From Saccharofermentanales bacterium (GTDB lineage: Bacteria > Bacillota > Clostridia > Saccharofermentanales > DTU023), in assembly GCA_050951925.1 (NCBI GenBank), contig JBMNJZ010000001.1, positions 220,207 through 284,206 on the forward strand: a stretch of DNA of 64,000 bases. Reading direction: 5' to 3'. Position numbers and translations under genes: made by a program. Shown here piece by piece: positions 1 to 64,000 of this stretch; positions within the stretch are counted from its first letter, which is position 1, and every line of letters starts with the position of its first letter. Below the pieces are notes generated by a model that made no database searches, was not told where the DNA came from, and was given only the letters and a program-made list of their open reading frames with translations.

Positions 1-1456
1 AGAGGGCGTCGTGGCCGATCAGGCGGACAATCTCTTCCAGTTCGGATTCTTCTTGTAGTAACTTCAGCGCATCCTGGCGCAATTTACTCCAGCGCGGAGT
101 GACATTTTCGTTCATCCAGCGGTCAATCTTATCGCTGTAGAGCGAATAACTGGTCAGCCAATTGATCGCCGGAAAGTGGCGCCTGTATGCCAGAGCTGAG
201 TCCAAACTCCAGAAAACCTGCACAATTCTGAGCGTGGACTGCGCCACCGGGTCGGAGAGGTCGCCGCCGGGTGGCGAGACGGCGCCGATCGCAGTCAGGA
301 TGCCCAGGCGATCGTCACTGCCCTGACAGCGGACCATTCCGGCTCTTTCGTAAAAGTTGGCGAGCCTGGAACCCAGGTAGGCGGGATAACCTTCTTCGCC
401 CGGCATTTCTTCCAGCCGGCCGGACATCTCGCGCAGAGCTTCAGCCCATCTCGAGGTGGAGTCCGCCATGATGGAAACCGAATATCCCATGTCGCGGAAA
501 TATTCGGCTATGGTGATGCCGGTATAGATGGAGGCTTCACGGGCGGCCACAGGCATATCCGAGGTATTGGCAATCAGGATGGTCCGCTTCATCAGGGGCT
601 CGCCGGTCTTCGGATCATCGAGGCGCGGGAATTCATTGAGGACGTCTGTCATCTCATTGCCGCGCTCGCCGCAGCCGATATAGACTACGACATCAGCCTC
701 GGCCCATTTGGCCAGCTGATGCTGGATTACGGTCTTGCCGCTGCCGAACGGCCCGGGTACAGCGGCTGTGCCGCCTTTGGCCACGGGGAAGAAAGTGTCT
801 ATAATGCGCTGACCCGTAATTAATGGTTCAAGCGGCGAAACTTTCTCTTTATAGGGACGGCCGATCCGCACAGGCCATTTTTGCATCAGGGACAGCTCAT
901 GCCTCACACCTTTGTCATCTTCCAGCAGTCCTATCGTATCGGCAACTGTATAGCGGCCGCTCTTGAGTTCAACAATCTTACCGCTCAAATTAGGGGGAAC
1001 CATTATGCGGTGCGCCAGCAGCACGGTCTCCTGAACAATGCCCAGAACATCCCCGCCAATAACTGCGGCACCCGGTTCAAGCTCGGCTTCAAACTCCCAT
1101 TCTTGTTCGCGATCCAGAGCGTAAGCGAAAGCGCCGCGCGTAATATTGCTGCCCTCGGTCTCGACCAACTTGTCCAGAGGACGCTGGATACCGTCAAAGA
1201 TACCGCTGATCAGGCCGGGTCCCAGCTCAACCGAAAGAGGTGAGCCGCGCGAGACTACTTCCTCGCCCGGACCAAGTCCCGCCGTCTCCTCATAGACCTG
1301 TATGGAAGCTTCATCACCGTGCATTTCGATGATTTCGCCAATCAGTTTTTTAGCGGATACTTCGACTACATCATACATTTCGGCATCGCGCATCCCCTTG
1401 GCTATAACCAGAGGACCTGACACCTTAATGATTTTGCCTCGACTTCGATTATCCAT
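1..1456 (-). CDS. ntpA: V/A-type ATP synthase subunit A (partial, runs off the left edge)
   Basis: Manual translation from ATG at 1456 gives [17 protein letters not shown]. Walker A GPFGSGKT lies near 735-760 and GCGERGNE near 660-680. It directly follows subunit F. Confidence 0.95.
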
Positions 1457-1471
1457 CGGACCCTCCCAGAT

Positions 1472-1798
1472 TTATCTAATATCGCCCAGCAAGTCGATGC
1501 CTGTAGCTTTGCGCACCGCTCTTCTGAGCTGCTCTTTGCCAATATTGGTTTTTTCTTTAGCTGACGGTATCAGGATAATAGCCGGAATTCTGTGTTGGCG
1601 CCGCTCCTCGATAAAGCTTCGTACAGAGGAATCTATTGCCAGAGGTTCCGTCAGGAATACGATAGCGTATTCCTCATCTACCATCAGTTGAAGTGCTTCC
1701 AGCACTTCGGCCGGCTTTATCACCGGCTTCACAGTCATGCCGAGGGCACGGTAGCCGATAATGCTGTCAAGATCGCCGATTACGCCAACTTTATGCAT
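1472..1798 (-). CDS. V/A-type ATP synthase subunit F
   Basis: 108 aa starting MHKVGVIGDLDSIIGYRALG and ending RRAVRKATGIDLL; sits between subunits C and A. Confidence 0.92.
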   Translation of the reverse strand: MHKVGVIGDLDSIIGYRALGMTVKPVIKPAEVLEALQLMVDEEYAIVFLTEPLAIDSSVRSFIEERRQHRIPAIILIPSAKEKTNIGKEQLRRAVRKATGIDLLGDIR

Positions 1799-1801
1799 CT
1801 G

Positions 1802-2833
1802 CTACCTCCAGTCCGGATAGCTGCTCCGCCGCAGCGTCTTGACCCGCGCCTCGGGCAGGTGATTCCGCAATGCCGATAGAGCTATGCGGATATTCTTCAT
1901 TTCCATCTCGCGGCCGAACAGATACGCCAGGGTAATTTCAGGACCGTTCAAGCTCATGCCGCCTTCATATATATGTTGCATCAGAAGCTCATCCCCCGCG
2001 CTGCTGTAGGCAGAAGAAACACCCGGTTGGCCGTATTCTTCCACAAAGCCGGCCAGACTTCTGTAATTGCCGCGGAGCAGATACCATTTCAGTTCTCCGC
2101 TCCCCATGTCCAGAGCCGTTTTCAACCAGTCGTGGCTGAGTTCTCCTGCCGGCAGTAGGCTGTCCGCGAACAGCTTGGCGCCCAGATTCCTGAGCCTCGA
2201 CCGCAATAGCGTCTCCAGATTGATCAGATCGCGCTTTAATGACAGCCATTCTGTCAGCCAGGCGTTTTTAAGTTCCGAAGCCTGTTCCAAAGCTCTCTGA
2301 TGTAAGCCTTTATCAATGGTCAGATCAATTCTGGCAGCATCATAGCTGGCGGTATAGGCTGCTTCCGCCTCCCGCGCCAGAACGGGGATCCATTCCGGCA
2401 AGCGGCGGAAATCGTTTTCCTGAACTGCCCGGCTCAAATGCTCCGGATCGACCTGCGCCGGCTTAAGCATCAGATAACTGAGCTCCGCAAATGTCCGGGG
2501 ATTCTCGGCTGCCAGCTTTTCTTTCAGCAGGGTTTTCAAATTCTGACCATCAGTAAAAGATAGCAGCAAGTCGCGATAGCGCTCGTCAGGAGCAACCTCG
2601 GATAAAATTCGATCCAGTCTGATTTTTTCAGCCTCCAACGCCTGTTCGATTTCTCCCTGCTGGTAGCCATATTCCACCAGCACATGAGATAGGGCTTCTT
2701 CATCCGGAGCCAGGAACATACGGTCCTGACCCTCCCGCCCCATCAGACCCATCTCTAAAGCTCGGATGCGTCCGGTAGCATAGCGCCAGGGAGTGGATTT
2801 TTTGTAGTTTTTAGGCAATTTAGACATCTTCAA
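1802..2833 (-). CDS. ntpC: V/A-type ATP synthase subunit C
   Basis: 343 aa with N-terminal YATGRIRALE and C-terminal REMEMKNIRI motifs; operon position fits. Confidence 0.9.
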   Translation of the reverse strand: MKMSKLPKNYKKSTPWRYATGRIRALEMGLMGREGQDRMFLAPDEEALSHVLVEYGYQQGEIEQALEAEKIRLDRILSEVAPDERYRDLLLSFTDGQNLKTLLKEKLAAENPRTFAELSYLMLKPAQVDPEHLSRAVQENDFRRLPEWIPVLAREAEAAYTASYDAARIDLTIDKGLHQRALEQASELKNAWLTEWLSLKRDLINLETLLRSRLRNLGAKLFADSLLPAGELSHDWLKTALDMGSGELKWYLLRGNYRSLAGFVEEYGQPGVSSAYSSAGDELLMQHIYEGGMSLNGPEITLAYLFGREMEMKNIRIALSALRNHLPEARVKTLRRSSYPDWR

Positions 2834-3411
2834 TCTTTCTCAAGCAACTCTGCCGCCAGTTGAGCTAGCTCTGCTCTTGAGTTGCGAATAGCCAGATCAT
2901 AAGTGAGATTATCCTCAATCCTACCTTGTCGGACCACAAGCCCGGCTCTAAAATTCCCGGCGGCCGAAGCTAAGGTGAATTTGTCGCCTAATTGTCCGAG
3001 CAAGGACGGACCCAGTTCCTGATCCACTTCCGGCAACATAATCTCGCCACCTGTCAGCTCTCTTGACTTGATCATCTGAAGATAGCGATCAACTTTCTCC
3101 TCGGCAGGATCAGATGCCAGTTTATCAAGAGCCGCCTCGATCAGATCCTCGACCTGAAGTTGCCGTTTCTGGAGATTGTCTTTTCTATGCTCCGAACGAA
3201 CCAGACTTTCCCCGCGCGCCAGTATATTAGCAGCATCCTCCTTGGTCCGGGTACGGCTATTTTCCAGAATTTCGTCGGCGGTAGTTTCAGCGGCGGCAAT
3301 CATACCCGTTGCTTTCTCTTCCGCTTCCGCTTCAATTCGGGCAGCGGTTGCTCGGGCATCGGCAATAATACGGGCAATAATCTTGTCAAGACCTTCCATA
3401 GGCTGATCCAC
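2830..3411 (-). CDS. ntpE: V/A-type ATP synthase subunit E
   Basis: GLDKIIARIIADA coiled-coil N-terminus and C-terminal GLVVRQGRIEDNLTYD; operon position fits. Confidence 0.9.
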   Translation of the reverse strand: MDQPMEGLDKIIARIIADARATAARIEAEAEEKATGMIAAAETTADEILENSRTRTKEDAANILARGESLVRSEHRKDNLQKRQLQVEDLIEAALDKLASDPAEEKVDRYLQMIKSRELTGGEIMLPEVDQELGPSLLGQLGDKFTLASAAGNFRAGLVVRQGRIEDNLTYDLAIRNSRAELAQLAAELLEKD

Positions 3412-3902
3412 TACTTGATATTGAGCACTGCGAGTACAGTAGCCAGTAAGGCGAGAATCGCATAAGTCTCAACCATGGCAGCCAGAATAATCCCCTTGGC
3501 CTGCTCATCTGGTCTTTGCGCGATCAGCGCGATGCCTGCTTCGGAAACCTTCCCCTGATATATGGCGGAGAAGTAGCCAACAAGAGTGATGGGCATCGCT
3601 GCCAGAAAATACAGGAGACCGGTCTGCCAGCTGATAGCATAATTACCGGCCATGAGGCCGGATGCGCTCATAATCATGAACCAGCTCAAAAGTCCGTAGA
3701 TACCCTGTGTGCCGGGCAAGGCCTGCAAAATCAGCATCTTTCCGAATTTTTCGGGATCTTCAGTTAGGACACCGGCGGCAACTTCGCCTACACTACCTAC
3801 GGCCTTGGCGGATCCTATGCCGGGTAGAGCCGCAGCCAAGCTTGCCCCCAATATAGTAAGTCCCGGTCCGATCAATTCTGCAAAACTCATAATTTCCTCC
3901 AT
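3411..3902 (-). CDS. ntpK: V/A-type ATP synthase subunit K (c-ring proteolipid), Na+-type motif
   Basis: Four-TM 163 aa protein with LPGTQGIYG, YQGK and MVETYA motifs as in Enterococcus hirae NtpK. Confidence 0.95.
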   Translation of the reverse strand: MEEIMSFAELIGPGLTILGASLAAALPGIGSAKAVGSVGEVAAGVLTEDPEKFGKMLILQALPGTQGIYGLLSWFMIMSASGLMAGNYAISWQTGLLYFLAAMPITLVGYFSAIYQGKVSEAGIALIAQRPDEQAKGIILAAMVETYAILALLATVLAVLNIK

Positions 3903-4028
3903 CTATGTCTTTCTCAATCCGGTTTTCGCCGGATCTTTATTGAAATTATTTACAGCGTCTCGGCGCTGTTTATTATTTATTGTCTATCGCAATCCCAGGC
4001 GATAATTATCGCCCTCCGGCGGCTGCCG

Positions 4029-6014
4029 TTAAGCAGCCCCCTGCTGCCGTTCTTGTTCTGCTTCATTCCTAATGCTGTAATATTTGGTTTTGCGCCGCAA
4101 CGGTTTAAAGAACTGCCCGCCGCCCCCGAAGAATTTACCGAACATCTCAACATATTGGAGACGGCTGGCATGGACATAGGCAGACAAGCCGGACAAGGCA
4201 AGGTTCAAAGTATGCCCCAACAAACCGACCACAACAAACATAATATAGCCGATCGGGGTAGGGCCGAGCAGGAAGCCCAATTTGTTCACAACAATGGCAA
4301 TGACGCTGGTAGCCAACACCAAGGCCAGAATACGCGTGTAAGACAGAATGTCACCTAGAAAACCGGTCACATCGTATAGAGATACAATACCTTTGAAAAG
4401 GCGCACGATCGGGTTTTTGGCCTCTCGTCCGCCGAACAAGACCACAACGGCTGCACCGGCCAGTGCCAGATAAATGCCGATACTGCTGCTAATGTCTGAA
4501 GCGGCGCCCAGAGCTCCGGTAGTACCGCCGGCATAGAGCAACAGTCCGCCGACAATCATATACCAGGGCACAACATCCAATAAGCCGCCCAGCAGATCAC
4601 CCTGCAGACGGGCATTCTTAATCTGCAGGCCCATGCCGAAGAACAGATGCACTACACCGAACAGCATGCTGAAAATCATCAGCTTCATAGCATCTTCCAT
4701 CGGATCAAACCAGAGGGCAGGGAAATTAATGCGGCCCTCTGACACAACTGTCAGCATATCGCCAAAGAAACCGCCGAAGACAGCGCCCCAGACTACCGAA
4801 GAAATGCCACTGATAAAGAGCATCTTCGTCATCTCCTGCAACTCGCCTTTAACTTTAAATTTCCAGAGCAACAAGGCGCAAAGGCCGACCAAAGCAAGGC
4901 CATAGCCGACATCTGACAACATCATGCCGAACAAAAGCATATAGAACGGGGCCATCACAGGTGTGGGGTCAGCTTCTTCCGCATTGGGAGCGCCGAACAT
5001 GGCCAAAATAATCTCAAAATTCCGGTTCAGAGGATTATTCTTCAATTTGATCGGATAATTTTCCGATTTTTGACCGGCTACGCAGGAAATCGCAACATCA
5101 TGCTCAGCTTGAAGTGTTTTGATCAAGTCTGCCGTTTGTTCGTGCGGCACCCAACCTCTGAGCCAGAATGTAGAGGCGGATCCCGAGAGGTCAGCTGCTG
5201 CTGAATCTCTCTCCAGCAGAACACGATAATAGTCTTCCAGCAGCCAAAACGACGAGCGTTTTTCTGCCAGCTGAGACAATTGCTCAAAAATATGCTTCAA
5301 TTCCGTTTCCGCATCATCGATTCGGCTCTGCAGGGCGGAAATAATCTTATTAGGCCTATCGGTGCGCAGCGCTGCCGGTACGGCATGGAAATCGGCAGCT
5401 TGAATCAGCAATCTGGAATGCGCGGCTTCTTCGCGCAACATAATAATCACAGCCAGAATTCCAGTCTCAACAGTGCGCAAGCGGATAATCTGAGTTTCAG
5501 GAGCATCTTCAGCCAGTTGTGTTTCCAGCTTTTCCAGCTCAATCGGATCGGAGAAAATGCCATAGCTGATCTCCGTTCTTTGCGTACCGGACACAGAGAG
5601 ATCAAGGGCAAGATCCTGCCAGCAGGAAATCTGATTATAGCTCTCCTGCAAAGAGATAAGATCCTGTTTGCGGCCGGCTTCCGCGGAGACAAGCTTCTCC
5701 CACTGCTCCAGTTCTTCCAATGTCCCGGCCTCGGCCGCTGCCGAAACCATGAACTCGCTTTCGCTAATATCGACCTTGCTTTTGAATAGGCTGCCTTTCT
5801 GAAGCGGGAAACGCCTGTCCATCTGTAAAGTCGCCATCTCCAGGCGGCTCAGACACTGCTCCAACTCCATCCTGTCAGCAGTAGAAACCGACTCGGTCTC
5901 GTCCTCGCGGGATATAATCTCCAGCACACCAGTGCGCATCAAGGTATCCAGGACGGCATTGCGGTCAGAAGCCAGGCCTACGACCGTTATTTTGTCCATC
6001 TCAACGATTGCCAA
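4029..6014 (-). CDS. ntpI: V/A-type ATP synthase subunit I
   Basis: 661 aa starting MAIVEM, with DPTP, FGMMLSDVGYG, DILSYTRILAL and RLQYVEMFGKF motifs. Confidence 0.95.
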   Translation of the reverse strand: MAIVEMDKITVVGLASDRNAVLDTLMRTGVLEIISREDETESVSTADRMELEQCLSRLEMATLQMDRRFPLQKGSLFKSKVDISESEFMVSAAAEAGTLEELEQWEKLVSAEAGRKQDLISLQESYNQISCWQDLALDLSVSGTQRTEISYGIFSDPIELEKLETQLAEDAPETQIIRLRTVETGILAVIIMLREEAAHSRLLIQAADFHAVPAALRTDRPNKIISALQSRIDDAETELKHIFEQLSQLAEKRSSFWLLEDYYRVLLERDSAAADLSGSASTFWLRGWVPHEQTADLIKTLQAEHDVAISCVAGQKSENYPIKLKNNPLNRNFEIILAMFGAPNAEEADPTPVMAPFYMLLFGMMLSDVGYGLALVGLCALLLWKFKVKGELQEMTKMLFISGISSVVWGAVFGGFFGDMLTVVSEGRINFPALWFDPMEDAMKLMIFSMLFGVVHLFFGMGLQIKNARLQGDLLGGLLDVVPWYMIVGGLLLYAGGTTGALGAASDISSSIGIYLALAGAAVVVLFGGREAKNPIVRLFKGIVSLYDVTGFLGDILSYTRILALVLATSVIAIVVNKLGFLLGPTPIGYIMFVVVGLLGHTLNLALSGLSAYVHASRLQYVEMFGKFFGGGGQFFKPLRRKTKYYSIRNEAEQERQQGAA

Positions 6015-6321
6015 TAAGATTCACGATCCTTTCTGACAATTCAGCAATAGCTTCGGCTTTCAACGCCGCAGGCAGATCAGCCCGGGCAGACCGGCGATCC
6101 TCTTCCAGCTGTTCCAACATAGATTTATACGCAGCCTCAGCTTGAGACAGCTCTTCCTGCCGCTCAGATCCGGCCTGTGCGCCGGCAGCGGCAATGATCT
6201 CATCCGCTCTGCGCAAGGCCTCACTGTTGATCTCAGAGGCTTTATGCTCAGCATCAGCAATAATAGTTTCCGCCTCCGCCTCGGCTTGTTTAATTGCTTC
6301 TAAAAACTGTTCTGAGGCCAC
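6001..6321 (-). CDS. V/A-type ATP synthase peripheral stalk subunit (G/H)
   Basis: 106 aa coiled coil (EAIKQAEAEAETIIADA), first gene of the operon, GTG start after a GGAGG RBS. Confidence 0.85.
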   Translation of the reverse strand: MASEQFLEAIKQAEAEAETIIADAEHKASEINSEALRRADEIIAAAGAQAGSERQEELSQAEAAYKSMLEQLEEDRRSARADLPAALKAEAIAELSERIVNLIGNR

Positions 6322-6581
6322 TTTGCTTCCTCCATTTCTACCGGGTCAAAAGCTGTCAGATCTAGTCTGTCGTTCCCTGACACAAAATCAATTCTGAATA
6401 AACGATATTCTAACATACAACTGAGAGTTTGTGATTCATATATAAGTTAATTTGAGTCAATATAAGATAATATGAATCAATAAACAACTAATCCCGCCCA
6501 ATCCGCAGCAAATATGGTCGTCAAGCGCAAATTAACAGCCGTAAAACCCCAGGCCGGAAGATAAATTGAGATATAACCAGA

Positions 6582-7898
6582 CTAAATCCAGAGACTTTTG
6601 TCCGTCATCAGCCAATCGTGAACAATTATCGGCACCGATTTGGTTTCAGGAGTGAAGACCCAGGTGCCGGACTTATTAGCCTGGCGGAAATTCTTGCCAT
6701 AGCTTGCATAAAGGCCGGTCTGTCCGCTGCGGGGAAAGCTTAGTTCATCCTCCGGGATCTTCTGCCCGGCCGCGGGCGTAAACCGAAGCCTGGTCTGATC
6801 AAGCGAAATCGTGCCCGCAACAGCGGGCTCGGCTGATTGGCCTTCACGCCTGGTAACATAGGCAGCAAAAGTCAGAACCGTATCCGGCTTAGTCGCAAAT
6901 AAGGTTGCCAATTGTTCTTGCTGCCACTGATGCCAGCTGCCGGGCCGATCGAAAAACGGCGCTCCGGCCGCCTCGCCGGGAATGAAGAAACCGTCCAGCC
7001 CAAGCCGCAGCTCCCAGCCGCAATGACGACAAACCAGAGTCCGTCCCGTGCTCTCTATCGCTTGCATTTGGAGGCAAGCAGGGCAATGGTGCAGAATACT
7101 TTCCAGACCATCTGCCGGTCTGCGAGTCAGATATTTCCCTGGTTTTTTGCGCGACAGTTGAAAATCATAGTCGGAGACATTAAGCGCTGCTTTGACTTTA
7201 AGGTGGATTTCCTCAGCAGTCATTTGCTTGACTTCCTCAGCTGTCAGGATAATATCGCTACTGACAGTTATCTTGCCCGGTCTGACAAAGGTCGTCGACC
7301 AACGCGGCCAAGCCAGATAAGCGCCCCGGAATATCACTGCGCCGACTGCGACACCGGCTCTTTTAACCAGACGGGAGAACTGCGGATCCAGATAGTTGGG
7401 ATCACCATTGACCGAGCGCTGACCCTCAGGGAAAATCATAATCTTCCTGCCCTTTTGCAGCGCCCTGATCAGAAGCATCACAGTCCTGACGTCAGGTTGA
7501 AACTGCTTCTTGGGAATGACTCTCAGATACTCGAGAAATTTTTCCGTCTTTTTGTTATAGATGAAGTCTCCGCTTACGAAGTGCATACGCTTCCAACCGG
7601 CGCCGACAATCGCTAAGGGAGCATCCAGATAACTGCCATGATTTCCGATTATAATCATAGCTCCCTGATGACGCCTAAAATTGCGGCTTCTGCAATAACT
7701 GGCTCTGAACAGGATTTTGGATACAAGCCAGCAAACTATATAAGCTGCGCCATAGACCAGAGCATTGGGCGCCTTGGACACATCTTTCCGAGTCTTATTA
7801 TCGACTGTCATGGTTTTGGATGTTTTGCTGACGCCGTTAGAATCGGTTTTTTTAGTCTCATTATCCGCTGGCATGCCTATATCCTCCACATGGTTCAA
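6582..7898 (-). CDS. lysophospholipid / 1-acyl-sn-glycerol-3-phosphate acyltransferase family protein
   Basis: NHGSYLD (NHX4D) and IFPEG motifs, plus C-terminal CPAC...CRHC zinc-finger-like extension. Confidence 0.85.
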   Translation of the reverse strand: MNHVEDIGMPADNETKKTDSNGVSKTSKTMTVDNKTRKDVSKAPNALVYGAAYIVCWLVSKILFRASYCRSRNFRRHQGAMIIIGNHGSYLDAPLAIVGAGWKRMHFVSGDFIYNKKTEKFLEYLRVIPKKQFQPDVRTVMLLIRALQKGRKIMIFPEGQRSVNGDPNYLDPQFSRLVKRAGVAVGAVIFRGAYLAWPRWSTTFVRPGKITVSSDIILTAEEVKQMTAEEIHLKVKAALNVSDYDFQLSRKKPGKYLTRRPADGLESILHHCPACLQMQAIESTGRTLVCRHCGWELRLGLDGFFIPGEAAGAPFFDRPGSWHQWQQEQLATLFATKPDTVLTFAAYVTRREGQSAEPAVAGTISLDQTRLRFTPAAGQKIPEDELSFPRSGQTGLYASYGKNFRQANKSGTWVFTPETKSVPIIVHDWLMTDKSLWI

Positions 7899-7975
7899 GT
7901 CTAATTTCGCAATCTTGTCACAATTTATACCACAATTAAGGGTAATATAATCTCTGGACAGAAGAAAGGGACCTT

Positions 7976-8983
7976 ATGGCAAGATATTGTTTCTATTGCG
8001 GCAAGGAATTGGCCGACGAAGAAAAATGCCGCTGTCGCGAGCAAGCTTACTACGCCCATATAGCTACCGACTCCGGGCAGTCCGAAAGCCGGTCTGAAAG
8101 CCGCAGCTCAGGATCAAATCGGCAAAGCAGCTATCAAGGCAGCCATGCGCAGCAGAGTAGCTCCTCCGATAGTTCCCGGCAGAAAGGTTATTACTCGTCA
8201 GGCTCCGGTCAGAGTGGCGCCGGCGGTTACAGTCAACGAGATTCATACGGCTATAGCCGTCAAGACAGCAGCAATAGTCGCAGACACTCCGGCTTTAGCA
8301 GCCTGTTCAGCCGTCTGCATAGGAGAAGAGCCTGGCCCAGCGGCGGCGCTGCCGCTTCTTCTGTGCCCGGCGCTGTTTTCGGTATCACCGGCTGGATTAC
8401 CGCCCCGGCAGACAAGATTAGAACCGAAGCTCTTAACCCCAAGCGCAATCGGATCGCACCCGTGCCACTAGCTCTGAATCTGATCTTTCTTATGCTTTGG
8501 TTTGCTTTTTTCTATTACCGCATCGCCCATTCGCTATCCCTATTCAATTCAAGTATTGCCAGCCCTGAGATCAGCCGTCTTTTGCTTTACTCATTGCTGA
8601 TCTCCCTCTTTCTCTGTCTGATGGAAGTATTCCTAATCTGGCTGCTGCTCAAATTGATGGCCAAGCTGACTGTCACTTATCTGGATGTTTTGCGTCGCAG
8701 CCGTTCCGCCTTCATCTATCTGCTACTCTTCGTCCTTCTGGCTCTAGGCAGCGTCTCTACCATACCCATGACCAGCCTGGCCGTGGTCATCTCCGGCTTT
8801 TTCTTTGCCATCTATGTCCACATCCGCACCCTGGTCTATACCTACAAATTGAGCGGCAATATGCAGCTGCGCCTGATGGTCTTCACTATGATCCTGTTCG
8901 CTGCCCTCTTTGCTTTGGTCGAGCGTCTGATCCCCATCCTGATCAGGGTCGCCGTCGTGACCCCAAACAATTCCATCGTGTAG
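7976..8983 (+). CDS. hypothetical membrane protein: N-terminal Cys ribbon, Ser/Gly-rich linker, Yip1-like multi-TM domain
   Basis: Begins MARYCFYCG...CRC, followed by a low-complexity S/G/Q region and about 5 hydrophobic helices. Confidence 0.65.
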   Translation: MARYCFYCGKELADEEKCRCREQAYYAHIATDSGQSESRSESRSSGSNRQSSYQGSHAQQSSSSDSSRQKGYYSSGSGQSGAGGYSQRDSYGYSRQDSSNSRRHSGFSSLFSRLHRRRAWPSGGAAASSVPGAVFGITGWITAPADKIRTEALNPKRNRIAPVPLALNLIFLMLWFAFFYYRIAHSLSLFNSSIASPEISRLLLYSLLISLFLCLMEVFLIWLLLKLMAKLTVTYLDVLRRSRSAFIYLLLFVLLALGSVSTIPMTSLAVVISGFFFAIYVHIRTLVYTYKLSGNMQLRLMVFTMILFAALFALVERLIPILIRVAVVTPNNSIV

Positions 8984-9028
8984 TCAGTATATTCAAGCAC
9001 AATACGCGCCCTATCCCATAACACAGAA

Positions 9029-9063
9029 AATGGGGAGCGCCTCATCTTGAGACGGCCCCCATT
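9029..9063. terminator. probable terminator hairpin between convergent genes
   Basis: Imperfect stem AATGGGG...CCCCATT between the stops at 8983 and 9099. Confidence 0.5.
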
Positions 9064-9098
9064 ATCGCTTGCTATTTATAATAACAGTCGGCTTTGAT

Positions 9099-9986
9099 TT
9101 AATCTCTTTGCATCGATACTCTCTTCTTGTTAATGAAGAAGATTAATCCGCCTGCGGATAAGAGTATTAGCGCTAGCCATTGATAATGTCCGCTACTCTC
9201 TCCTGTTTTCGGGTAGGTCTCCTTATTCTTGGAGGTCAGAGGGTTTATCCGCTTCTCCGAACCGGGTTTTTCCTGCCCGCATACACTACAGACCTCAATT
9301 GACTTCCCGGCTTTCGTATCGGTGGGTTTTACTTTGACCTTCCTCTCCCACTGGTGTTCCAAAGCAGCTATCGTTTCCTCCGAGCCAGGTTTTTCCTGCC
9401 CGCATATGCTACAGACCTCAATTGACGTCCCGGATTTCGTACAGGTGGGCGCGTCTTTGACCTTTCTCTCCCATTCGTGTTCCCCGTTAGGACTATCCGG
9501 ACAGTTCTTCGGTGTCGGCGACGGTGTCGGCGGCGAAGCGCTGTAAGGCTCCAGGCTTTCGATATTCTTGTCTTTGTCGAGCTTCACTTTGTAGAGATTT
9601 GACCAGGCGGAGTATACGTTCACTGAACCGGAATCGCCGTACTTTACCCCAATGTATACTGTCTTATTTGTCATGTCACGAGGATGTGAGCTGTCCGCAA
9701 AGTCTATACCCATGGTATTCATCGGACTGGAAACCTGCCCGCATAATGAGGTATCCGTCATATCCGCGGTAAACGATACCTCCCATTCTGAATACCAGCC
9801 CGAGGGCGGCAGAGGAGTCCAACTCAGGGCCATGGTGCTCTGCCCTATGGTGCCCGAAACAGTGAGATGCGGTGGAGTCGGCGTCGACTCCGCAAGCACT
9901 TCGCCCGCCATGCCCGGCAGGGGTACTAATACCGACAATACAAGCACAAGCAACCAGGCAAGCATTCTTTTCTTTTTCATCATCAT
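9099..9986 (-). CDS. sortase-anchored surface protein (LPXTG-like YPKTG) with Cys-rich repeats
   Basis: Signal peptide, FN3-like beta domain, Pro/Thr linker, two 41-aa H..PTCT..G..C..CG repeats, then YPKTG, a TM helix and a basic tail. Confidence 0.8.
   Translation of the reverse strand: MMMKKKRMLAWLLVLVLSVLVPLPGMAGEVLAESTPTPPHLTVSGTIGQSTMALSWTPLPPSGWYSEWEVSFTADMTDTSLCGQVSSPMNTMGIDFADSSHPRDMTNKTVYIGVKYGDSGSVNVYSAWSNLYKVKLDKDKNIESLEPYSASPPTPSPTPKNCPDSPNGEHEWERKVKDAPTCTKSGTSIEVCSICGQEKPGSEETIAALEHQWERKVKVKPTDTKAGKSIEVCSVCGQEKPGSEKRINPLTSKNKETYPKTGESSGHYQWLALILLSAGGLIFFINKKRVSMQRD
9256..9483. repeat. intragenic tandem duplication, 123-bp period
   Basis: 9256-9360 and 9379-9483 are near-identical (ggtttttcctgcccgcat...acagacctcaattgac...). 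Confidence 0.9.
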
Positions 9987-10134
9987 CTAAATCTCCTTGT
10001 CCTTTGTTCATTCCTTCAGCTAACAAGTGTTATTTTTGAAATAACTGTATCGTTATACTGTAGTGACGAGCAATCGCCCGTCTCTCAGAATTTGATTTCA
10101 TCTTACGGTCATGGAACTGTTTAAACAATATACT

Positions 10135-10174
10135 GGTCGTATTCGGTCGTTTTTGGTCGTATTCGGTCATAAAG
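10135..10174. repeat. four 10-bp tandem units (TATTCGG / CCGAATA array, left copy)
   Basis: ggtcgtattc ggtcgttttt ggtcgtattc ggtcataaag. Confidence 0.8.
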
Positions 10175-10440
10175 AGCCTTGACTTTATGCTGCCGGACAC
10201 ACCAAAAAAGTAAACAAAACTGTGGAAACGCTGCTATCAAAACTGCGGACGGTTGTGAAATACTTGGCTTACGGACGTGCCTTTGCGGGGAATACGGTAT
10301 TAACCTAAACGATGTCATACAGGTGGTGTGCGGCGGACGATATGTGACAGTAAGAACAGCAAACAGCAAGCACATCATCAAATTTAGCTTGTGCCTAAGT
10401 CACAGCAATGCAGCGCAGTACCTCCGATAAAGCAACCTGA

Positions 10441-13400
10441 TTACAGCCTGGCCTCCTCGGCAGCTCTGTATTTCCTGATTTTCAGCCACTGAATAATCAC
10501 GGTAATGAGCAAAAGCAAAATCACAGAACCCAGCCCGATCACCCAAGCATAAGGGAAAGCGGTTTCTGCCTCCTCTTCAGATTTTTCGCTCAGAGTAAAT
10601 TCCACTTTTTTCTGCACATCCAGTTTTACCGGCAACTCTTTTGTATAAGGCCTGCCTCTCTCGTCTTCATAATTGAGCAAAATAGTTCCGTCATAAGCTT
10701 TGACTTCCTGTTCGGGTTTGATATAAACGCTAAGGGTACCCTTGCTGCTCTGGCCGGGCCCGACAGCTCCCACCAATGAGCTGATACCCTCGGACAGACC
10801 GGGGATCTTCGTCCGGAGCAGAACATTGTTGATTGAGCCTTTGCCCAGATTCATAATATTCAACGAGAAATCCAATACTTCTCCCTGAATTATCCTATTC
10901 GTATATATCAGATCGTCATGCTCCAGGCGCAGCTCTTGCCCCAGCTCCAGATGGAAGGTCTGAGAGCCGTTGTACATATTCCCCTGAGGATCCTGATAGT
11001 CCCAGGAGAAATTCACCGCATGCAGACCCGGGACGGCAGTCTCCGAAATCTTGACCGGGAGCACCCATTCTTCTTCATTCCAGGCGGAAATGCCGGCAAT
11101 ATAATGTGAACTGCTGCCCAGCGGTATGACGGTATTATCTTCCGCCTGGCAAGTGATGGCGATATTCCTTGCTTTCAGTCCCGGCTGCATATTCTTCAGC
11201 CTAATGCGCAAAGTGACTTCGTCTCCGGGCAACAATTCTCCGCCACCCTCTTTTTCAACTTGAAAATCCTCGACCATAAGCCGGGGCGGAGCCTTGGTTT
11301 TCGCCTGGACATTTTTGCCGGGTGTCAGCAACAGAACCGGTAATAGCAGCAGGCCGGCAATAATTATAAATTCGCGGATATTCTGCACAATAGATCGCTT
11401 CATAATTCGGCCGACTTTCCGATATGCCCCCAACGAGACTATTAATAATAAGATGGAGATAAAAGCCAGGGGCACAAGCAGCGGCCAGAGTGAGAATTCA
11501 GCTTCATATTGCTGATGGAGATAAATGAGCACTGCGGTGCCAAAAATCAGTCCCAATATAGTACCTGTCAGGAAGAAACCCAGTATCTGATAGAAAAATG
11601 ACTTCCAGACCATATTCCTGGGCGCGCCGACCGCGCGAATGGTTCCGATCGCCCGTTTGCTGCTTCTGATTCGAGCAGAAATATTATTGCTGATAATACT
11701 GCCGCAAATACTGGCCAAAACAACAAAGACGGCGGCAGCGGTAATCAAGGTCTGAACTAACTCTTTTCTGTATGCCTCTTTGCGCTGGCGCTGATTAAAA
11801 AGGTATGAACCATGGACACGCCAACTCAGCTGTTCCAGGACAGTTTCGATATAAGATGCCGTTTCCTGACTAAGGCGCGGTTGCATATCTACCAAAATCT
11901 CTTTATAGCTACTGTCAAAACCCAGATTAACCATGCCCTCAAGGGTAGTTATAGCCGCAAGGTTTCCTAAAATGCGGTGTTTCCCGATATCGGAATAGTC
12001 GCTGGAAAAGACCTCGGCGATCTCAACGCTTGTGGCCAGACTATCCACTTGGTCCGGTAATTTAACATCGGGCATAAAGGGGAATGCTTCATCTAATGCT
12101 TCATCAGTACATAACAAGCGCATTTCCAGAGAATCTCCTGCTCGGAAGTAATCATTCTCATAAATAGTTGTTTTACCTTGCTCCCGATCAGGATTAGTTG
12201 GATATGCCGCTATACCATAAGAGACACCGCCGCCATCACCATAATATGTCACTTCCATAAGCGGAACATTGACAACGACCGAACGGCCGGCATCGATTGC
12301 TGCCAGATCTACCTGGCTCACAGCTTTGTAATCAAGAATTTCCCGGAGCGCATCCGAGGGCACGGCCAATAAAGTGAAAGGTACGAATTCTGTCTCAAAC
12401 TCATACTTTTCCTTGATCCGATAATATAGGTCAGCATCAATATGTCCGCCATAACCATCGGGCCCCGGACTTATAAAGCCCAAAGGTCCCCAACCGTCCA
12501 TAATAAAATAAGGTGTGGCCTCTCTGATCTCAAGATTCAAATTAAGCTCTTTGACCCCCAGTACCTTGTCAACCCCAGGCAGTTTTCTGATCAGACCCAG
12601 ATCATTTTCCGAAAAAGCCGGTCGCTGATAAGTACAGTTAATGAATGGGGCAGGATAAAAACTGTGCCGCAAGATATAATCATTTTTGTATTCCTCTCCT
12701 TGGTTCATTTTGATCTGAAGCAAACCTCCCGCATACATAGCAATCGCCAGGCACAGAGCCAGGAAAAGGCTGATCCCAGGCAAGCGCGCACTATAAAGCC
12801 TGGTATTCCTGGCTGCCAGCAGCCGGCCGGGAGAGAAATAACTCTTGCTGACCACTTTATGCCGCTTGAGCTTGCGCACCAGATCGATATTGCGTATCGC
12901 CTGCATCGGAGGGATCCGTGACACTTTGATCACCTGACCGATATTAGTCATAAATATCACAAGAAAACTAAAAGCTGCGATCCCCAGCAATAACAGAGGA
13001 TGAAAAAACAAGTTAAAGTTTGCCGGCAGATATCTACCCGCAAACTTGAGCATAAGCACTGCCAATAATATGGCCGGCGGAATAGTCAGAGTAGTTATGA
13101 ACAATGTCTCTTTCATATGAAGAGCAACGATCTGCCTTCTGGTTGCGCCTACCGCTCGCATCATAGCGATCTGCCTGCTCTTGCTGTCCAGAACAGAGCG
13201 CATACTATTGCGGGTACCAAAGACAGCTGCCAGGATAAAAGCGCAGGCTGAGATCACAATCAAATTAATTGGCATTACATGACCAAATCCCCAATACATA
13301 TCCAATATAGACACACCCACACTCATTGTATACATCTCGCGCTCGGAGCTGATATTTAGCCCTGTAAGACCAAACTTTTGTCTGATAGATTCGCTGGGCC

Positions 13401-14151
13401 ATCCTTTTATTTCCGACAGAAACGATTTGTCGAGGCTGGAATAGATCACAAAAGCCGGGACTGTACCGGCTGCCAATGGTTCTGCCGCAGCTACATAAGC
13501 CAAAGGGATGCGCCCATACCCAATCTCGCCGGGATGTGTCAGACTATTCATGATGGATGCGTTTTTGTCTTTGACAATGCCTACAACCGCATAGGTTTTT
13601 TCTACAGGTTCCTGCGATGAAAACTTGTCCGTTCCGGTTAGAAAATACATAGGAACAATTATCTCGTCCCCTAACCCGGGACTTTTGCCAAGTGCACGCA
13701 AGGCCTCAACCTCTAAAGCGATTTCCCCCGCCGTTTCCGGCATGCGTCCGCTAAATAACTCAAGTTGCAGATACTCCTTTGCTCTGGCGTCGAGGCTGGC
13801 TACTGCATATGGACCATTATAGAAGCCAGACACATGCTCATCCGGCTGAACATAGCCGATAACTCTGGCCACTCCATAGTCAGTAACTATGCCGTCTCGG
13901 ACAAATTCTTGAACTTCAGACTCCGCGGTATCAACAAAAATGAAATCCGCCTTGCTGAATATGGAATAGAAATATTCTTTAGCCGAACTGTAAATGCTGC
14001 CTGCAAGTAAAGCCAGAGCTGCAATAAAAGTCACGGTCAGGATAATGCCTATAATCAGTGACAGATATTGGCTCTTACGGGTTTTGAGATTATTCTTCAG
14101 TATTTGGGAGATCTTCAAGTTGTAGTTGGGGTTCTTCTTCATCAGTATCAC
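10441..14151 (-). CDS. FtsX/MacB-type ABC permease fused to COG1361/CARDB-like Ig domains with a C-terminal membrane anchor
   Basis: Two FtsX domains (RQIAMMRAVGAT, RAIGTIRAVGA) end at SIVQNIRE. A signal-like helix follows, then PRLMVE...PGDEVTLRIRLKN and NIMNLGKGSINNV Ig-like domains and a TM helix. Confidence 0.8.
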   Translation of the reverse strand: MILMKKNPNYNLKISQILKNNLKTRKSQYLSLIIGIILTVTFIAALALLAGSIYSSAKEYFYSIFSKADFIFVDTAESEVQEFVRDGIVTDYGVARVIGYVQPDEHVSGFYNGPYAVASLDARAKEYLQLELFSGRMPETAGEIALEVEALRALGKSPGLGDEIIVPMYFLTGTDKFSSQEPVEKTYAVVGIVKDKNASIMNSLTHPGEIGYGRIPLAYVAAAEPLAAGTVPAFVIYSSLDKSFLSEIKGWPSESIRQKFGLTGLNISSEREMYTMSVGVSILDMYWGFGHVMPINLIVISACAFILAAVFGTRNSMRSVLDSKSRQIAMMRAVGATRRQIVALHMKETLFITTLTIPPAILLAVLMLKFAGRYLPANFNLFFHPLLLLGIAAFSFLVIFMTNIGQVIKVSRIPPMQAIRNIDLVRKLKRHKVVSKSYFSPGRLLAARNTRLYSARLPGISLFLALCLAIAMYAGGLLQIKMNQGEEYKNDYILRHSFYPAPFINCTYQRPAFSENDLGLIRKLPGVDKVLGVKELNLNLEIREATPYFIMDGWGPLGFISPGPDGYGGHIDADLYYRIKEKYEFETEFVPFTLLAVPSDALREILDYKAVSQVDLAAIDAGRSVVVNVPLMEVTYYGDGGGVSYGIAAYPTNPDREQGKTTIYENDYFRAGDSLEMRLLCTDEALDEAFPFMPDVKLPDQVDSLATSVEIAEVFSSDYSDIGKHRILGNLAAITTLEGMVNLGFDSSYKEILVDMQPRLSQETASYIETVLEQLSWRVHGSYLFNQRQRKEAYRKELVQTLITAAAVFVVLASICGSIISNNISARIRSSKRAIGTIRAVGAPRNMVWKSFFYQILGFFLTGTILGLIFGTAVLIYLHQQYEAEFSLWPLLVPLAFISILLLIVSLGAYRKVGRIMKRSIVQNIREFIIIAGLLLLPVLLLTPGKNVQAKTKAPPRLMVEDFQVEKEGGGELLPGDEVTLRIRLKNMQPGLKARNIAITCQAEDNTVIPLGSSSHYIAGISAWNEEEWVLPVKISETAVPGLHAVNFSWDYQDPQGNMYNGSQTFHLELGQELRLEHDDLIYTNRIIQGEVLDFSLNIMNLGKGSINNVLLRTKIPGLSEGISSLVGAVGPGQSSKGTLSVYIKPEQEVKAYDGTILLNYEDERGRPYTKELPVKLDVQKKVEFTLSEKSEEEAETAFPYAWVIGLGSVILLLLITVIIQWLKIRKYRAAEEARL

Positions 14152-14837
14152 CCCCCGACGGCTTCTTTGCTATCTCGCTGGATTCTGCCGTCCTCAAGTT
14201 GAATGATACGTTCCGCCTGCTCGGCGATATTGAGATCGTGAGTGACCAAAATCAGAGTTACGCCTAATTCGGTACTGGCATATTTCAATAAAGACAACAC
14301 CTCACGACCGCTATGAGCATCCAAATTTCCGGTAGGTTCATCGGCGAAGACAATCGCCGGTTTATTTATCAGCGCCCTGGCGATAGCTACTCTCTGTTGT
14401 TCGCCGCCGGAGAGAGCGCTGGGCAGATGGCTCAGGCGGTCTTCCAGGCCCAGAACATCAATAATCTTTTTCAGATAGTCATCCTCCGGCTTCTGCTTGT
14501 CCAGCATGACAGGCAGGAGCATATTTTCCAACGCCGTCAGCTCCTGTACCAGATTATAAGCCTGAAAGACAAAGCCGAATCTGCGCCGCCGCAACACTGA
14601 CAATTGGTCATCGGAGTAGTTGAATAAATCTTCCTGCTGATAAAATACCTGGCCCGAAGTCGGATATTCCAGGCCGCCCAGCATATGGATGAGTGTCGAT
14701 TTTCCGGAGCCCGAAGCGCCGGTAATCGCGCAAAATTCCCCTCGCTCAAAGGCTGTTGAGATATTATCGATAGCCAGAACTTTAGTCTCTCCGGTTTGAT
14801 ACTCTTTTGTCAAAGTCTCACAACGCAAAATGGACAT
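14148..14837 (-). CDS. ABC transporter ATP-binding protein (LolD/MacB type)
   Basis: GASGSGKST, LSGGEQQRVAIARAL and FADEPTGNLD motifs. Confidence 0.95.
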   Translation of the reverse strand: MSILRCETLTKEYQTGETKVLAIDNISTAFERGEFCAITGASGSGKSTLIHMLGGLEYPTSGQVFYQQEDLFNYSDDQLSVLRRRRFGFVFQAYNLVQELTALENMLLPVMLDKQKPEDDYLKKIIDVLGLEDRLSHLPSALSGGEQQRVAIARALINKPAIVFADEPTGNLDAHSGREVLSLLKYASTELGVTLILVTHDLNIAEQAERIIQLEDGRIQRDSKEAVGG

Positions 14838-14883
14838 ATAGCAATACCCCCTGCCGCATATATGTCCACTCTAATAGACCCAA

Positions 14884-14922
14884 CTTACATATGAATGTAA
14901 ATAGTCTTACATTTTCGCAAGA
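14884..14922. promoter_or_regulatory. putative response-regulator boxes upstream of the ABC operon
   Basis: TTACA-N6-TGTAA plus a second degenerate copy (cttacattttcgcaag) 22 bp away. Resembles boxes of BceR/YxdJ-like OmpR-family regulators. Confidence 0.5.
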
Positions 14923-15000
14923 TAAGCAGCGCAAGCCACATGGGACGGCTAATATAAGCTGTGCCGACTTGTGCGCCGACCAGAAGCGGTGAGAATACAG

Positions 15001-15921
15001 CTAATACGATCTGTATCCTACATGAATCGGCAGATAGAGAGAAATTCTCAGTCCCTCTTTGGTATTTTCCGCAAAGATACTGCCATGATGGCTTTCCACA
15101 ATCGCTTTGGTAATGGCCAGCCCCAGACCGCTCTTTTTTGTATCCGCTGTAGCATCCGAACGGCTGAAGCGGTCAAATAACTCAGACACATCAAAGGTAT
15201 CGACGCCACCGCCATAATCTTCAAACACCAGATGCGCCAGCGACGTCGATTGACTGAGGCTGACCAGAATCTCCGATTTCTCCGCCTTTTGCTCACAGGA
15301 ATTTTTGAGAATATTGTGGAAAGCCTCCTGCATCCAGAACGGATCCAGACGCAAACGCAAGTCTCCCTGAATGACCAGCCGATATTCCGGGTACATCGGC
15401 AGCAGTTCATGCCATTGCTCTTCAATCAGCTTCCTAACATCGACTTCAACATAATTGAGCTCATAAGCTCCGGCCCTGAGTTTTTCCAAACGCAGCAGCT
15501 GATAGACCAGCTTCTCCATACGCTCAATCAGCAGTATCATTTTACTGCTGTAGTCAGCAGCAGAAGCGCCATCGGTAGCGGCAGCGGCCAGATCAGAATA
15601 CAGTCGCAAGGAAGCCAGCGGTGTCTTCAGCTGATGTGAAATATCGGCGATAAAATGATGGTTGCGCCGGCGCTCTTTCTGCAGGCGGCTTCTGCTGAGG
15701 ATAATCTCCTCCTGCAGCCTGGCAATGCAATTGTGCAGTTTGGCGCCTTCGTCGTCATTTAATGAAAAATTGGTCTGTATCGGCTCCGCCAAAAACTGCT
15801 CAACATAGCTGGCCAGCTGTTCGTGCAGCCGGCACAATTTGCGGTGCCTGCAGCGCTCCCGCAGGAATAGAAACAAAAAAGTCGCCCCCAGGATCAGAGC
15901 TATGCCCAATGCCCATTCCAT
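15001..15921 (-). CDS. intramembrane-sensing histidine kinase
   Basis: Single N-terminal TM, H-box ISHQLKTPL, N-box NILKNS and SGLGLAI. Confidence 0.92.
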   Translation of the reverse strand: MEWALGIALILGATFLFLFLRERCRHRKLCRLHEQLASYVEQFLAEPIQTNFSLNDDEGAKLHNCIARLQEEIILSRSRLQKERRRNHHFIADISHQLKTPLASLRLYSDLAAAATDGASAADYSSKMILLIERMEKLVYQLLRLEKLRAGAYELNYVEVDVRKLIEEQWHELLPMYPEYRLVIQGDLRLRLDPFWMQEAFHNILKNSCEQKAEKSEILVSLSQSTSLAHLVFEDYGGGVDTFDVSELFDRFSRSDATADTKKSGLGLAITKAIVESHHGSIFAENTKEGLRISLYLPIHVGYRSY

Positions 15922-16587
15922 TCAGATACCCCGCCAGCGATAACCGATGCCGCGCACGGTCTCTATGGACTCGCGGCCGATCTTATCCCGGAGCCTGGAA
16001 ATATGGACGGACAGGGTATTGTCATCGATAAACTGACCCTCATGATCCCAGATAGATGCCAGCAGCTGTTCGCGGGTCAGAATCTGGCCCCTGTTTTGCA
16101 GAAATTTCTCCAGCAGAGCGAATTCCGTCGGCGTCAACTGCACACATTTGCCGGCCACGGAATATTGCAAACGCGAATAAATTAAACCCTCCCGGGTTGC
16201 AACCTGATACATGCTCCCCGCCCTGCGGAGCAAGGCCTTGATACGGGACAGCAGCTCCAGCGCCCGAAAAGGCTTGCACAGATAGTCGTCGCCACCGGCA
16301 TTCAGCCCCCGCACCAGCTCGTATTCCTCATCCCGGGCTGTCAGAAACAGCACCGGCAATTCATAGCCCTGCTCCCTGATCTCCTGGCAAAAGGCAAAGC
16401 CGTTCCCATCCGGCAGCCCGACATCAAGTATGACCAGATGAGGATCCCCCTCCGCCAAGCCAAGGCGCGCCTCACTGAGGCTGCCGGCCAGCAGAACCTC
16501 ATAATCCTCTCTGGTCAGTAAATCCCGCAAGCCGTCCTGCAAAAAGACATCGTCTTCTACTATTAACAGTCTGGTCTTCCCGCTCAT
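15922..16587 (-). CDS. OmpR-family response regulator
   Basis: LIVEDD, LDVGLPDGNG and KPF in the receiver; winged helix TLSVHISRLR...VRGIGY. Confidence 0.95.
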   Translation of the reverse strand: MSGKTRLLIVEDDVFLQDGLRDLLTREDYEVLLAGSLSEARLGLAEGDPHLVILDVGLPDGNGFAFCQEIREQGYELPVLFLTARDEEYELVRGLNAGGDDYLCKPFRALELLSRIKALLRRAGSMYQVATREGLIYSRLQYSVAGKCVQLTPTEFALLEKFLQNRGQILTREQLLASIWDHEGQFIDDNTLSVHISRLRDKIGRESIETVRGIGYRWRGI

Positions 16588-16787
16588 AGGTTTTGCCTTT
16601 ATCTTGCCGTCGCCTTGCTTTTTCTATCTTTCACACTCTCAGCACCATTATAGCGGACAATCCGCCTCAATATATGTACAAGCTATCTGATGAACTGCAC
16701 CAAGTAGAAAAATATTCACGTGTCCATCAATAAAAATATTATTATAAAAACCGCATTTCATGTCTATCGGACACTTGGCAAGTACAT

Positions 16788-16860
16788 ACGGCCGAATACA
16801 ATTCTAAAATATGACCGAATATAAATGCAGAATATAACCGAATATAAATTGAAAAAGGGA
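16788..16860. repeat. three 23-bp tandem units starting CCGAATA (right copy, inverted relative to 10135-10174)
   Basis: CCGAATA occurs at 16792, 16815 and 16838. TATGACCGAATA (16810-16821) is the exact reverse complement of 10160-10171. Confidence 0.75.
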
Positions 16861-16984
16861 TGCATTAGAAGCGGAAGATGCAAAAGCCCCAGGTGTTTTA
16901 GTAGTTCTCTGCGGTGTATGCAACTTTGCCTACCAACGGAAAGATGGTATCTATGTTGTACCCATTACTGCACTGAGACCATAA
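16853..16984 (+). pseudogene. 3' remnant of an AAA+ ATPase with DUF4143 domain
   Basis: Manual translation ...AKAPGVLVVLCGVCNFAYQRKDGIYVVPITALRP* resembles the AYxRxDGVYVVPI..LKP C-terminus of this family. No start codon; in-frame TGA at 16850-16852. Confidence 0.65.
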
Positions 16985-17002
16985 GTCAATTGGTGTTTTC
17001 CC

Positions 17003-17031
17003 TTGACAGATAATGCCTTAAAAGTTATTAT
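17003..17031 (+). promoter_or_regulatory. sigma-A promoter of the toxin-antitoxin operon
   Basis: TTGACA-17 bp-TATTAT with an imperfect palindrome in the spacer; GGAGG RBS downstream. Confidence 0.7.
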
Positions 17032-17054
17032 TATGATGTAAATGGAGGTGTAGT

Positions 17055-17417
17055 TTGTTCGAAGTAGTATTTTACAAGGATAAAAATGGCAAAGAACCTG
17101 TATTGGACTACCTTCGAAGTCTGAACGAAAGAAGTGATAAGGATAGTAGGGTCAAGCTGAACAAGATCAGGGATTATATTAAAGTGCTTCAACTCCATGG
17201 AACTAAGGCAGGTGAACCTTACATGAAACATCTTGAAGGAGAGATTTGGGAGTTAAGGCCGCTGAGGGATCGGATTTTATTTGCAGCATGGTCAAGAGGT
17301 CAATTTGTCTTATTGCATTGTTTTATGAAAAAGACACAAAAAACTCCAAAACGTGAAATTGAGCACGCTAAACGCTATTTACAAGACTTTGCAGAAAGGA
17401 GTCATGAGTATGAGTAA
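17055..17417 (+). CDS. type II toxin, RelE/ParE superfamily (HigB/Gp49-like)
   Basis: [17 protein letters not shown]...RILF...[17 protein letters not shown]; toxin-first gene order. Confidence 0.9.
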
Positions 17418-17697
17418 CACGAAGATGAAGTTAACTCGCTGGGAGGACGTCGAACGCGAGATTTACACGGATGAAGAGATTCGCGAAGGTGACCTGAGGG
17501 TGGCCTTGATTAGTGAGTTGATTGAAGCCAGAAAAAATAAAGGAATTAGTCAAAAGAAACTCGAAGAACTAAGCGGAGTTAGCCAGCCGGTTATTGCACG
17601 CTTGGAAACGGGAAAGACAAGTCCTCAAATCGATACAGTATTAAAGATTCTGGCTCCTCTGGGGAAAACGCTAAAGGTTGTATCAATTGATCCTTAA
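17410..17697 (+). CDS. XRE-family HTH antitoxin (HigA-like)
   Basis: [32 protein letters not shown]; AAGGAG RBS 8 nt before the ATG at 17410; overlaps the toxin stop. Confidence 0.9.
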
Positions 17698-17761
17698 GAA
17701 GATTTCATTGGTAGTTTCAACATTTGCTTATATAAACATCTTAATATTCTACAAAGCAGCA

Positions 17762-17812
17762 GGGCGTCCCATACACTTACATAAGTGTTTTGGGACACCC
17801 CCTTCTTTGTTT
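17762..17812. terminator. long hairpin terminator between the convergent antitoxin gene and clpC
   Basis: GGGCGTCCCA..ACACTTA-CA-TAAGTGT..TGGGACACCC followed by a T-rich tract. Confidence 0.6.
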
Positions 17813-17943
17813 GTGACGAAGGCTGCTCCGGTTAGTCTTGAGCGCCTTCGTTTGATTCTGTTGGTTCCGCGGGCACGGTTACAGCAGCTCCAACTGCAGA
17901 GTCAGCAACGCCACGGGGATACGAAACCAACTTAGGAGTTTGC

Positions 17944-20655
17944 CTACGCTTCAGGCTCAGTTCCCGCCTCAGTCGCAGAGTCCGCGGCTTCATCTGGGAC
18001 AGATCCCCCGGCTGCAGCATCTTCCGATTCGGTCACAGTCGCGTCCACTTCCTCCGCTTCCGCCTCCGGCTCCGCCCGCTGATTGAGGCGGCGGACGACA
18101 ATCTTATCGTCTTCGACATCGACTTCGGCCACATCGCCGGATTGAACCACGCCATCCAGCAGAGCTTCGGAGAAATTATCCTCGACCACGGACTGGATCA
18201 GACGGCGCAGCGGCCTGGCTCCGTACTCGGGCTTATAGCCATTTGCAGCCAGCCACTTGCGGGCAGCCGGTGTAATCTCGGTGCGAATGCCCAAATCGGC
18301 GATTCTGGCGACCAGATTGGCCAGCATCAGATCCACAATCTTCTCCATGGCGTCTTGATCCAGCATATGGAAGAAGACGATACTGTCCACGCGGTTGATA
18401 AACTCCGGCTGGAAGGTCTTGCGCATTTCATCCAGCACCAGTTCCTTAGCTTCCTCGTAGGTCTTGCCGCCGTACACAGGCTCAGCTTGCTGCTCCGCCT
18501 CGTTTCCATCCTCCGCCGCCATGCCGAAGCCGATCCGGCGACCGGCCGAGGTCGTAAGCAGGCGGGCCCCGATATTCGAAGTCATGATCACGATCGTATT
18601 CCTGAAGTTGACGGTGCGCCCCTGACTGTCGGTCAGGCGCCCGTCCTCCAGAATCTGGAGCAGAGCATTGAAAACATCGGGATGCGCTTTCTCGATCTCG
18701 TCGAACAAAATCACCGAGTAGGGCTGGCGGCGGACTTTCTCCGTCAGCTGGCCGCCCTCTTCGTAACCGACATAGCCGGGCGGCGAGCCGATCAGCTTCG
18801 AGACATCGAATTTCTCCATATACTCGGACATGTCCAGCCTGATCATGGCATTCTCCGAGCCGAACATCACTTCCGCCAGCACCTTTGCCAGCTCCGTCTT
18901 GCCGACGCCGGTCGTACCGAGGAAGATAAAACTTCCCGTCGGACGATTCGGATCTTTCAGACCCAGACGCCCGCGCCTGATGGCTTTTGCCACTTCCGTG
19001 ACAGCCTCCTGCTGGCCGATCACTCTCTTGCCCAGCTCGGCTTCGAGATTCCTGAGCTTCTCCTGCTCGGTCTCCGTCAGTCTGGTAACCGGAATCTTAG
19101 TCCAGCTGGACACGATACCGGCGATCAGATCACCGTGCAGCACCGGCCAGTCTTTGCGCTCTGAGGCAGCAGGCTTGGACTTGAGCGCCTCTAATTGCTC
19201 CTTCAGCTTATCCTCGCGCTCTTTCAGCTCGGCGGCTGCTTCAAAATTCTCAGCGTCGACGGCTTTCTGCTTCTCTTCCAGCACTTGCATCAGTTCGCTC
19301 TCGCTCTGCTTCAGCTGCGACAGATCGGGAGAATGGCTGAGTCTCAATTTGGCTGCGGCCTCGTCGATCAGATCGATCGCCTTATCCGGCAGGAAACGAT
19401 CCTGGATATAACGGGTCGAAAGCTTTACCGCCTCTTCGATCGCCTCATCCGAGATTCTGACCTGGTGATGATCCTCATAATGAGGTCTCAGCCCCAAAAG
19501 AATCTGGACAGCATCTTCCTCACTGGGCTCTTCAACTATAATCGGCTGGAAACGTCTCTCCAACGCGGCATCTTTCTCAATATGTTTTCTGTATTCGTCA
19601 ATGGTGGTCGCGCCGATCACCTGCATTTCGCCTCTGGCCAGCATCGGCTTGAGAATATTGGAAGCATCGATTGAGCCCTCCGAGGCTCCCGCGCCCACAA
19701 TGGTATGGAGCTCGTCAATAAAGAGAATGATATCTCCCTCGGCAATCGCTTCGTCAATGCCTTTCTTCAGACGATCTTCGAACTCGCCCCGGTACTTGGC
19801 ACCCGCCAGCATACCGGTCAGATCGAGCGACACCAGCCGCTTGCCCTGCAGCAGCGACGGTACATCACCACTGACTATCTTCTGCGCTATGCCCTCAGCG
19901 ATCGCTGTCTTGCCCACTCCCGGCTCACCGATCAGAACCGGGTTATTCTTAGTCCGGCGGCAGAGAATCTGCTCAGCGCGAATAATCTCTTCATTGCGGC
20001 CGATAATGGGATCGAACTTGCCTTCCCGGGCCATCGCTGTCAGATCGCGGCTGAACTTGTCCAGCGTCGGCGTCTTGCTGCGTCCACCCTGGCCGGATAC
20101 TGCGCCAGCCGTACCCGCACCGGCCATACCGCCGCCGGCTCCTGGCATAGCGCTGCCTGCCGCTTCGGCTTCGGACTCCGGCGACAGAGGCTCTTCGCGA
20201 GTCGCCAGAATCTGGCTCACCGCCTGATAGAGCTCGCGGCTGGAAATCCCGGCAGCCTGCATAATGCGCACAGCCACACTCTGCCCCTCGCGCAAAACCC
20301 CCAGCAGCAGATATTCCGGTTCGATCACATTGGATCTTCGGGCCTGAGCCTCCCGCGCCGCCAGATTGATCACCTGTTTTGTGCGCGGTGTCATCATATT
20401 GATCAGCATATTGCCGTCCAGATCCTCCGGCGTTTCCTGCTCCACCGGCTCGCGCTGCGCCAGACTGGTCAGATTATTATCCACCAGCTCCGAAGTCAGG
20501 CCCGCCTCATTCAATAGCGAAGCCGCCAGACCGCCTTCCTCGAGAATACCGGCCAGCAAATGCTCCGAGCCGATATAATCCAACTGGTAAGACTTGGCTT
20601 TCTGCCAGGCAAAACCCAGCACGGTTCCTGCTCTCCTTGAAAATCTTATCATCAT
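17944..20655 (-). CDS. clpC: ATP-dependent Clp protease ATP-binding subunit ClpC
   Basis: Clp_N repeats, [12 protein letters not shown] domain, GTTGVGKT and PPGYVGY; lies downstream of mcsB. Confidence 0.97.
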
Positions 20656-20805
20656 CTATCTATTCCTACCCTTTCCTGACAATTTTTATAACGAAGGCGC
20701 TCCCCTCTCAGACCTCCACCCGGTCGGGCAACCGGCGCTTACCGATTGTCGTCCCTGATGCGGTCCGCAGGACTGCCATTATTATCATTAAGTCAAATAC
20801 TGCCG

Positions 20806-21852
20806 TTATTTCGTCTGACGCTTTGCGCCCAGCAACTCATCCCGGATCAATCGCGCTCTGACCTGATCTCTCTCCGCGGCCGACAGCGGCTTGCCACTGA
20901 GTTGCTGCAGACTGGCCGGGCCGATATTGGCATCGAGACGGTTCAACGAAATCAGCGGTATATGCTCGATAATCCCCAAACCGATTCCCAATCTCAGCTC
21001 AGCCAAAAGACCGCAGGCCTCCTCACAGCTGATGCGCCTGGCATTCTCCAAAATGCCCTTGGCCCGCCAGACCTGATCTTCCAGACCGGCGCTATCCGCC
21101 CGTTGCAGCTGCTGTCTGGCTTCCTGTTCTTTCTGGATCAAATCTTTGACCAGATGATTGAGATCTTGCAAAATCTCACTCTCCGCCAGCCCCAGCGTCA
21201 TCTGATTGGAGATCTGGACCCGGTAGCCTTCGACTTTGCTGCCTTCACCGCTGCTGCCGCGAACGGCGTAGCCGGCCTTGCCCAGAATATCTGTCAGATA
21301 TCTGATCTGCTCCGTGCGGATCAATCCCGGCAAAAACAGCATGGCCGATGCTCTGAGACCGGTACCGGTATTGGTCGGACAGGCTGTCAGAAAACCGAAT
21401 TGATCATCCCAGGCCAAAGGCAGTTTCTCCTCCAGCTTACAGGTCAGATCCGCCGCTAACCGATAGGCTTGCTCCAGATCAAGCCCGGCGCGCATGGCCT
21501 GAATGCGCAGATGATCTTCCTCCAGAATCATCATGCTGAGACTTTCGTCCTTGCTGATAATCAGCGTCTTGTTTAAGCCCGGCTCCAACATCCGCCTGGA
21601 CAGCAAGTGCTTCTCAGCCAGCGCCAGACGCTGCATATCCTCCAGTTCCGCCAGCCTGACGATATTCCAGTCCGCCCGGGACCGGCTGGGATAGAGGCCA
21701 AGAAAGCAATCCTCGATCCGCTTCTCTACTTCCGCCGCCTGTTCCGGGTTCAGCCGGTTGGGGAAGGGCAGCTCCTGCAGATTGCGGGCGATTCTGACGC
21801 GGCTGGACAATACAATATTTTCCTGAGGTCCCGCTTCAATATACCAAGCCAT
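20806..21852 (-). CDS. mcsB: protein arginine kinase McsB
   Basis: VLSSRVRIARN, EEDHLRIQ, GFLTACPTN and QISNQMTLG motifs. Confidence 0.93.
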   Translation of the reverse strand: MAWYIEAGPQENIVLSSRVRIARNLQELPFPNRLNPEQAAEVEKRIEDCFLGLYPSRSRADWNIVRLAELEDMQRLALAEKHLLSRRMLEPGLNKTLIISKDESLSMMILEEDHLRIQAMRAGLDLEQAYRLAADLTCKLEEKLPLAWDDQFGFLTACPTNTGTGLRASAMLFLPGLIRTEQIRYLTDILGKAGYAVRGSSGEGSKVEGYRVQISNQMTLGLAESEILQDLNHLVKDLIQKEQEARQQLQRADSAGLEDQVWRAKGILENARRISCEEACGLLAELRLGIGLGIIEHIPLISLNRLDANIGPASLQQLSGKPLSAAERDQVRARLIRDELLGAKRQTK

Positions 21853-21869
21853 AATTATCTCCTAAACAA

Positions 21870-22529
21870 CTAATCCGCCTGCGGCTGCTCCGCCGCCGGC
21901 TCCTGTCCGTCTTGCCCCGGTACCGGCGGTGACTCTGCGTCCTTAGCCTTATTCTCCGTAGCTTTGATCTGATCGCGCAGATCGGCAGCCAGTGTATAAT
22001 CTTCGTCCTGAATCGCCTCTGCCAGCTGCGAGCGCAGTATGCTCAGCCGATCCGCCGATTCCGGCTCCGCAGCGGATGGTGTCCCGGCACAGCGCGCCGA
22101 GCGACCCGGCGGCGCCTTCGTCACGGCTGGGGACTGATCAGCTTGTCCCGGCAAATGGCCGACATGCCTGGTGTCCCTCTGGACACGTTTCAGCACCTGC
22201 TCCAACCAGGGGCGGAAAGTCTCGTAGCAGTGGCCGCAGCCGAGCAGACCCGTAGTGCGGAAATCCTGATAACTCTGACCGCAATGGGAGCAATGCCTGA
22301 CCGGTTCCGCCTGCCTGCCGGCTTCCGATCCGAATAGCGCTGTGCCGATCAGATTAGGGCCGGACCAGCCGTGACTGAAAAAGGAGTCAAACAGGGGCGG
22401 GAAGGCACCGCTGCCGGGCTGCATCTTGGCAGCGCAGGCCGGGCAGAGATTGAGATCAGTAGTCTCATTATTGCGCGTTAGGCGCATCTGTATATTTGCT
22501 TCATTGATATGACAATGGTCACAGAGCAT
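21870..22529 (-). CDS. mcsA: McsA, activator of the protein arginine kinase
   Basis: Four CxxC motifs (CDHC, CPAC, CSHC, CGHC) and a UVR domain (EDYTLAADLRDQIK). Confidence 0.93.
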   Translation of the reverse strand: MLCDHCHINEANIQMRLTRNNETTDLNLCPACAAKMQPGSGAFPPLFDSFFSHGWSGPNLIGTALFGSEAGRQAEPVRHCSHCGQSYQDFRTTGLLGCGHCYETFRPWLEQVLKRVQRDTRHVGHLPGQADQSPAVTKAPPGRSARCAGTPSAAEPESADRLSILRSQLAEAIQDEDYTLAADLRDQIKATENKAKDAESPPVPGQDGQEPAAEQPQAD

Positions 22530-22542
22530 AATTTTTCCTCCC

Positions 22543-23007
22543 TTAGATCAATGTGGCCAAAGCGGCCAGCATATTGCGCAAAATCCGGCAGCGCAGCTGA
22601 TCGGCCAGCCGGCGGTCTATATCTGCGAAGACCTGATCCGCCATCGCCGCTCTGAAGATCTCAGCAATCTCCTCCTCCAGCAGACCGGAACGCCGTAGAT
22701 TGGCAATGATCTGGTAGGCTTCCTGCTGCGAGAGATAGTCCGGCATCTCCTTGATCAGATGCCACAGAGCTTGCGCCGCTGTCGAGGTGCTGATCCGCTT
22801 GATTGTGATCGAACCGCCGCCGCCGCGCCTACTCTCCACGACATAGCCGTGGCTGTTGGAGAAACGGGTGGTCAGCACATAGCTGATCTGCGAAGGCACG
22901 ACTCGGATTTCTTGCGCCAGCTTATTGCGGGAAATCTCGACAATGCCGTCATGTTGATCCAAAAGCTCGTCAATCATGCGTTCGATCCGGTCACTGATAT
23001 TGGACAT
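22543..23007 (-). CDS. ctsR: class III heat-shock repressor CtsR
   Basis: MSNISDRIE, VPSQISYVLTTRF and the VESRRGGGG glycine loop. Confidence 0.95.
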   Translation of the reverse strand: MSNISDRIERMIDELLDQHDGIVEISRNKLAQEIRVVPSQISYVLTTRFSNSHGYVVESRRGGGGSITIKRISTSTAAQALWHLIKEMPDYLSQQEAYQIIANLRRSGLLEEEIAEIFRAAMADQVFADIDRRLADQLRCRILRNMLAALATLI

Positions 23008-23040
23008 TTTCTCACCTGCACTTTTTCTTAGACTTAAAGC

Positions 23041-23098
23041 TTTGACTTTGACTTTCTTTGTCCTTCGATAGCTTAACAGGTTCTGCCGAGAGAGTCAA
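23041..23098 (-). promoter_or_regulatory. sigma-A promoter and CtsR operator
   Basis: Minus strand: TTGACT-17-TAAGCT, then GGACAAAGAAAGTCAAAGTCAAA, matching the RGTCAAA-NAN-RGTCAAA heptad repeat. Confidence 0.8.
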
Positions 23099-23213
23099 GC
23101 ACCATTTTTAGAATTTTAAGGGGAATATTTATCTAAGCTGGCAAAGGCAAGAAACCGAGGGGGCACTGCGCATAATCCTCAGTTCCGTTCAGCCTGCTGC
23201 GAATCGTCTGTAT

Positions 23214-23579
23214 CTATTCAGCCGTGAGTTTGCGGGTGGCGACAAGATTGATGCCGGTTCCGGCCACATTCGGCATAATTACTTCACCGACAGCGATCGG
23301 CGGACGGACTACGATTTCTCTGATCGCCGCCATCACCGCCGGAATTTGCTCTTTGGGAACCGGTTCCTCGGTCTTGACCGGCAGACGGCGCAGTCTGCCG
23401 CTCTCCACACCAACAGTGCCAGTGACCGTGCGCAGCGGGCGCTGCAGTTCCTCTCTGCCATAATCGACCCCATTGGGGCATTGATTGCCTGTGACAAAAT
23501 ACGTTTCCGGATGAACCCTGAGCTGGCAGCCGCGCGGGCATAGTGTACAGATAACTTGAACTAATTCCATTGCCTTCAC
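23214..23579 (-). CDS. DUF1667 family protein
   Basis: CTLCPRGC...GNQCPNG...RTVT...LPVKT; the usual third gene of this oxidoreductase cluster. Confidence 0.88.
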   Translation of the reverse strand: MKAMELVQVICTLCPRGCQLRVHPETYFVTGNQCPNGVDYGREELQRPLRTVTGTVGVESGRLRRLPVKTEEPVPKEQIPAVMAAIREIVVRPPIAVGEVIMPNVAGTGINLVATRKLTAE

Positions 23580-23611
23580 TTATCCTCAGAATTGGTATAT
23601 TAATATATTAA

Positions 23612-26581
23612 TTATACTACTTCCTGAACGACCTGGACGGTCACATCGCCGTCTATCCGGCGCACCAGAGCTTCCGGAATCCGCAGCTGCTCCATCTCGC
23701 CCGGCAGCATAAAATCGCGCTTGAAGCTGGCTATCACCCGATCACCCACGTTCAACTGAATCTTGTAGTCGCCATCAAATATCCGATCAACCCGGAAATG
23801 ACAGAGCAAAGTACCGGTTGAGCCGGTACGCAGCCGCTGGGGAACAATATAGGACAAGCCGCTGCCGGCATTAATCTCATAATATTCTTTGCTGTCGGGC
23901 GCAGCCGCGCCGACAGCATCTTGAGCGGAAGCATCCTGCTCAAATGCGGCAGCTTTCGCTCTCAAAACAAAATCCGCCGCGGCACTGCCGGCCCGCTCAG
24001 CCTCTTCTGTCACAAAATCGACCAGATCATGCACCTGCACCACATTGCCGCAGGCGAAAATACCGGGCACACTGGTTTCCATATCCGCAAATACCAGTGG
24101 CCCCTTAGTGCGCTCATCAAGCTGAACACCGGCGGACTTGCTCAGCTCATTTTCCGGGATCAATCCGACTGAAAGCAAGACCGTATCGGCCTCAAAAATC
24201 TGCTCCGTGCCCGGGATCGGCTGCCTGTTCTCGTCCACGGCCATTACTACCACCGCTTCCACCCGCTCCCGGCCGCGGATCTCAGTAATCGTACTGGAGA
24301 GCAGCAACGGAATCTCATAGTCCGCCAGACATTGCACAAGATTGCGCGTCAGCCCGCCCGAATAAGGCATGATCTCCACACAGGCCAGAACCTTCGCTCC
24401 TTCGAGCACCATCCGGCGCGCCATAATCAGACCGATATCGCCCGACCCCAGCACAACCACTCTTTTGCCGACCAGATAACCCTCCAGATTGACATAGCGC
24501 TGAGCCGTACCGGCAGTAAGAATACCCGCCGGCCTTGTACCGGCAATTCCGATCGGCCCGCGGGTGCGCTCCCGGCAGCCCATAGCCAAAACAATGCTCC
24601 GGCCCGCAACCCGCCGCCAACCATGATCACGGCTGATCATTTGCACTGTGCGATCCGCGCCGATATCCAGCACCATAGTATCAAGAGCCAGCTCGATATC
24701 CCGGCCGGCCAATTGCTCAATAAAGCGTTGGGCGTACTCGGGTCCTGTCAATTCCTCCCGGAAAAAATGCAAACCAAAGCCATTGTGAACACATTGGTTG
24801 AGGATACCGCCCAACTCCGTATCCCTTTCTACCAGCAAAATGCGCGACAGTCCTCGCCGCCTGGCCGCCAGCGCCGCCGCCAGACCGGCCGGACCTCCGC
24901 CTACTACCACAAGATCATATTCCGCCTCATCAAGTAACCGGCCGGATTCAATCCGAGCTGTCTTTGACGAAGGCGTCATGCAATCCATTCTGTTACTGTG
25001 ATCATTGCCTTTCGCATCAAGTCCGCTTTCCGTTCCCACAGTGCCCTCTGCCGACACTGCTGCAGTCAGCTCCGGTTCCGGAGTGCCGGCCATCCTGTCC
25101 GACAAAATCTTGCTGTTTGGGCGGTCCAGGATCACCTCTGTGGCCGGAATACCTAACTCACGGCTGATGATTTCCAGTACCCTGGGACCGCAAAAGCCGC
25201 TCTGACAGCGACCCAGACCGGCCTCGGTGCGCCGTTTGACACCATCTAAAGAAAGTGCCGGAACAGGACTATGCAAAGCCGCCACAATTTCACCCTCGCT
25301 GACCGTCTCGCAGCGGCAGATAATTCGCCCGTACAGAGGCTCTCCGGCAATCAGCTCTTGCCGTTCCGAAGGCGTAAGCTCAGTCAGGCGGTTCCGTTTA
25401 CGGACCGGTTGCCAGTCGCGGCGCTCAAAATCTTCCCGCAATGTCTCTTGCAATAGTTCAACCACCATCGTTGCGATCGCCGGAGCTGATGACAACCCGG
25501 GAGAGCGGATACCGGCGGCATCAATCCAGCCGGGTTTGACCTCACCGATAATGAAGTCCTCTACCGTGCTATTCGCTCTGATACCTGCGAAGCTGCGGAT
25601 ATTGTCCCCGAACCGCAGACCGGGAAGAGACCGCCTGGCACCGGCTTGCACCTCAGCCAGCGCCTCTCTGCTCGTTCCTGTATCCGAGCGGGAATCCTGA
25701 TAATGAGAATTGGGACCCACCAGAATATTGCCAGTGACCATCTGGGAAACAACAATACCTTTGCCTCTATGATCCGGACACTGAAAAATAATTCTCTCTA
25801 CTTTGCCCGATGTGTCGCGGTCAAGCAGAAAATACTCGCCCCGGCAAGGCCTGATCTTAAAACTCTCGGCAGCAATCAGATTGTGCACCAGATCAGCATA
25901 GACACCGGCGGCATTGACCACCGCCCGCACCCTGATTTCCCGGTTCTGCCCGGCACAGTCAGGGAAAAATTCCGCCGTCGGGCGCAACTGCAAAGCAAAT
26001 CCGCCTCCGGGCAGGCTCTCAGCCGCATGCAATTCAGTGCTGCGCAATAGTTCACAGCCGCCTTTGACCGCAGTCTCCGCCAAAGCCAGACAGAGCTGCC
26101 AGGGGACAATTACTCCTGCCGACGGCGCCCAGAGCGAACCGCAGATCTCAGGCGCCAGTTGCGGTTCCAGCTTTAAAGTCTGATCCCTGTCCAACAATCG
26201 CAGACCCGGTACCCCGTTATCCCGGCCCCGTTGATAAAGATCATGCAATATCTCCCGGTCACTTTCATCAAAGCCGATAACCAAAGAACCGCAATTCTTA
26301 TAAGGTACGTCCAATCTGGAGCACAGCTCGGGAATACGGGCGGCGCCGGCGACATTGAGCTTGGCCATCAGTGTGTGGGGCAAAGGATCATAGCCGGCAT
26401 GAATAATGGCGGAATTGGCCCTGCTCGTGCCCATAGACACATCATTCTCGCGTTCGATCAGAACAGTTCTCAGCTGAAAAAAAGACAATTCATACGCCAC
26501 CGCGGTACCCACCACGCCGGCGCCGATAATGGCAATATCGTAGTCGTATCCGGTCTTGCGAGCCGAGTCACAAATCAGCAT
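23612..26581 (-). CDS. fused FAD-dependent oxidoreductase (glycerol-3-P/2-hydroxyglutarate dehydrogenase-like, with BFD 2Fe-2S domain) and pyridine nucleotide-disulfide oxidoreductase
   Basis: First half: IIGAGVVG, NSAIIHAG and ICRCETVSEGE...GRCQSGFC. Second half after a linker: VVGGGPAG, GGILNQCVHNGFG and GSGDIGLIMARR. Confidence 0.88.
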   Translation of the reverse strand: MLICDSARKTGYDYDIAIIGAGVVGTAVAYELSFFQLRTVLIERENDVSMGTSRANSAIIHAGYDPLPHTLMAKLNVAGAARIPELCSRLDVPYKNCGSLVIGFDESDREILHDLYQRGRDNGVPGLRLLDRDQTLKLEPQLAPEICGSLWAPSAGVIVPWQLCLALAETAVKGGCELLRSTELHAAESLPGGGFALQLRPTAEFFPDCAGQNREIRVRAVVNAAGVYADLVHNLIAAESFKIRPCRGEYFLLDRDTSGKVERIIFQCPDHRGKGIVVSQMVTGNILVGPNSHYQDSRSDTGTSREALAEVQAGARRSLPGLRFGDNIRSFAGIRANSTVEDFIIGEVKPGWIDAAGIRSPGLSSAPAIATMVVELLQETLREDFERRDWQPVRKRNRLTELTPSERQELIAGEPLYGRIICRCETVSEGEIVAALHSPVPALSLDGVKRRTEAGLGRCQSGFCGPRVLEIISRELGIPATEVILDRPNSKILSDRMAGTPEPELTAAVSAEGTVGTESGLDAKGNDHSNRMDCMTPSSKTARIESGRLLDEAEYDLVVVGGGPAGLAAALAARRRGLSRILLVERDTELGGILNQCVHNGFGLHFFREELTGPEYAQRFIEQLAGRDIELALDTMVLDIGADRTVQMISRDHGWRRVAGRSIVLAMGCRERTRGPIGIAGTRPAGILTAGTAQRYVNLEGYLVGKRVVVLGSGDIGLIMARRMVLEGAKVLACVEIMPYSGGLTRNLVQCLADYEIPLLLSSTITEIRGRERVEAVVVMAVDENRQPIPGTEQIFEADTVLLSVGLIPENELSKSAGVQLDERTKGPLVFADMETSVPGIFACGNVVQVHDLVDFVTEEAERAGSAAADFVLRAKAAAFEQDASAQDAVGAAAPDSKEYYEINAGSGLSYIVPQRLRTGSTGTLLCHFRVDRIFDGDYKIQLNVGDRVIASFKRDFMLPGEMEQLRIPEALVRRIDGDVTVQVVQEVV

Positions 26582-26595
26582 TGCTTGTATTGCGC

Positions 26596-27882
26596 CTAAT
26601 TAAAAAGAAAATCACTGATCTGCTTGACAGTCGGTCCTACGGAATATGACCACATCTCGTGTCCGTTTTTATTATAGTATTTGCGTCTATTGGACAAACT
26701 GGGCGCCAATAATTCGTTGCGCCCGTAGCTGAGATAGGTACCCGCTTTAGACAAAATACGGGTTATCTCGCCATGGCTGATATTGGTGCCGACATTGGGC
26801 AAAATGGCATTGACGAACGCATTGATCGTAGAAGCGCTGCTGCCGCGCAGCTTGTTCAACACCGCGTTGATAACCCGGCGTTGGCGGGCTGCGCGTTGGC
26901 TATCCGAGTCTATACGGCGGATTCGGGCATAAGACAGTGCTTGCGATCCGTTGAGATTATACCTGCCTGCCCCGGGCAAACCGACAATTTTGGCCTCGGC
27001 ATCAGTCAGGCTGATATTAACGCCGCCCAAAGTATTAATACATTTCATAAAAGCTCTGAAGTTAAAAACGACATAGCCGTCAATTTTGAAACGGAAATTA
27101 TGCTCAATTGTTTTTTTGAGCAGATTCGGCCCGCCGTAGGCATAGGAATGATTAAGATTGTCTATGCCGCGGCCGGGAATATCGACTGCAGTACCTCTAT
27201 AGAGAGATAGCAAGTTCACTTTCTTGGTATTGGTATTGAGGGAAACAACAATCATAGCGTCAGATCGACCGCGGAAATTATTGGCGGCGGTATCGACACC
27301 AATTACCAGATAATTTTTGACCCCGGCTTTGCTGCCAATCGGCTTGCCGGAAACTTGCAGTTGTTTTTCAGTGGCCTCAGCGTCGCCCTCGCCATCATCT
27401 GTGCCGTTGACAGGGTCTGTCTCTACCTCCTCAGCAGAGAAATCTTTGAGGAAAGCGTCCATCTCAGACTGCAGCGCAGCTTCTATTTCCTCTGCCGACG
27501 GATCCGGTTCACCGGTCTCTACGTCCAATTCATCCGGCGACCAGCTTGGATCGCCTTGGAATATCTCCTCCGGCTCTTTCATCAGATTTAGTCTGCTTTT
27601 GTAATAGATACCGGCGCCGGCGATCAGCACAATTAAAACACCCAGGATAATCGCTAAAGCACGCATTGACAGTCTGCGCGAATCTCCGAATGAAGATTTT
27701 TTACGCTGGGGATTCTTGTTGGGACGAGAGGCGGGGGCTTCGGCCTGTGCCTGCGTCAGCTGTGCAGATCTGATTTTATTGTTGCCATCATCGGCTGCCG
27801 ATCGTTGCGGGAAATCTACTTTTTTCGCTTCAGGCCTGCTTTTCGCCGGTACAGGCTGTTGTTGATCATAATTAATCTTCAT
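26596..27882 (-). CDS. LCP (LytR-CpsA-Psr) family glycopolymer transferase
   Basis: TM helix, then LVIGVD, RSDAMIV, LNHSYAYGG and ALSYARIRRIDSD..R..RQ. Confidence 0.92.
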   Translation of the reverse strand: MKINYDQQQPVPAKSRPEAKKVDFPQRSAADDGNNKIRSAQLTQAQAEAPASRPNKNPQRKKSSFGDSRRLSMRALAIILGVLIVLIAGAGIYYKSRLNLMKEPEEIFQGDPSWSPDELDVETGEPDPSAEEIEAALQSEMDAFLKDFSAEEVETDPVNGTDDGEGDAEATEKQLQVSGKPIGSKAGVKNYLVIGVDTAANNFRGRSDAMIVVSLNTNTKKVNLLSLYRGTAVDIPGRGIDNLNHSYAYGGPNLLKKTIEHNFRFKIDGYVVFNFRAFMKCINTLGGVNISLTDAEAKIVGLPGAGRYNLNGSQALSYARIRRIDSDSQRAARQRRVINAVLNKLRGSSASTINAFVNAILPNVGTNISHGEITRILSKAGTYLSYGRNELLAPSLSNRRKYYNKNGHEMWSYSVGPTVKQISDFLFN

Positions 27883-28222
27883 GCATATCTCCAGTATACA
27901 AGCTGGTCTTCAACCACAAAAACCAGAAGAATAGAAGCTAAAACTGCGGATTTTTTGCCGACTGATGAGAGCAGAGGGTATTCAATCTCCGGTGCTCAAT
28001 CTCCGGTTTTATTGAAGGCTAATCCACATTATGTATTATTAGCAAGTCCTTTTCAACTGATTTGTCAATTCCGGAGATAACAATTATGTGTCAAATAGCG
28101 TAAATTTTTCGTTAAAGAAAGAGTTAGCTCATCCTAAGATGTTATCTTTTAAAACACTGCTGCTGACATTAGCTGCCAAATAATTTATAACCACTTCAGC
28201 AGCCGATTTAAGTACCAGATAT

Positions 28223-28255
28223 AAAAAGGCCGGCTCGTCCGGAGCCGGCTTTTTT
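28223..28255. terminator. rho-independent terminator, bidirectional shape
   Basis: AAAAAGGCCGGCTC-GTCCG-GAGCCGGCTTTTTT downstream of the 28301 stop. Confidence 0.8.
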
Positions 28256-28300
28256 CCCAATCAAACTTAAAGAATGACGAAGGCGCTATCTGTTCGTTTG

Positions 28301-28850
28301 CTAATTCTGACCCAGCGGGCAATTGGCTCTCCTGTCGCTCTTATTGCTGCGTCCGGGTGTATTGGCTTTGTTTTGGGCATTTTTGCCACGATTGCCTCTT
28401 GCCGGAGCAGTGTCATCTGCAGAAGCTTGATTTCTGTTGCGACCGGGGACTCCATCAGCAGGTGGATTGCCATCATAGGGACAGTTCGCGGAATCACAGT
28501 TATCGCCACTTTGATCTCTTAGGCGGCGACGGCTACCTTGCTGATCTTGCTCCCCATCTCTCAGGCGCAGATTGCCGGTAATTTGTTCATCACTCAAGCC
28601 TCGCCCGCGCAGCTCTTTCTTGAACTCTTCCTTATTGCCGAAGCGGGGAGGGATCTTGCTGTTGTCTGATCCAACGGCGCGTCCCCGTCGTTGCTTGGCC
28701 GATCCGGCCTTCACGGCTGTTTCTGATATTTCGGCAGCTGCCGACTTGGTATCTTCCTGAGCCGATATGCCCGTGGAGGGGAAAATCAAAACCAAAGTCA
28801 GTATTAGAACTACCATCGCGGATATTATTATTTTGCAAAGATGCTTTTTC
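28301..28850 (-). CDS. hypothetical exported low-complexity protein
   Basis: AAGGAG RBS before MKKHLCK (ATG at 28850); signal peptide; R/G/N-rich with RLRD and NCP motifs. Confidence 0.6.
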
Positions 28851-28946
28851 ATTTTGAACTCCTTTCCTGGTTTATGGCTTACCGCCATCTGATCTGACTT
28901 CAGGATATAAGAGCTGCATGTCCTTTAAAGGGAATTAATATGTTTT

Positions 28947-30497
28947 TCAGGTGTTTTTTAGAAGAGATTTCGGTATCAGCAACTTGAACACCGAACCCCG
29001 GCCGGGCCGGGAATCAACTTCCATAGCCATACCATGGCGTTTGGCAATACTCGCGGCAATCGTCAAGCCCAGACCAATATCCTGATTTTGCTTTTTTGCA
29101 GTATAAAAGCGATCAAAAATATTTTGTCTGACTTCTTCTGACATGCCCTCGCCGTAATCAGTGACAGACAAGACAGCATCCGCTGTCGGAGATTTGGCTA
29201 ATACAATCTCAATCTTGCTCCCGGACGGAGAATATTTTAGTGCATTGTCGAGTAATATCAGGCATAATTGACGGATTCTGCCATAGTCGGCCTCCACAAC
29301 CAGATCATGATCCAACTCGGAAACCAGTTCAACCGCTTTTTCCGCTGCCAAATGACGGATACTCCTCAGCGCATCAGCCACAATATCGCTCAATCTGACC
29401 GTACTGAGATCCAGTGAGAATTCCTTGTGATCCAATCGAGACAGCTCCAGCAGGTCATTGACCAGGCGATCCAGCGCTTTGATATCGTTCTTAATATTAT
29501 CGATATAGTCCGGAATTTCTTCCGGTCTGACGATCCCGTCAGACAAGGCTTCGATGGAACCTCGGATCACAGCTACCGGTGTTCTCAATTCATGAGATAT
29601 TTCCGAGATAAAGCTCCTGCGCAGATTATCCTCCTGCTCTCTTTCTTCCCGAGCAGTCTGCAGCCTGCAGGCAAGAATGTCGATCTCCCGCGCCAGTTCG
29701 CCCAGCTCGTCCGGTCTGTTGTAACCGGTTCTGGCGCTGTAATCATCAAGCGCCAGGCGCGCGGTGGTATCCTGAATCCGCTTGATCGGCACAATAAAGC
29801 GCCTGGATAAAATCAACGCCATCAGCAAAACCAAGGAAATGGCGATCAAAGAAGCCGCAGAAAAACCCAGCAAAGATGAACGATAAAGTATAGGAATTTC
29901 ATTGAGGGGCACATGCAGCAGCAAAGCTTTCTGAATAGTATTCTCAGTTTCGATGATCGGAAAACCCAAAGTCAGGGCGGGAATGCCCAGGAAATCGGAA
30001 AAATCGGTAGACACAGTTTCCTGTCCCTGCAGGTTCAGATCCAAATTGCTGACCGCGTCCGCCGGCAGTTCGGTAAAAGAGTAGGCTTTATCCTCACCCA
30101 GCGAGAGAATGCCACTGTCCCGGTCCAGCACCCAGATATTGGCCTGGATGGCATCATTGAGCATTTTAAGATAGGAATTGCGGGACAGCTTGTACTTGCC
30201 GAGATTGTTGCGCCTCTGCCTGATATCGCTCTGGTTTTTGCCGACACCTTGTCCCTGGCCATGGCCTTGCGATTCCATCGGCATGCTCTGGGTCTCCCAG
30301 CTAGTCTTATGCTCCGACAGTGTAGCCGCAATCCGGCGGCCTCTGGCTTGCCATTCCTCTTGCAAGGTCTTAAGCAAATATTTGCGATAAAACAGAGTGT
30401 AGACCAGAGTCGACAGCAGGGCAAAAACCAGCAGCAAAAGTACAAAATAAAATACCCATTGTCGCTGTAATTTCCGGTTAATAAATCCTTTTAGCAT
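28947..30497 (-). CDS. HAMP-domain sensor histidine kinase
   Basis: Two TMs, HAMP (DELGELA), ISHELRTP, LLDNALKYS and GLGLTIA. Confidence 0.93.
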   Translation of the reverse strand: MLKGFINRKLQRQWVFYFVLLLLVFALLSTLVYTLFYRKYLLKTLQEEWQARGRRIAATLSEHKTSWETQSMPMESQGHGQGQGVGKNQSDIRQRRNNLGKYKLSRNSYLKMLNDAIQANIWVLDRDSGILSLGEDKAYSFTELPADAVSNLDLNLQGQETVSTDFSDFLGIPALTLGFPIIETENTIQKALLLHVPLNEIPILYRSSLLGFSAASLIAISLVLLMALILSRRFIVPIKRIQDTTARLALDDYSARTGYNRPDELGELAREIDILACRLQTAREEREQEDNLRRSFISEISHELRTPVAVIRGSIEALSDGIVRPEEIPDYIDNIKNDIKALDRLVNDLLELSRLDHKEFSLDLSTVRLSDIVADALRSIRHLAAEKAVELVSELDHDLVVEADYGRIRQLCLILLDNALKYSPSGSKIEIVLAKSPTADAVLSVTDYGEGMSEEVRQNIFDRFYTAKKQNQDIGLGLTIAASIAKRHGMAMEVDSRPGRGSVFKLLIPKSLLKNT

Positions 30498-30510
30498 AAT
30501 GTCTGTCTGC

Positions 30511-31200
30511 CTAGTCCGCCTGATCTAAAAGCTCAAACTGATAGCCGCGGCCTCTGACCGTAGAGATATCCCAGCCGGGATGTCCGACATCAAGCTTGGC
30601 CCGCAGCCGTTTAATATGTGAGTCAACTGTCCTGGCATCGCCGTAGTAATCATACCCCCAGAGCTGATCCAACAGTATCTCGCGGGTATAAACCCGGGAG
30701 GGGTTGGAGGCCATAAGAAAGAGCAATTCCGCTTCTTTCACGGTCAGATTAATTTTCTGACCGTTGATAAAGGCCCGGTTTTGATCCGCTTCGATCACAA
30801 GATCAGAGATTTCCAGGCGTTTCTGTTCACCCTGGCCCTCGACCCGGCGCAAAATCGCTCTCACTCTGGCCATAACTTCCGCCGGGGAGAATGGCTTGAC
30901 AATATAGTCATCAGCGCCGATATCGAGTCCCAGTATACGCTCGAAATCATCCCCGCGGGCAGTAACCATGATGATGGGCACGGAAGATTCCCTGCGGATG
31001 GTACGGCAGACTTCAAAGCCGTCCATTTTCGGCATCATGACATCAAGCAATATTAAGTCAATCTCCCGATCGGCAAAAATCTTAAGTGCCATCTCGCCAT
31101 CTGAGGCGATATGAGGTATATAGCCTTCATGGCGGACATAGTCAGCCAGTATGCGCGTAATTTCCTGATTGTCGTCCGCGATCAGGATGTTCTTCTTCAT
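30511..31200 (-). CDS. OmpR-family response regulator
   Basis: MKKNILIADD after an AGGAGG RBS; LDVMMP, KPF and RTVDSHIKRLR. Confidence 0.95.
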   Translation of the reverse strand: MKKNILIADDNQEITRILADYVRHEGYIPHIASDGEMALKIFADREIDLILLDVMMPKMDGFEVCRTIRRESSVPIIMVTARGDDFERILGLDIGADDYIVKPFSPAEVMARVRAILRRVEGQGEQKRLEISDLVIEADQNRAFINGQKINLTVKEAELLFLMASNPSRVYTREILLDQLWGYDYYGDARTVDSHIKRLRAKLDVGHPGWDISTVRGRGYQFELLDQAD

Positions 31201-31348
31201 CGTTAGGAGCCTCCTGTATAAGCTGCCGGGAAACAAATCCCGGCCATAACATCAAATCTAAGACATTATTAGCACAGCAATATGTCTTTTTCGTGTTTGG
31301 CGCGGGCGTCTTCGTTTCATGATCGGAAAGTAATAATGTATGCCATAT

Positions 31349-31956
31349 TTAATATATCTCCTTTACTATATCTTTAAGGGCGGCAATGCCCTGTTCAATT
31401 TCCGCTTCAGTATTGAAATAAGAAAAAGAAAAGCGAACTATGCCCTGGTCAACCGTGGCGAAATGTTGGTGCAGCCTGGGAGCGCAGTGGCTGCCGGCTC
31501 TGGTAGCTATCCGGTACTGTTGCCAGAGTCTGGTTGCAATCTCCGTCGAGGAAACACCCTGTAGATTAAGAGCCACCAGGGGTAGTCTGTCAGCAACTCT
31601 CCCATCTCATTGCATTCAATAAAGCTCAGACGACAGTCTCTGAGATAGAGCGGACGCAAGACGGAATTGTGCTCCGCCACTGAGGTTATCACATGATCTT
31701 GGGCTTCAATCAGGGATTGGATAACGAGATTAAGACTTTCGGTGGCGGAAGCAGTGAATGCCACCCCCAGCGGATCGGACAGGCCGATCAGTTGCGCTAT
31801 CAGCTCGCGGGTGCGGTAAATCGCCCGGTTCGCCAGCAGCATAGGCTCGTGAAACGACCTGCCCGCATTGCCAAAAGATTCGATACCGTATTTGACAGCT
31901 GCAGACACCTCGGGCGGCTTCAGCAGTGTAGTGGCGCTGTTATCAAAATAAATCAT
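31349..31956 (-). pseudogene. class-V aminotransferase / cysteine desulfurase family gene with internal deletion and frameshift
   Basis: The N-part MIYFDNSATT...AEHNSVLRPL joins out of frame near 31585-31592 to the C-part RLPLVALN...RAGSHCAP...VRFSFSYFN. The central PLP-lysine region is missing. Confidence 0.85.
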
Positions 31957-32254
31957 GCTCTGTCCTGTTTTTTGAGCCGGCCTGTTTGTCCGGCTGTCAA
32001 ACACAGAATAACATAAACCAAATCCTTTTCGGCATCGCCTCCGATGCCCGGCCGCCTTTATCTTAGCCAACTGTTACAATCTGCTTGCTTTTTTGCCTTA
32101 ATACTGATAAACTTGTTCCAGGTTTTTAGGGATGATTATATATAGTTATATTATGATTATTCCCTATATTTTATCGACAGGAGTATTCCCCTGTCATTAT
32201 AATTTCATTGTGCATTGGGAAAATAATGCATATATGAGAGGAGGAAATTGCAAA

Positions 32255-33502
32255 ATGAAAAGAAAATGGTTCCTATTGCTCGCCCTGATCCTGGCCTTCA
32301 GTGTCCTGGCTATGGGTTGCGCAAAGAAAGACGAACCGGCCAAAACCGAAGCTCCGGCAGCTGATAAAACTGAGGCTCCGGCTGGAGAAGAAACCGACGC
32401 TCCGGATGTTGAGGAGCCAGACGAGCCCGATGAGCCCGAAGAGCCCGCAGCCGAAGGTCGTGAACTCAAATTAGGTGTTCTGGTGCCTACAACTGGCCCT
32501 GAAGCCTATTACGGCAAAGACATGCTCAACTCTTATCAGATGGCTGTCGATGAGATCAATGAGGCCGGCGGCTTCATGGGTGGTTACACTTTTGTTCTGG
32601 CACAGGAAGATGATGCTTGCGACGCCGCTCAGGCAGCTACGGCAGCTTCTAAGATCCTGTCCGGCGACCCCGACTTTATCGTCGGCGGCTATTGCTCCGG
32701 AGCAACCATCCCGGCTTTGCAGCAGTTCTTTGATGCTGACAAGGTCATGCTGATCTCCGCTGCAAACTCGACCAATATCACCGACCTGAATCTGAACCAG
32801 AGCTTCATGATCAACAGCCCGGGCACTCACGGCGCTCAGACGCTGCTAGACCTGGCCAAGCATCTTGAGGTCACAAAGCTCGCCACGATCCACCAGGGCG
32901 ATGACTATACCAAGAATCTCTCTGATATCGTTGAGCGCGAAGCACCCGGCCAAGGCTTTGAGGTTGTCACAGTACAGGTTATGGAGAAGCAAGCACCTGA
33001 CGTATCAGCTATCGTCACAGCTATCCGCAACGCCGGTGCCGAACTGGTCTACTGGTGCGGTTACCACGCAGACGGCTCCAACGTCATCAAGCAGCTCCGT
33101 CAGGGCGGCTATGAAGGCTTTATCGTCTGCGGTGACGGCTCATCTTCCGTCGACCTGATCACCGGCAGCGGCCCGGCAGGAGAAGGTGTCTATGTCACCT
33201 CCCCGCCCTATGTCGAACTGGCCGAAGGCGGTGAAGAATATGTCGCCAAGTACGAGGCGAAATACGGTATGCCTCCAGGCGGATACTCCACACTCTGCTA
33301 CGACACAATCTATCTGCTGAAAGCCGCAATCGAAGAAGCCGGCACAATTGAGTTCGAGGCAGTCCGCGATACTCTGCAGAATATCGAGTACAAGGGCATG
33401 TCCGGCTTGATCAAGTTCGCAGATAACCGTGAGCTGGCACAGTCCAACTTCATGATCGTACAGATCCAGGATGGCAAATTCGTTCGTATCGATCTGCCCT
33501 AA
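32255..33502 (+). CDS. livK: branched-chain amino acid ABC transporter substrate-binding lipoprotein (LivK/LivJ-like)
   Basis: GGAGG RBS, lipobox LAMGC, acidic linker, EDDACDA and VGGYCSG. Confidence 0.9.
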   Translation: MKRKWFLLLALILAFSVLAMGCAKKDEPAKTEAPAADKTEAPAGEETDAPDVEEPDEPDEPEEPAAEGRELKLGVLVPTTGPEAYYGKDMLNSYQMAVDEINEAGGFMGGYTFVLAQEDDACDAAQAATAASKILSGDPDFIVGGYCSGATIPALQQFFDADKVMLISAANSTNITDLNLNQSFMINSPGTHGAQTLLDLAKHLEVTKLATIHQGDDYTKNLSDIVEREAPGQGFEVVTVQVMEKQAPDVSAIVTAIRNAGAELVYWCGYHADGSNVIKQLRQGGYEGFIVCGDGSSSVDLITGSGPAGEGVYVTSPPYVELAEGGEEYVAKYEAKYGMPPGGYSTLCYDTIYLLKAAIEEAGTIEFEAVRDTLQNIEYKGMSGLIKFADNRELAQSNFMIVQIQDGKFVRIDLP

Positions 33503-33516
33503 TGGTAATTCTTAAT

Positions 33517-33551
33517 GAATGGGCGCACTCGCGCCCATTCGCTTTTTTTTT
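33517..33551 (+). terminator. intercistronic terminator or stabilising hairpin after the binding-protein gene
   Basis: GAATGGGCGC-ACTC-GCGCCCATTC followed by a T run. Confidence 0.8.
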
Positions 33552-33579
33552 ATGCATATGATTAGGTGGTGATAATCGA

Positions 33580-34494
33580 ATGTTATCTACAGGTGAGGTA
33601 ATTATTCAGCAACTTATGAATGGTCTGATCACGGGCTCTTTCTATGCCCTGATCTCTCTAGGCTATTCAATGGTTTACGGTATTATTAAACTTTTGAACT
33701 TTGCTCATGGTGATATCTACATGACCGGTGCTTTCATCGGCTTCGCCGTCTTCGGCGCACTTGCCGGAGCTCTGGGTACCGGCTGGCTCAGTATCATTCT
33801 GGCCATGTTGGCAGCCATGTTTTTATGCGGCGCACTGGGTTTCCTCATCCAGCGCATAGCCTACCGGCCTTTGCTGGATGCACCGCGCATGTCGCTATTA
33901 ATTACAGCCATTGGTATGTCACTGGTTCTCTACAACACCGTGATGGTAATCACCAATGGTGAATTCATGTTCTTTATCCATGGGGTCAATCCGACTGCAG
34001 GCATTACTTTCGGTAATATTACTATCACATGGATCCAGTTAGTCCTGCTCGGCATTACGGCATCTCTTATGATCGCATTGACCTGGTTCATTTCCACTAC
34101 GATCTGGGGCAAGGCAATGCGCGCCATTTCCTTGGATAAGCCTACCTGTCGTCTGATGGGCATCAATGTCAATAAGATCATCGGCCTGACCTTCTTCATC
34201 GGTTCTGCTCTGGCAGCGGTGGCTGGCGTCATGCACTGTGTCTACTATGGCAATATCCAATATTTTATGGGCTATATCATGGGCATGAAAGCCTTTACGG
34301 CGGCCGTCATCGGCGGTATCGGATCCCTTCCGGGCGCCATGCTCGGCGGTATACTCCTGGGATTGCTGGAGGCTGCCGGTACACAAGTATTTGGTTCTTC
34401 CTGGAAAGACGTTTTTGCTTTTGTCTTGTTGATTCTGATGCTGATCTTCAAACCGACCGGCCTCTTGGGCAAGACTGAAGTAGAGAGGATGTAG
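33580..34494 (+). CDS. livH: branched-chain amino acid ABC permease LivH
   Basis: LNFAHGD, GKAMRA and KAFTAAVIGGIGS motifs. Confidence 0.95.
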   Translation: MLSTGEVIIQQLMNGLITGSFYALISLGYSMVYGIIKLLNFAHGDIYMTGAFIGFAVFGALAGALGTGWLSIILAMLAAMFLCGALGFLIQRIAYRPLLDAPRMSLLITAIGMSLVLYNTVMVITNGEFMFFIHGVNPTAGITFGNITITWIQLVLLGITASLMIALTWFISTTIWGKAMRAISLDKPTCRLMGINVNKIIGLTFFIGSALAAVAGVMHCVYYGNIQYFMGYIMGMKAFTAAVIGGIGSLPGAMLGGILLGLLEAAGTQVFGSSWKDVFAFVLLILMLIFKPTGLLGKTEVERM

Positions 34495-34496
34495 CC

Positions 34497-35564
34497 ATGG
34501 AAAATAAAACAAATGATTTGAATGTTGAAGAAGTCGTTGTCAATGAGTCAACCAATCCGTGCGCGCCAACCCCGACAACAGGGCATCGCAGCGGTTTCCT
34601 GGGCGTTATTGACAAAATGGCTGATGCTTTCTACAGCTTTACGGACCCGATCGCGGTCAGGATTGTAATCTTCGGTGTTCTGGCGGCTTTTGTTCTGACT
34701 GTACCGCTCTGGGCTAACAACTATATTCTGCAAATCGCCTGGAATGCTATGTTCTATATGCTGCTGGCGCTCGGCTGTAATATAATTGTCGGCTTTACCG
34801 GCCTGATTGACCTCGGCTATGCGGCAAAATTTGCCGTCGGTGCCTATACCTCGGCAATTCTGGTCAAGAACTTTGGCTGGAGCTTCTGGCTAACACTGCC
34901 CGTGGTTGTTGTGACCGGTTTTATTGCCGCCGTTATCATCGGCGGACCGACACTGCGTTTGCGCAGTGACTATCTGGCCATTGTTACGCTGGGCTTCGGT
35001 GAAATCGTCAGAATTGTCGCCCGCAACCTGGAGTTTACGGGTTCCGCTTCCGGTATTTCCGGTATCCCCCGTCCCTACCTTTTTGGCGTTAGGCTGACCA
35101 AGATCTGGATGTGGTACTATCTGTTTATCGTCCTTGTGGTAATATTCGTGGTAATATCCAATCGTATCAAAGACTCCCGCTTCGGACGCGCTCTGGCCTA
35201 TGTGCGTGAGGACCAGGATGCCGCTGAAGCTATGGGTGTCAATGTCGTTAACTACAAACTGTGGGCCTTCATTGTGGGCACGATACTAGGAGCCTTGGCA
35301 GGCGCCTTCTATGCTATGGAGATGGCCGCCATTTCTCCCAACAGCTTCCAGTTCCAACAATCCACCAATATCCTACTCTCCGTAGTTCTCGGTGGCATGG
35401 GTAAAGTACCTGGCGTTATGGCCGGCGCAGCTTTCTTTACGATTTTCCCGGAGATCTTCCGTGATATCGGTGAATACAGAATGCTGATCTTCGGCGTGGC
35501 TCTTATCATCGCGATGATCTTCCGTCCGCAGGGATTGTGGCCGGATAAGCGTCGCCGCCGGTAG
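34497..35564 (+). CDS. livM: branched-chain amino acid ABC permease LivM
   Basis: DLGYAA, LRLRSDYLAIVTLGFGEI and RPQGL motifs. Confidence 0.95.
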   Translation: MENKTNDLNVEEVVVNESTNPCAPTPTTGHRSGFLGVIDKMADAFYSFTDPIAVRIVIFGVLAAFVLTVPLWANNYILQIAWNAMFYMLLALGCNIIVGFTGLIDLGYAAKFAVGAYTSAILVKNFGWSFWLTLPVVVVTGFIAAVIIGGPTLRLRSDYLAIVTLGFGEIVRIVARNLEFTGSASGISGIPRPYLFGVRLTKIWMWYYLFIVLVVIFVVISNRIKDSRFGRALAYVREDQDAAEAMGVNVVNYKLWAFIVGTILGALAGAFYAMEMAAISPNSFQFQQSTNILLSVVLGGMGKVPGVMAGAAFFTIFPEIFRDIGEYRMLIFGVALIIAMIFRPQGLWPDKRRRR

Positions 35565-35594
35565 AGCTGTGAGAACGAAAGGAGAAGATATCAA

Positions 35595-36374
35595 ATGGCA
35601 TTAATGGAAGTTACAGATTTAACCATGATCTTCGGCGGTATTGTCGCTGTTGATTCATTGACTTTCGATATTGAGGAAGGCTCCATCACGGCATTGATCG
35701 GACCGAACGGCGCCGGTAAGACTTCAGCCTTTAACTGTCTGACAGGTTTCTACAAGGCGACCAGAGGGGAAATCCTTTTTGAGGGCAAATCATTGCTGAA
35801 TATGCGCCCCTATCTCATTACATACAGAAAGATCATCCGCACATTCCAGAACGTCCGTCTATTCAAAAATCTGACGGTTATGGATAATGTCTTGAGCGGC
35901 TGCCACAGACTAGGCAAAAAATTCGTCGGCAGTGCGATGCTCCGTACTCCCTCCGAGCGCAAAGAGGAGGCGAGGTTAAGAAAAATTGCTGAAGAAGCCA
36001 TGGATTTCATCGGCATTCTGGACCTGAAAGATGAAATTGCCAAGAATCTATCCTATGGTAACCAGCGCCGGGTTGAGTGGGCACGCGCCCTCGCCAGTCA
36101 GCCGAAATTGCTGCTGCTGGACGAGCCGGCAGCCGGACTGAACCGGGAAGAAAAGAACGATCTGATTCGTCTCATCCGTCGTTTCCGCGACGAGCTGGGA
36201 ATCACGGTCTTCCTGATCGAGCACGATATGAGTCTGGTCATGGAAGTTGCGGAACGAATTGTCGTTATCAACTTCGGCACTAAGATTGCCGAGGGAACGC
36301 CGGCAGAGGTACAGGCCAATCCGTTGGTTATTGAAGCATACCTCGGAAAAGAAGATGAAGAGGAGGCAGTCTAA
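35595..36374 (+). CDS. livG: branched-chain amino acid ABC ATPase LivG
   Basis: GPNGAGKT, RTFQN, LSYGNQR and LDEPAAG motifs. Confidence 0.95.
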   Translation: MALMEVTDLTMIFGGIVAVDSLTFDIEEGSITALIGPNGAGKTSAFNCLTGFYKATRGEILFEGKSLLNMRPYLITYRKIIRTFQNVRLFKNLTVMDNVLSGCHRLGKKFVGSAMLRTPSERKEEARLRKIAEEAMDFIGILDLKDEIAKNLSYGNQRRVEWARALASQPKLLLLDEPAAGLNREEKNDLIRLIRRFRDELGITVFLIEHDMSLVMEVAERIVVINFGTKIAEGTPAEVQANPLVIEAYLGKEDEEEAV

Positions 36375-37105
36375 TGAGCGAATCAAATGAAGTCGTACTT
36401 AAGGTAGAAAATGTTGACACATACTACGGCAATATTCGCGCCTTGCACAACATCAGTTTCCATGTATGTGACAAGCAGATCGTCACTCTGCTCGGCAGTA
36501 ATGGTGCCGGCAAATCGACTACACTAAAAACGATCTCCAATATAGAGCCTTGTCGGACCGGTAAGATCACTTTCTTCGGTGAGGATATTACCAAGTTGCC
36601 TGCACATAGTGTTGTTGAGCGCGGGCTGATCCATATCCCGGAAGGTCGCCGTATCTTCAGAGACCTGACAGTGACCGAGAACCTGGAGCTGGGTGCTTTC
36701 ACACTCAAGGATGACAGGAAACGCAAATCTCTGATCGCTGATGTCTTTGACCGTTTCCCGCGTCTCGGCGAGCGCTATAAACAGCTGGGCGGTACTCTTT
36801 CCGGCGGTGAACAGCAGATGCTGGCAGTCGGCCGCGGCCTGATGGCACAGCCCAAGCTCCTGATGATGGATGAACCGTCGATGGGCCTGGCGCCGTTGCT
36901 TGTGGCAGAGGTAGCCGATATTATCCGCGTTCTTAATAATGAGGGCATCCCGATTCTGCTGGTCGAACAGAACTCTAAAATGGCTCTGGGCCTGGCGGAT
37001 TACGGTTATGTTCTCGATACCGGTGAAATCGTGCTCGAAAACACCGGCGAAAATCTGAAGAAGGATGATAAAGTTATTAAAGCTTATATGGGTGGCGGTG
37101 AGTAA
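36374..37105 (+). CDS. livF: branched-chain amino acid ABC ATPase LivF
   Basis: GSNGAGKST, PEGRRIF and LSGGEQQML motifs. Confidence 0.95.
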   Translation: MSESNEVVLKVENVDTYYGNIRALHNISFHVCDKQIVTLLGSNGAGKSTTLKTISNIEPCRTGKITFFGEDITKLPAHSVVERGLIHIPEGRRIFRDLTVTENLELGAFTLKDDRKRKSLIADVFDRFPRLGERYKQLGGTLSGGEQQMLAVGRGLMAQPKLLMMDEPSMGLAPLLVAEVADIIRVLNNEGIPILLVEQNSKMALGLADYGYVLDTGEIVLENTGENLKKDDKVIKAYMGGGE

Positions 37106-37171
37106 TTACCCCTCCTTCGCAAAATACAAATATTTTGTGGATACATTCTGACTCAGACAAAGCAAACTGTT

Positions 37172-37206
37172 AAAAACCCTCCGCTCATAATCGGCGGAGG
37201 GTTTTT
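37172..37206. terminator. bidirectional rho-independent terminator
   Basis: AAAAACCCTCCGC...GCGGAGGGTTTTT between convergent genes. Confidence 0.85.
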
Positions 37207-37236
37207 ATTGTCTGAACCAGAATCAAGCTTATCTGT

Positions 37237-39078
37237 CTAACTTAGGCTGATGCGTTTTCCGCTCACCTCTCTCAATAATACATTCTGTCGCTGCAGCTCC
37301 TGATGGATACGCCTAAGTTCATCATTGCGCTTGATCTTCAAAGTAGTCGTGAGTACAGGATCGCTTTCATCCCAGATAAAGTATTTGACTTTTTTATACT
37401 CGGTCATATGTTGATTTATTCGATGAATTTCAAGTGCGAGCCAGTTGCTGATGGCGGAATCATCTGTACCGATGCCTTCCGGCAAAGCTTCCGGATCGAC
37501 CTGGAAACGGGCAGCCAGATCAATCGCTCCGCGCTCGGTCGGTTCGCCCCAGATCATAATATTTTTCACACCGGGCAGCTCTGAAAAGAACATTTCCAGC
37601 TCTTCCGGAAAGACATTTTTACCGTTGGCCAGCACGATCATCGACTTGGCTCTGCCGGTGATATGCAGACAGTCATTATGATCGAAATAGCCGACATCTC
37701 CGGTTCTGAACCAGCCGTCTTCCGTCATGACCTCTCCGGTAGCTTCCTCATTCTCATAGTAGCCGAGCATGACATTATCCCCTCGGGCCAAAATCTCACC
37801 GGCTGTTTCTTTGCTATCGGCGGGTCCGTCAGAGTCGATCGCCAAAGTAACATCACACATCGGACGCCCGACACTGCCCATTACATTCATTGTCGGCGTA
37901 CAGGCTGATAGAATGGGTGAAGTTTCCGTCAGGCCGTAACCGGAGAGGCAGACAATGCCAATATCCTCAAAGAACTTCTGATGTTCCGCCGCCAGGGCAG
38001 CAGCCCCACTGACAACCATGGACAATTCTCCGCCTAAGGCAGCATGGATGTCTTTAAAGACTTTGCGCCGGATATCGATACCCAGCTTGCCCAGAAAACT
38101 TGTTAGTTTCAGCCCCAGGCGGAGCTTCCCTGCCTTGCCCTGGTTTTCAATATTCTTCATAATCTGCCGGTACAAGGTGCTGACCATCAGAGGAACTGTC
38201 AAGATAATATTAATATTCCAGCCTTTGAGATTCCGGGCCAGTGTCCGCAGATTCTCATTAATGCAGATGCTGATGCCTGTGGCCCAAAAGCAATACATGC
38301 CAACTGTATTTTCAAAAGTATGATGCAGGGGCAAAACTGACAAGGCGCGCCAGCCGACTTGCAAAGGAATGGTTCGGACCCCTTGTTTAACATTGCTGAC
38401 CAGATTATGCTGACTGAGCATAACACCCTTGGACAGGGCTGTGGTGCCGGAAGTGAAATAGATAGCTGTCATAGCTTGATTATCAATCGGCAGTGATCTG
38501 AATTCCTGCTTTTTCTCTGTCAGATGGCGGCCGGAGGCAAGCAGATAATCAAAGCTCCGTAAATGGTCGATTCTGTCAGATACTTCATCAAATTTATCCG
38601 GTCTGTCCAGCAGAATATAGGTGTGGATTTGCGGATTTTCTTTTGCAACCAGATATGCGGTATCGCGCTGGGCATAATCGAAAGCAAAGACCGTGACCTT
38701 GCCTCTCCGGCACAATCTGCTGACCTCATGATCCGCCAGCTGTTTGTCCAGAGGAACACCAATCCCCAGGCCAAACAAGGTCGCATTATGTACTACTACC
38801 CAAGGATAAGAATTGGCGCCGATGACAGCAATATGCTCTTTGGGCTGTTGATCCAATTTGATCTTGCCTGCGCTGAGCATAGCAGCGGCAAAGGAATTGA
38901 TGTCGTCTCTCAAATGTTCGTAATCTTTGGTAACAGTCTTTTCCCCATCGGCTTCCTTTTCATGAAAGATATAGGCCGGGACACCCGGATACTTCTGAAT
39001 AGAAACATCGAGCATCTCGCGCAAATTGGTAAAAGGTGTTGCAAATTCAAGTTGGGGCAATCCTTTAACTATTCTCAT
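37237..39078 (-). CDS. long-chain fatty acid-CoA ligase (AMP-binding family)
   Basis: FTSGTT..SKGV, GYGLTE, GWFRTGD and GKNVFPEE motifs. Confidence 0.9.
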   Translation of the reverse strand: MRIVKGLPQLEFATPFTNLREMLDVSIQKYPGVPAYIFHEKEADGEKTVTKDYEHLRDDINSFAAAMLSAGKIKLDQQPKEHIAVIGANSYPWVVVHNATLFGLGIGVPLDKQLADHEVSRLCRRGKVTVFAFDYAQRDTAYLVAKENPQIHTYILLDRPDKFDEVSDRIDHLRSFDYLLASGRHLTEKKQEFRSLPIDNQAMTAIYFTSGTTALSKGVMLSQHNLVSNVKQGVRTIPLQVGWRALSVLPLHHTFENTVGMYCFWATGISICINENLRTLARNLKGWNINIILTVPLMVSTLYRQIMKNIENQGKAGKLRLGLKLTSFLGKLGIDIRRKVFKDIHAALGGELSMVVSGAAALAAEHQKFFEDIGIVCLSGYGLTETSPILSACTPTMNVMGSVGRPMCDVTLAIDSDGPADSKETAGEILARGDNVMLGYYENEEATGEVMTEDGWFRTGDVGYFDHNDCLHITGRAKSMIVLANGKNVFPEELEMFFSELPGVKNIMIWGEPTERGAIDLAARFQVDPEALPEGIGTDDSAISNWLALEIHRINQHMTEYKKVKYFIWDESDPVLTTTLKIKRNDELRRIHQELQRQNVLLREVSGKRISLS

Positions 39079-39106
39079 TTTAAACTCACTTTCTGCAATA
39101 AGTAAT

Positions 39107-39697
39107 CTATTCTGTCACAGAGGAAATGGCTTCATTAGCTTGTAAAGTGCCCATAATTCCCTGTTCAGCGATAAACATCTCCGCCACCAGCTTAAAGGCC
39201 AGTGATTCGCAGACAAAAGCCAGATTCAACTTGCGCAATGGTACTTTTAAACCATCGAATATCAACAATTTGTCCTCCGGCAGAGGTTCAGGCAAGAACG
39301 AGGTCACACGTCTTAAAGAATCCTCAATCTGCGCGCAAAAACTGTCATAGGCCTGTTCGATACTCATTAATCTGGTCTGCAGATTGATGCCCGTATGGAC
39401 AATCTGGATCGGGATAATCTCTTTAAAAATACTCAGCACTATGAAGTAGGCGAAATGAATCCGCCCGTATTTTCTGTTGACAGGTCTCGGTGCCAAACCC
39501 CACTTGATATAGTTTTGAACCATAGTGCCGGTGATAATCGCTCTCTCAGGGAAGAGAGGAACTAAAGCCTGCCCGATATAGTCCAGCATCGGCTGCCGCA
39601 GCATTTCTTCCGACGGCAATTCACTCCAGCGCGGCAAATGAAAATCCCTCAGGACTCTCCCTCTGATTGAGAATATATGATCTTCTTGCAGCTTCAT
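39107..39697 (-). CDS. DUF1836 family protein (putative DNA-binding regulator)
   Basis: HLPRWSELP...ITGTMVQNYIKWG..P.P..RKY...H family signature. Confidence 0.85.
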   Translation of the reverse strand: MKLQEDHIFSIRGRVLRDFHLPRWSELPSEEMLRQPMLDYIGQALVPLFPERAIITGTMVQNYIKWGLAPRPVNRKYGRIHFAYFIVLSIFKEIIPIQIVHTGINLQTRLMSIEQAYDSFCAQIEDSLRRVTSFLPEPLPEDKLLIFDGLKVPLRKLNLAFVCESLAFKLVAEMFIAEQGIMGTLQANEAISSVTE

Positions 39698-39733
39698 TTC
39701 TCTTCCCCTGTACCAATCTAATTCCTATATCCA

Positions 39734-39760
39734 CGTTGGCAGTTATAATAACTGCCAACG
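39734..39760. promoter_or_regulatory. 27-bp palindrome, candidate operator
   Basis: CGTTGGCAGTTAT-A-ATAACTGCCAACG with perfect 13-bp arms, 36 bp upstream of the DUF1836 start. Confidence 0.7.
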
Positions 39761-39917
39761 AATTTAACCGAAATCAACAAGCCTGTCAAGCCTTTTGCGA
39801 AAAGTTCATAAAACGGATATAAAGCGCGGCTGCAAAAGACCTGCTCCGCGGCGGAGTCTTAAAGGCACAAATTATTACTTCTTTGCCGCAGCGGGAAATC
39901 CATGTTATCTTAGTGGC

Positions 39918-40721
39918 ATGGAAAAGAATGGTGTATTGAAAATCGGTTTTATCGGCGTCGGTACGATGGCTTCGGCGATTGTACGTAGCCTGTTTAAATT
40001 CGGAACGCGTGCAATGCGGATCTATCTGTCGCCGCGCGGCCGGGAGAATGTACGGCAACTGGCGCAGGAAGCGGATTATGTGCAAGTAATGGACAGCAAT
40101 CAGGAAGTACTGGATCTGGCTGACTGGATCGTGTTGGCAGTCACACCGCAGATTGCGCCAAAAGTGTTGGCGGATCTGAAATTCAGATCTGATCATCATC
40201 TAATCAGCCTTATCTCTCCCATATCGCTGGAAAACACCAAGGCCATGCTGCCGGACTGGCTGCCGGTCAATAAGGTGATTCCCCTGCCTTTCATTCAATA
40301 TGGCAAGGGTCCGATCCTGCTCTATCCTGATCATCCAAGTGTAGCGGATATTTTCGGCGAGCTCGGCAAACTGGTGATTGTTGAGAATGAATACCAGCTT
40401 GATGTTCTGATTACAGTAACGGCTCTGGTTAGCCCTTTCCTGCGTTTGCTCTCAGAAACGATCAGCTGGAGTTCCGAACATGATTTGGGCCTGACAAAGG
40501 CCGCCGACTATACGCTGGCTTTCTTTGACGCCCTGGTAGATATGGCAAGGCGAGCCGGGATTGATGAAGTGCTCGGACTCTGGCGGGAAATGACACCCGG
40601 CGGCCTGAACCAGAGGGCAACCAGCTATCTGGAAGAGCGGGATGGCTTCAGCATATGGCCTGAAGCTCTGGACACAGTATTAAAATTCTTCACGCAGGAC
40701 GGATTAGAATCCGACAGCTAA
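39918..40721 (+). CDS. pyrroline-5-carboxylate reductase-like NAD(P)-binding oxidoreductase
   Basis: KIGFIGVGTMA Rossmann motif, LAVTPQ and TPGGLN. The start codon is uncertain. Confidence 0.75.
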   Translation: MEKNGVLKIGFIGVGTMASAIVRSLFKFGTRAMRIYLSPRGRENVRQLAQEADYVQVMDSNQEVLDLADWIVLAVTPQIAPKVLADLKFRSDHHLISLISPISLENTKAMLPDWLPVNKVIPLPFIQYGKGPILLYPDHPSVADIFGELGKLVIVENEYQLDVLITVTALVSPFLRLLSETISWSSEHDLGLTKAADYTLAFFDALVDMARRAGIDEVLGLWREMTPGGLNQRATSYLEERDGFSIWPEALDTVLKFFTQDGLESDS

Positions 40722-40774
40722 AGAATCCGGATACCCGGCAGTTCGCTGCCCGCTAAATGTCCCGGAAATCATCT

Positions 40775-40803
40775 TTGACAAAGGGCCTAAGGGCAGATAG
40801 AAT
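40775..40803 (+). promoter_or_regulatory. sigma-A promoter of tRNA-Ser(GCT)
   Basis: TTGACA-17 bp-TAGAAT. Confidence 0.8.
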
Positions 40804-40851
40804 AAGCAAGCCAGCCCTTGCTGGCCAAAGGAATAATATAGACATAACTGC

Positions 40852-40942
40852 GGAGAAATACCCAAGAGGCCGAAGGGGACGGTTTGCTAAACCGTTAGTG
40901 GGGGCAACTCCAGCGAGGGTTCGAATCCCTCTTTCTCCACCA
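40852..40942 (+). tRNA. tRNA-Ser (anticodon GCT)
   Basis: Acceptor GGAGAAA/TTTCTCC, anticodon arm ACGGT-TTGCTAA-ACCGT, long variable arm, T-arm GAGGG-TTCGAAT-CCCTC and encoded CCA. Confidence 0.95.
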
Positions 40943-40943
40943 A

Positions 40944-40998
40944 TGTCCGAGAACGTCCTATTTGCAGGCGTTTTCGGACATTTTTGTTTAACAATTTT
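40944..40998 (+). repeat. 55-bp hairpin/terminator element behind tRNA-Ser(GCT), copy 1
   Basis: TGTCCGAGAACG...CGTTTTCGGACA followed by a T tract; 49/55 identical to the reverse complement of 50978-51032. Confidence 0.85.
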
Positions 40999-41129
40999 AA
41001 ACTGTACCCAATAGATTGGACACAAGCTGTTTTCAAAAACCCTTTAAACTGGACACTTGGGTTTCTGAAATCCTTGAGATCGAACAAATAGGTTATACTT
41101 TGTAGGTTATCAGAAGCAGACCGCGCAGG

Positions 41130-42551
41130 TTGTATGGGGATAAGAAATTGGCAAAGGAGAACATAATTGTTGTGAAGAAGCATTCGCCCAAATATGTCAT
41201 TGCCGGATGGGGATTCCTTTTGCTGTTTTTGCTCAGCAGTATTCTGGCCCCCAGTTTGTATTATCAGCAAGTCCATGCGGCAGTACTTGCAGAGCCGATC
41301 GCTGATTGCCAGGAAAGGGTTTTGTGTATTGACGATAATGAGCAAGCTCTTGAATGGCGTTTGCGCATGATAGATCTGGCGCAAGAGGAACTGGTCCTGG
41401 TGACATTTTCCCTCAGAAATGATCACAGCGGGCTAGATGTAATGTCGGCATTGTTCGACGCGGCGGAGCGTGGTGTGACAGTAAAGATCCTGATTGATGG
41501 CATTCTCGGAACTTTGGAATTATCGGGAAGTCAATATTTTTCCGCCTTAATTGCGCATCCCAATGTACAGGCAAAGCTATACAATCCAATAAATATCTTG
41601 AAGCTACGGAAAGCTAATTATCGAATGCACGACAAATATCTGATTGTGGATCACAATATCTATATCCTGGGCGGAAGAAATACCAATGATATGTTCCTTG
41701 GCTCTTATGTGGACAAATATAATATCGATCGGGATATTTTGGTTTACTCGCAAGCCAACGGGCAATCAATGGCGCAGCTCAAGGACTATTTTGACCGGAT
41801 CTGGAAACTGCCATGCAATGAAGAACTCTTTGCCGCGGATATAAGTCAGGTTTCGGATATTCAGGCAGATATGGTTAAACGGTATCGGCAAATAAAAGAT
41901 AAATATGCAGAGCCGGCTCAGAAAATTGATTGGGAAACAGAAACGCTGGAAACCAAGGGAATCACCTTGCTCGCTAATCCCATAGAACCTGAAAGGAAAA
42001 AGCCTGAGCTATTGAAAAAAATGTATCGGATAATACAGCAGGGGGAGTCCATTATAATCGAAACCCCATATATTATCTGCGACAATAATATGTATGAGAA
42101 ACTTGGCCTGTTGAATGAAGATGGCAAAAAATTGCAGATAATTATAAATGCTGTAGAAGGCGGTGCCAATCCTTTTGGCTGCGCGGACTATTTAAACCAA
42201 AAGGAAAATATTCAAAGAACCGGCTCAGATATATTCGAAGCGCTATACGGCCAGTCTTTGCACCGAAAAACCGGCCTTGTCGATGACTCGATCAGTATTG
42301 TCGGCTCCTATAACTGGGATATCAGGAGCACATATTTGGATACAGGATTAATGCTTGTTATTAATTCTCCGGAACTTAATGCGCAACTAAGGACTTCGTC
42401 TCTTGACTTAATGCGGAAAAGCCGCCATATCGCCCCGGACGGGACAGTAACTTTAGGCGCTGAATTTGTTTCTATTGAACTAAGCTTTGGAAAAAGGCTC
42501 TTCTATAATATCCTCAGAATTATAGTTATCCCCATTCGCAAGTCATTGTAA
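41130..42551 (+). CDS. phospholipase D family protein (cardiolipin synthase-like)
   Basis: Two HKD motifs, HDKYLIVD...GGRN and HRKTGLVD...GSYN, plus an N-terminal TM. The start codon is uncertain. Confidence 0.88.
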   Translation: MYGDKKLAKENIIVVKKHSPKYVIAGWGFLLLFLLSSILAPSLYYQQVHAAVLAEPIADCQERVLCIDDNEQALEWRLRMIDLAQEELVLVTFSLRNDHSGLDVMSALFDAAERGVTVKILIDGILGTLELSGSQYFSALIAHPNVQAKLYNPINILKLRKANYRMHDKYLIVDHNIYILGGRNTNDMFLGSYVDKYNIDRDILVYSQANGQSMAQLKDYFDRIWKLPCNEELFAADISQVSDIQADMVKRYRQIKDKYAEPAQKIDWETETLETKGITLLANPIEPERKKPELLKKMYRIIQQGESIIIETPYIICDNNMYEKLGLLNEDGKKLQIIINAVEGGANPFGCADYLNQKENIQRTGSDIFEALYGQSLHRKTGLVDDSISIVGSYNWDIRSTYLDTGLMLVINSPELNAQLRTSSLDLMRKSRHIAPDGTVTLGAEFVSIELSFGKRLFYNILRIIVIPIRKSL

Positions 42552-42754
42552 AATCCGTTTGGGGAATTGCTTAACCGTTTGGTTTACGACCGCTGATAAC
42601 CGTCCCGGTTTCCCGATTTAAGAGAAAGAGCGCCTATTTTATAGTGCCTTCGGCAAAAAAGCGGTCTATGTTACGGGAATGACGATTATTTGTTCTGAAT
42701 GGAGCGGCATAGTAAAATATGGTAGATAGGATTTTAAGATCTGGAGGTACAAAT

Positions 42755-43330
42755 ATGGAACATAAATTGCCTAAGCTTCCTTTTAGCGAGAACGCACTGG
42801 AACCGGTGATTTCCAAGGAGACTATCGAATACCATTATGGTAAACATCATCAGACTTATGTCACAAATCTGAATAATCTTATAGTAGGAACTGAGTTTGA
42901 AGATATGGATCTGGAGGATATTATTAAGAAGTCCGGCGGCGGCATCTTTAATAATGCGGCTCAGGTCTACAATCACACTTTCTACTGGAACTGTCTGTCG
43001 CCGGCAGGTGGCGGCAAACCTACGGGTAAGTTGGCTGAGGCGATCGATAAGACTTTCGGCTCGTTTGACGAATTCAAGAAACTGTTCTCTGCCAAGGCTA
43101 TCGGCACTTTCGGTTCCGGCTGGGCTTGGCTGGTCAAGAATCAGGATGGCGGTCTGGAGATCGTCAGCACCGGTAATGCGGAGACCCCGATCACCAAGGG
43201 ACAGACGCCACTGTTGACCTGCGATGTCTGGGAGCATGCCTACTATATTGACTACAGGAATGCCCGCGCCAAATATGTGGAGAAGTTCTGGGATCTGGTC
43301 AATTGGGATTTTGTGGCCGGTAATTATTAG
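42755..43330 (+). CDS. sodB: superoxide dismutase [Fe]
   Basis: HYGKHH, FNNAAQ..NHTFYW (Fe-type signature) and DVWEHAYY; GGAGG RBS before the ATG at 42755. Confidence 0.95.
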
Positions 43331-43356
43331 TCATTAGTTAGTTCATTGAAACAACT

Positions 43357-43385
43357 CAAAGGGCGGATCTGTAGTCCGCCCTTTG
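43357..43385. terminator. terminator between convergent sodB and hydA
   Basis: CAAAGGGCGGA...TCCGCCCTTTG stem. Confidence 0.75.
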
Positions 43386-43447
43386 GTTTTGCCCGCTTGT
43401 TGTCTTGTTGGCAAAAGAGAGTTGCCTTATTGTCAAAGGCAACGGCA

Positions 43448-45172
43448 TTAAAGAGCCTTTTTAGGCTTAGCTTTATAGTGTGTGTGCAGCAGCTCATGGG
43501 ATTTATGGCCCAATGGCTCATGCAGGAATTCCTCGTAAAGGATTTTGACCTCCGGATTGTCATGCGATTTCCGCAGCGCCATCTTTTCATCCTCAAGATA
43601 GATAGCTTTAATGCGCTCAATACGCTTGGCATTGGCCTTGGTATATGGCTGACCGCCGCCGCCGATACAGCCGCCGGGACAAGCCATGACTTCGATGAAA
43701 TGATAGGGGCATTCGCCCGCCCTCACCTGCTCCATCAGTGTTCTGGCATGAGCCAGGCTGTGAGCGATCGCTACTTTGACAACTGTGCCGTCGAGATCTA
43801 TTTCGGCATGCTTGATGCCGTCAAAGCCGCGGGCAAATTCGAAGTTCAGGTTCTCCAGCTCCCGCTTGGTCACAATTTCATATACCGTACGCAAGGCAGC
43901 TTCCATTACTCCGCCGGTAGCGCCGAAGATGACGCCGGCGCCGGTGTAGGAACCCATCCAGGAATCAAATTTGGCAGGGGCCAGCTGTCCGAAGTCCAGA
44001 CCGGTCATGCGTAAAAGTTTGCCGACCTCTCTGGTGGTCAGGACGATATCGACATCCCGATAGCCGCTGGCATTCATTTCCGGCCTCTGAGCTTCAAACT
44101 TCTTAGCGATACAGGGCATGATAGAGACAGAGACTATCCTGGACGGATCAATCTCCATCTTTTCTGCCCAGTAGGTCTTGACTAAGGCGCCAAACATTTG
44201 CTGCGGCGATTTGCAACTGGAGAGATGATCCAGCAGATCAGGGAAAAAAGTCTCGCAGAACACGACCCATCCCGGGCTGCAGGATGTAAACATGGGCAGA
44301 GTACCGCCTTCAGCCAGGCGCTGCAGCAATTCACTGCCCTCTTCCATAATCGTCAGGTCAGCAGTAAAATTAGTATGGAGCACATAGTCGAAACCAACCT
44401 GTCGCAGGCCGGCGACGAATACTTCCATATCCAGGGCGCCTGTCTCCATACCGATTTCTTCACCCAGAGCCAGTCTGACGGCCGGTGCGATCTGCGTGAC
44501 CACAATTTTGTCAGGGTCTGCAATCGCCGCCAACAGCTTATCGATATTCTCAACTTCGCCAATAGCGCCGACCGGACAGGCGTGCACACATTGTCCGCAC
44601 ATCACGCAAGGGCTATCTGCAAGTGTGCCGCCGAGCGTGGGTACAACCATTGATTCATGGCCGCGCTTTTCTATTCCCAGCGCGCCGACTGTCTGTATGA
44701 CATTACAGGCCTCAATGCAACGGCGGCAGAGAATACATTTGTCATTATCCCGGAACAGCGAGGGAGTGGAAGTGTCCTTTTCCAAACCACGGGTTTTGGC
44801 CTCAAAAGGAAGATCGCGGATCAGATATTCCTCCGCCAGATCTTGTAGTTCGCAGTTTTTGTTGCGGATGCATGTTAGACAGTCCTGCGGATGATGCGAC
44901 AAGATCAGCTCCAGAATGGTTCTTCTGGCCTCAATAACCCGAGGGCTTCTGGTCTTGACATTCATCCCCTCAGATACCGGTTGCGAACAGGCCGGCTGCA
45001 ACAGATGATTGCCTTCGACTTCACAGACACAGATGCGGCAGTTCGCCGTCACTGTCTGATCCGGATGATAACAAAGGGTCGGTATATCGATACCAATACC
45101 TGCTGCTGCTTCGAGTATTGTTGAGCCCTCAGGAACGGTCGTTTTAATACCATCAATTGTAAGATTAATCAT
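43448..45172 (-). CDS. hydA: [FeFe]-hydrogenase catalytic subunit (group A, trimeric type)
   Basis: N-terminal 2Fe-2S, His-ligated 4Fe-4S and 2x[4Fe-4S]; H-cluster motifs TSCSPGW, MPCIAKKFE and EVMACPGGCIGGGGQP. Confidence 0.97.
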   Translation of the reverse strand: MINLTIDGIKTTVPEGSTILEAAAGIGIDIPTLCYHPDQTVTANCRICVCEVEGNHLLQPACSQPVSEGMNVKTRSPRVIEARRTILELILSHHPQDCLTCIRNKNCELQDLAEEYLIRDLPFEAKTRGLEKDTSTPSLFRDNDKCILCRRCIEACNVIQTVGALGIEKRGHESMVVPTLGGTLADSPCVMCGQCVHACPVGAIGEVENIDKLLAAIADPDKIVVTQIAPAVRLALGEEIGMETGALDMEVFVAGLRQVGFDYVLHTNFTADLTIMEEGSELLQRLAEGGTLPMFTSCSPGWVVFCETFFPDLLDHLSSCKSPQQMFGALVKTYWAEKMEIDPSRIVSVSIMPCIAKKFEAQRPEMNASGYRDVDIVLTTREVGKLLRMTGLDFGQLAPAKFDSWMGSYTGAGVIFGATGGVMEAALRTVYEIVTKRELENLNFEFARGFDGIKHAEIDLDGTVVKVAIAHSLAHARTLMEQVRAGECPYHFIEVMACPGGCIGGGGQPYTKANAKRIERIKAIYLEDEKMALRKSHDNPEVKILYEEFLHEPLGHKSHELLHTHYKAKPKKAL

Positions 45173-45191
45173 GCTTTTGGCTCCTTTCGCT

Positions 45192-46418
45192 CTATTCTTT
45201 CAGCTTAGCAGCATATTCCGCAGAGAAATGCCTTAATGTACTTGTGACAGGCGCCGTGGCAGTCTGTCCCAAGCCGCAGAGGGAAGCGGTGGACATCACG
45301 CGCGCTAACTTGGTGATAAGATCCAAGTCGGAGGCCTCGCCCTGCCCGGAGTTAACTTTTTCTACCAGCTCACGCATCCGCATAGTGCCCTCGCGGCAGG
45401 GTGTGCATTTGCCACAGGACTCATGCTCGAAGAATTTGGTTATCTGGAGATTGACATCTACCAGATCTCTGCTCTCGTCCAAGACAAAGACGGCACCGGA
45501 ACCGAGTGTGGCGCCAATCACTGACATCTTGGTGCAGCCAATTGTGGTATCCAGTTGACTTTCAGGAATAAAGGTGCCGGAAGTGCCGCCCACCTGGATT
45601 GCCTTGAGCTTTTTGTCTCCGCGCATTCCGCCGCCCAGTTCAAAAACTACTTCTCTCAGTGTGACATTGGTTGGCACTTCAAAGAAATCGCGGTTCTTGA
45701 CATCACCGGACAAGGTCAGGATCTTGGTACCGGGGAATTCCGGATCACCTATTGAGCTGAACCAGTCCGCTCCCTTGAGAACAATCTCGGGAATAACAGC
45801 CAGCGTTTCTACATTGTTTACGATAGTGGGCTTGCCCCAAAATCCGGAGACCGGCGGATAAGGCGGCTTAAAACGCGGCTCTCCTCTCTTGCCCTCCAGA
45901 GATTCGATCAAAGCAGTTTCTTCACCACAGACATAAGCGCCCGCTCCGACATGTACAGACAGCTTGAAGTTGCCCAGCAATTCTTTGGTTTCGGCCTGGT
46001 CAACTGCCTGTCGCAGCAGTCCCGTCAACTGAGGATATTCGCCTCGAAGATAGATAATACCTTCGGTAGCGCCTACGGCATAGGCCGCAATGGCCATGCC
46101 CTCAATCAATGTGTGAGGATCATTTTTCATGATCAGCCTATCCTTATAGGTTCCCGGTTCACCCTCATCAGCATTGCAGATAACATACTTTTGATCGGCT
46201 TCGACATTATAGGCAAAAGACCATTTCTGCCCGCAGTTAAAGGAAGCGCCTCCTCTTCCCCTGAGATTTGATTTTTTCACCTGGTCGATCAGTTCCGCCC
46301 TGTCCATGGTCAAAGCTTTTTTCAGTGCTTCATAACCGCCCCGGGAAATATAATCTTCGATCTGATTGGGATCGATTTTTCCATAGTTGCGTAATGCAAT
46401 CCGCATTTCTACAGCCAT
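45192..46418 (-). CDS. hydB: hydrogenase NADH/FMN-binding subunit (NuoF-like, short form)
   Basis: LRGRGGA, NADEGEPGTYKDR, YVCGEETAL and ESCGKCTPCREG; about 408 aa with no extra ferredoxin domains. Confidence 0.93.
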   Translation of the reverse strand: MAVEMRIALRNYGKIDPNQIEDYISRGGYEALKKALTMDRAELIDQVKKSNLRGRGGASFNCGQKWSFAYNVEADQKYVICNADEGEPGTYKDRLIMKNDPHTLIEGMAIAAYAVGATEGIIYLRGEYPQLTGLLRQAVDQAETKELLGNFKLSVHVGAGAYVCGEETALIESLEGKRGEPRFKPPYPPVSGFWGKPTIVNNVETLAVIPEIVLKGADWFSSIGDPEFPGTKILTLSGDVKNRDFFEVPTNVTLREVVFELGGGMRGDKKLKAIQVGGTSGTFIPESQLDTTIGCTKMSVIGATLGSGAVFVLDESRDLVDVNLQITKFFEHESCGKCTPCREGTMRMRELVEKVNSGQGEASDLDLITKLARVMSTASLCGLGQTATAPVTSTLRHFSAEYAAKLKE

Positions 46419-46471
46419 AATTGCTCCTTTCAATTACTGTCTGATAGCCTCAAGGCACCAACACAGTATGC

Positions 46472-46915
46472 TTATCTGTATTCAGCTAAAATAGCGGGAA
46501 CAGAAGTGGGCGTTACGTTCAGATAGGGTTTCCTGTTGATAGTCAGCACCGGGGTAGCCTGGCATTGGCCAACACATTGGGCAAACTCCAGAGCAAAGTT
46601 TCCGTCCGGAGTGCTTTCGCCCATCTTAATTCCGAGTTCTTTCTCCAACGCTGCAACTACATCAGCAGCCCCATCAATGTGGCAGGGGGCACTCTCACAG
46701 ATCCGAATCACATTCTTGCCACGTTTCCTGATAGAAAACATGGAGTAAAAAGTTGCCACACCAAAGGCTTCTGCTGCAGGTACACCAAAACAATCTGCTG
46801 CTGCAATTATCGCTTCTTCCGGCAAATAAGAACATTCATCCTGGATTGCGTGGAAAGCTTCGAGCAAATTGCTGGGAGAATCTGCATAGTCCTGAAGGAT
46901 TTCTTTATAATCCAT
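46472..46915 (-). CDS. hydC: hydrogenase 2Fe-2S subunit (NuoE-like)
   Basis: VATFYSMF, CESAPC and CVGQC; GGAGG RBS before the ATG at 46915. Confidence 0.93.
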   Translation of the reverse strand: MDYKEILQDYADSPSNLLEAFHAIQDECSYLPEEAIIAAADCFGVPAAEAFGVATFYSMFSIRKRGKNVIRICESAPCHIDGAADVVAALEKELGIKMGESTPDGNFALEFAQCVGQCQATPVLTINRKPYLNVTPTSVPAILAEYR

Positions 46916-47326
46916 ATTCAAACCTCCTTTCATATCTATCGGCAATAAATTTTGATAATAAATACGACAATATAATATTTACACGCACTCTCATCGATTA
47001 TAACCTGTGCAATAGACAATGATAATTGTTTAATTTGCAGAATTAAATTGTCATTTTGTCTTATAATTGGCAGATTTACGGTTTTTATTGTTGAGTATGG
47101 TAGCCGCTGCAATACACGAATTAAATGTTGATTTTCAGTCCCGGCTGCGGACTACTGGGCAATAACGGATAGAAAGGAAATAATTAGTCGTATACTAAAA
47201 AGCCGGGAGGATATCCCGGCATAAATATCATGTTCGGCGGTAATTCAAATGACTGTTATTCGTGCTGCCGGCCGGTTACGGCCAATCTCAATCAGTGACC
47301 CGTATTATCGGACCCAACGAAAGATA

Positions 47327-48931
47327 TTATTCCGTCAACCAGCTGGTTACGACCAGATCATCGCGCAGGATCCGGACATCTCCGGTAGGTATAATTACTT
47401 CGTCCTCTCGCTTCAGCAGGATAATTCTTTCTTGAGCATGCAATTTGAGGTCTCTGATCAGGCGACCCTCAAAACGATCACCGACTTCCACGGTTTGCTC
47501 ACTGAGAGTGATATGCTCGCTCTCATCGTCATAATGCAGAGCACTTAAGACCAGGCGGTCACCCTCCTCAATCACGGTCTTACCGCTGGGCAGAAATTGC
47601 TTCTTTCCCCGCTCAACAATGACGACCCTAATATCTCTGGGTAGAAAAATATCCTGAAGCCTCTGCTTAATCCAAGGGTGATCGGGATAGATATCAGTAA
47701 TTACGAAATGTACATTTCGCGCTTCTTCATAATCAGTAAAGGTTTTCAGGATATCGCCCTCAGGATCGTACATCCTTGTTTTGATCGCTACCATAGGCAT
47801 CAGGCCACCCTGGATAGCCAGCGACAGCAGTACCACCGTAAAAACAATATGAAATAGATCATATTGCAATTCAACTGCGCTGACAGCCACAATGGCGAAC
47901 ACGATACTGGCGGCTCCCCTGATTCCGGCCCAGGATATTACCAGCTTCTGAGGCAGTGAGGAGCTCCGCATCGGAAGCATCAGACCGAAAACACTGACCG
48001 GCCTGGAGACCATGGTCATAAACAGCATGACCAGCAAAGCAGCCGGGAAAACCTCGACAATGCTGTGCAAGTCCGACAACAATCCTAAGACGAAGAAGAT
48101 CAGGATCTGAGCCATCATATTGATACCGTCAAAAAAGGCTACAAGATCTCTTTTGGACTGGAATTCCTGATTGCCTAATACGATACCGATAATATAGACA
48201 CTCAAATAACCATTGCCGCTGAGCAATTCAGCCAGAGCATAACCGAGCAAGGCAATGGCGATTGTAAAAACCTCATTGCCGCCGCCCTTAAAGAAAATAT
48301 TGCGGCGCAGGAGAATGACCAGGGCGTAGGAGATCAGTCCGCCCACGGCAACACCGACGGCAACCTGCAGGAAAAGCATCAACAGCGCCTCTCCGGGCTT
48401 GATGCCGCCCCGGATCAAAGCCAGGCAGACAATAGTTAAAATATAGGAGAAAGGGTCGTTGGAACCTGATTCCATCTCCAACAACGAGTCCGTATTCTCT
48501 TTCAAGGAGAGTTTGCGTCGCCTGAGAATAGAAAAAACGGAAGCGGCATCCGTAGAACCTATTACGCTGCCTAAAAGCAAGGATTCAATCAGAGGGAAGC
48601 CCAATACATAGTGAACAAATATACCCGTGACAGCCGCAGTCAAAAAGACACCAAAAGAGGCCAGAATAAGTGCCTTGCCGGCTACCGGCTTCGCTGCCCG
48701 CCAACTGGTGCCGAAACCTCCGTAAAACATGATGAAGATCAAGGCGATGGAACAAACTATATTCGCCAGTTCGAAATTGTCAAAATCACTCATCAAGCCC
48801 GAACTGCCAATCGCCATACCGAAAACTATAAAGATAAATAGCATAGGAATACCGGATTTATCCGATACTTCGCTTAGCAGCACGCTGACCAATACTACAA
48901 CACCTATGAATATTAGCGCCTGAATCATCAT
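47327..48931 (-). CDS. potassium/proton antiporter (NhaP2/CvrA type) with TrkA-C domains
   Basis: GSTDAASVF, ESGSNDP and WAGIRGA motifs; two C-terminal RCK-C repeats. Confidence 0.92.
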   Translation of the reverse strand: MMIQALIFIGVVVLVSVLLSEVSDKSGIPMLFIFIVFGMAIGSSGLMSDFDNFELANIVCSIALIFIMFYGGFGTSWRAAKPVAGKALILASFGVFLTAAVTGIFVHYVLGFPLIESLLLGSVIGSTDAASVFSILRRRKLSLKENTDSLLEMESGSNDPFSYILTIVCLALIRGGIKPGEALLMLFLQVAVGVAVGGLISYALVILLRRNIFFKGGGNEVFTIAIALLGYALAELLSGNGYLSVYIIGIVLGNQEFQSKRDLVAFFDGINMMAQILIFFVLGLLSDLHSIVEVFPAALLVMLFMTMVSRPVSVFGLMLPMRSSSLPQKLVISWAGIRGAASIVFAIVAVSAVELQYDLFHIVFTVVLLSLAIQGGLMPMVAIKTRMYDPEGDILKTFTDYEEARNVHFVITDIYPDHPWIKQRLQDIFLPRDIRVVIVERGKKQFLPSGKTVIEEGDRLVLSALHYDDESEHITLSEQTVEVGDRFEGRLIRDLKLHAQERIILLKREDEVIIPTGDVRILRDDLVVTSWLTE

Positions 48932-49216
48932 TTACAGTTTCCCCCTATACATTGCTCCGGACTGACTATATACGCCTTCGAAACATATTGATTAATATAT
49001 CATATTCAGGCTGCGCCTTGCCATTGCCTAAGCGAGCACCATTCATACAGATCAACAGACGGTAAAATCTCATTGATTAATAATATTAATTTATGGTACA
49101 ATTCACAGGAATTTCTTGGCCTGCGCTAAAATTTATATTTTTCATATACTTAATTTTGACTGCTAAGAATAATTTTAAATTACAATCATCATTATCTGAT
49201 AGAGGGGATATACAGC

Positions 49217-50893
49217 TTGAGTCGTTTGAGAAAAATTAATGATGCCGGTTTTTTGATTTTGGCCATTATGATGTTTTTTTCAATATTTTTCTTCACAAAT
49301 GCTTTAGATATGCCTGATATATCTCTGGTAGATAAAGATGTTATTTCTTTTTCAGACGATTGGACATGGCAAAATAACGGATATCAGGAAAAGTTCCAGT
49401 TGCCTTATTATTTTGATGTGGACAAGTCAGAGCCCTTGGTAATAAGAAACACGATCCCTGATCACTTGCCGAACGGTGCAAAATTAGTTTTTAAATCCTA
49501 TATGCAGTCCGTCATAGCAAAGATTGACGGAGAAACAGTTTACACGGTAGGACATGATAGCGATAAATTTTTGGGCAAAGATTTTGCCAGTTTTTGGGCT
49601 GCTATAGATATTAATCCCGAACACAAAGGCAAGATAATCGAGCTTACTCTTTTTTCTAATTTGCCTTCGTCAAAAGGTTATGCTTCCGAGATATTTATTA
49701 CTTCCGGAACAGGCTTATTGGCTCATATATTTTCCGTAAAAGGTCTCTGGAATGTTTTATCCTTAGCCATTATTGTTTTGGGGTTTATACTGATTATCAA
49801 CTGTTTCCTGGCCAGAATCTATAAAGAAAGGCGTAGGGGTCTTCTTTTTTTGGGCATCACCGCCTTACTCATGGGCAGCTGGTTTTTAGGCGATTCGGGC
49901 ATACTTCAGTTTTTAACGAACAACACATATTATGTTACAAGAATTACATTCATCTCAACATTACTCAGCCCTATCTCTTTTGGCTTGTATTTGCGAGAAT
50001 CCCTCTCAATGGAGAAAAAGAGATTTCTTGCCGATTTTTTCACACTATTACTCATTGTAAACGCGGCTATCTGTATGGTTCTTGAGTATCTCGACATATT
50101 GAGTCTTCGGGATACAATCACGACATCGGCAGTGTTGATTGCAATCTTCTGCATTTATTATATGGCCGTTTTTCTCATAGAAGCATTTTATTATAAGGAT
50201 AAAAGAGCATCGAACGAAGTTAAAGCGATTTTTATTTATATGTTCTTTGGAACGGCAGAGATCATACATTTCTATTTAAATAAACAAAAAGGGGCATCTC
50301 ATTTTATGCTGGTTGGAGCGACCATTTATATTATCATAGCATTATTCAATCAGCATAGGGACTATAGTGAAAGAAGAAAAATTAAAGAAGAAAAGGAATA
50401 CTTTGAAAAGATCGCCTATACAGATGTGCTTACCGGAGGGTACAATCGTGCCAGATATGTCAGAGATTTGAAGAATATTGCCGACCCCAAAGGCTTTGCT
50501 ATCATACAGGCAGATACCGACAGACTCAAATATATCAATGATTATTTCGGCCATTCTCATGGCGACTTGGCGATTATCGATACCTATAAAGTTTTGCACA
50601 AAAACTTTGCCAAAATCGGCGATACTTATCGGATCGGCGGAGATGAATTTTCGGTTATAGTTAGTAACGCTAATAGAGATGAAATTGACCGGATTATAGA
50701 ACAGGTCAAAAAGGATGTGGCCTTAATCGCTGAAGAGAGAGAATATGATTATTCCGTATCTTTCGGAGTCGTTAAGTATGATTCTTCTTTAGATAAGGAT
50801 ATTAATGCGGCTATCGTCAGAGCAGACCATAAAATGTACGATGATAAAAAGAGACTGAGGAATACCGTACCTCAAAAAATGCCGGCTGTTTGA
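49217..50893 (+). CDS. membrane-bound diguanylate cyclase (GGDEF)
   Basis: Extracellular domain and about 7 TMs, then DVLTG, KYINDYFGH..GD and RIGGDEF. The gene is visibly AT-rich. Confidence 0.9.
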   Translation: MSRLRKINDAGFLILAIMMFFSIFFFTNALDMPDISLVDKDVISFSDDWTWQNNGYQEKFQLPYYFDVDKSEPLVIRNTIPDHLPNGAKLVFKSYMQSVIAKIDGETVYTVGHDSDKFLGKDFASFWAAIDINPEHKGKIIELTLFSNLPSSKGYASEIFITSGTGLLAHIFSVKGLWNVLSLAIIVLGFILIINCFLARIYKERRRGLLFLGITALLMGSWFLGDSGILQFLTNNTYYVTRITFISTLLSPISFGLYLRESLSMEKKRFLADFFTLLLIVNAAICMVLEYLDILSLRDTITTSAVLIAIFCIYYMAVFLIEAFYYKDKRASNEVKAIFIYMFFGTAEIIHFYLNKQKGASHFMLVGATIYIIIALFNQHRDYSERRKIKEEKEYFEKIAYTDVLTGGYNRARYVRDLKNIADPKGFAIIQADTDRLKYINDYFGHSHGDLAIIDTYKVLHKNFAKIGDTYRIGGDEFSVIVSNANRDEIDRIIEQVKKDVALIAEEREYDYSVSFGVVKYDSSLDKDINAAIVRADHKMYDDKKRLRNTVPQKMPAV

Positions 50894-50977
50894 AGATCTG
50901 ATCTGATGCTTTTCTTCTCTTGCCAAACAGGAAACTTCACATATCTTTAAAATCTATAAAAAGCTCCGCGCGGCACA

Positions 50978-51032
50978 AAAATTTTTAAATAAAAATGTCC
51001 GAAAACCCCTGTAATTAGGACGTTTTCGGACA
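50978..51032 (-). repeat. 55-bp hairpin/terminator element behind tRNA-Ser(TGA), copy 2
   Basis: Inverted near-copy of 40944-40998 with 6 mismatches. Confidence 0.85.
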
Positions 51033-51037
51033 AATTG

Positions 51038-51127
51038 TGGCGGAGAGTGAGGGATTTGAACCCTCGGAAGACGTACGCCTTCCCCGGTTTTCAAGACCGG
51101 TGCCTTCAGCCACTCGACCAACTCTCC
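51038..51127 (-). tRNA. tRNA-Ser (anticodon TGA)
   Basis: Reverse complement GGAGAGT...CCGGT-CTTGAAA-ACCGG...GAGGGTTCAAATCCCTC-ACTCTCC-G-CCA with a long variable arm. Confidence 0.95.
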
Positions 51128-51259
51128 ACAAGTGTGATGCCGGTAACTATTGCTAATCCGTGAATTAAAACAAAGCTAAGTGTAGGTCACTTTGCACTTA
51201 AGTTCCTGCACGGAAAGCCATGAGGACACGCAAATCATTTTAGCCCCCGGCCTCAACTA

Positions 51260-51952
51260 ATGTCAAACTTTGCAAAAGATATCATAGCGAAAAAAGCTGA
51301 GATATTGTATAGTCTGTTTATGACTAAGCATATCCGACCTTTGGGCTATAAGAATATCGCTCTGCCGATTACCTTTGCCGCCGTGGCCAGCAATTTCATG
51401 GGGGTCTGGTTTGCTTTTCGCGGTTTTGTTGATGCCGCCATGGTCTGCCTGATTCTGGCCGGCATTTTCGATATGTTTGACGGGCCGGTCGCGCGCAAGC
51501 AAAAAAGGTCTCATGATGAGACTATGTTCGGTATTGAGCTGGATTCTCTGGCTGATGTGATCAACTTCGGCTTTGTGCCGGCACTTCTGGTATATATGAG
51601 CGGTCTCCGGCGTTGGTTCTATGTTCCGTTCTTTTTTCTCTACATTCTGAGCGCCATTGTCCGACTGGCTTATTTCAATGTGATGGCAATCAAGAGGCTA
51701 AGTGACAATACGATCAGCCGCGATTTTGTCGGTCTGCCCGTCACCAGTTCCGCTGCCAGCTTCCCGGTGGCCTGGCTGATCGCACAGTGGCTGCCGCAGC
51801 CCGGGGGCAAAATCCTACTCTCCGCTGTCATGCTGATCTCGGCAATCCTCTTTGTTTCACCGATTCGTGTGCCGAAAATACGCAAGAAGCAATACCCTAT
51901 CGTGATTTTGCTCGGCATCATTCTGGTCATTATCTACGCTTTAAGGATCTGA
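51260..51952 (+). CDS. pssA: CDP-diacylglycerol-serine O-phosphatidyltransferase
   Basis: DMFDGPVAR...G..LDSLAD CDP-alcohol phosphotransferase motif, RLAYFN and FVGLP. The start may be 51320. Adjacent to psd. Confidence 0.85.
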   Translation: MSNFAKDIIAKKAEILYSLFMTKHIRPLGYKNIALPITFAAVASNFMGVWFAFRGFVDAAMVCLILAGIFDMFDGPVARKQKRSHDETMFGIELDSLADVINFGFVPALLVYMSGLRRWFYVPFFFLYILSAIVRLAYFNVMAIKRLSDNTISRDFVGLPVTSSAASFPVAWLIAQWLPQPGGKILLSAVMLISAILFVSPIRVPKIRKKQYPIVILLGIILVIIYALRI

Positions 51953-51975
51953 CTCGGATCAATAGGATCAGCGCC

Positions 51976-52953
51976 ATGTCTGCAATAACTGACCGGGAAA
52001 AGAATGTTCAGGCCGCTTGGTCAAGACGGCTTTATCAGACAAAGACAGGGCGCTTTTTCCTGCGGGCTGTATTCCTGCGCCGCTGGTTCTCACAATTGGG
52101 AGCGCTGTACTTCGACAGCGCCTGGTCCCGACGCAGAATCAGGCGCTTCATCACGGAATACGGTATTGATCTGACGAAATATGAACCCGCCCGCTATCGC
52201 TCTTTCAATGATTTCTTCATTCGCAAACTGAAATCCGGCCAACGCCCTTTCGAGTCCGAACCTGCTGCCGTGATAAGTCCGGCAGACGGTCTGTTATCGG
52301 CGGTGCGCCTAACCGGGGACGCTACTTTCCTGGTCAAAGGACAATCTTATTCAGTCGCTACTCTACTAGGTGCTGTCGATGGAAAAGCTAATCCTGCCCA
52401 GCACATCCCTACTTCTGATTCGGGTGCTGCCAAGTCCGATCAAAACAAAAAAAAGCCCGCTGCCGGAACCGCAACTAAACTTGCCGAGAAGACAGAACGA
52501 CTGCAGATTGCGCAGAAATTCGCCAACGGTCTGGCTCTGATTATCCGCCTACGGGTCCAGGATTATCATCGTTACATATATATGGATAGCGGAACTGCCG
52601 GACAGCCCCACCGCATCGCTGGCAAATATCACACAGTTGCTCCGATCGGACTGGAACATACGGCGGTCTGGCAGGAAAATTCCCGCGAATGGCAAAGCCT
52701 CTGCTATGACAATATCGGGGAGATTATTCAGGTTGAGGTCGGAGCCATGCTGGTCGGTCGGATTGTCAACCATGCCGCAAGCACATTTGCCAGAGGTGAC
52801 GAGAAAGGCTATTTCTGCTTTGGTGGTTCGACAATAGTTCTGCTGACTCAGGCGGGACAGCTGCAACTGAATCCGGAATTCGAGTCCTGCTTTGAAGAAG
52901 AAATACCTGTCCTGCAAGGCGAAACTATCGGGCGCGCCCAGCGTAGTCCGTAA
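51976..52953 (+). CDS. psd: phosphatidylserine decarboxylase proenzyme
   Basis: SFNDFFIRKLK, SPADG, DYHRY and FGGST self-cleavage motif. Confidence 0.92.
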   Translation: MSAITDREKNVQAAWSRRLYQTKTGRFFLRAVFLRRWFSQLGALYFDSAWSRRRIRRFITEYGIDLTKYEPARYRSFNDFFIRKLKSGQRPFESEPAAVISPADGLLSAVRLTGDATFLVKGQSYSVATLLGAVDGKANPAQHIPTSDSGAAKSDQNKKKPAAGTATKLAEKTERLQIAQKFANGLALIIRLRVQDYHRYIYMDSGTAGQPHRIAGKYHTVAPIGLEHTAVWQENSREWQSLCYDNIGEIIQVEVGAMLVGRIVNHAASTFARGDEKGYFCFGGSTIVLLTQAGQLQLNPEFESCFEEEIPVLQGETIGRAQRSP

Positions 52954-53066
52954 TCTGCCGCTCACCGCTTATAGTCGAAACCCAGATTATACCTGCGAGA
53001 AATTTTGCCGAAGACGCCAACAGGTCGTTTTCAACACAGAATATGGCAATACCTAAGCCGGGGACT

Positions 53067-55991
53067 TTACAATCTTTTCATCTTAGTAATCTGATCAAAG
53101 TCCACATTGGCGCTGTTAAGCCTTTCCTCATCGCCTACCACGCAGACATTGCCGTGCCTGATGGCCTGTTCCAGCCAGACGGCAGCCGCCTGCAATTCTG
53201 ACAGTTCCGTCGCTACGGCCTCGGCTTTCAGCTTCTCCAAAGTCTGTTGATTCAGCCCGGAGTACTCCCGCTCCAACATCAGAATATCGACCTCATAAGG
53301 ACTGATAGCCGGATCAAATTGATTGAGCGAACCGATGATCAGGCGCTCCAGCTCAACCGGAGTCAGCCGCAGGGAGCGGAGCCAGTTCCCTATCTCCTGA
53401 TAGACAGTAAGCGTTTCCGCCAGTCGGGGATCGCGATAGGACAAGAGAGCCAACTGCCCGTCAGGCCTGAAGCTGATGCCCTGGCCGTAGGCGCCGCCCC
53501 GGGCACGGATCATTTGGTACAGATAGTCGCTGGAAAGCAGATTATCCAAAACCGGCAGCATACCGCTGTAGTTGACACCGTAAACCCGGTAGTCAGAAAC
53601 TAAAGTGACATAATTCACATTGGCGGAGAGAGCCAGTCCCTCACTAATCCGCAACGGACTGAAACTGAAATCCTGAGCCGGCAGCCGTTCAGCCGGCAGA
53701 TCGCTGATCAGAGCTCTGACCTGAGTCATAAGTTCCGGCAGATAATCCTCCTCTGCCGTCAGAGATACTTTCAGCTGTTGGCGGCGGAAAATCCGTCTGC
53801 TGACACGAGCCAGCCCGGAACTCAACCGCTCAATTTCACGGTCGAAATTTTGCAGCAAATCGCTGAGATGCCAGTAGAAGCTCAAACCATTGATCTGTTC
53901 CGAATAAGCATGGGCGGAAAACAGGCGGGACGAGGCCTGACGGATCGCAATGCGGTGAGCTATCGAATCGAAGCTGTCTTCAAAGTCGGATTTCAGAGAC
54001 AACAACAATTCTTTGAGTCTCCCCCGGTCAGTGAAATCGGTCTCCAGCAAAATCTCGCGCAGCAAAGCAAACATCTGCCGCGTATTGGCATGAAGGGCAT
54101 GCGAACGCACTATCAGCCGCGGCTGATGAAGGGAAGGATCGTGAAAGTCGGTGGAAACACCGGCACTGAAAGCGAAACCGGAACAGATTTGGTCAATTCG
54201 ATTGCTGAGCTCAATATAATCTCTGTCGGCCGTGCTGAGATCGCCGAGCAAATGACAGAGATAGCCTACATAGACCAGATCTTCCTGCCGAACCCGACTC
54301 AGATCAAAGCCAAGAGCGAAAGTACCGATGCCGCCGGTCGCCTGCGGATGCAAAAGATAACATACTTCCTGCTCCTCTATACGTTGCTGCTCAATCCGAG
54401 TCACGCCCCGGTCAATCTCCGACAGCGACAGATAGGGCAAAGTGTCCTTCTCCTCAGGCGTATCCGGTCTGGCCTGCCAGGCAGCCAGCGCCTCGGTTCC
54501 GGCAATCAAAGCCTCGATCTCCGCCGAAGACAGGCCCGCTTTCAGCTCAGCCAGCTCGCGCGCGACAGCTCTGTCCCGCTCGCGGTACAAACCCGTGACC
54601 GGGCGGTGGATACCGCGAATAGTATCCGTATTATCCGCTAATTTCTGCTTAACATAGTCCTCGAACAGACCCTGTCCGATACCCTCTCTCAGCTTCCGCA
54701 GCGGTTCATCAAAAGCCAGATCGGCCAATAGCGGCTCCCGATAGCGGAACTGCGACATGGCCCTGATGCTGTAGACAATGCCGCGATTGATTCCGCCGGA
54801 GCGGCGCAGATCCAGTTCGCTGCTATTTAATTGCGCCAGCAGCAAATCGCGGTCGAAGCCTTCAGCCGCGCCCCGCCTCAATTCCTGATCCAAAAGCTCG
54901 CAAAACTCAGTCGCCCGCGCCGGATCGGCATTTTTGACCAGCACGCCGAAATCGGTAAAATATGTATTCCGGCCGTAGCTCATCACATCCTCGCCCAGCC
55001 CGGCCCGGCGCAGAGCCAACTTCAACGGCGACGACTCGGAATCAACCAACACGCCGAAAATCAGCTTGGCCAAAAATCGCTCCTCTACCGTTTGAGCATG
55101 ACCCAGCGACCAAGTTTGCGACAACCAGCTGTTTTTTGCCACAACCTCTCCGTCCTCGCCATTGAACTCAAATTCCCTAAACCCCGATCCGCTGACAGGG
55201 CGCTCTCCCGGCGCAATCTCAATTGTTTCCGACGAAGGCGTTATTTCAGACAGCACCGCGTCCAGCAGGGGGAAAACCTCGGTCGCTGCTATAGCACCGT
55301 GCAGCACGATCAGCGCATTGGACGGATTATAGTGGCGTCTGTGGAAAGCCAGAAAGTCCTCATAGCGAAGCTGCGGAATATCGTAAGGATATCCGCCGGA
55401 CTCATGGCTATAGGTAGATCCCGGATGGAGCGCCCGCACCAGATCTAATTTGATCTGCTCGGTAGGATCGCTATAGGCGCCTCTCATTTCGTTATAGACC
55501 ACGCCGTTGTATGTCAGCGGCGCGTCATAATCCGCCAATGCCAGATGCCAGCCCTCCTGGAGAAAAATCTCTTTCGTCTCATAAATCCGCGGGTGAAAAA
55601 CGGCATCCAAATAAACGGATATCAAATTGAGGAAATCCCGGTTGTCCTGTGAACTTAGAGGATATAGGGTCATATCCTCAAAGGTCATGGCATTGAGAAA
55701 AGTCTGCATTGAAGTCCGGAGCATGTCCATAAAAGGCTCACGAGTGCGGTACTTCCTGGATCCGGCCAGAACCGAGTGCTCCAGGATATGAGGCAGCCCG
55801 GTCGAGTCCGTAGGCGGTGTGCGAAAACCGATAGTGAAAGACTTATTTCTGCTGGCGGACTTGAGAAAAAGCAGTCGGGCGCCACTCATCTCATGCAAAT
55901 ATTCCAGAGCCATGGCCGCCGCTTCCGGCAGAGGTGTCGCGCTGACAAGCGTAAAACCGTAGTCTGATTCCTGTTTTATATTCTGATGCAT
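53067..55991 (-). CDS. insulinase family M16C peptidase (presequence protease-like)
   Basis: HILEHSVL (HxxEH), FLNAMT, GVVYNEM, RARGGAYG and SYRDP motifs. Confidence 0.93.
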   Translation of the reverse strand: MHQNIKQESDYGFTLVSATPLPEAAAMALEYLHEMSGARLLFLKSASRNKSFTIGFRTPPTDSTGLPHILEHSVLAGSRKYRTREPFMDMLRTSMQTFLNAMTFEDMTLYPLSSQDNRDFLNLISVYLDAVFHPRIYETKEIFLQEGWHLALADYDAPLTYNGVVYNEMRGAYSDPTEQIKLDLVRALHPGSTYSHESGGYPYDIPQLRYEDFLAFHRRHYNPSNALIVLHGAIAATEVFPLLDAVLSEITPSSETIEIAPGERPVSGSGFREFEFNGEDGEVVAKNSWLSQTWSLGHAQTVEERFLAKLIFGVLVDSESSPLKLALRRAGLGEDVMSYGRNTYFTDFGVLVKNADPARATEFCELLDQELRRGAAEGFDRDLLLAQLNSSELDLRRSGGINRGIVYSIRAMSQFRYREPLLADLAFDEPLRKLREGIGQGLFEDYVKQKLADNTDTIRGIHRPVTGLYRERDRAVARELAELKAGLSSAEIEALIAGTEALAAWQARPDTPEEKDTLPYLSLSEIDRGVTRIEQQRIEEQEVCYLLHPQATGGIGTFALGFDLSRVRQEDLVYVGYLCHLLGDLSTADRDYIELSNRIDQICSGFAFSAGVSTDFHDPSLHQPRLIVRSHALHANTRQMFALLREILLETDFTDRGRLKELLLSLKSDFEDSFDSIAHRIAIRQASSRLFSAHAYSEQINGLSFYWHLSDLLQNFDREIERLSSGLARVSRRIFRRQQLKVSLTAEEDYLPELMTQVRALISDLPAERLPAQDFSFSPLRISEGLALSANVNYVTLVSDYRVYGVNYSGMLPVLDNLLSSDYLYQMIRARGGAYGQGISFRPDGQLALLSYRDPRLAETLTVYQEIGNWLRSLRLTPVELERLIIGSLNQFDPAISPYEVDILMLEREYSGLNQQTLEKLKAEAVATELSELQAAAVWLEQAIRHGNVCVVGDEERLNSANVDFDQITKMKRL

Positions 55992-56139
55992 ATGGTCTCC
56001 TCAGATGGTAATTTCGTTGTTAGACAAAGAGATGGCGGTCGCTCGGATAATTTCAGCTCCGGGACCGCCTGTCGCTATGGATCTAATCAACAGCGTTATT
56101 TTTTATAAATAATTCCTAAAAGCCGGTCTCTGACATGCT

Positions 56140-57006
56140 TCAGCAGACCGGTCTGTCAATATCGCGGTGCGAAAGCACAACCGGATAGCCCTTATTAATC
56201 AGCTCCGAGGCGATATAATTGGCAAAAGTCACCGAGCGGTGTCGTCCGCCCGTACAGCCGATCCCTATAACAAGTTGCGCTTTGCCTTCGGCAATATACA
56301 GAGGAATGGAAAAGTAGAGAAAACCCAGAATATGTTCGAGCATGCCGATCGCCTCCGGAAAGCTCATCACATATTCACTGACTTCATGATCCTCTCCGGT
56401 CAGCGGGCGCAAATTATCAATATAATGCGGATTAGGCAGACAGCGCATGTCGAAGAGAAGATCGGCATCACTGACCGTGCCGTGTTTGAAACCGAAAGAA
56501 TAGATATTGATCACCATCGCCTCGCGGCTATCCAAAGACAAGACTTTGAGCAAAGTATTGTGCAGCTGAGCCGGCTTCAGATAGGTCGTATCGACAATAT
56601 ATGAGGCGCGGGCCCGGATCGGTACCAGATATTCTTCTTCCCTGCGGATAGCCGCCTCAAAAGTCAAGTTTTCGGTGGTCATGAGGGGATGTATCCGTCT
56701 GGTTTCTTTATAACGTTTTCTCAGCTCATCGGAGCTGCATTCCAAATAGAGAATCTTATAACCAATATTTCTGTCTTCCAGTTCAGACAAGACCTGATCA
56801 AAGTCGGAGAACATATTTTGGCTTCTGGAATCGATGCCGAAAGCAATCTTCCTTTGCATCGTGTCATGTTCACACATGAAATCCACGAAGTTGAGGATAA
56901 TTTGGGGCGGCAAATTATCGATACAGTAATAATGCATATCCTCAAGGAAATCCAATGCCAGCGATTTGCCGGCGCCGCTCAAGCCGGTGACTATCAGCAA
57001 TTCCAT
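56140..57006 (-). CDS. rapZ: RNase adapter RapZ/YvcJ
   Basis: TGLSGAGKS, DNLP, SFGFKHG and IGCTGGRHRSV motifs. Confidence 0.95.
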   Translation of the reverse strand: MELLIVTGLSGAGKSLALDFLEDMHYYCIDNLPPQIILNFVDFMCEHDTMQRKIAFGIDSRSQNMFSDFDQVLSELEDRNIGYKILYLECSSDELRKRYKETRRIHPLMTTENLTFEAAIRREEEYLVPIRARASYIVDTTYLKPAQLHNTLLKVLSLDSREAMVINIYSFGFKHGTVSDADLLFDMRCLPNPHYIDNLRPLTGEDHEVSEYVMSFPEAIGMLEHILGFLYFSIPLYIAEGKAQLVIGIGCTGGRHRSVTFANYIASELINKGYPVVLSHRDIDRPVC

Positions 57007-57089
57007 CTCCTCTTACAGCATCCTTTCCGGTAATAATTATTTAATTTCATTCTAATGCAGAATCAAAGCTAAGAAAAGCTACGTTTAGT

Positions 57090-58121
57090 TCAAACATTGC
57101 CCAAGAACACCCTTGTTAACTTCCGTTCGGCAATTCTCTTGAGCCGTCGCAGAGTCTCAAGCGGAGTCGGGGGCGGCTCTGTCAGCCGATATCCGGGGAA
57201 ATAACGCGACAGATGATAGGGTATATCGGGATCAATCCCCGCCAGCCAGGAAGTCATTTCCGCAATCTCCTGCTCATCATCTGAGAAACCGGGAATCACG
57301 AGTGTCGTAATCTCCAGATGGGCGCCGGCGGCCGCCAGTTCGATGGTGGATCGCACCAGGTCCAGTGATCCGTTCAAGCTGCGGTAGCCTTCGTCTGAAA
57401 AACACTTGAGATCAATATTCCAAGCGGTAGTATACTCGGCCAGCCGGCGGACGGGGCCGGGTCGGAAACTGCCATTGGTGATTAAGACGGTCTCAAGTCC
57501 GGCGCTTCTGGCCAAGCTGAAAGTCTCGAGGATATATTCGAAATTGATCAGGGGCTCGTTGTAAGTAAAGGCCAGACCGATATTGCCCATCGCACGCTGA
57601 TCGAGTGCGATTTGAACCAGTTCAGAAGGTGAATAACGGCGGTTGCGGGCAGCGGCGCGGTCGATCATCCGCCGGTCGGTGATCTGAGATATATGGCAGT
57701 TCTGGCAAAAGGGACAGGTAAGATTGCAGCCGAAACCGCCGGCCGACAGGATATACGTGCCCGGGTGAAAGCAAGCCAGCGGCTTCTTCTCGATCGGATC
57801 CAGGGCCAGGCCGGTCAGGAGGCCGGCGTAGTGGTTGACTATCTGCCGGCCGGTATTGCCGCGCGCTCCGCAAAAGCCTGTCTCACCCGGCGCCAGGCGG
57901 CAGTTGTGCTGGCAGAGCGGACAGGTTAAGACGGGACCGGGGTTTTGCGGCTTGGCATTAGCTTCACTGTCAAAAGCGGCGCCGGCGCCGGTTTCGCTCT
58001 GCGCAACGGAGATAGCGTTTACACAGGAGCCGGTTTCTATAATTGTTTGTCGTTTATCCTTGCTCGTTTTGATGTCTGACCACCTCGAATCGTTCGAGCT
58101 CAACAGGTTCGGAACGGCCAA
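57090..58121 (-). CDS. AmmeMemoRadiSam system radical SAM enzyme (start uncertain)
   Basis: CPLCQHNC...G.CGAR, DPIEKKPL..FHPG, GCNLTCPFCQN and FTYNEP motifs. Confidence 0.9.
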   Translation of the reverse strand: MAVPNLLSSNDSRWSDIKTSKDKRQTIIETGSCVNAISVAQSETGAGAAFDSEANAKPQNPGPVLTCPLCQHNCRLAPGETGFCGARGNTGRQIVNHYAGLLTGLALDPIEKKPLACFHPGTYILSAGGFGCNLTCPFCQNCHISQITDRRMIDRAAARNRRYSPSELVQIALDQRAMGNIGLAFTYNEPLINFEYILETFSLARSAGLETVLITNGSFRPGPVRRLAEYTTAWNIDLKCFSDEGYRSLNGSLDLVRSTIELAAAGAHLEITTLVIPGFSDDEQEIAEMTSWLAGIDPDIPYHLSRYFPGYRLTEPPPTPLETLRRLKRIAERKLTRVFLGNV

Positions 58122-59559
58122 TGCCTGCCTTTTGTCTGGCGATGTCGATCTGTTGCTCTATTGAGCTGATGCCATCCAAATTGGGCAGCAGCAGACCTTT
58201 CCGCAGACCCCGGCTGACAATCACGCCGTAGCGCTTGATATCAAGTTCAGAGGAATCCGTGATCGGCTCCGGCGGTCGCAGTACATCGACGCTGTACTCC
58301 AGTTCCGACAGCTCGTCCAGGCCAATCGGGCGAAAGCGCGGGTCGCGGGTGCCGGCCGCTACGGCATTGCTCATAATTTCCTCCGCCAATGTGCCATAAC
58401 TCGGTTGGATGGTGCCGATACAGCCCCTGAGCTGACCTTGCTTATGGATTGTCACAAAGGCACCGGCTTTGCCTGCAGTGATTTCTTGAGGCAAAGCTGC
58501 CTGTTCAGCCGGTGTCAGTGGAGGCTTGCGCCCGGTCCGGATATAGTTTTCGACTGTATGCTTGGCCAGCGCGACATAGGGATCGCCGCTGAGCCAGGGA
58601 ATATCCTTTCCGGAACTGAGACTGGGGGAGTCCGGTCGCAGATCGCGGAAAGCTGCTATAGCATAACCGACGCCATAGGTACCCTCATAGCTCAGGAGCT
58701 CCGACTTATAAGCGGTATCCGCCAGTACGCCGCCCAGAATATTGAAAGATCTTAGCCCGCATTCGGCGACCTCTGCCAACAGATCATCATCATAGGCAAG
58801 CAGCCGGGCGAAGTCTCCCGCGCCGAGGGCTGCGGTCAGATCGCGGTCAAAAGCTTCGCCGCGCGGCGCCAGACCGTATGGACTATCCGCTTTCAGGCGA
58901 TGTGAGAGATCGCCGCTGGCAATGAAGACAACCCGCTTGCCGGAAGCGGCAATAGCGTCCCGGATTGCCCGGCCGTAATTGTGATGGATCTGAGGCGACA
59001 GGCCGGAAAAAGACAGGCGAACCAAACCGGGGGTCAGTTGCCACTCGCGGAAGTCGGCGGACGACCGTTGCCTGGCATCGGCAGCAGACCGGACAGCGGA
59101 TTTGCCGGCGGCCGCAGAGGGGAATTGTTGCTCCGCGACCGAAGCAGCCCATTCCGCCCGCGCGATAAAGTAAAGGGGAACAAAGCTGCCATGATCGACT
59201 CTGCTGCCTAAATCCGCATTCCCCGCGCTGATATGTGTCGGGATCGCGGCGGATTGCGCCTTGTCCCGGATGAGACTGATCAGATCCTGATCATAATTCA
59301 TGGTCAGAACCGGCTGCCCGGCACCGAAAGATGCCAATGACATCGATTCAACGCTGCCGCCGATCAGTCGAAAAGCGCCGGATAACGCAGGAGCATGCGG
59401 CGAAACAAGGATAATCGTATCGGGTTGAGCTTGAGCTATCTCGGTCCCTACCCGGTAGTAGGCGGCCATTGTTTCAGGGATTCCCTTCTCGGCGCCCCTG
59501 CCTACCGCCGGCACGGCTAATGGCGGATGAGGTACTGCATAAGCTGAAATTAAAGTCAT
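58054..59559 (-). CDS. AmmeMemoRadiSam protein: LigB/Memo-like domain fused to AMMECR1
   Basis: Memo/LigB part: PHPP, SPH, DHG, ASGDLSH, ECG. AMMECR1 part: GAFVTI, LRGCIGT, DPRF, GLLLP. Confidence 0.9.
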   Translation of the reverse strand: MTLISAYAVPHPPLAVPAVGRGAEKGIPETMAAYYRVGTEIAQAQPDTIILVSPHAPALSGAFRLIGGSVESMSLASFGAGQPVLTMNYDQDLISLIRDKAQSAAIPTHISAGNADLGSRVDHGSFVPLYFIARAEWAASVAEQQFPSAAAGKSAVRSAADARQRSSADFREWQLTPGLVRLSFSGLSPQIHHNYGRAIRDAIAASGKRVVFIASGDLSHRLKADSPYGLAPRGEAFDRDLTAALGAGDFARLLAYDDDLLAEVAECGLRSFNILGGVLADTAYKSELLSYEGTYGVGYAIAAFRDLRPDSPSLSSGKDIPWLSGDPYVALAKHTVENYIRTGRKPPLTPAEQAALPQEITAGKAGAFVTIHKQGQLRGCIGTIQPSYGTLAEEIMSNAVAAGTRDPRFRPIGLDELSELEYSVDVLRPPEPITDSSELDIKRYGVIVSRGLRKGLLLPNLDGISSIEQQIDIARQKAGIGRSEPVELERFEVVRHQNEQG

Positions 59560-59747
59560 CTGCTACACTCCTTTATTCTTTGCCAAAGCGGACAAGTCAC
59601 ATCAGTCAGCTCTGAAAACACCCTGCCGTCTGATCGACAGGCAATTAGATTGTCACCGCAATTCCCGGCGACAAATAAGTACTGTCTTGTTATAAGTATA
59701 GCGCATTCTTCCCATAGGACAGAGTTTAGCCTGGCACGCGGCACCCG

Positions 59748-59776
59748 TTGACGGGGAAAGCAAAATTTATTATTAT
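59748..59776 (+). promoter_or_regulatory. sigma-A promoter upstream of the cobalamin riboswitch
   Basis: TTGACG-17 bp-TATTAT. Confidence 0.65.
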
Positions 59777-59794
59777 AAGTTCAGATATAATCAA

Positions 59795-59945
59795 TATTTC
59801 CGGATGCTCGGGAAACAGGTGCAAGACCTGTGCGGTACCGCCGCTGTAAGTGAGACTTGTCCTCAGACGGATGTCAGCCACTGATTTGATTGGGAAGGCG
59901 AGGATTAAGGCCAAAAACTCACGAGCCAGAAGACCGGTTCGGAAA
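59795..59945 (+). ncRNA. cobalamin (AdoCbl) riboswitch
   Basis: GGGAAacaGGTGcAAgaCCtgtgCGGtaCCGCCGCTGTAA ... GCCACTG...GGGAAGG ... GAGCCAGAAGACC (B12 box), in the correct order. Confidence 0.88.
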
Positions 59946-60006
59946 TGATGCCAATACACAACGGTTTATTGTGTCGCGGCGCTTGAGTTATTGACGGTAA
60001 AAACGG

Positions 60007-60034
60007 GCCGCAACTTTAGGAGTTGCGGCTTTTT
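60007..60034 (+). terminator. intrinsic terminator of the riboswitch expression platform
   Basis: GCCGCAACT-TTAGG-AGTTGCGGC-TTTTT. Confidence 0.8.
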
Positions 60035-60199
60035 GTGTTGGAAGAGAGCTAAAAAGGATAGCGCTCAAATCCGGCCGAATAACATATTTACAATGTCGTT
60101 ATGCGATTTTGTATACTCCTTTTCTCATTTCTGATGCAGGGCTGGCGCCGGATTTCCTGGCCCGGGGCCGGTAGCCGGCCCGCATCGGGACAATCACCA

Positions 60200-61825
60200 T
60201 TAATCGTAAGTAATCATATTCAGATCGAGCATATTCTTCTTGATTTGGGCTAGGGTTGACTTCAGGGCACTGAGCTGTTCATCTGACAGTTCGTGCAGAT
60301 CCGGCGGCTGATCCTCCCAGGAACCCATCATGCGGCCGACTTCGTCCATCATCTTGCTAACTTCATACAGATCCGGAGCACTGACCAGGATAGAAGTGCT
60401 ATGATGCGTTTCGTCGCCCAGAAATTCCAGCTCATCTCCATAGCGCGGGATCATCACATCAATGCCAAAAGTCTCCTCAATATTATCTTTCAGCGGCAAC
60501 ATCTCCCTGCTTTCACCGTGAACCAGGACCACTTGCCTGGGCTTGGTCTCAAAGTCTGCCAGCCAGTTCAGCAATGTCGGTTTGTCAGCATGGGCCGAAA
60601 AGCCGGGCATGCTGTACACCGAAGCCTTGATATCGACCCAGGAGCCGGCGATCTTAACCTTGTCCGTAGTTCCGTCCAGGATGATGCGTCCCAGTGTACC
60701 CGCGGCCTGATAGCCGACAAAGATGACAGCGGACATGGGATCCCAGAGATTGTACTTGAGATGATGACGAACCCGCCCGCCTGTAGCCATACCGCTGGCC
60801 GAAATGATAACCTTGGGCTCCCGCTTTTCATTCAGTGCTTTTGATTCATCCACTGATCGGGTATAGGTGAGATTGGGGAAGTTGAAAATATTGTCGCCGC
60901 GGCGCACCAGGGCCTGAGCCTCTTCACCCAGCAAATCGGTATGCCGCATAAAAACTGAAGTTGCTTTCGTCGCCATCGGACTGTCCACATAGATCGGAAC
61001 AGGCTGTCGCTGGCCGTGGCCGCCGTACTCAAAGTATTTGTTCATCTCATAGAGCAATTCCTGTGTGCGGCCGATCGCAAAGCTGGGGATAATCACGCTG
61101 CCGCCGCGATTAATTGTCTTATAGATCACCTGCATCAACTGATCCAGCGAATCCTGATATTTGGCATGGACGGTATTGCCGTAAGTTGACTCGAGAATAA
61201 CCAGATCCGCTGCCTCGATAGCGGAGGGATCGCGGATCAGTAAATGGTCATGCATGCCGAGATCTCCGGAGAAAACTACCTTTGTCGTCTTGTCGCGCTC
61301 CGTAATCCACAGCTCAATTATCGCCGACCCCAGAATATGCCCGGCATCTCGCAATCGCATTCGGATATTAGGCGTCAGATCAACCATTTCCTCATAGTAA
61401 TACGGCTCAAACAGTTCCATCGCCGCAACCACGTCATCTGAATCATACAGAGGCTCCAACAGATCCTCGCCGGCGCGCTGGCGCTTTTTATTCTCCCATT
61501 GGATATCGAAATATTGAATATTCGCCGAATCCTGGAGCATAATATCGACCAGCTCCATTGTCGCCTGCGTCGTATAAATCGGTTTGTCAAAACCCTCTTT
61601 GACCAGCTTGGGAATCCGTCCCGAGTGATCTAAATGCGCATGGGTCAGAATCAAAAAATCCAATTGTGAGATATCATAAGGGAAATCCAGCCGATTCCTG
61701 GCTTCCTCACTGGCACTGCCCTGGAACATTCCGCAATCAATCAGAAAACGCTCGCCATTCTCCGTTGTGACCAGGAAATTAGAACCCGTCACATCCTCGG
61801 TCGCGCCATAAAAAATAATTTTCAT
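60200..61825 (-). CDS. MBL-fold beta-CASP ribonuclease
   Basis: DCGMFQG, THAHLDHSG, AGHILGS, ESTYG and FSAHAD motifs. Confidence 0.92.
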   Translation of the reverse strand: MKIIFYGATEDVTGSNFLVTTENGERFLIDCGMFQGSASEEARNRLDFPYDISQLDFLILTHAHLDHSGRIPKLVKEGFDKPIYTTQATMELVDIMLQDSANIQYFDIQWENKKRQRAGEDLLEPLYDSDDVVAAMELFEPYYYEEMVDLTPNIRMRLRDAGHILGSAIIELWITERDKTTKVVFSGDLGMHDHLLIRDPSAIEAADLVILESTYGNTVHAKYQDSLDQLMQVIYKTINRGGSVIIPSFAIGRTQELLYEMNKYFEYGGHGQRQPVPIYVDSPMATKATSVFMRHTDLLGEEAQALVRRGDNIFNFPNLTYTRSVDESKALNEKREPKVIISASGMATGGRVRHHLKYNLWDPMSAVIFVGYQAAGTLGRIILDGTTDKVKIAGSWVDIKASVYSMPGFSAHADKPTLLNWLADFETKPRQVVLVHGESREMLPLKDNIEETFGIDVMIPRYGDELEFLGDETHHSTSILVSAPDLYEVSKMMDEVGRMMGSWEDQPPDLHELSDEQLSALKSTLAQIKKNMLDLNMITYD

Positions 61826-62932
61826 TCAGTTTTCCTCTGTTTTCTCCGGTACCGTCCGCCGGATAATACCGCCGCCTACCACCATTTCTCCGCAGTAAAA
61901 GACTATCGATTGACCCGGCGCCGGCGCTCTGATCTTTCTCTCGAAGGCGGCAACAATGTGTTCCGTTGACTCCGGCCTGATCACGGCGGCAGTCTCAGCC
62001 GAACGATAGCGGATCTGTGCCGTCACGGCCATGGGCGCGGTAAGCTGAGGCAGGGCTATCAGATTAATATTATCAGCCAAGACAGAATCGGTATATAATT
62101 TCTCTTCCTTGCCCAAGACGATCCGATTGGCCGCTTTCTCCTTGCACAATACGAAATGCGGTTCACCCAGGGCCAGGCCCAGACCCTTGCGCTGACCGAC
62201 CGTATAATGGATCAAACCCCTGTGCCTGCCCAGAATCCGACCCGATTCATCCACTATATCTCCCGGCTCCTGCGGCCCCAGTTCCCGCTCAATCAGAGCG
62301 GCATAATCTCCATCCGGCACAAAGCAAAGATCCTGACTATCTCCATGATCGGCCGCTGCCAGACCCTGTTTCCGCGCCAGCTCCCGCACCTCGCCTTTGG
62401 TCAGATCTCCCAGCGGCAACAGCAAACGGCCGAGCTGTTCTTGTTGCAGGCGATAGAGCATATAGCTCTGATCCTTATACCTGTCTCTGGCCTTAAAGAG
62501 CAGCTTGCGATCTTCAGCTGTCTTCGCTATACCGCAGTTCTCCTCCATTTTCTCTTTATCGGCATCACTGCTTCGCCTTACCCTGGCATAATGCCCGGTA
62601 GCTACCATCTCAATCCCTCTCCGGTCCGCTTCGCGCAATAGAACTTGCAGCTTAACCTCGGCATTGCAGCGCACACAAGGATTGGGCGTTTCACCTTGGG
62701 CATAGCTGCTGACAAAATCAGCAATAACACAACTTCGAAATTCCTCTCCGGCATCAAGCAAATCAAAGGGGATTCCCAGCTGTTTACAAATTGCCGCTGC
62801 CGCTGCCGGATCTTCGGCTCCATGCATTCTCAGCATGGCTGCCTGGCAGTCAAAGCCCTGTTCCCGCAGCAACGCCGCTGCCACACTGGAATCAACGCCG
62901 CCACTCATCGCAATTAATACTGATCTGGTCAT
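61826..62932 (-). CDS. mnmA: tRNA-specific 2-thiouridylase MnmA
   Basis: AMSGGVDSS, TPNPCVRCN, ATGHY, KDQSY, SQDLCF and APGQ motifs. Confidence 0.95.
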   Translation of the reverse strand: MTRSVLIAMSGGVDSSVAAALLREQGFDCQAAMLRMHGAEDPAAAAAICKQLGIPFDLLDAGEEFRSCVIADFVSSYAQGETPNPCVRCNAEVKLQVLLREADRRGIEMVATGHYARVRRSSDADKEKMEENCGIAKTAEDRKLLFKARDRYKDQSYMLYRLQQEQLGRLLLPLGDLTKGEVRELARKQGLAAADHGDSQDLCFVPDGDYAALIERELGPQEPGDIVDESGRILGRHRGLIHYTVGQRKGLGLALGEPHFVLCKEKAANRIVLGKEEKLYTDSVLADNINLIALPQLTAPMAVTAQIRYRSAETAAVIRPESTEHIVAAFERKIRAPAPGQSIVFYCGEMVVGGGIIRRTVPEKTEEN

Positions 62933-62941
62933 AAAATGGAA

Positions 62942-64000
62942 TTATTGGTCGGCATAGGTATCGAAATAACCTTGGATATGGACGATTGGCGTACCTTTGT
63001 CACCCGAGCCGGATGTCAAATCCGCCAGCGAGCCCAGGATATCTGTTATCCTCCTTGGTGTCGTACCCAGCGAAAAAGATTCCTCGTCCCGGTGCCGATC
63101 TATATCGCCGATAAAGTCACTGACAGCTCGCTCCAGATTTTCCCCGGCCAGATTGGCGAACTCATTGTCGGCCAGATACTTCAGTTTGATCTCAGAAGGT
63201 TTGCCCTGCAGACCGGCTGTAAATGCCGGTGAAACTACCGGGTCGGCCAGCTCCCAGATCTGTCCGACCGGATCGCGAAAAGCGCCGTCGCCGTAGATCA
63301 TGACCTCAATCTCCTTACCGGTCAGTTCCCGCAGGTACTGTTGGATCTGCTGCACATAAATGTCGCAGTCGCGCGGGAATAACTTGACCAGCTCCGGGGC
63401 GGCTTTGTTAGCGCCCAGCAGACCGAAATCCGCATTGTACCCGCTGCCCGCCACAGGACTCGTCATCAGATCGGCCAGATTGCGGACCCGCCTCGCACCG
63501 GCAGCCGTCAGCAGCCGGTTTGATCTCTGACGGCTATGTACATCGCAGGTTAGGACATCCGTTTCATGCCGCAGAATCTCTCGCACATCATTAGCAAGGA
63601 TCACACGCAAGTTGCAGTTTTCGCTGTGGCAGATTTCATGATAGAGTTCGATATAGTCAACGCCGGTGAATGGATGGGGATTCGAGCCGAAGAGCTCACG
63701 ATACCGCTCCTCGGTCAAGGTCTCGCCATAATAATTGATACCCGTATCGTCCAGCTGTTCAATCGTCACCAGAGCATTGCCGACTTCATCGCGCGGGTAT
63801 GACAGCTGCATGGTCAGCGAGTCAAGCGCCCGGGCGATCGCCCTGAGCACGGTCGCAAAGCGGTTGCGGCTCAAAATCGGAAAGACAATGCCGGCGCGGC
63901 CCGCCGGGAACTTGCTTGCCACATCGGCAGCGATCTGATCGACAGTGGCATAATTGCCCTGTGCCCTGGCCACGATGGCCTCGGTGATGGCCACCACATC
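62942..64000 (-). CDS. coenzyme F420-0:L-glutamate ligase-like (CofE-family) protein, 5' end off the window
   Basis: ITEAIVARAQGN, PILSRNRF, YGDGAF.DP..IWELADP and DLTSGSGDKGTP motifs; the frame is open to the window edge. Confidence 0.75.
   Translation of the reverse strand, partial: DVVAITEAIVARAQGNYATVDQIAADVASKFPAGRAGIVFPILSRNRFATVLRAIARALDSLTMQLSYPRDEVGNALVTIEQLDDTGINYYGETLTEERYRELFGSNPHPFTGVDYIELYHEICHSENCNLRVILANDVREILRHETDVLTCDVHSRQRSNRLLTAAGARRVRNLADLMTSPVAGSGYNADFGLLGANKAAPELVKLFPRDCDIYVQQIQQYLRELTGKEIEVMIYGDGAFRDPVGQIWELADPVVSPAFTAGLQGKPSEIKLKYLADNEFANLAGENLERAVSDFIGDIDRHRDEESFSLGTTPRRITDILGSLADLTSGSGDKGTPIVHIQGYFDTYADQ

Follow-up and report, generated by a model that had tools for sequence, protein, structure and literature searches.

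What does a cobalamin (B12) riboswitch control when no gene stands behind it? The question is raised by a locus in the window, by which we mean the whole 64,000-nt stretch of Saccharofermentanales DNA that was analysed (source genome G000). The original prediction was that a riboswitch without a sense-strand gene here faces cofE-like, mnmA and beta-CASP genes, and this is the arrangement that we found: the riboswitch is genuine and has its own promoter and terminator, and there is no gene behind it. We put at about even chances the explanation that this gene-less unit makes a B12-gated non-coding RNA, of ~250 nt with B12 bound, and in its read-through form carrying a structured tail and running antisense into the beta-CASP mRNA. 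In the literature the term 'orphan riboswitch' stands for a ligand-less class, unlike the gene-less case described here.

Layout of the locus

The features of the locus are given in Table 1. The claim of a complete AdoCbl aptamer at ~59795-59945 was borne out by a match to RF00174 that scored 80.8 bits (E 2.5e-18; gathering score 31.5), covered positions 1-189 of the 189 in the model and was not truncated. The promoter that had been proposed upstream of it was also found by the promoter scan. Promoter-like matches number one in 1.4 kb against an average of 1.7 in shuffles, so their number is itself not above chance, and both hexamers are kept in all four species that carry the locus (G000 and its relatives G001, G005 and G002). 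The intrinsic terminator, claimed at 60007-60034, was read by the terminator scan on the plus strand as a strong 12-pair stem at 60005-60031 followed by a T-run and on the minus strand as a stem at 60029-60007 followed by CCGTTTTTAC. The arrangement expected of a bidirectional intrinsic terminator, with an A-tract before and a U-tract after a GC-rich hairpin, is thus predicted on both strands.

Table 1. Predicted and annotated features of the riboswitch locus (window coordinates)
Feature	Position	Strand	Basis
Divergent 501-aa gene, AMMECR1 + LigB/Memo-like domain	58054..59559	-	Pfam domains
Putative sigma-70-type promoter, TTGACG-17-TATTAT	59748..59776	+	Promoter scan, 10/12 consensus matches
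Expected transcription start	~59783-59788	+	Promoter position
Cobalamin (AdoCbl-type) riboswitch aptamer	59785..59956	+	Rfam RF00174 covariance model
Platform hairpin, 6-bp stem, loop CGGUUUA	59956..59974	+	Predicted fold
Two-way intrinsic terminator: A-tract, GC-rich hairpin, U-tract	59994..60039	both	Terminator scan
Tail hairpin A, loop with AAGGAG/AAGGAU-like stretch	60044..60066	+	RNAalifold, three sequences (G002 cut by contig end)
Tail hairpin B	60089..60113	+	Consensus fold: 9 pairs, 100% of cells paired
CU-rich stretch UACUCCUUUUCUCA, predicted single-stranded, Shine-Dalgarno-complementary	60114..60127	+	Unpaired in predicted folds
Tail hairpin C: long GC-rich stem, conserved base, variable top	60128..60191	+	22 pairs, 97.7% of cells paired
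Convergent 541-aa beta-CASP / RMMBL metallo-beta-lactamase-fold nuclease gene	60200..61825	-	Pfam domains

The module lies between two co-directional minus-strand genes, the AMMECR1/Memo-like gene and the beta-CASP gene. The former had been described as a divergent AmmeMemoRadiSam neighbour, and this agrees with its domains and with the radical SAM gene that comes after it. The Pfam domains of the facing operon are Beta-Casp/RMMBL, MnmA and F420-ligase-like. There is no B12-related gene near the locus, and the RF00174 riboswitch is not in the 5' leader of such a gene here.

The simplest question about the stretch after the terminator is whether it codes for a small protein, in which case the riboswitch would be an ordinary leader. 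This stretch, 60035-60199, was measured as 165 nt up to the beta-CASP stop at 60200, which is the length that had been stated, and no conserved ORF was found in it, in keeping with the claim that it holds no credible one. Open frames are present, namely, one of 50 aa at 60101-60253 (+), a TTG frame from 60109 and one of 33 aa at 60099-60200 (-) whose ATG overlaps the beta-CASP stop. However, G001 and G005 lack the ATG at 60101, the length of the TTG frame varies among the four species (21, 63, 63 and 35 codons), and the 33-aa frame is stopped or has no start in G002; moreover, there is no Shine-Dalgarno sequence at the right distance and no Pfam match. A small protein is very hard to credit.

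Misassembly, which it had been proposed to check, is unlikely because sampled words of 59560-60400 were all found in 14 DNA runs, although these were flagged as possible sources of the assembly, and because the arrangement is repeated in relatives. The same arrangement was found in G001, in G005 and in two further metagenome contigs, which do not differ from the G001 type where they could be aligned.

Distribution and conservation of the module

The module is carried only by the four closest species, which are anaerobic-digester Clostridia. In G003, G004 and G006, the three other genomes of the same genus with a readable junction, the whole module is missing: the AMMECR1/Memo-like gene comes directly after the beta-CASP gene, the two are joined by 34-180 nt without a riboswitch, and the tail, that is, the stretch after the terminator, is absent too. 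When relatives were checked for a normal coding sequence after the terminator at this locus, as had been suggested, none was found. A covariance model of the tail (R1) gave strong matches in 4 of 65 family genomes and one further 19-bit row (E 0.64), while exact-pattern scans of the species-genome collection returned 3 relatives only, together with the 2 metagenome contigs. On this distribution the module is, evidently, a lineage-specific insertion. In G002 the contigs break between terminator and tail, leaving the riboswitch and the tail on separate contigs, and the contig ends at the break hold a 15-nt inverted repeat that occurs nowhere else in that genome. A riboswitch in G007 was considered as the same locus and rejected, as it lies at a contig end with FabZ-like and MarR-like ORFs upstream (by eye) and belongs to another locus; the beta-CASP contig of G007 begins 10 nt after the stop codon, before any junction.

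Of 21 riboswitch loci that were looked at, a same-strand ORF lies within 150 nt in 16; contig ends truncate 2, and the other 3 are the orphans described here. The closest relatives of the module are leaders of surface-protein genes. Leaders in three genomes of a sister genus (G020, G050 and G052) have in common with this locus the CGGUUUA-loop hairpin, the ACGGUAAAAACGG tract and the GC-rich terminator, and that of G020 is 70% identical to the locus over aptamer and platform. All four orphans and all three leaders have the same loop; the outer stem differs between the two groups. What follows the terminator is different: in G020 and G052 it is a ribosome-binding site and, ~60-75 nt after the terminator, a gene for a signal-peptide protein, whereas here it is an unrelated non-coding tail and a convergent gene. 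A PQQ_2 propeller is present in the G020 product, and DUF4430+PQQ_2 proteins are encoded behind the related leaders of G019 and G010; the G020 surface protein as query found no homologue in G000. Since the platform is common to these gene leaders, it would work as a gene switch elsewhere.

These findings could be explained if a B12-uptake leader, with or without its gene, had landed in the ancestor of the four species and then lost the gene, the rest being a young and functionless leftover. The absence of the module from G003, G004, G006 and the rest of the family, the surface-protein genes behind its closest relatives and the lack of a B12-related gene nearby are all consistent with this. The conservation of the module is not. 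Identities to G000 are given in the order G001, G005 and G002 throughout. Four-fold sites of the beta-CASP gene are identical at 71%, 71% and 27%, the last of these indicating that they are saturated against G002. In comparison, identities are 161/172, 161/172 and 138/167 for the aptamer, 42/48, 42/48 and 39/46 for the linker, and 50/52, 50/52 and 48/52 for the tail core (60096-60147); the terminator is identical at 35/36 in both G001 and G005. The aptamer is thus 83% and the tail core 92% identical in G002 despite the 27% at four-fold sites, which counts against a neutral relic. The aptamer score is likewise unchanged, the three orthologues giving 80.0, 81.4 and 81.6 bits. G001, G005 and G002 all retain the two promoter hexamers, but the spacer has drifted (8/17 identical in G002), and in a neutral relic the hexamers would be expected at the level of the spacer. 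Conservation is lowest between the platform hairpin and the A-tract and highest, for the whole locus, in the tail core, which lies within the 165-nt stretch. Every part of the module is, to judge from these identities, under purifying selection, and the tail core is the strongest case. The suggestion in the original prediction that the riboswitch is an orphan left after deletion of its gene does not fit with promoter hexamers, aptamer, platform, terminator and tail that are all conserved far above the four-fold sites of the neighbouring gene, and we consider a functionless leftover to be quite improbable.

The tail and the strand on which it acts

The tail folds better than its shuffles on the plus strand (z -4.37), and in the consensus structure 97.3% of cells are paired as against 39-48% when partners are slid. 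Eleven tail pairs vary only by exchanges of G-U to G-C or A-U, so that pairing is kept on the plus strand; 2 of the pairs in hairpin B vary between G-U and A-U, and 7 pairs in hairpin C vary on one side only. There were no two-sided pair changes among the four sequences, of which about three are independent. The CU-rich stretch lies within the tail core and reads on the minus strand as the Shine-Dalgarno-like GAGAAAAGGAGUA. Hairpin C has no U-tract after its stem. A known RNA family was looked for and rejected: Rfam searched at E up to 10 over 59560-60260 gave only chance rows of <=20.1 bits for the tail, all below gathering scores. A repeat was rejected as the tail is single copy in the genome, and a mobile element because phages gave no match and the sole plasmid matches were two of 32 nt, in Rhizobium, at chance level.

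The tail is also read from the other side. Between the beta-CASP stop at 60200 and 60029 no other minus-strand terminator was found, which makes the tail part of the beta-CASP mRNA; its transcription from the minus strand, as 3' UTR, is certain. Because the tail is this 3' UTR in any case, the conserved element could belong to the minus strand, either as a structured 3' UTR of the beta-CASP operon or as a small RNA cut from it. The riboswitch RNA would then always be stopped at the shared two-way terminator, at ~250 nt, and would bind B12 or act alone, or else its transcription would modulate termination of the opposing operon or read-through into the AMMECR1/Memo gene. SreA and SreB of Listeria, SAM-riboswitch RNAs that act on their own, are a model for such a short RNA.

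Several results agree with a tail that serves the minus strand. Besides the terminator-like hairpin that runs into CCGTTTTTAC on that strand and the lack of any other terminator there, the minus-strand fold also beats its shuffles (z -4.11), and in G002 the tail core is conserved despite the contig break that separates it from the riboswitch. The terminator is strong and an antiterminator is not evident: no convincing conserved one was found in the four species, the helix given by RNAalifold touching only the base of the terminator, and no convincing kissing-loop or antiterminator partner of the CGGUUUA loop was seen by eye. An alternative pairing of the 5' arm of the terminator with aptamer positions 59832-59840 has a probability of ~0.55, in a sequence that is invariant and so beyond a covariation test.

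RNA-library contigs bear on the same question. Both riboswitch and tail are present in them, in contigs that are without strand and may include DNA carry-over. Strandless contigs from two studies join the end of the beta-CASP coding sequence to the tail, as a 3' UTR would require, and others, again strandless and from two studies, cross the plus-strand promoter (59682-59832 and 59667-59831), which fits a minus-strand RNA running antisense through the riboswitch. One strandless contig, 59914-60064, extends ~26-30 nt past the U-tract, which is not enough to make it a bridging contig. Where contigs stop near 59810-59854, they do so at the core that is common to the riboswitches of other organisms, and two RNA contigs of a relative (59788-59977, and coding sequence to ~60043) come from one run only. 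These contigs were therefore not used to place a 5' or a 3' end or to judge a level, and uncovered parts were not counted as evidence.

On the other hand, G-U exchanges in the stems amount to C-A mismatches when the minus strand is folded; the long stem is then down to 7 pairs, and the RNAalifold consensus energy is weaker (-21.8 kcal/mol versus -26.2 for the plus strand). As the same plus-strand sequences had served to predict the structure, the strand call leans to plus. The A-tract is also kept in the gene-leading homologues, and so it need not serve the opposing gene; the tail arrived together with the riboswitch, the same-genus genomes without the riboswitch being without the tail as well; and a tail belonging to the minus strand leaves selection on the promoter and on an intact, ligand-competent aptamer unexplained. 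We consider this explanation possible, if rather unlikely. If it is correct, the locus would exemplify a two-way terminator common to a riboswitch and an operon.

The original prediction did not mention that the flanking genes are co-directional, nor the lineage-specific insertion, the two-way terminator, the highly conserved element in the 165-nt stretch or the tail as beta-CASP 3' UTR.

Proposed mechanism and comparison with known systems

Control of a non-coding RNA by a ligand is rare but is an already known kind of control. To our knowledge, proof that a riboswitch controls a non-coding RNA is limited to a few bacteria (AspocR, EutX/Rli55), and each of the targets is obviously tied to B12. 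We know of no such tie for beta-CASP nuclease, MnmA or CofE-like proteins.

In the explanation that we prefer, the locus would be a self-contained transcription unit in which B12 sets the length of a non-coding RNA. A constitutive-looking promoter would start the RNA at ~59785 and the AdoCbl-type aptamer would fold first. With B12 bound, transcription would stop at the terminator, at ~60036, and give an RNA of ~250 nt; we infer a B12-dependent stop because the platform is common to gene-controlling homologues and because AspocR and EutX set the precedent. When B12 is scarce, part of the polymerases would read through, which would add the conserved ~150-nt tail with hairpin A, hairpin B, the exposed CU-rich stretch and hairpin C, and would then go on antisense into the beta-CASP 3' end. 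Within the tail the promoter scan gave no plus-strand match, and therefore plus-strand tail RNA could be obtained only by read-through. The parts of this unit, their order and their conservation under selection were seen in the genomes compared; the B12 gating, the strand on which the tail functions and the targets are what we infer from them.

The long form would be the effector. Its sequence is the full complement of the 3' UTR and of the end of the beta-CASP operon mRNA, so that it would have to pair with that mRNA when both are made. The extra synonymous constraint by which an antisense structure might give itself away was looked for in the 3' part of the beta-CASP gene and not found (0.70 in the last segment versus 0.75 overall), and a plus-strand terminator-like site inside the gene, at 61468-61483, is not kept in G002. 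In addition, the exposed anti-Shine-Dalgarno-like stretch could block ribosomes on other mRNAs in trans. When RNAduplex was run with 60110-60135 against 2,728 crude start regions, there was no standout: the best duplex, -24.7 kcal/mol at a HisS/HisZ-like gene (by eye), is about what chance gives for the top of such a list (mean -10.0, sd 3.7), and the genes of two B12-binding-domain proteins gave -10.8 and -13.3, near the genome mean. An anti-Shine-Dalgarno seed matches every strong ribosome-binding site, and hence this comparison has little power to pick out trans targets. A further, and rather unlikely, proposal makes the tail a new small RNA for B12 starvation: a leader would have been copied from the operon for B12 uptake and captured between unrelated genes, and would gate a 150-nt effector, in which UACUCCUUUUCUCA, between two hairpins, would repress translation of a group of mRNAs in trans once B12 is exhausted. 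If trans-repression is true, the riboswitch would serve as sensor for a whole regulon rather than for a single operon, in a lineage of Clostridia that is uncultured, has a small genome and scavenges B12.

Should the long form exist, it would mean that a leader for B12 uptake can be copied and put to new use as a free-standing sensor, and the compact unit of ~450 nt (promoter, aptamer, terminator and tail) could be tested in a reporter host. The same design as in the known systems is here under clear selection in an uncultured anaerobic-digester lineage, with a tail of no known RNA family and facing genes that have no known B12 link. Whichever strand the tail serves, we regard this as a moderate finding.

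The closest parallel is AspocR (Rli39) of Listeria monocytogenes, a B12-riboswitch-gated antisense RNA to pocR with a short form of 230 nt and a long form of 1,400 nt, pocR being the gene that controls B12-dependent propanediol use and B12 synthesis (PMC8079631). Both loci have a cobalamin riboswitch with its own promoter, an aptamer followed by a terminator, no ORF in between and a convergent target gene. The terminator gives the short form (230 nt there, ~250 nt predicted here) and read-through gives a long antisense RNA, which is likewise a prediction here. The systems differ in that the AspocR target is tied to B12, whereas the facing beta-CASP, MnmA and CofE-like genes have no known link to the ligand; in that a conserved structured tail between terminator and target and a two-way terminator are features of this locus; and in that gating and antisense action are predictions here.

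EutX of Enterococcus faecalis and Rli55 of Listeria are small RNAs gated by an AdoCbl riboswitch that sequester the ANTAR regulator EutV (PMC5821096). As is predicted here, the riboswitch decides in those cases on the addition of a conserved structured effector tail past the terminator. Unlike those RNAs, the tail of our locus lacks a pair of hexaloop hairpins (the predicted loops measure 11 nt and 4-5 nt, and hairpin C has a variable top), and it is thus probably not an ANTAR substrate. A search of the genome for ANTAR (PF03861) gave no match, but 14 control genomes were equally silent. A further difference is that there are no eut genes near the locus, and the exposed element here is the CU-rich stretch.

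The gene-less riboswitch unit and its setting

The host genome (G000) is a single contig of 1.75 Mb with three cobalamin riboswitches, of which one lies upstream of a Peripla_BP_2 binding protein and another upstream of an operon that includes a DUF4430 protein. Since this genome encodes two proteins with B12-binding domains and CobS, B12 is used and salvaged. The remaining riboswitch leads no gene. It belongs to a plus-strand module of promoter, riboswitch, terminator and tail within a 640-nt spacer; the genes on either side of this spacer are co-directional, and every flanking gene is encoded on the minus strand (see table). The complete aptamer and the intrinsic terminator of the original prediction were both recovered, the former over the full length of the Rfam model. 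The predicted promoter was also found by the consensus scan, which gave one match against a shuffle average of 1.7, so that the match alone is not beyond chance; it is credible because of its conservation pattern across relatives. Pfam domains confirmed the convergent beta-CASP gene and the AMMECR1/Memo gene on the opposite side. As predicted, the 165 nt from 60035 to 60199 have no credible open reading frame, and since the frames there have no Pfam match and the relatives compared do not preserve any of them, it is very improbable that a small protein is hidden after the terminator.

Features of the locus, with identities to G000 in three genomes of the same genus
Feature	Position	Strand	Basis or remark	G001	G005	G002
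AMMECR1 + LigB/Memo-like gene, 501 aa	58054-59559 (start 59559)	-	then radical SAM gene, RapZ			
Promoter TTGACG-17-TATTAT	59748-59776	+	consensus scan; aptamer begins eight bases further on	29/29	24/29	19/29
Cobalamin aptamer, RF00174	59785-59956	+	80.8 bits (gathering 31.5), E 2.5e-18, whole model	161/172	161/172	138/167
Linker				42/48	42/48	39/46
Terminator, 12-pair hairpin then T-run	60005-60031	+	consensus scan	35/36	35/36	cut by contig end
Terminator, minus-strand reading, then CCGTTTTTAC	stem 60029-60007	-	consensus scan			
Hairpin A	60044-60066	+	consensus fold			
Hairpin B	60089-60113	+	consensus fold			
Tail core	60096-60147			50/52	50/52	48/52
Unpaired CU-rich stretch UACUCCUUUUCUCA	60114-60127	+	consensus fold			
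Hairpin C, long, GC-rich, no U-tract after it	60128-60191	+	consensus fold			
Beta-CASP gene, 541 aa, Lactamase_B + Beta-Casp + RMMBL	60200-61825 (stop 165 nt past 60034)	-	Pfam			
MnmA and F420-ligase-like genes	behind beta-CASP gene	-	domains			

Two minus-strand features of the spacer were also observed. The start ATG of a 33-codon frame (60099-60200) shares bases with the stop codon of the beta-CASP gene (TAATG); this resembles translational coupling, and the frame is probably due to chance because it is lost in G002. The AMMECR1/Memo-radical SAM operon has a leader (59560-59747) that is 74-79% conserved in G001 and G005 and contains a terminator-like hairpin (59641-59622) followed by GTGTTTTC about 60 nt ahead of the start codon; this may be an attenuator or some other leader for the AmmeMemoRadiSam genes.

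Distribution and conservation among relatives

The gene-less arrangement is also present in G001 and G005 at 90% identity and recurs in G002, where identity is 79% in the riboswitch and 87% in the tail and the module is split over two contig ends. These are the genomes closest to G000 by beta-CASP protein identity (96%, 95% and 81%, respectively). In G003, G004 and G006, also of this genus, the beta-CASP proteins are 71-73% identical and a LigB+AMMECR1 gene follows after 120, 34 and 180 nt, respectively; these junctions had no Rfam match and no tail similarity. G007 was left out of the junction comparison because its contig begins 10 nt past the beta-CASP stop codon. Because the module is present in the four closest genomes and absent from G003, G004 and G006, its distribution indicates that it is a gain within one subclade. 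In none of the relatives does a coding sequence follow the terminator at this locus, a comparison that the original prediction had proposed. Of 21 riboswitch loci surveyed across the genus and family, 16 are followed within 150 nt by the start of an ORF on the same strand, three are these orphans and two are cut by contig ends.

The G002 assembly breaks precisely between the terminator (L025, end of contig C188) and the tail (L024, start of C34), and a 15-nt inverted repeat that is absent elsewhere in G002 is present at both contig ends; there may be an insertion or a long palindrome at this break. In G001 (L005, aligned over 59720-59790) and two identical metagenome contigs, the -35 region occurs a second time about 24 nt upstream, and a 9-nt insertion separates the -10 hexamer from the aptamer. 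The short spacer of G003, which is without the module, has a hairpin and T-run by eye.

At four-fold degenerate sites of the beta-CASP gene, G000 shares 71% identity with G001 and with G005, and 27%, which is saturation, with G002. The module is far better kept than these sites, and this makes it unlikely that it is a functionless relic and rules out free decay of an orphan left after deletion of its gene, the alternative raised earlier. G002 keeps the -35 hexamer of the promoter unchanged, along with 5/6 positions of the -10 hexamer and 8/17 of the spacer; aptamer bit scores show no loss in any of the four species, and the tail core is the highest-conserved piece of the whole spacer. The gene-less B12 riboswitch unit is real and under selection and, because the module is so much better kept than four-fold sites, sequence comparison indicates that the 165 nt after the terminator hold a functional element.

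Expression platform and tail structure

Three elements make up the expression platform: a hairpin whose loop, CGGUUUA, is invariant, the tract ACGGUAAAAACGG and the terminator. This platform recurs in riboswitches of a sister genus (G020, G050 and G052), whose terminator stem co-varies, and in G020 and G052 a gene starts about 60-75 nt past the terminator. The match with these gene-leading riboswitches indicates that the orphan is derived from a leader that worked for B12-capture genes, and the orphan's platform is probably still B12-responsive. The closest gene-leading riboswitches (L009 in G020, L008 in G019 and L011 in G010) precede secreted proteins with a PQQ_2 beta-propeller, either alone or with DUF4430 (transcobalamin-like); the G020 protein has the propeller and those of G019 and G010 have both domains. 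These are candidate corrinoid-capture proteins, and a search of G000 with the G020 protein found no homologue. No conserved antiterminator was identified, the RNAalifold helix reaching only the terminator base. The terminator 5' arm is predicted, in a truncated transcript, to pair with aptamer positions 59832-59840 at a probability of ~0.55, a pairing that lies in invariant sequence. Because the terminator hairpin also scans as a minus-strand terminator, a single predicted hairpin can end both transcripts, that of the riboswitch and that of the beta-CASP operon.

The tail folds far better than shuffles on the plus strand (60035-60200, z -4.37), and its minus-strand fold also beats them (z -4.11). 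Its consensus structure has 97.3% of cells paired versus 39-48% with partners slid. In the four sequences no pair has changed on both sides, and 11 pairs vary one-sidedly through G-U exchanges, which on the minus strand turn into C-A mismatches; the consensus energy is -26.2 kcal/mol on the plus strand versus -21.8 kcal/mol on the minus strand. The exchanges and energies favour the plus strand as the tail RNA strand, and this is suggestive only because the structure was derived from the same four sequences. The tail matched no Rfam family and is unique within G000; a search of 65 genomes of the family and of two public collections found it in these lineages only.

A possible B12-gated RNA

We give about an even chance to the locus making a B12-gated non-coding RNA. 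With B12 present, an RNA of ~250 nt would end at the terminator; with B12 absent, read-through would add the conserved tail and run antisense into the beta-CASP mRNA. Such an RNA might act purely in cis, as antisense on the beta-CASP operon, or in trans through the CU-rich stretch, which is exposed and resembles an anti-Shine-Dalgarno sequence. A crude duplex scan across the genome gave no standout trans target, and no synonymous constraint marks the antisense-covered beta-CASP coding sequence. The main alternative, which we rather doubt, is a tail that works for the minus-strand mRNA, forming its 3' UTR, alongside a riboswitch RNA made in the short form only. Digester metatranscriptome runs give the locus as contigs only, from which strand, ends and levels are unreadable. 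In contigs of two studies the tail is joined to the end of the beta-CASP coding sequence (60027-60245, and a 1,275-nt contig of a relative), and an exact contig spans 59809-60004. Contigs in two studies (59682-59832 and 59667-59831) cross the plus-strand promoter and cannot have been started by it; they suggest transcription of the minus strand across the riboswitch, an upstream start or DNA carry-over. The contig 59914-60064 stops about 26-30 nt past the U-tract and was too short to be counted as bridging.

A gene-less riboswitch gating a non-coding RNA is a design already known, and the tail is of no known family. AspocR is a short RNA of 230 nt when B12 is present and an antisense RNA of 1,400 nt when it is absent (PMC8079631), and in EutX/Rli55 B12 removes the effector part of the small RNA (PMC5821096). 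The gating logic of both is the one proposed here for the B12-gated RNA. Unlike AspocR, the present locus has no known B12-linked target and carries a conserved tail, and it appears to lack the dual hexaloop hairpins of EutX/Rli55; an ANTAR search of G000 gave no hit, and neither did the control genomes. Further systems for comparison are the S-box antisense RNA of the C. acetobutylicum ubiG operon and SreA/SreB. A conserved effector tail, an uptake leader captured between unrelated genes and a shared two-way terminator would make this locus a compact test case. Elsewhere in the window there are two tRNA genes whose variable arms are long, one of 88 nt at 40852-40939 (+) and one of 87 nt at 51041-51127 (-).
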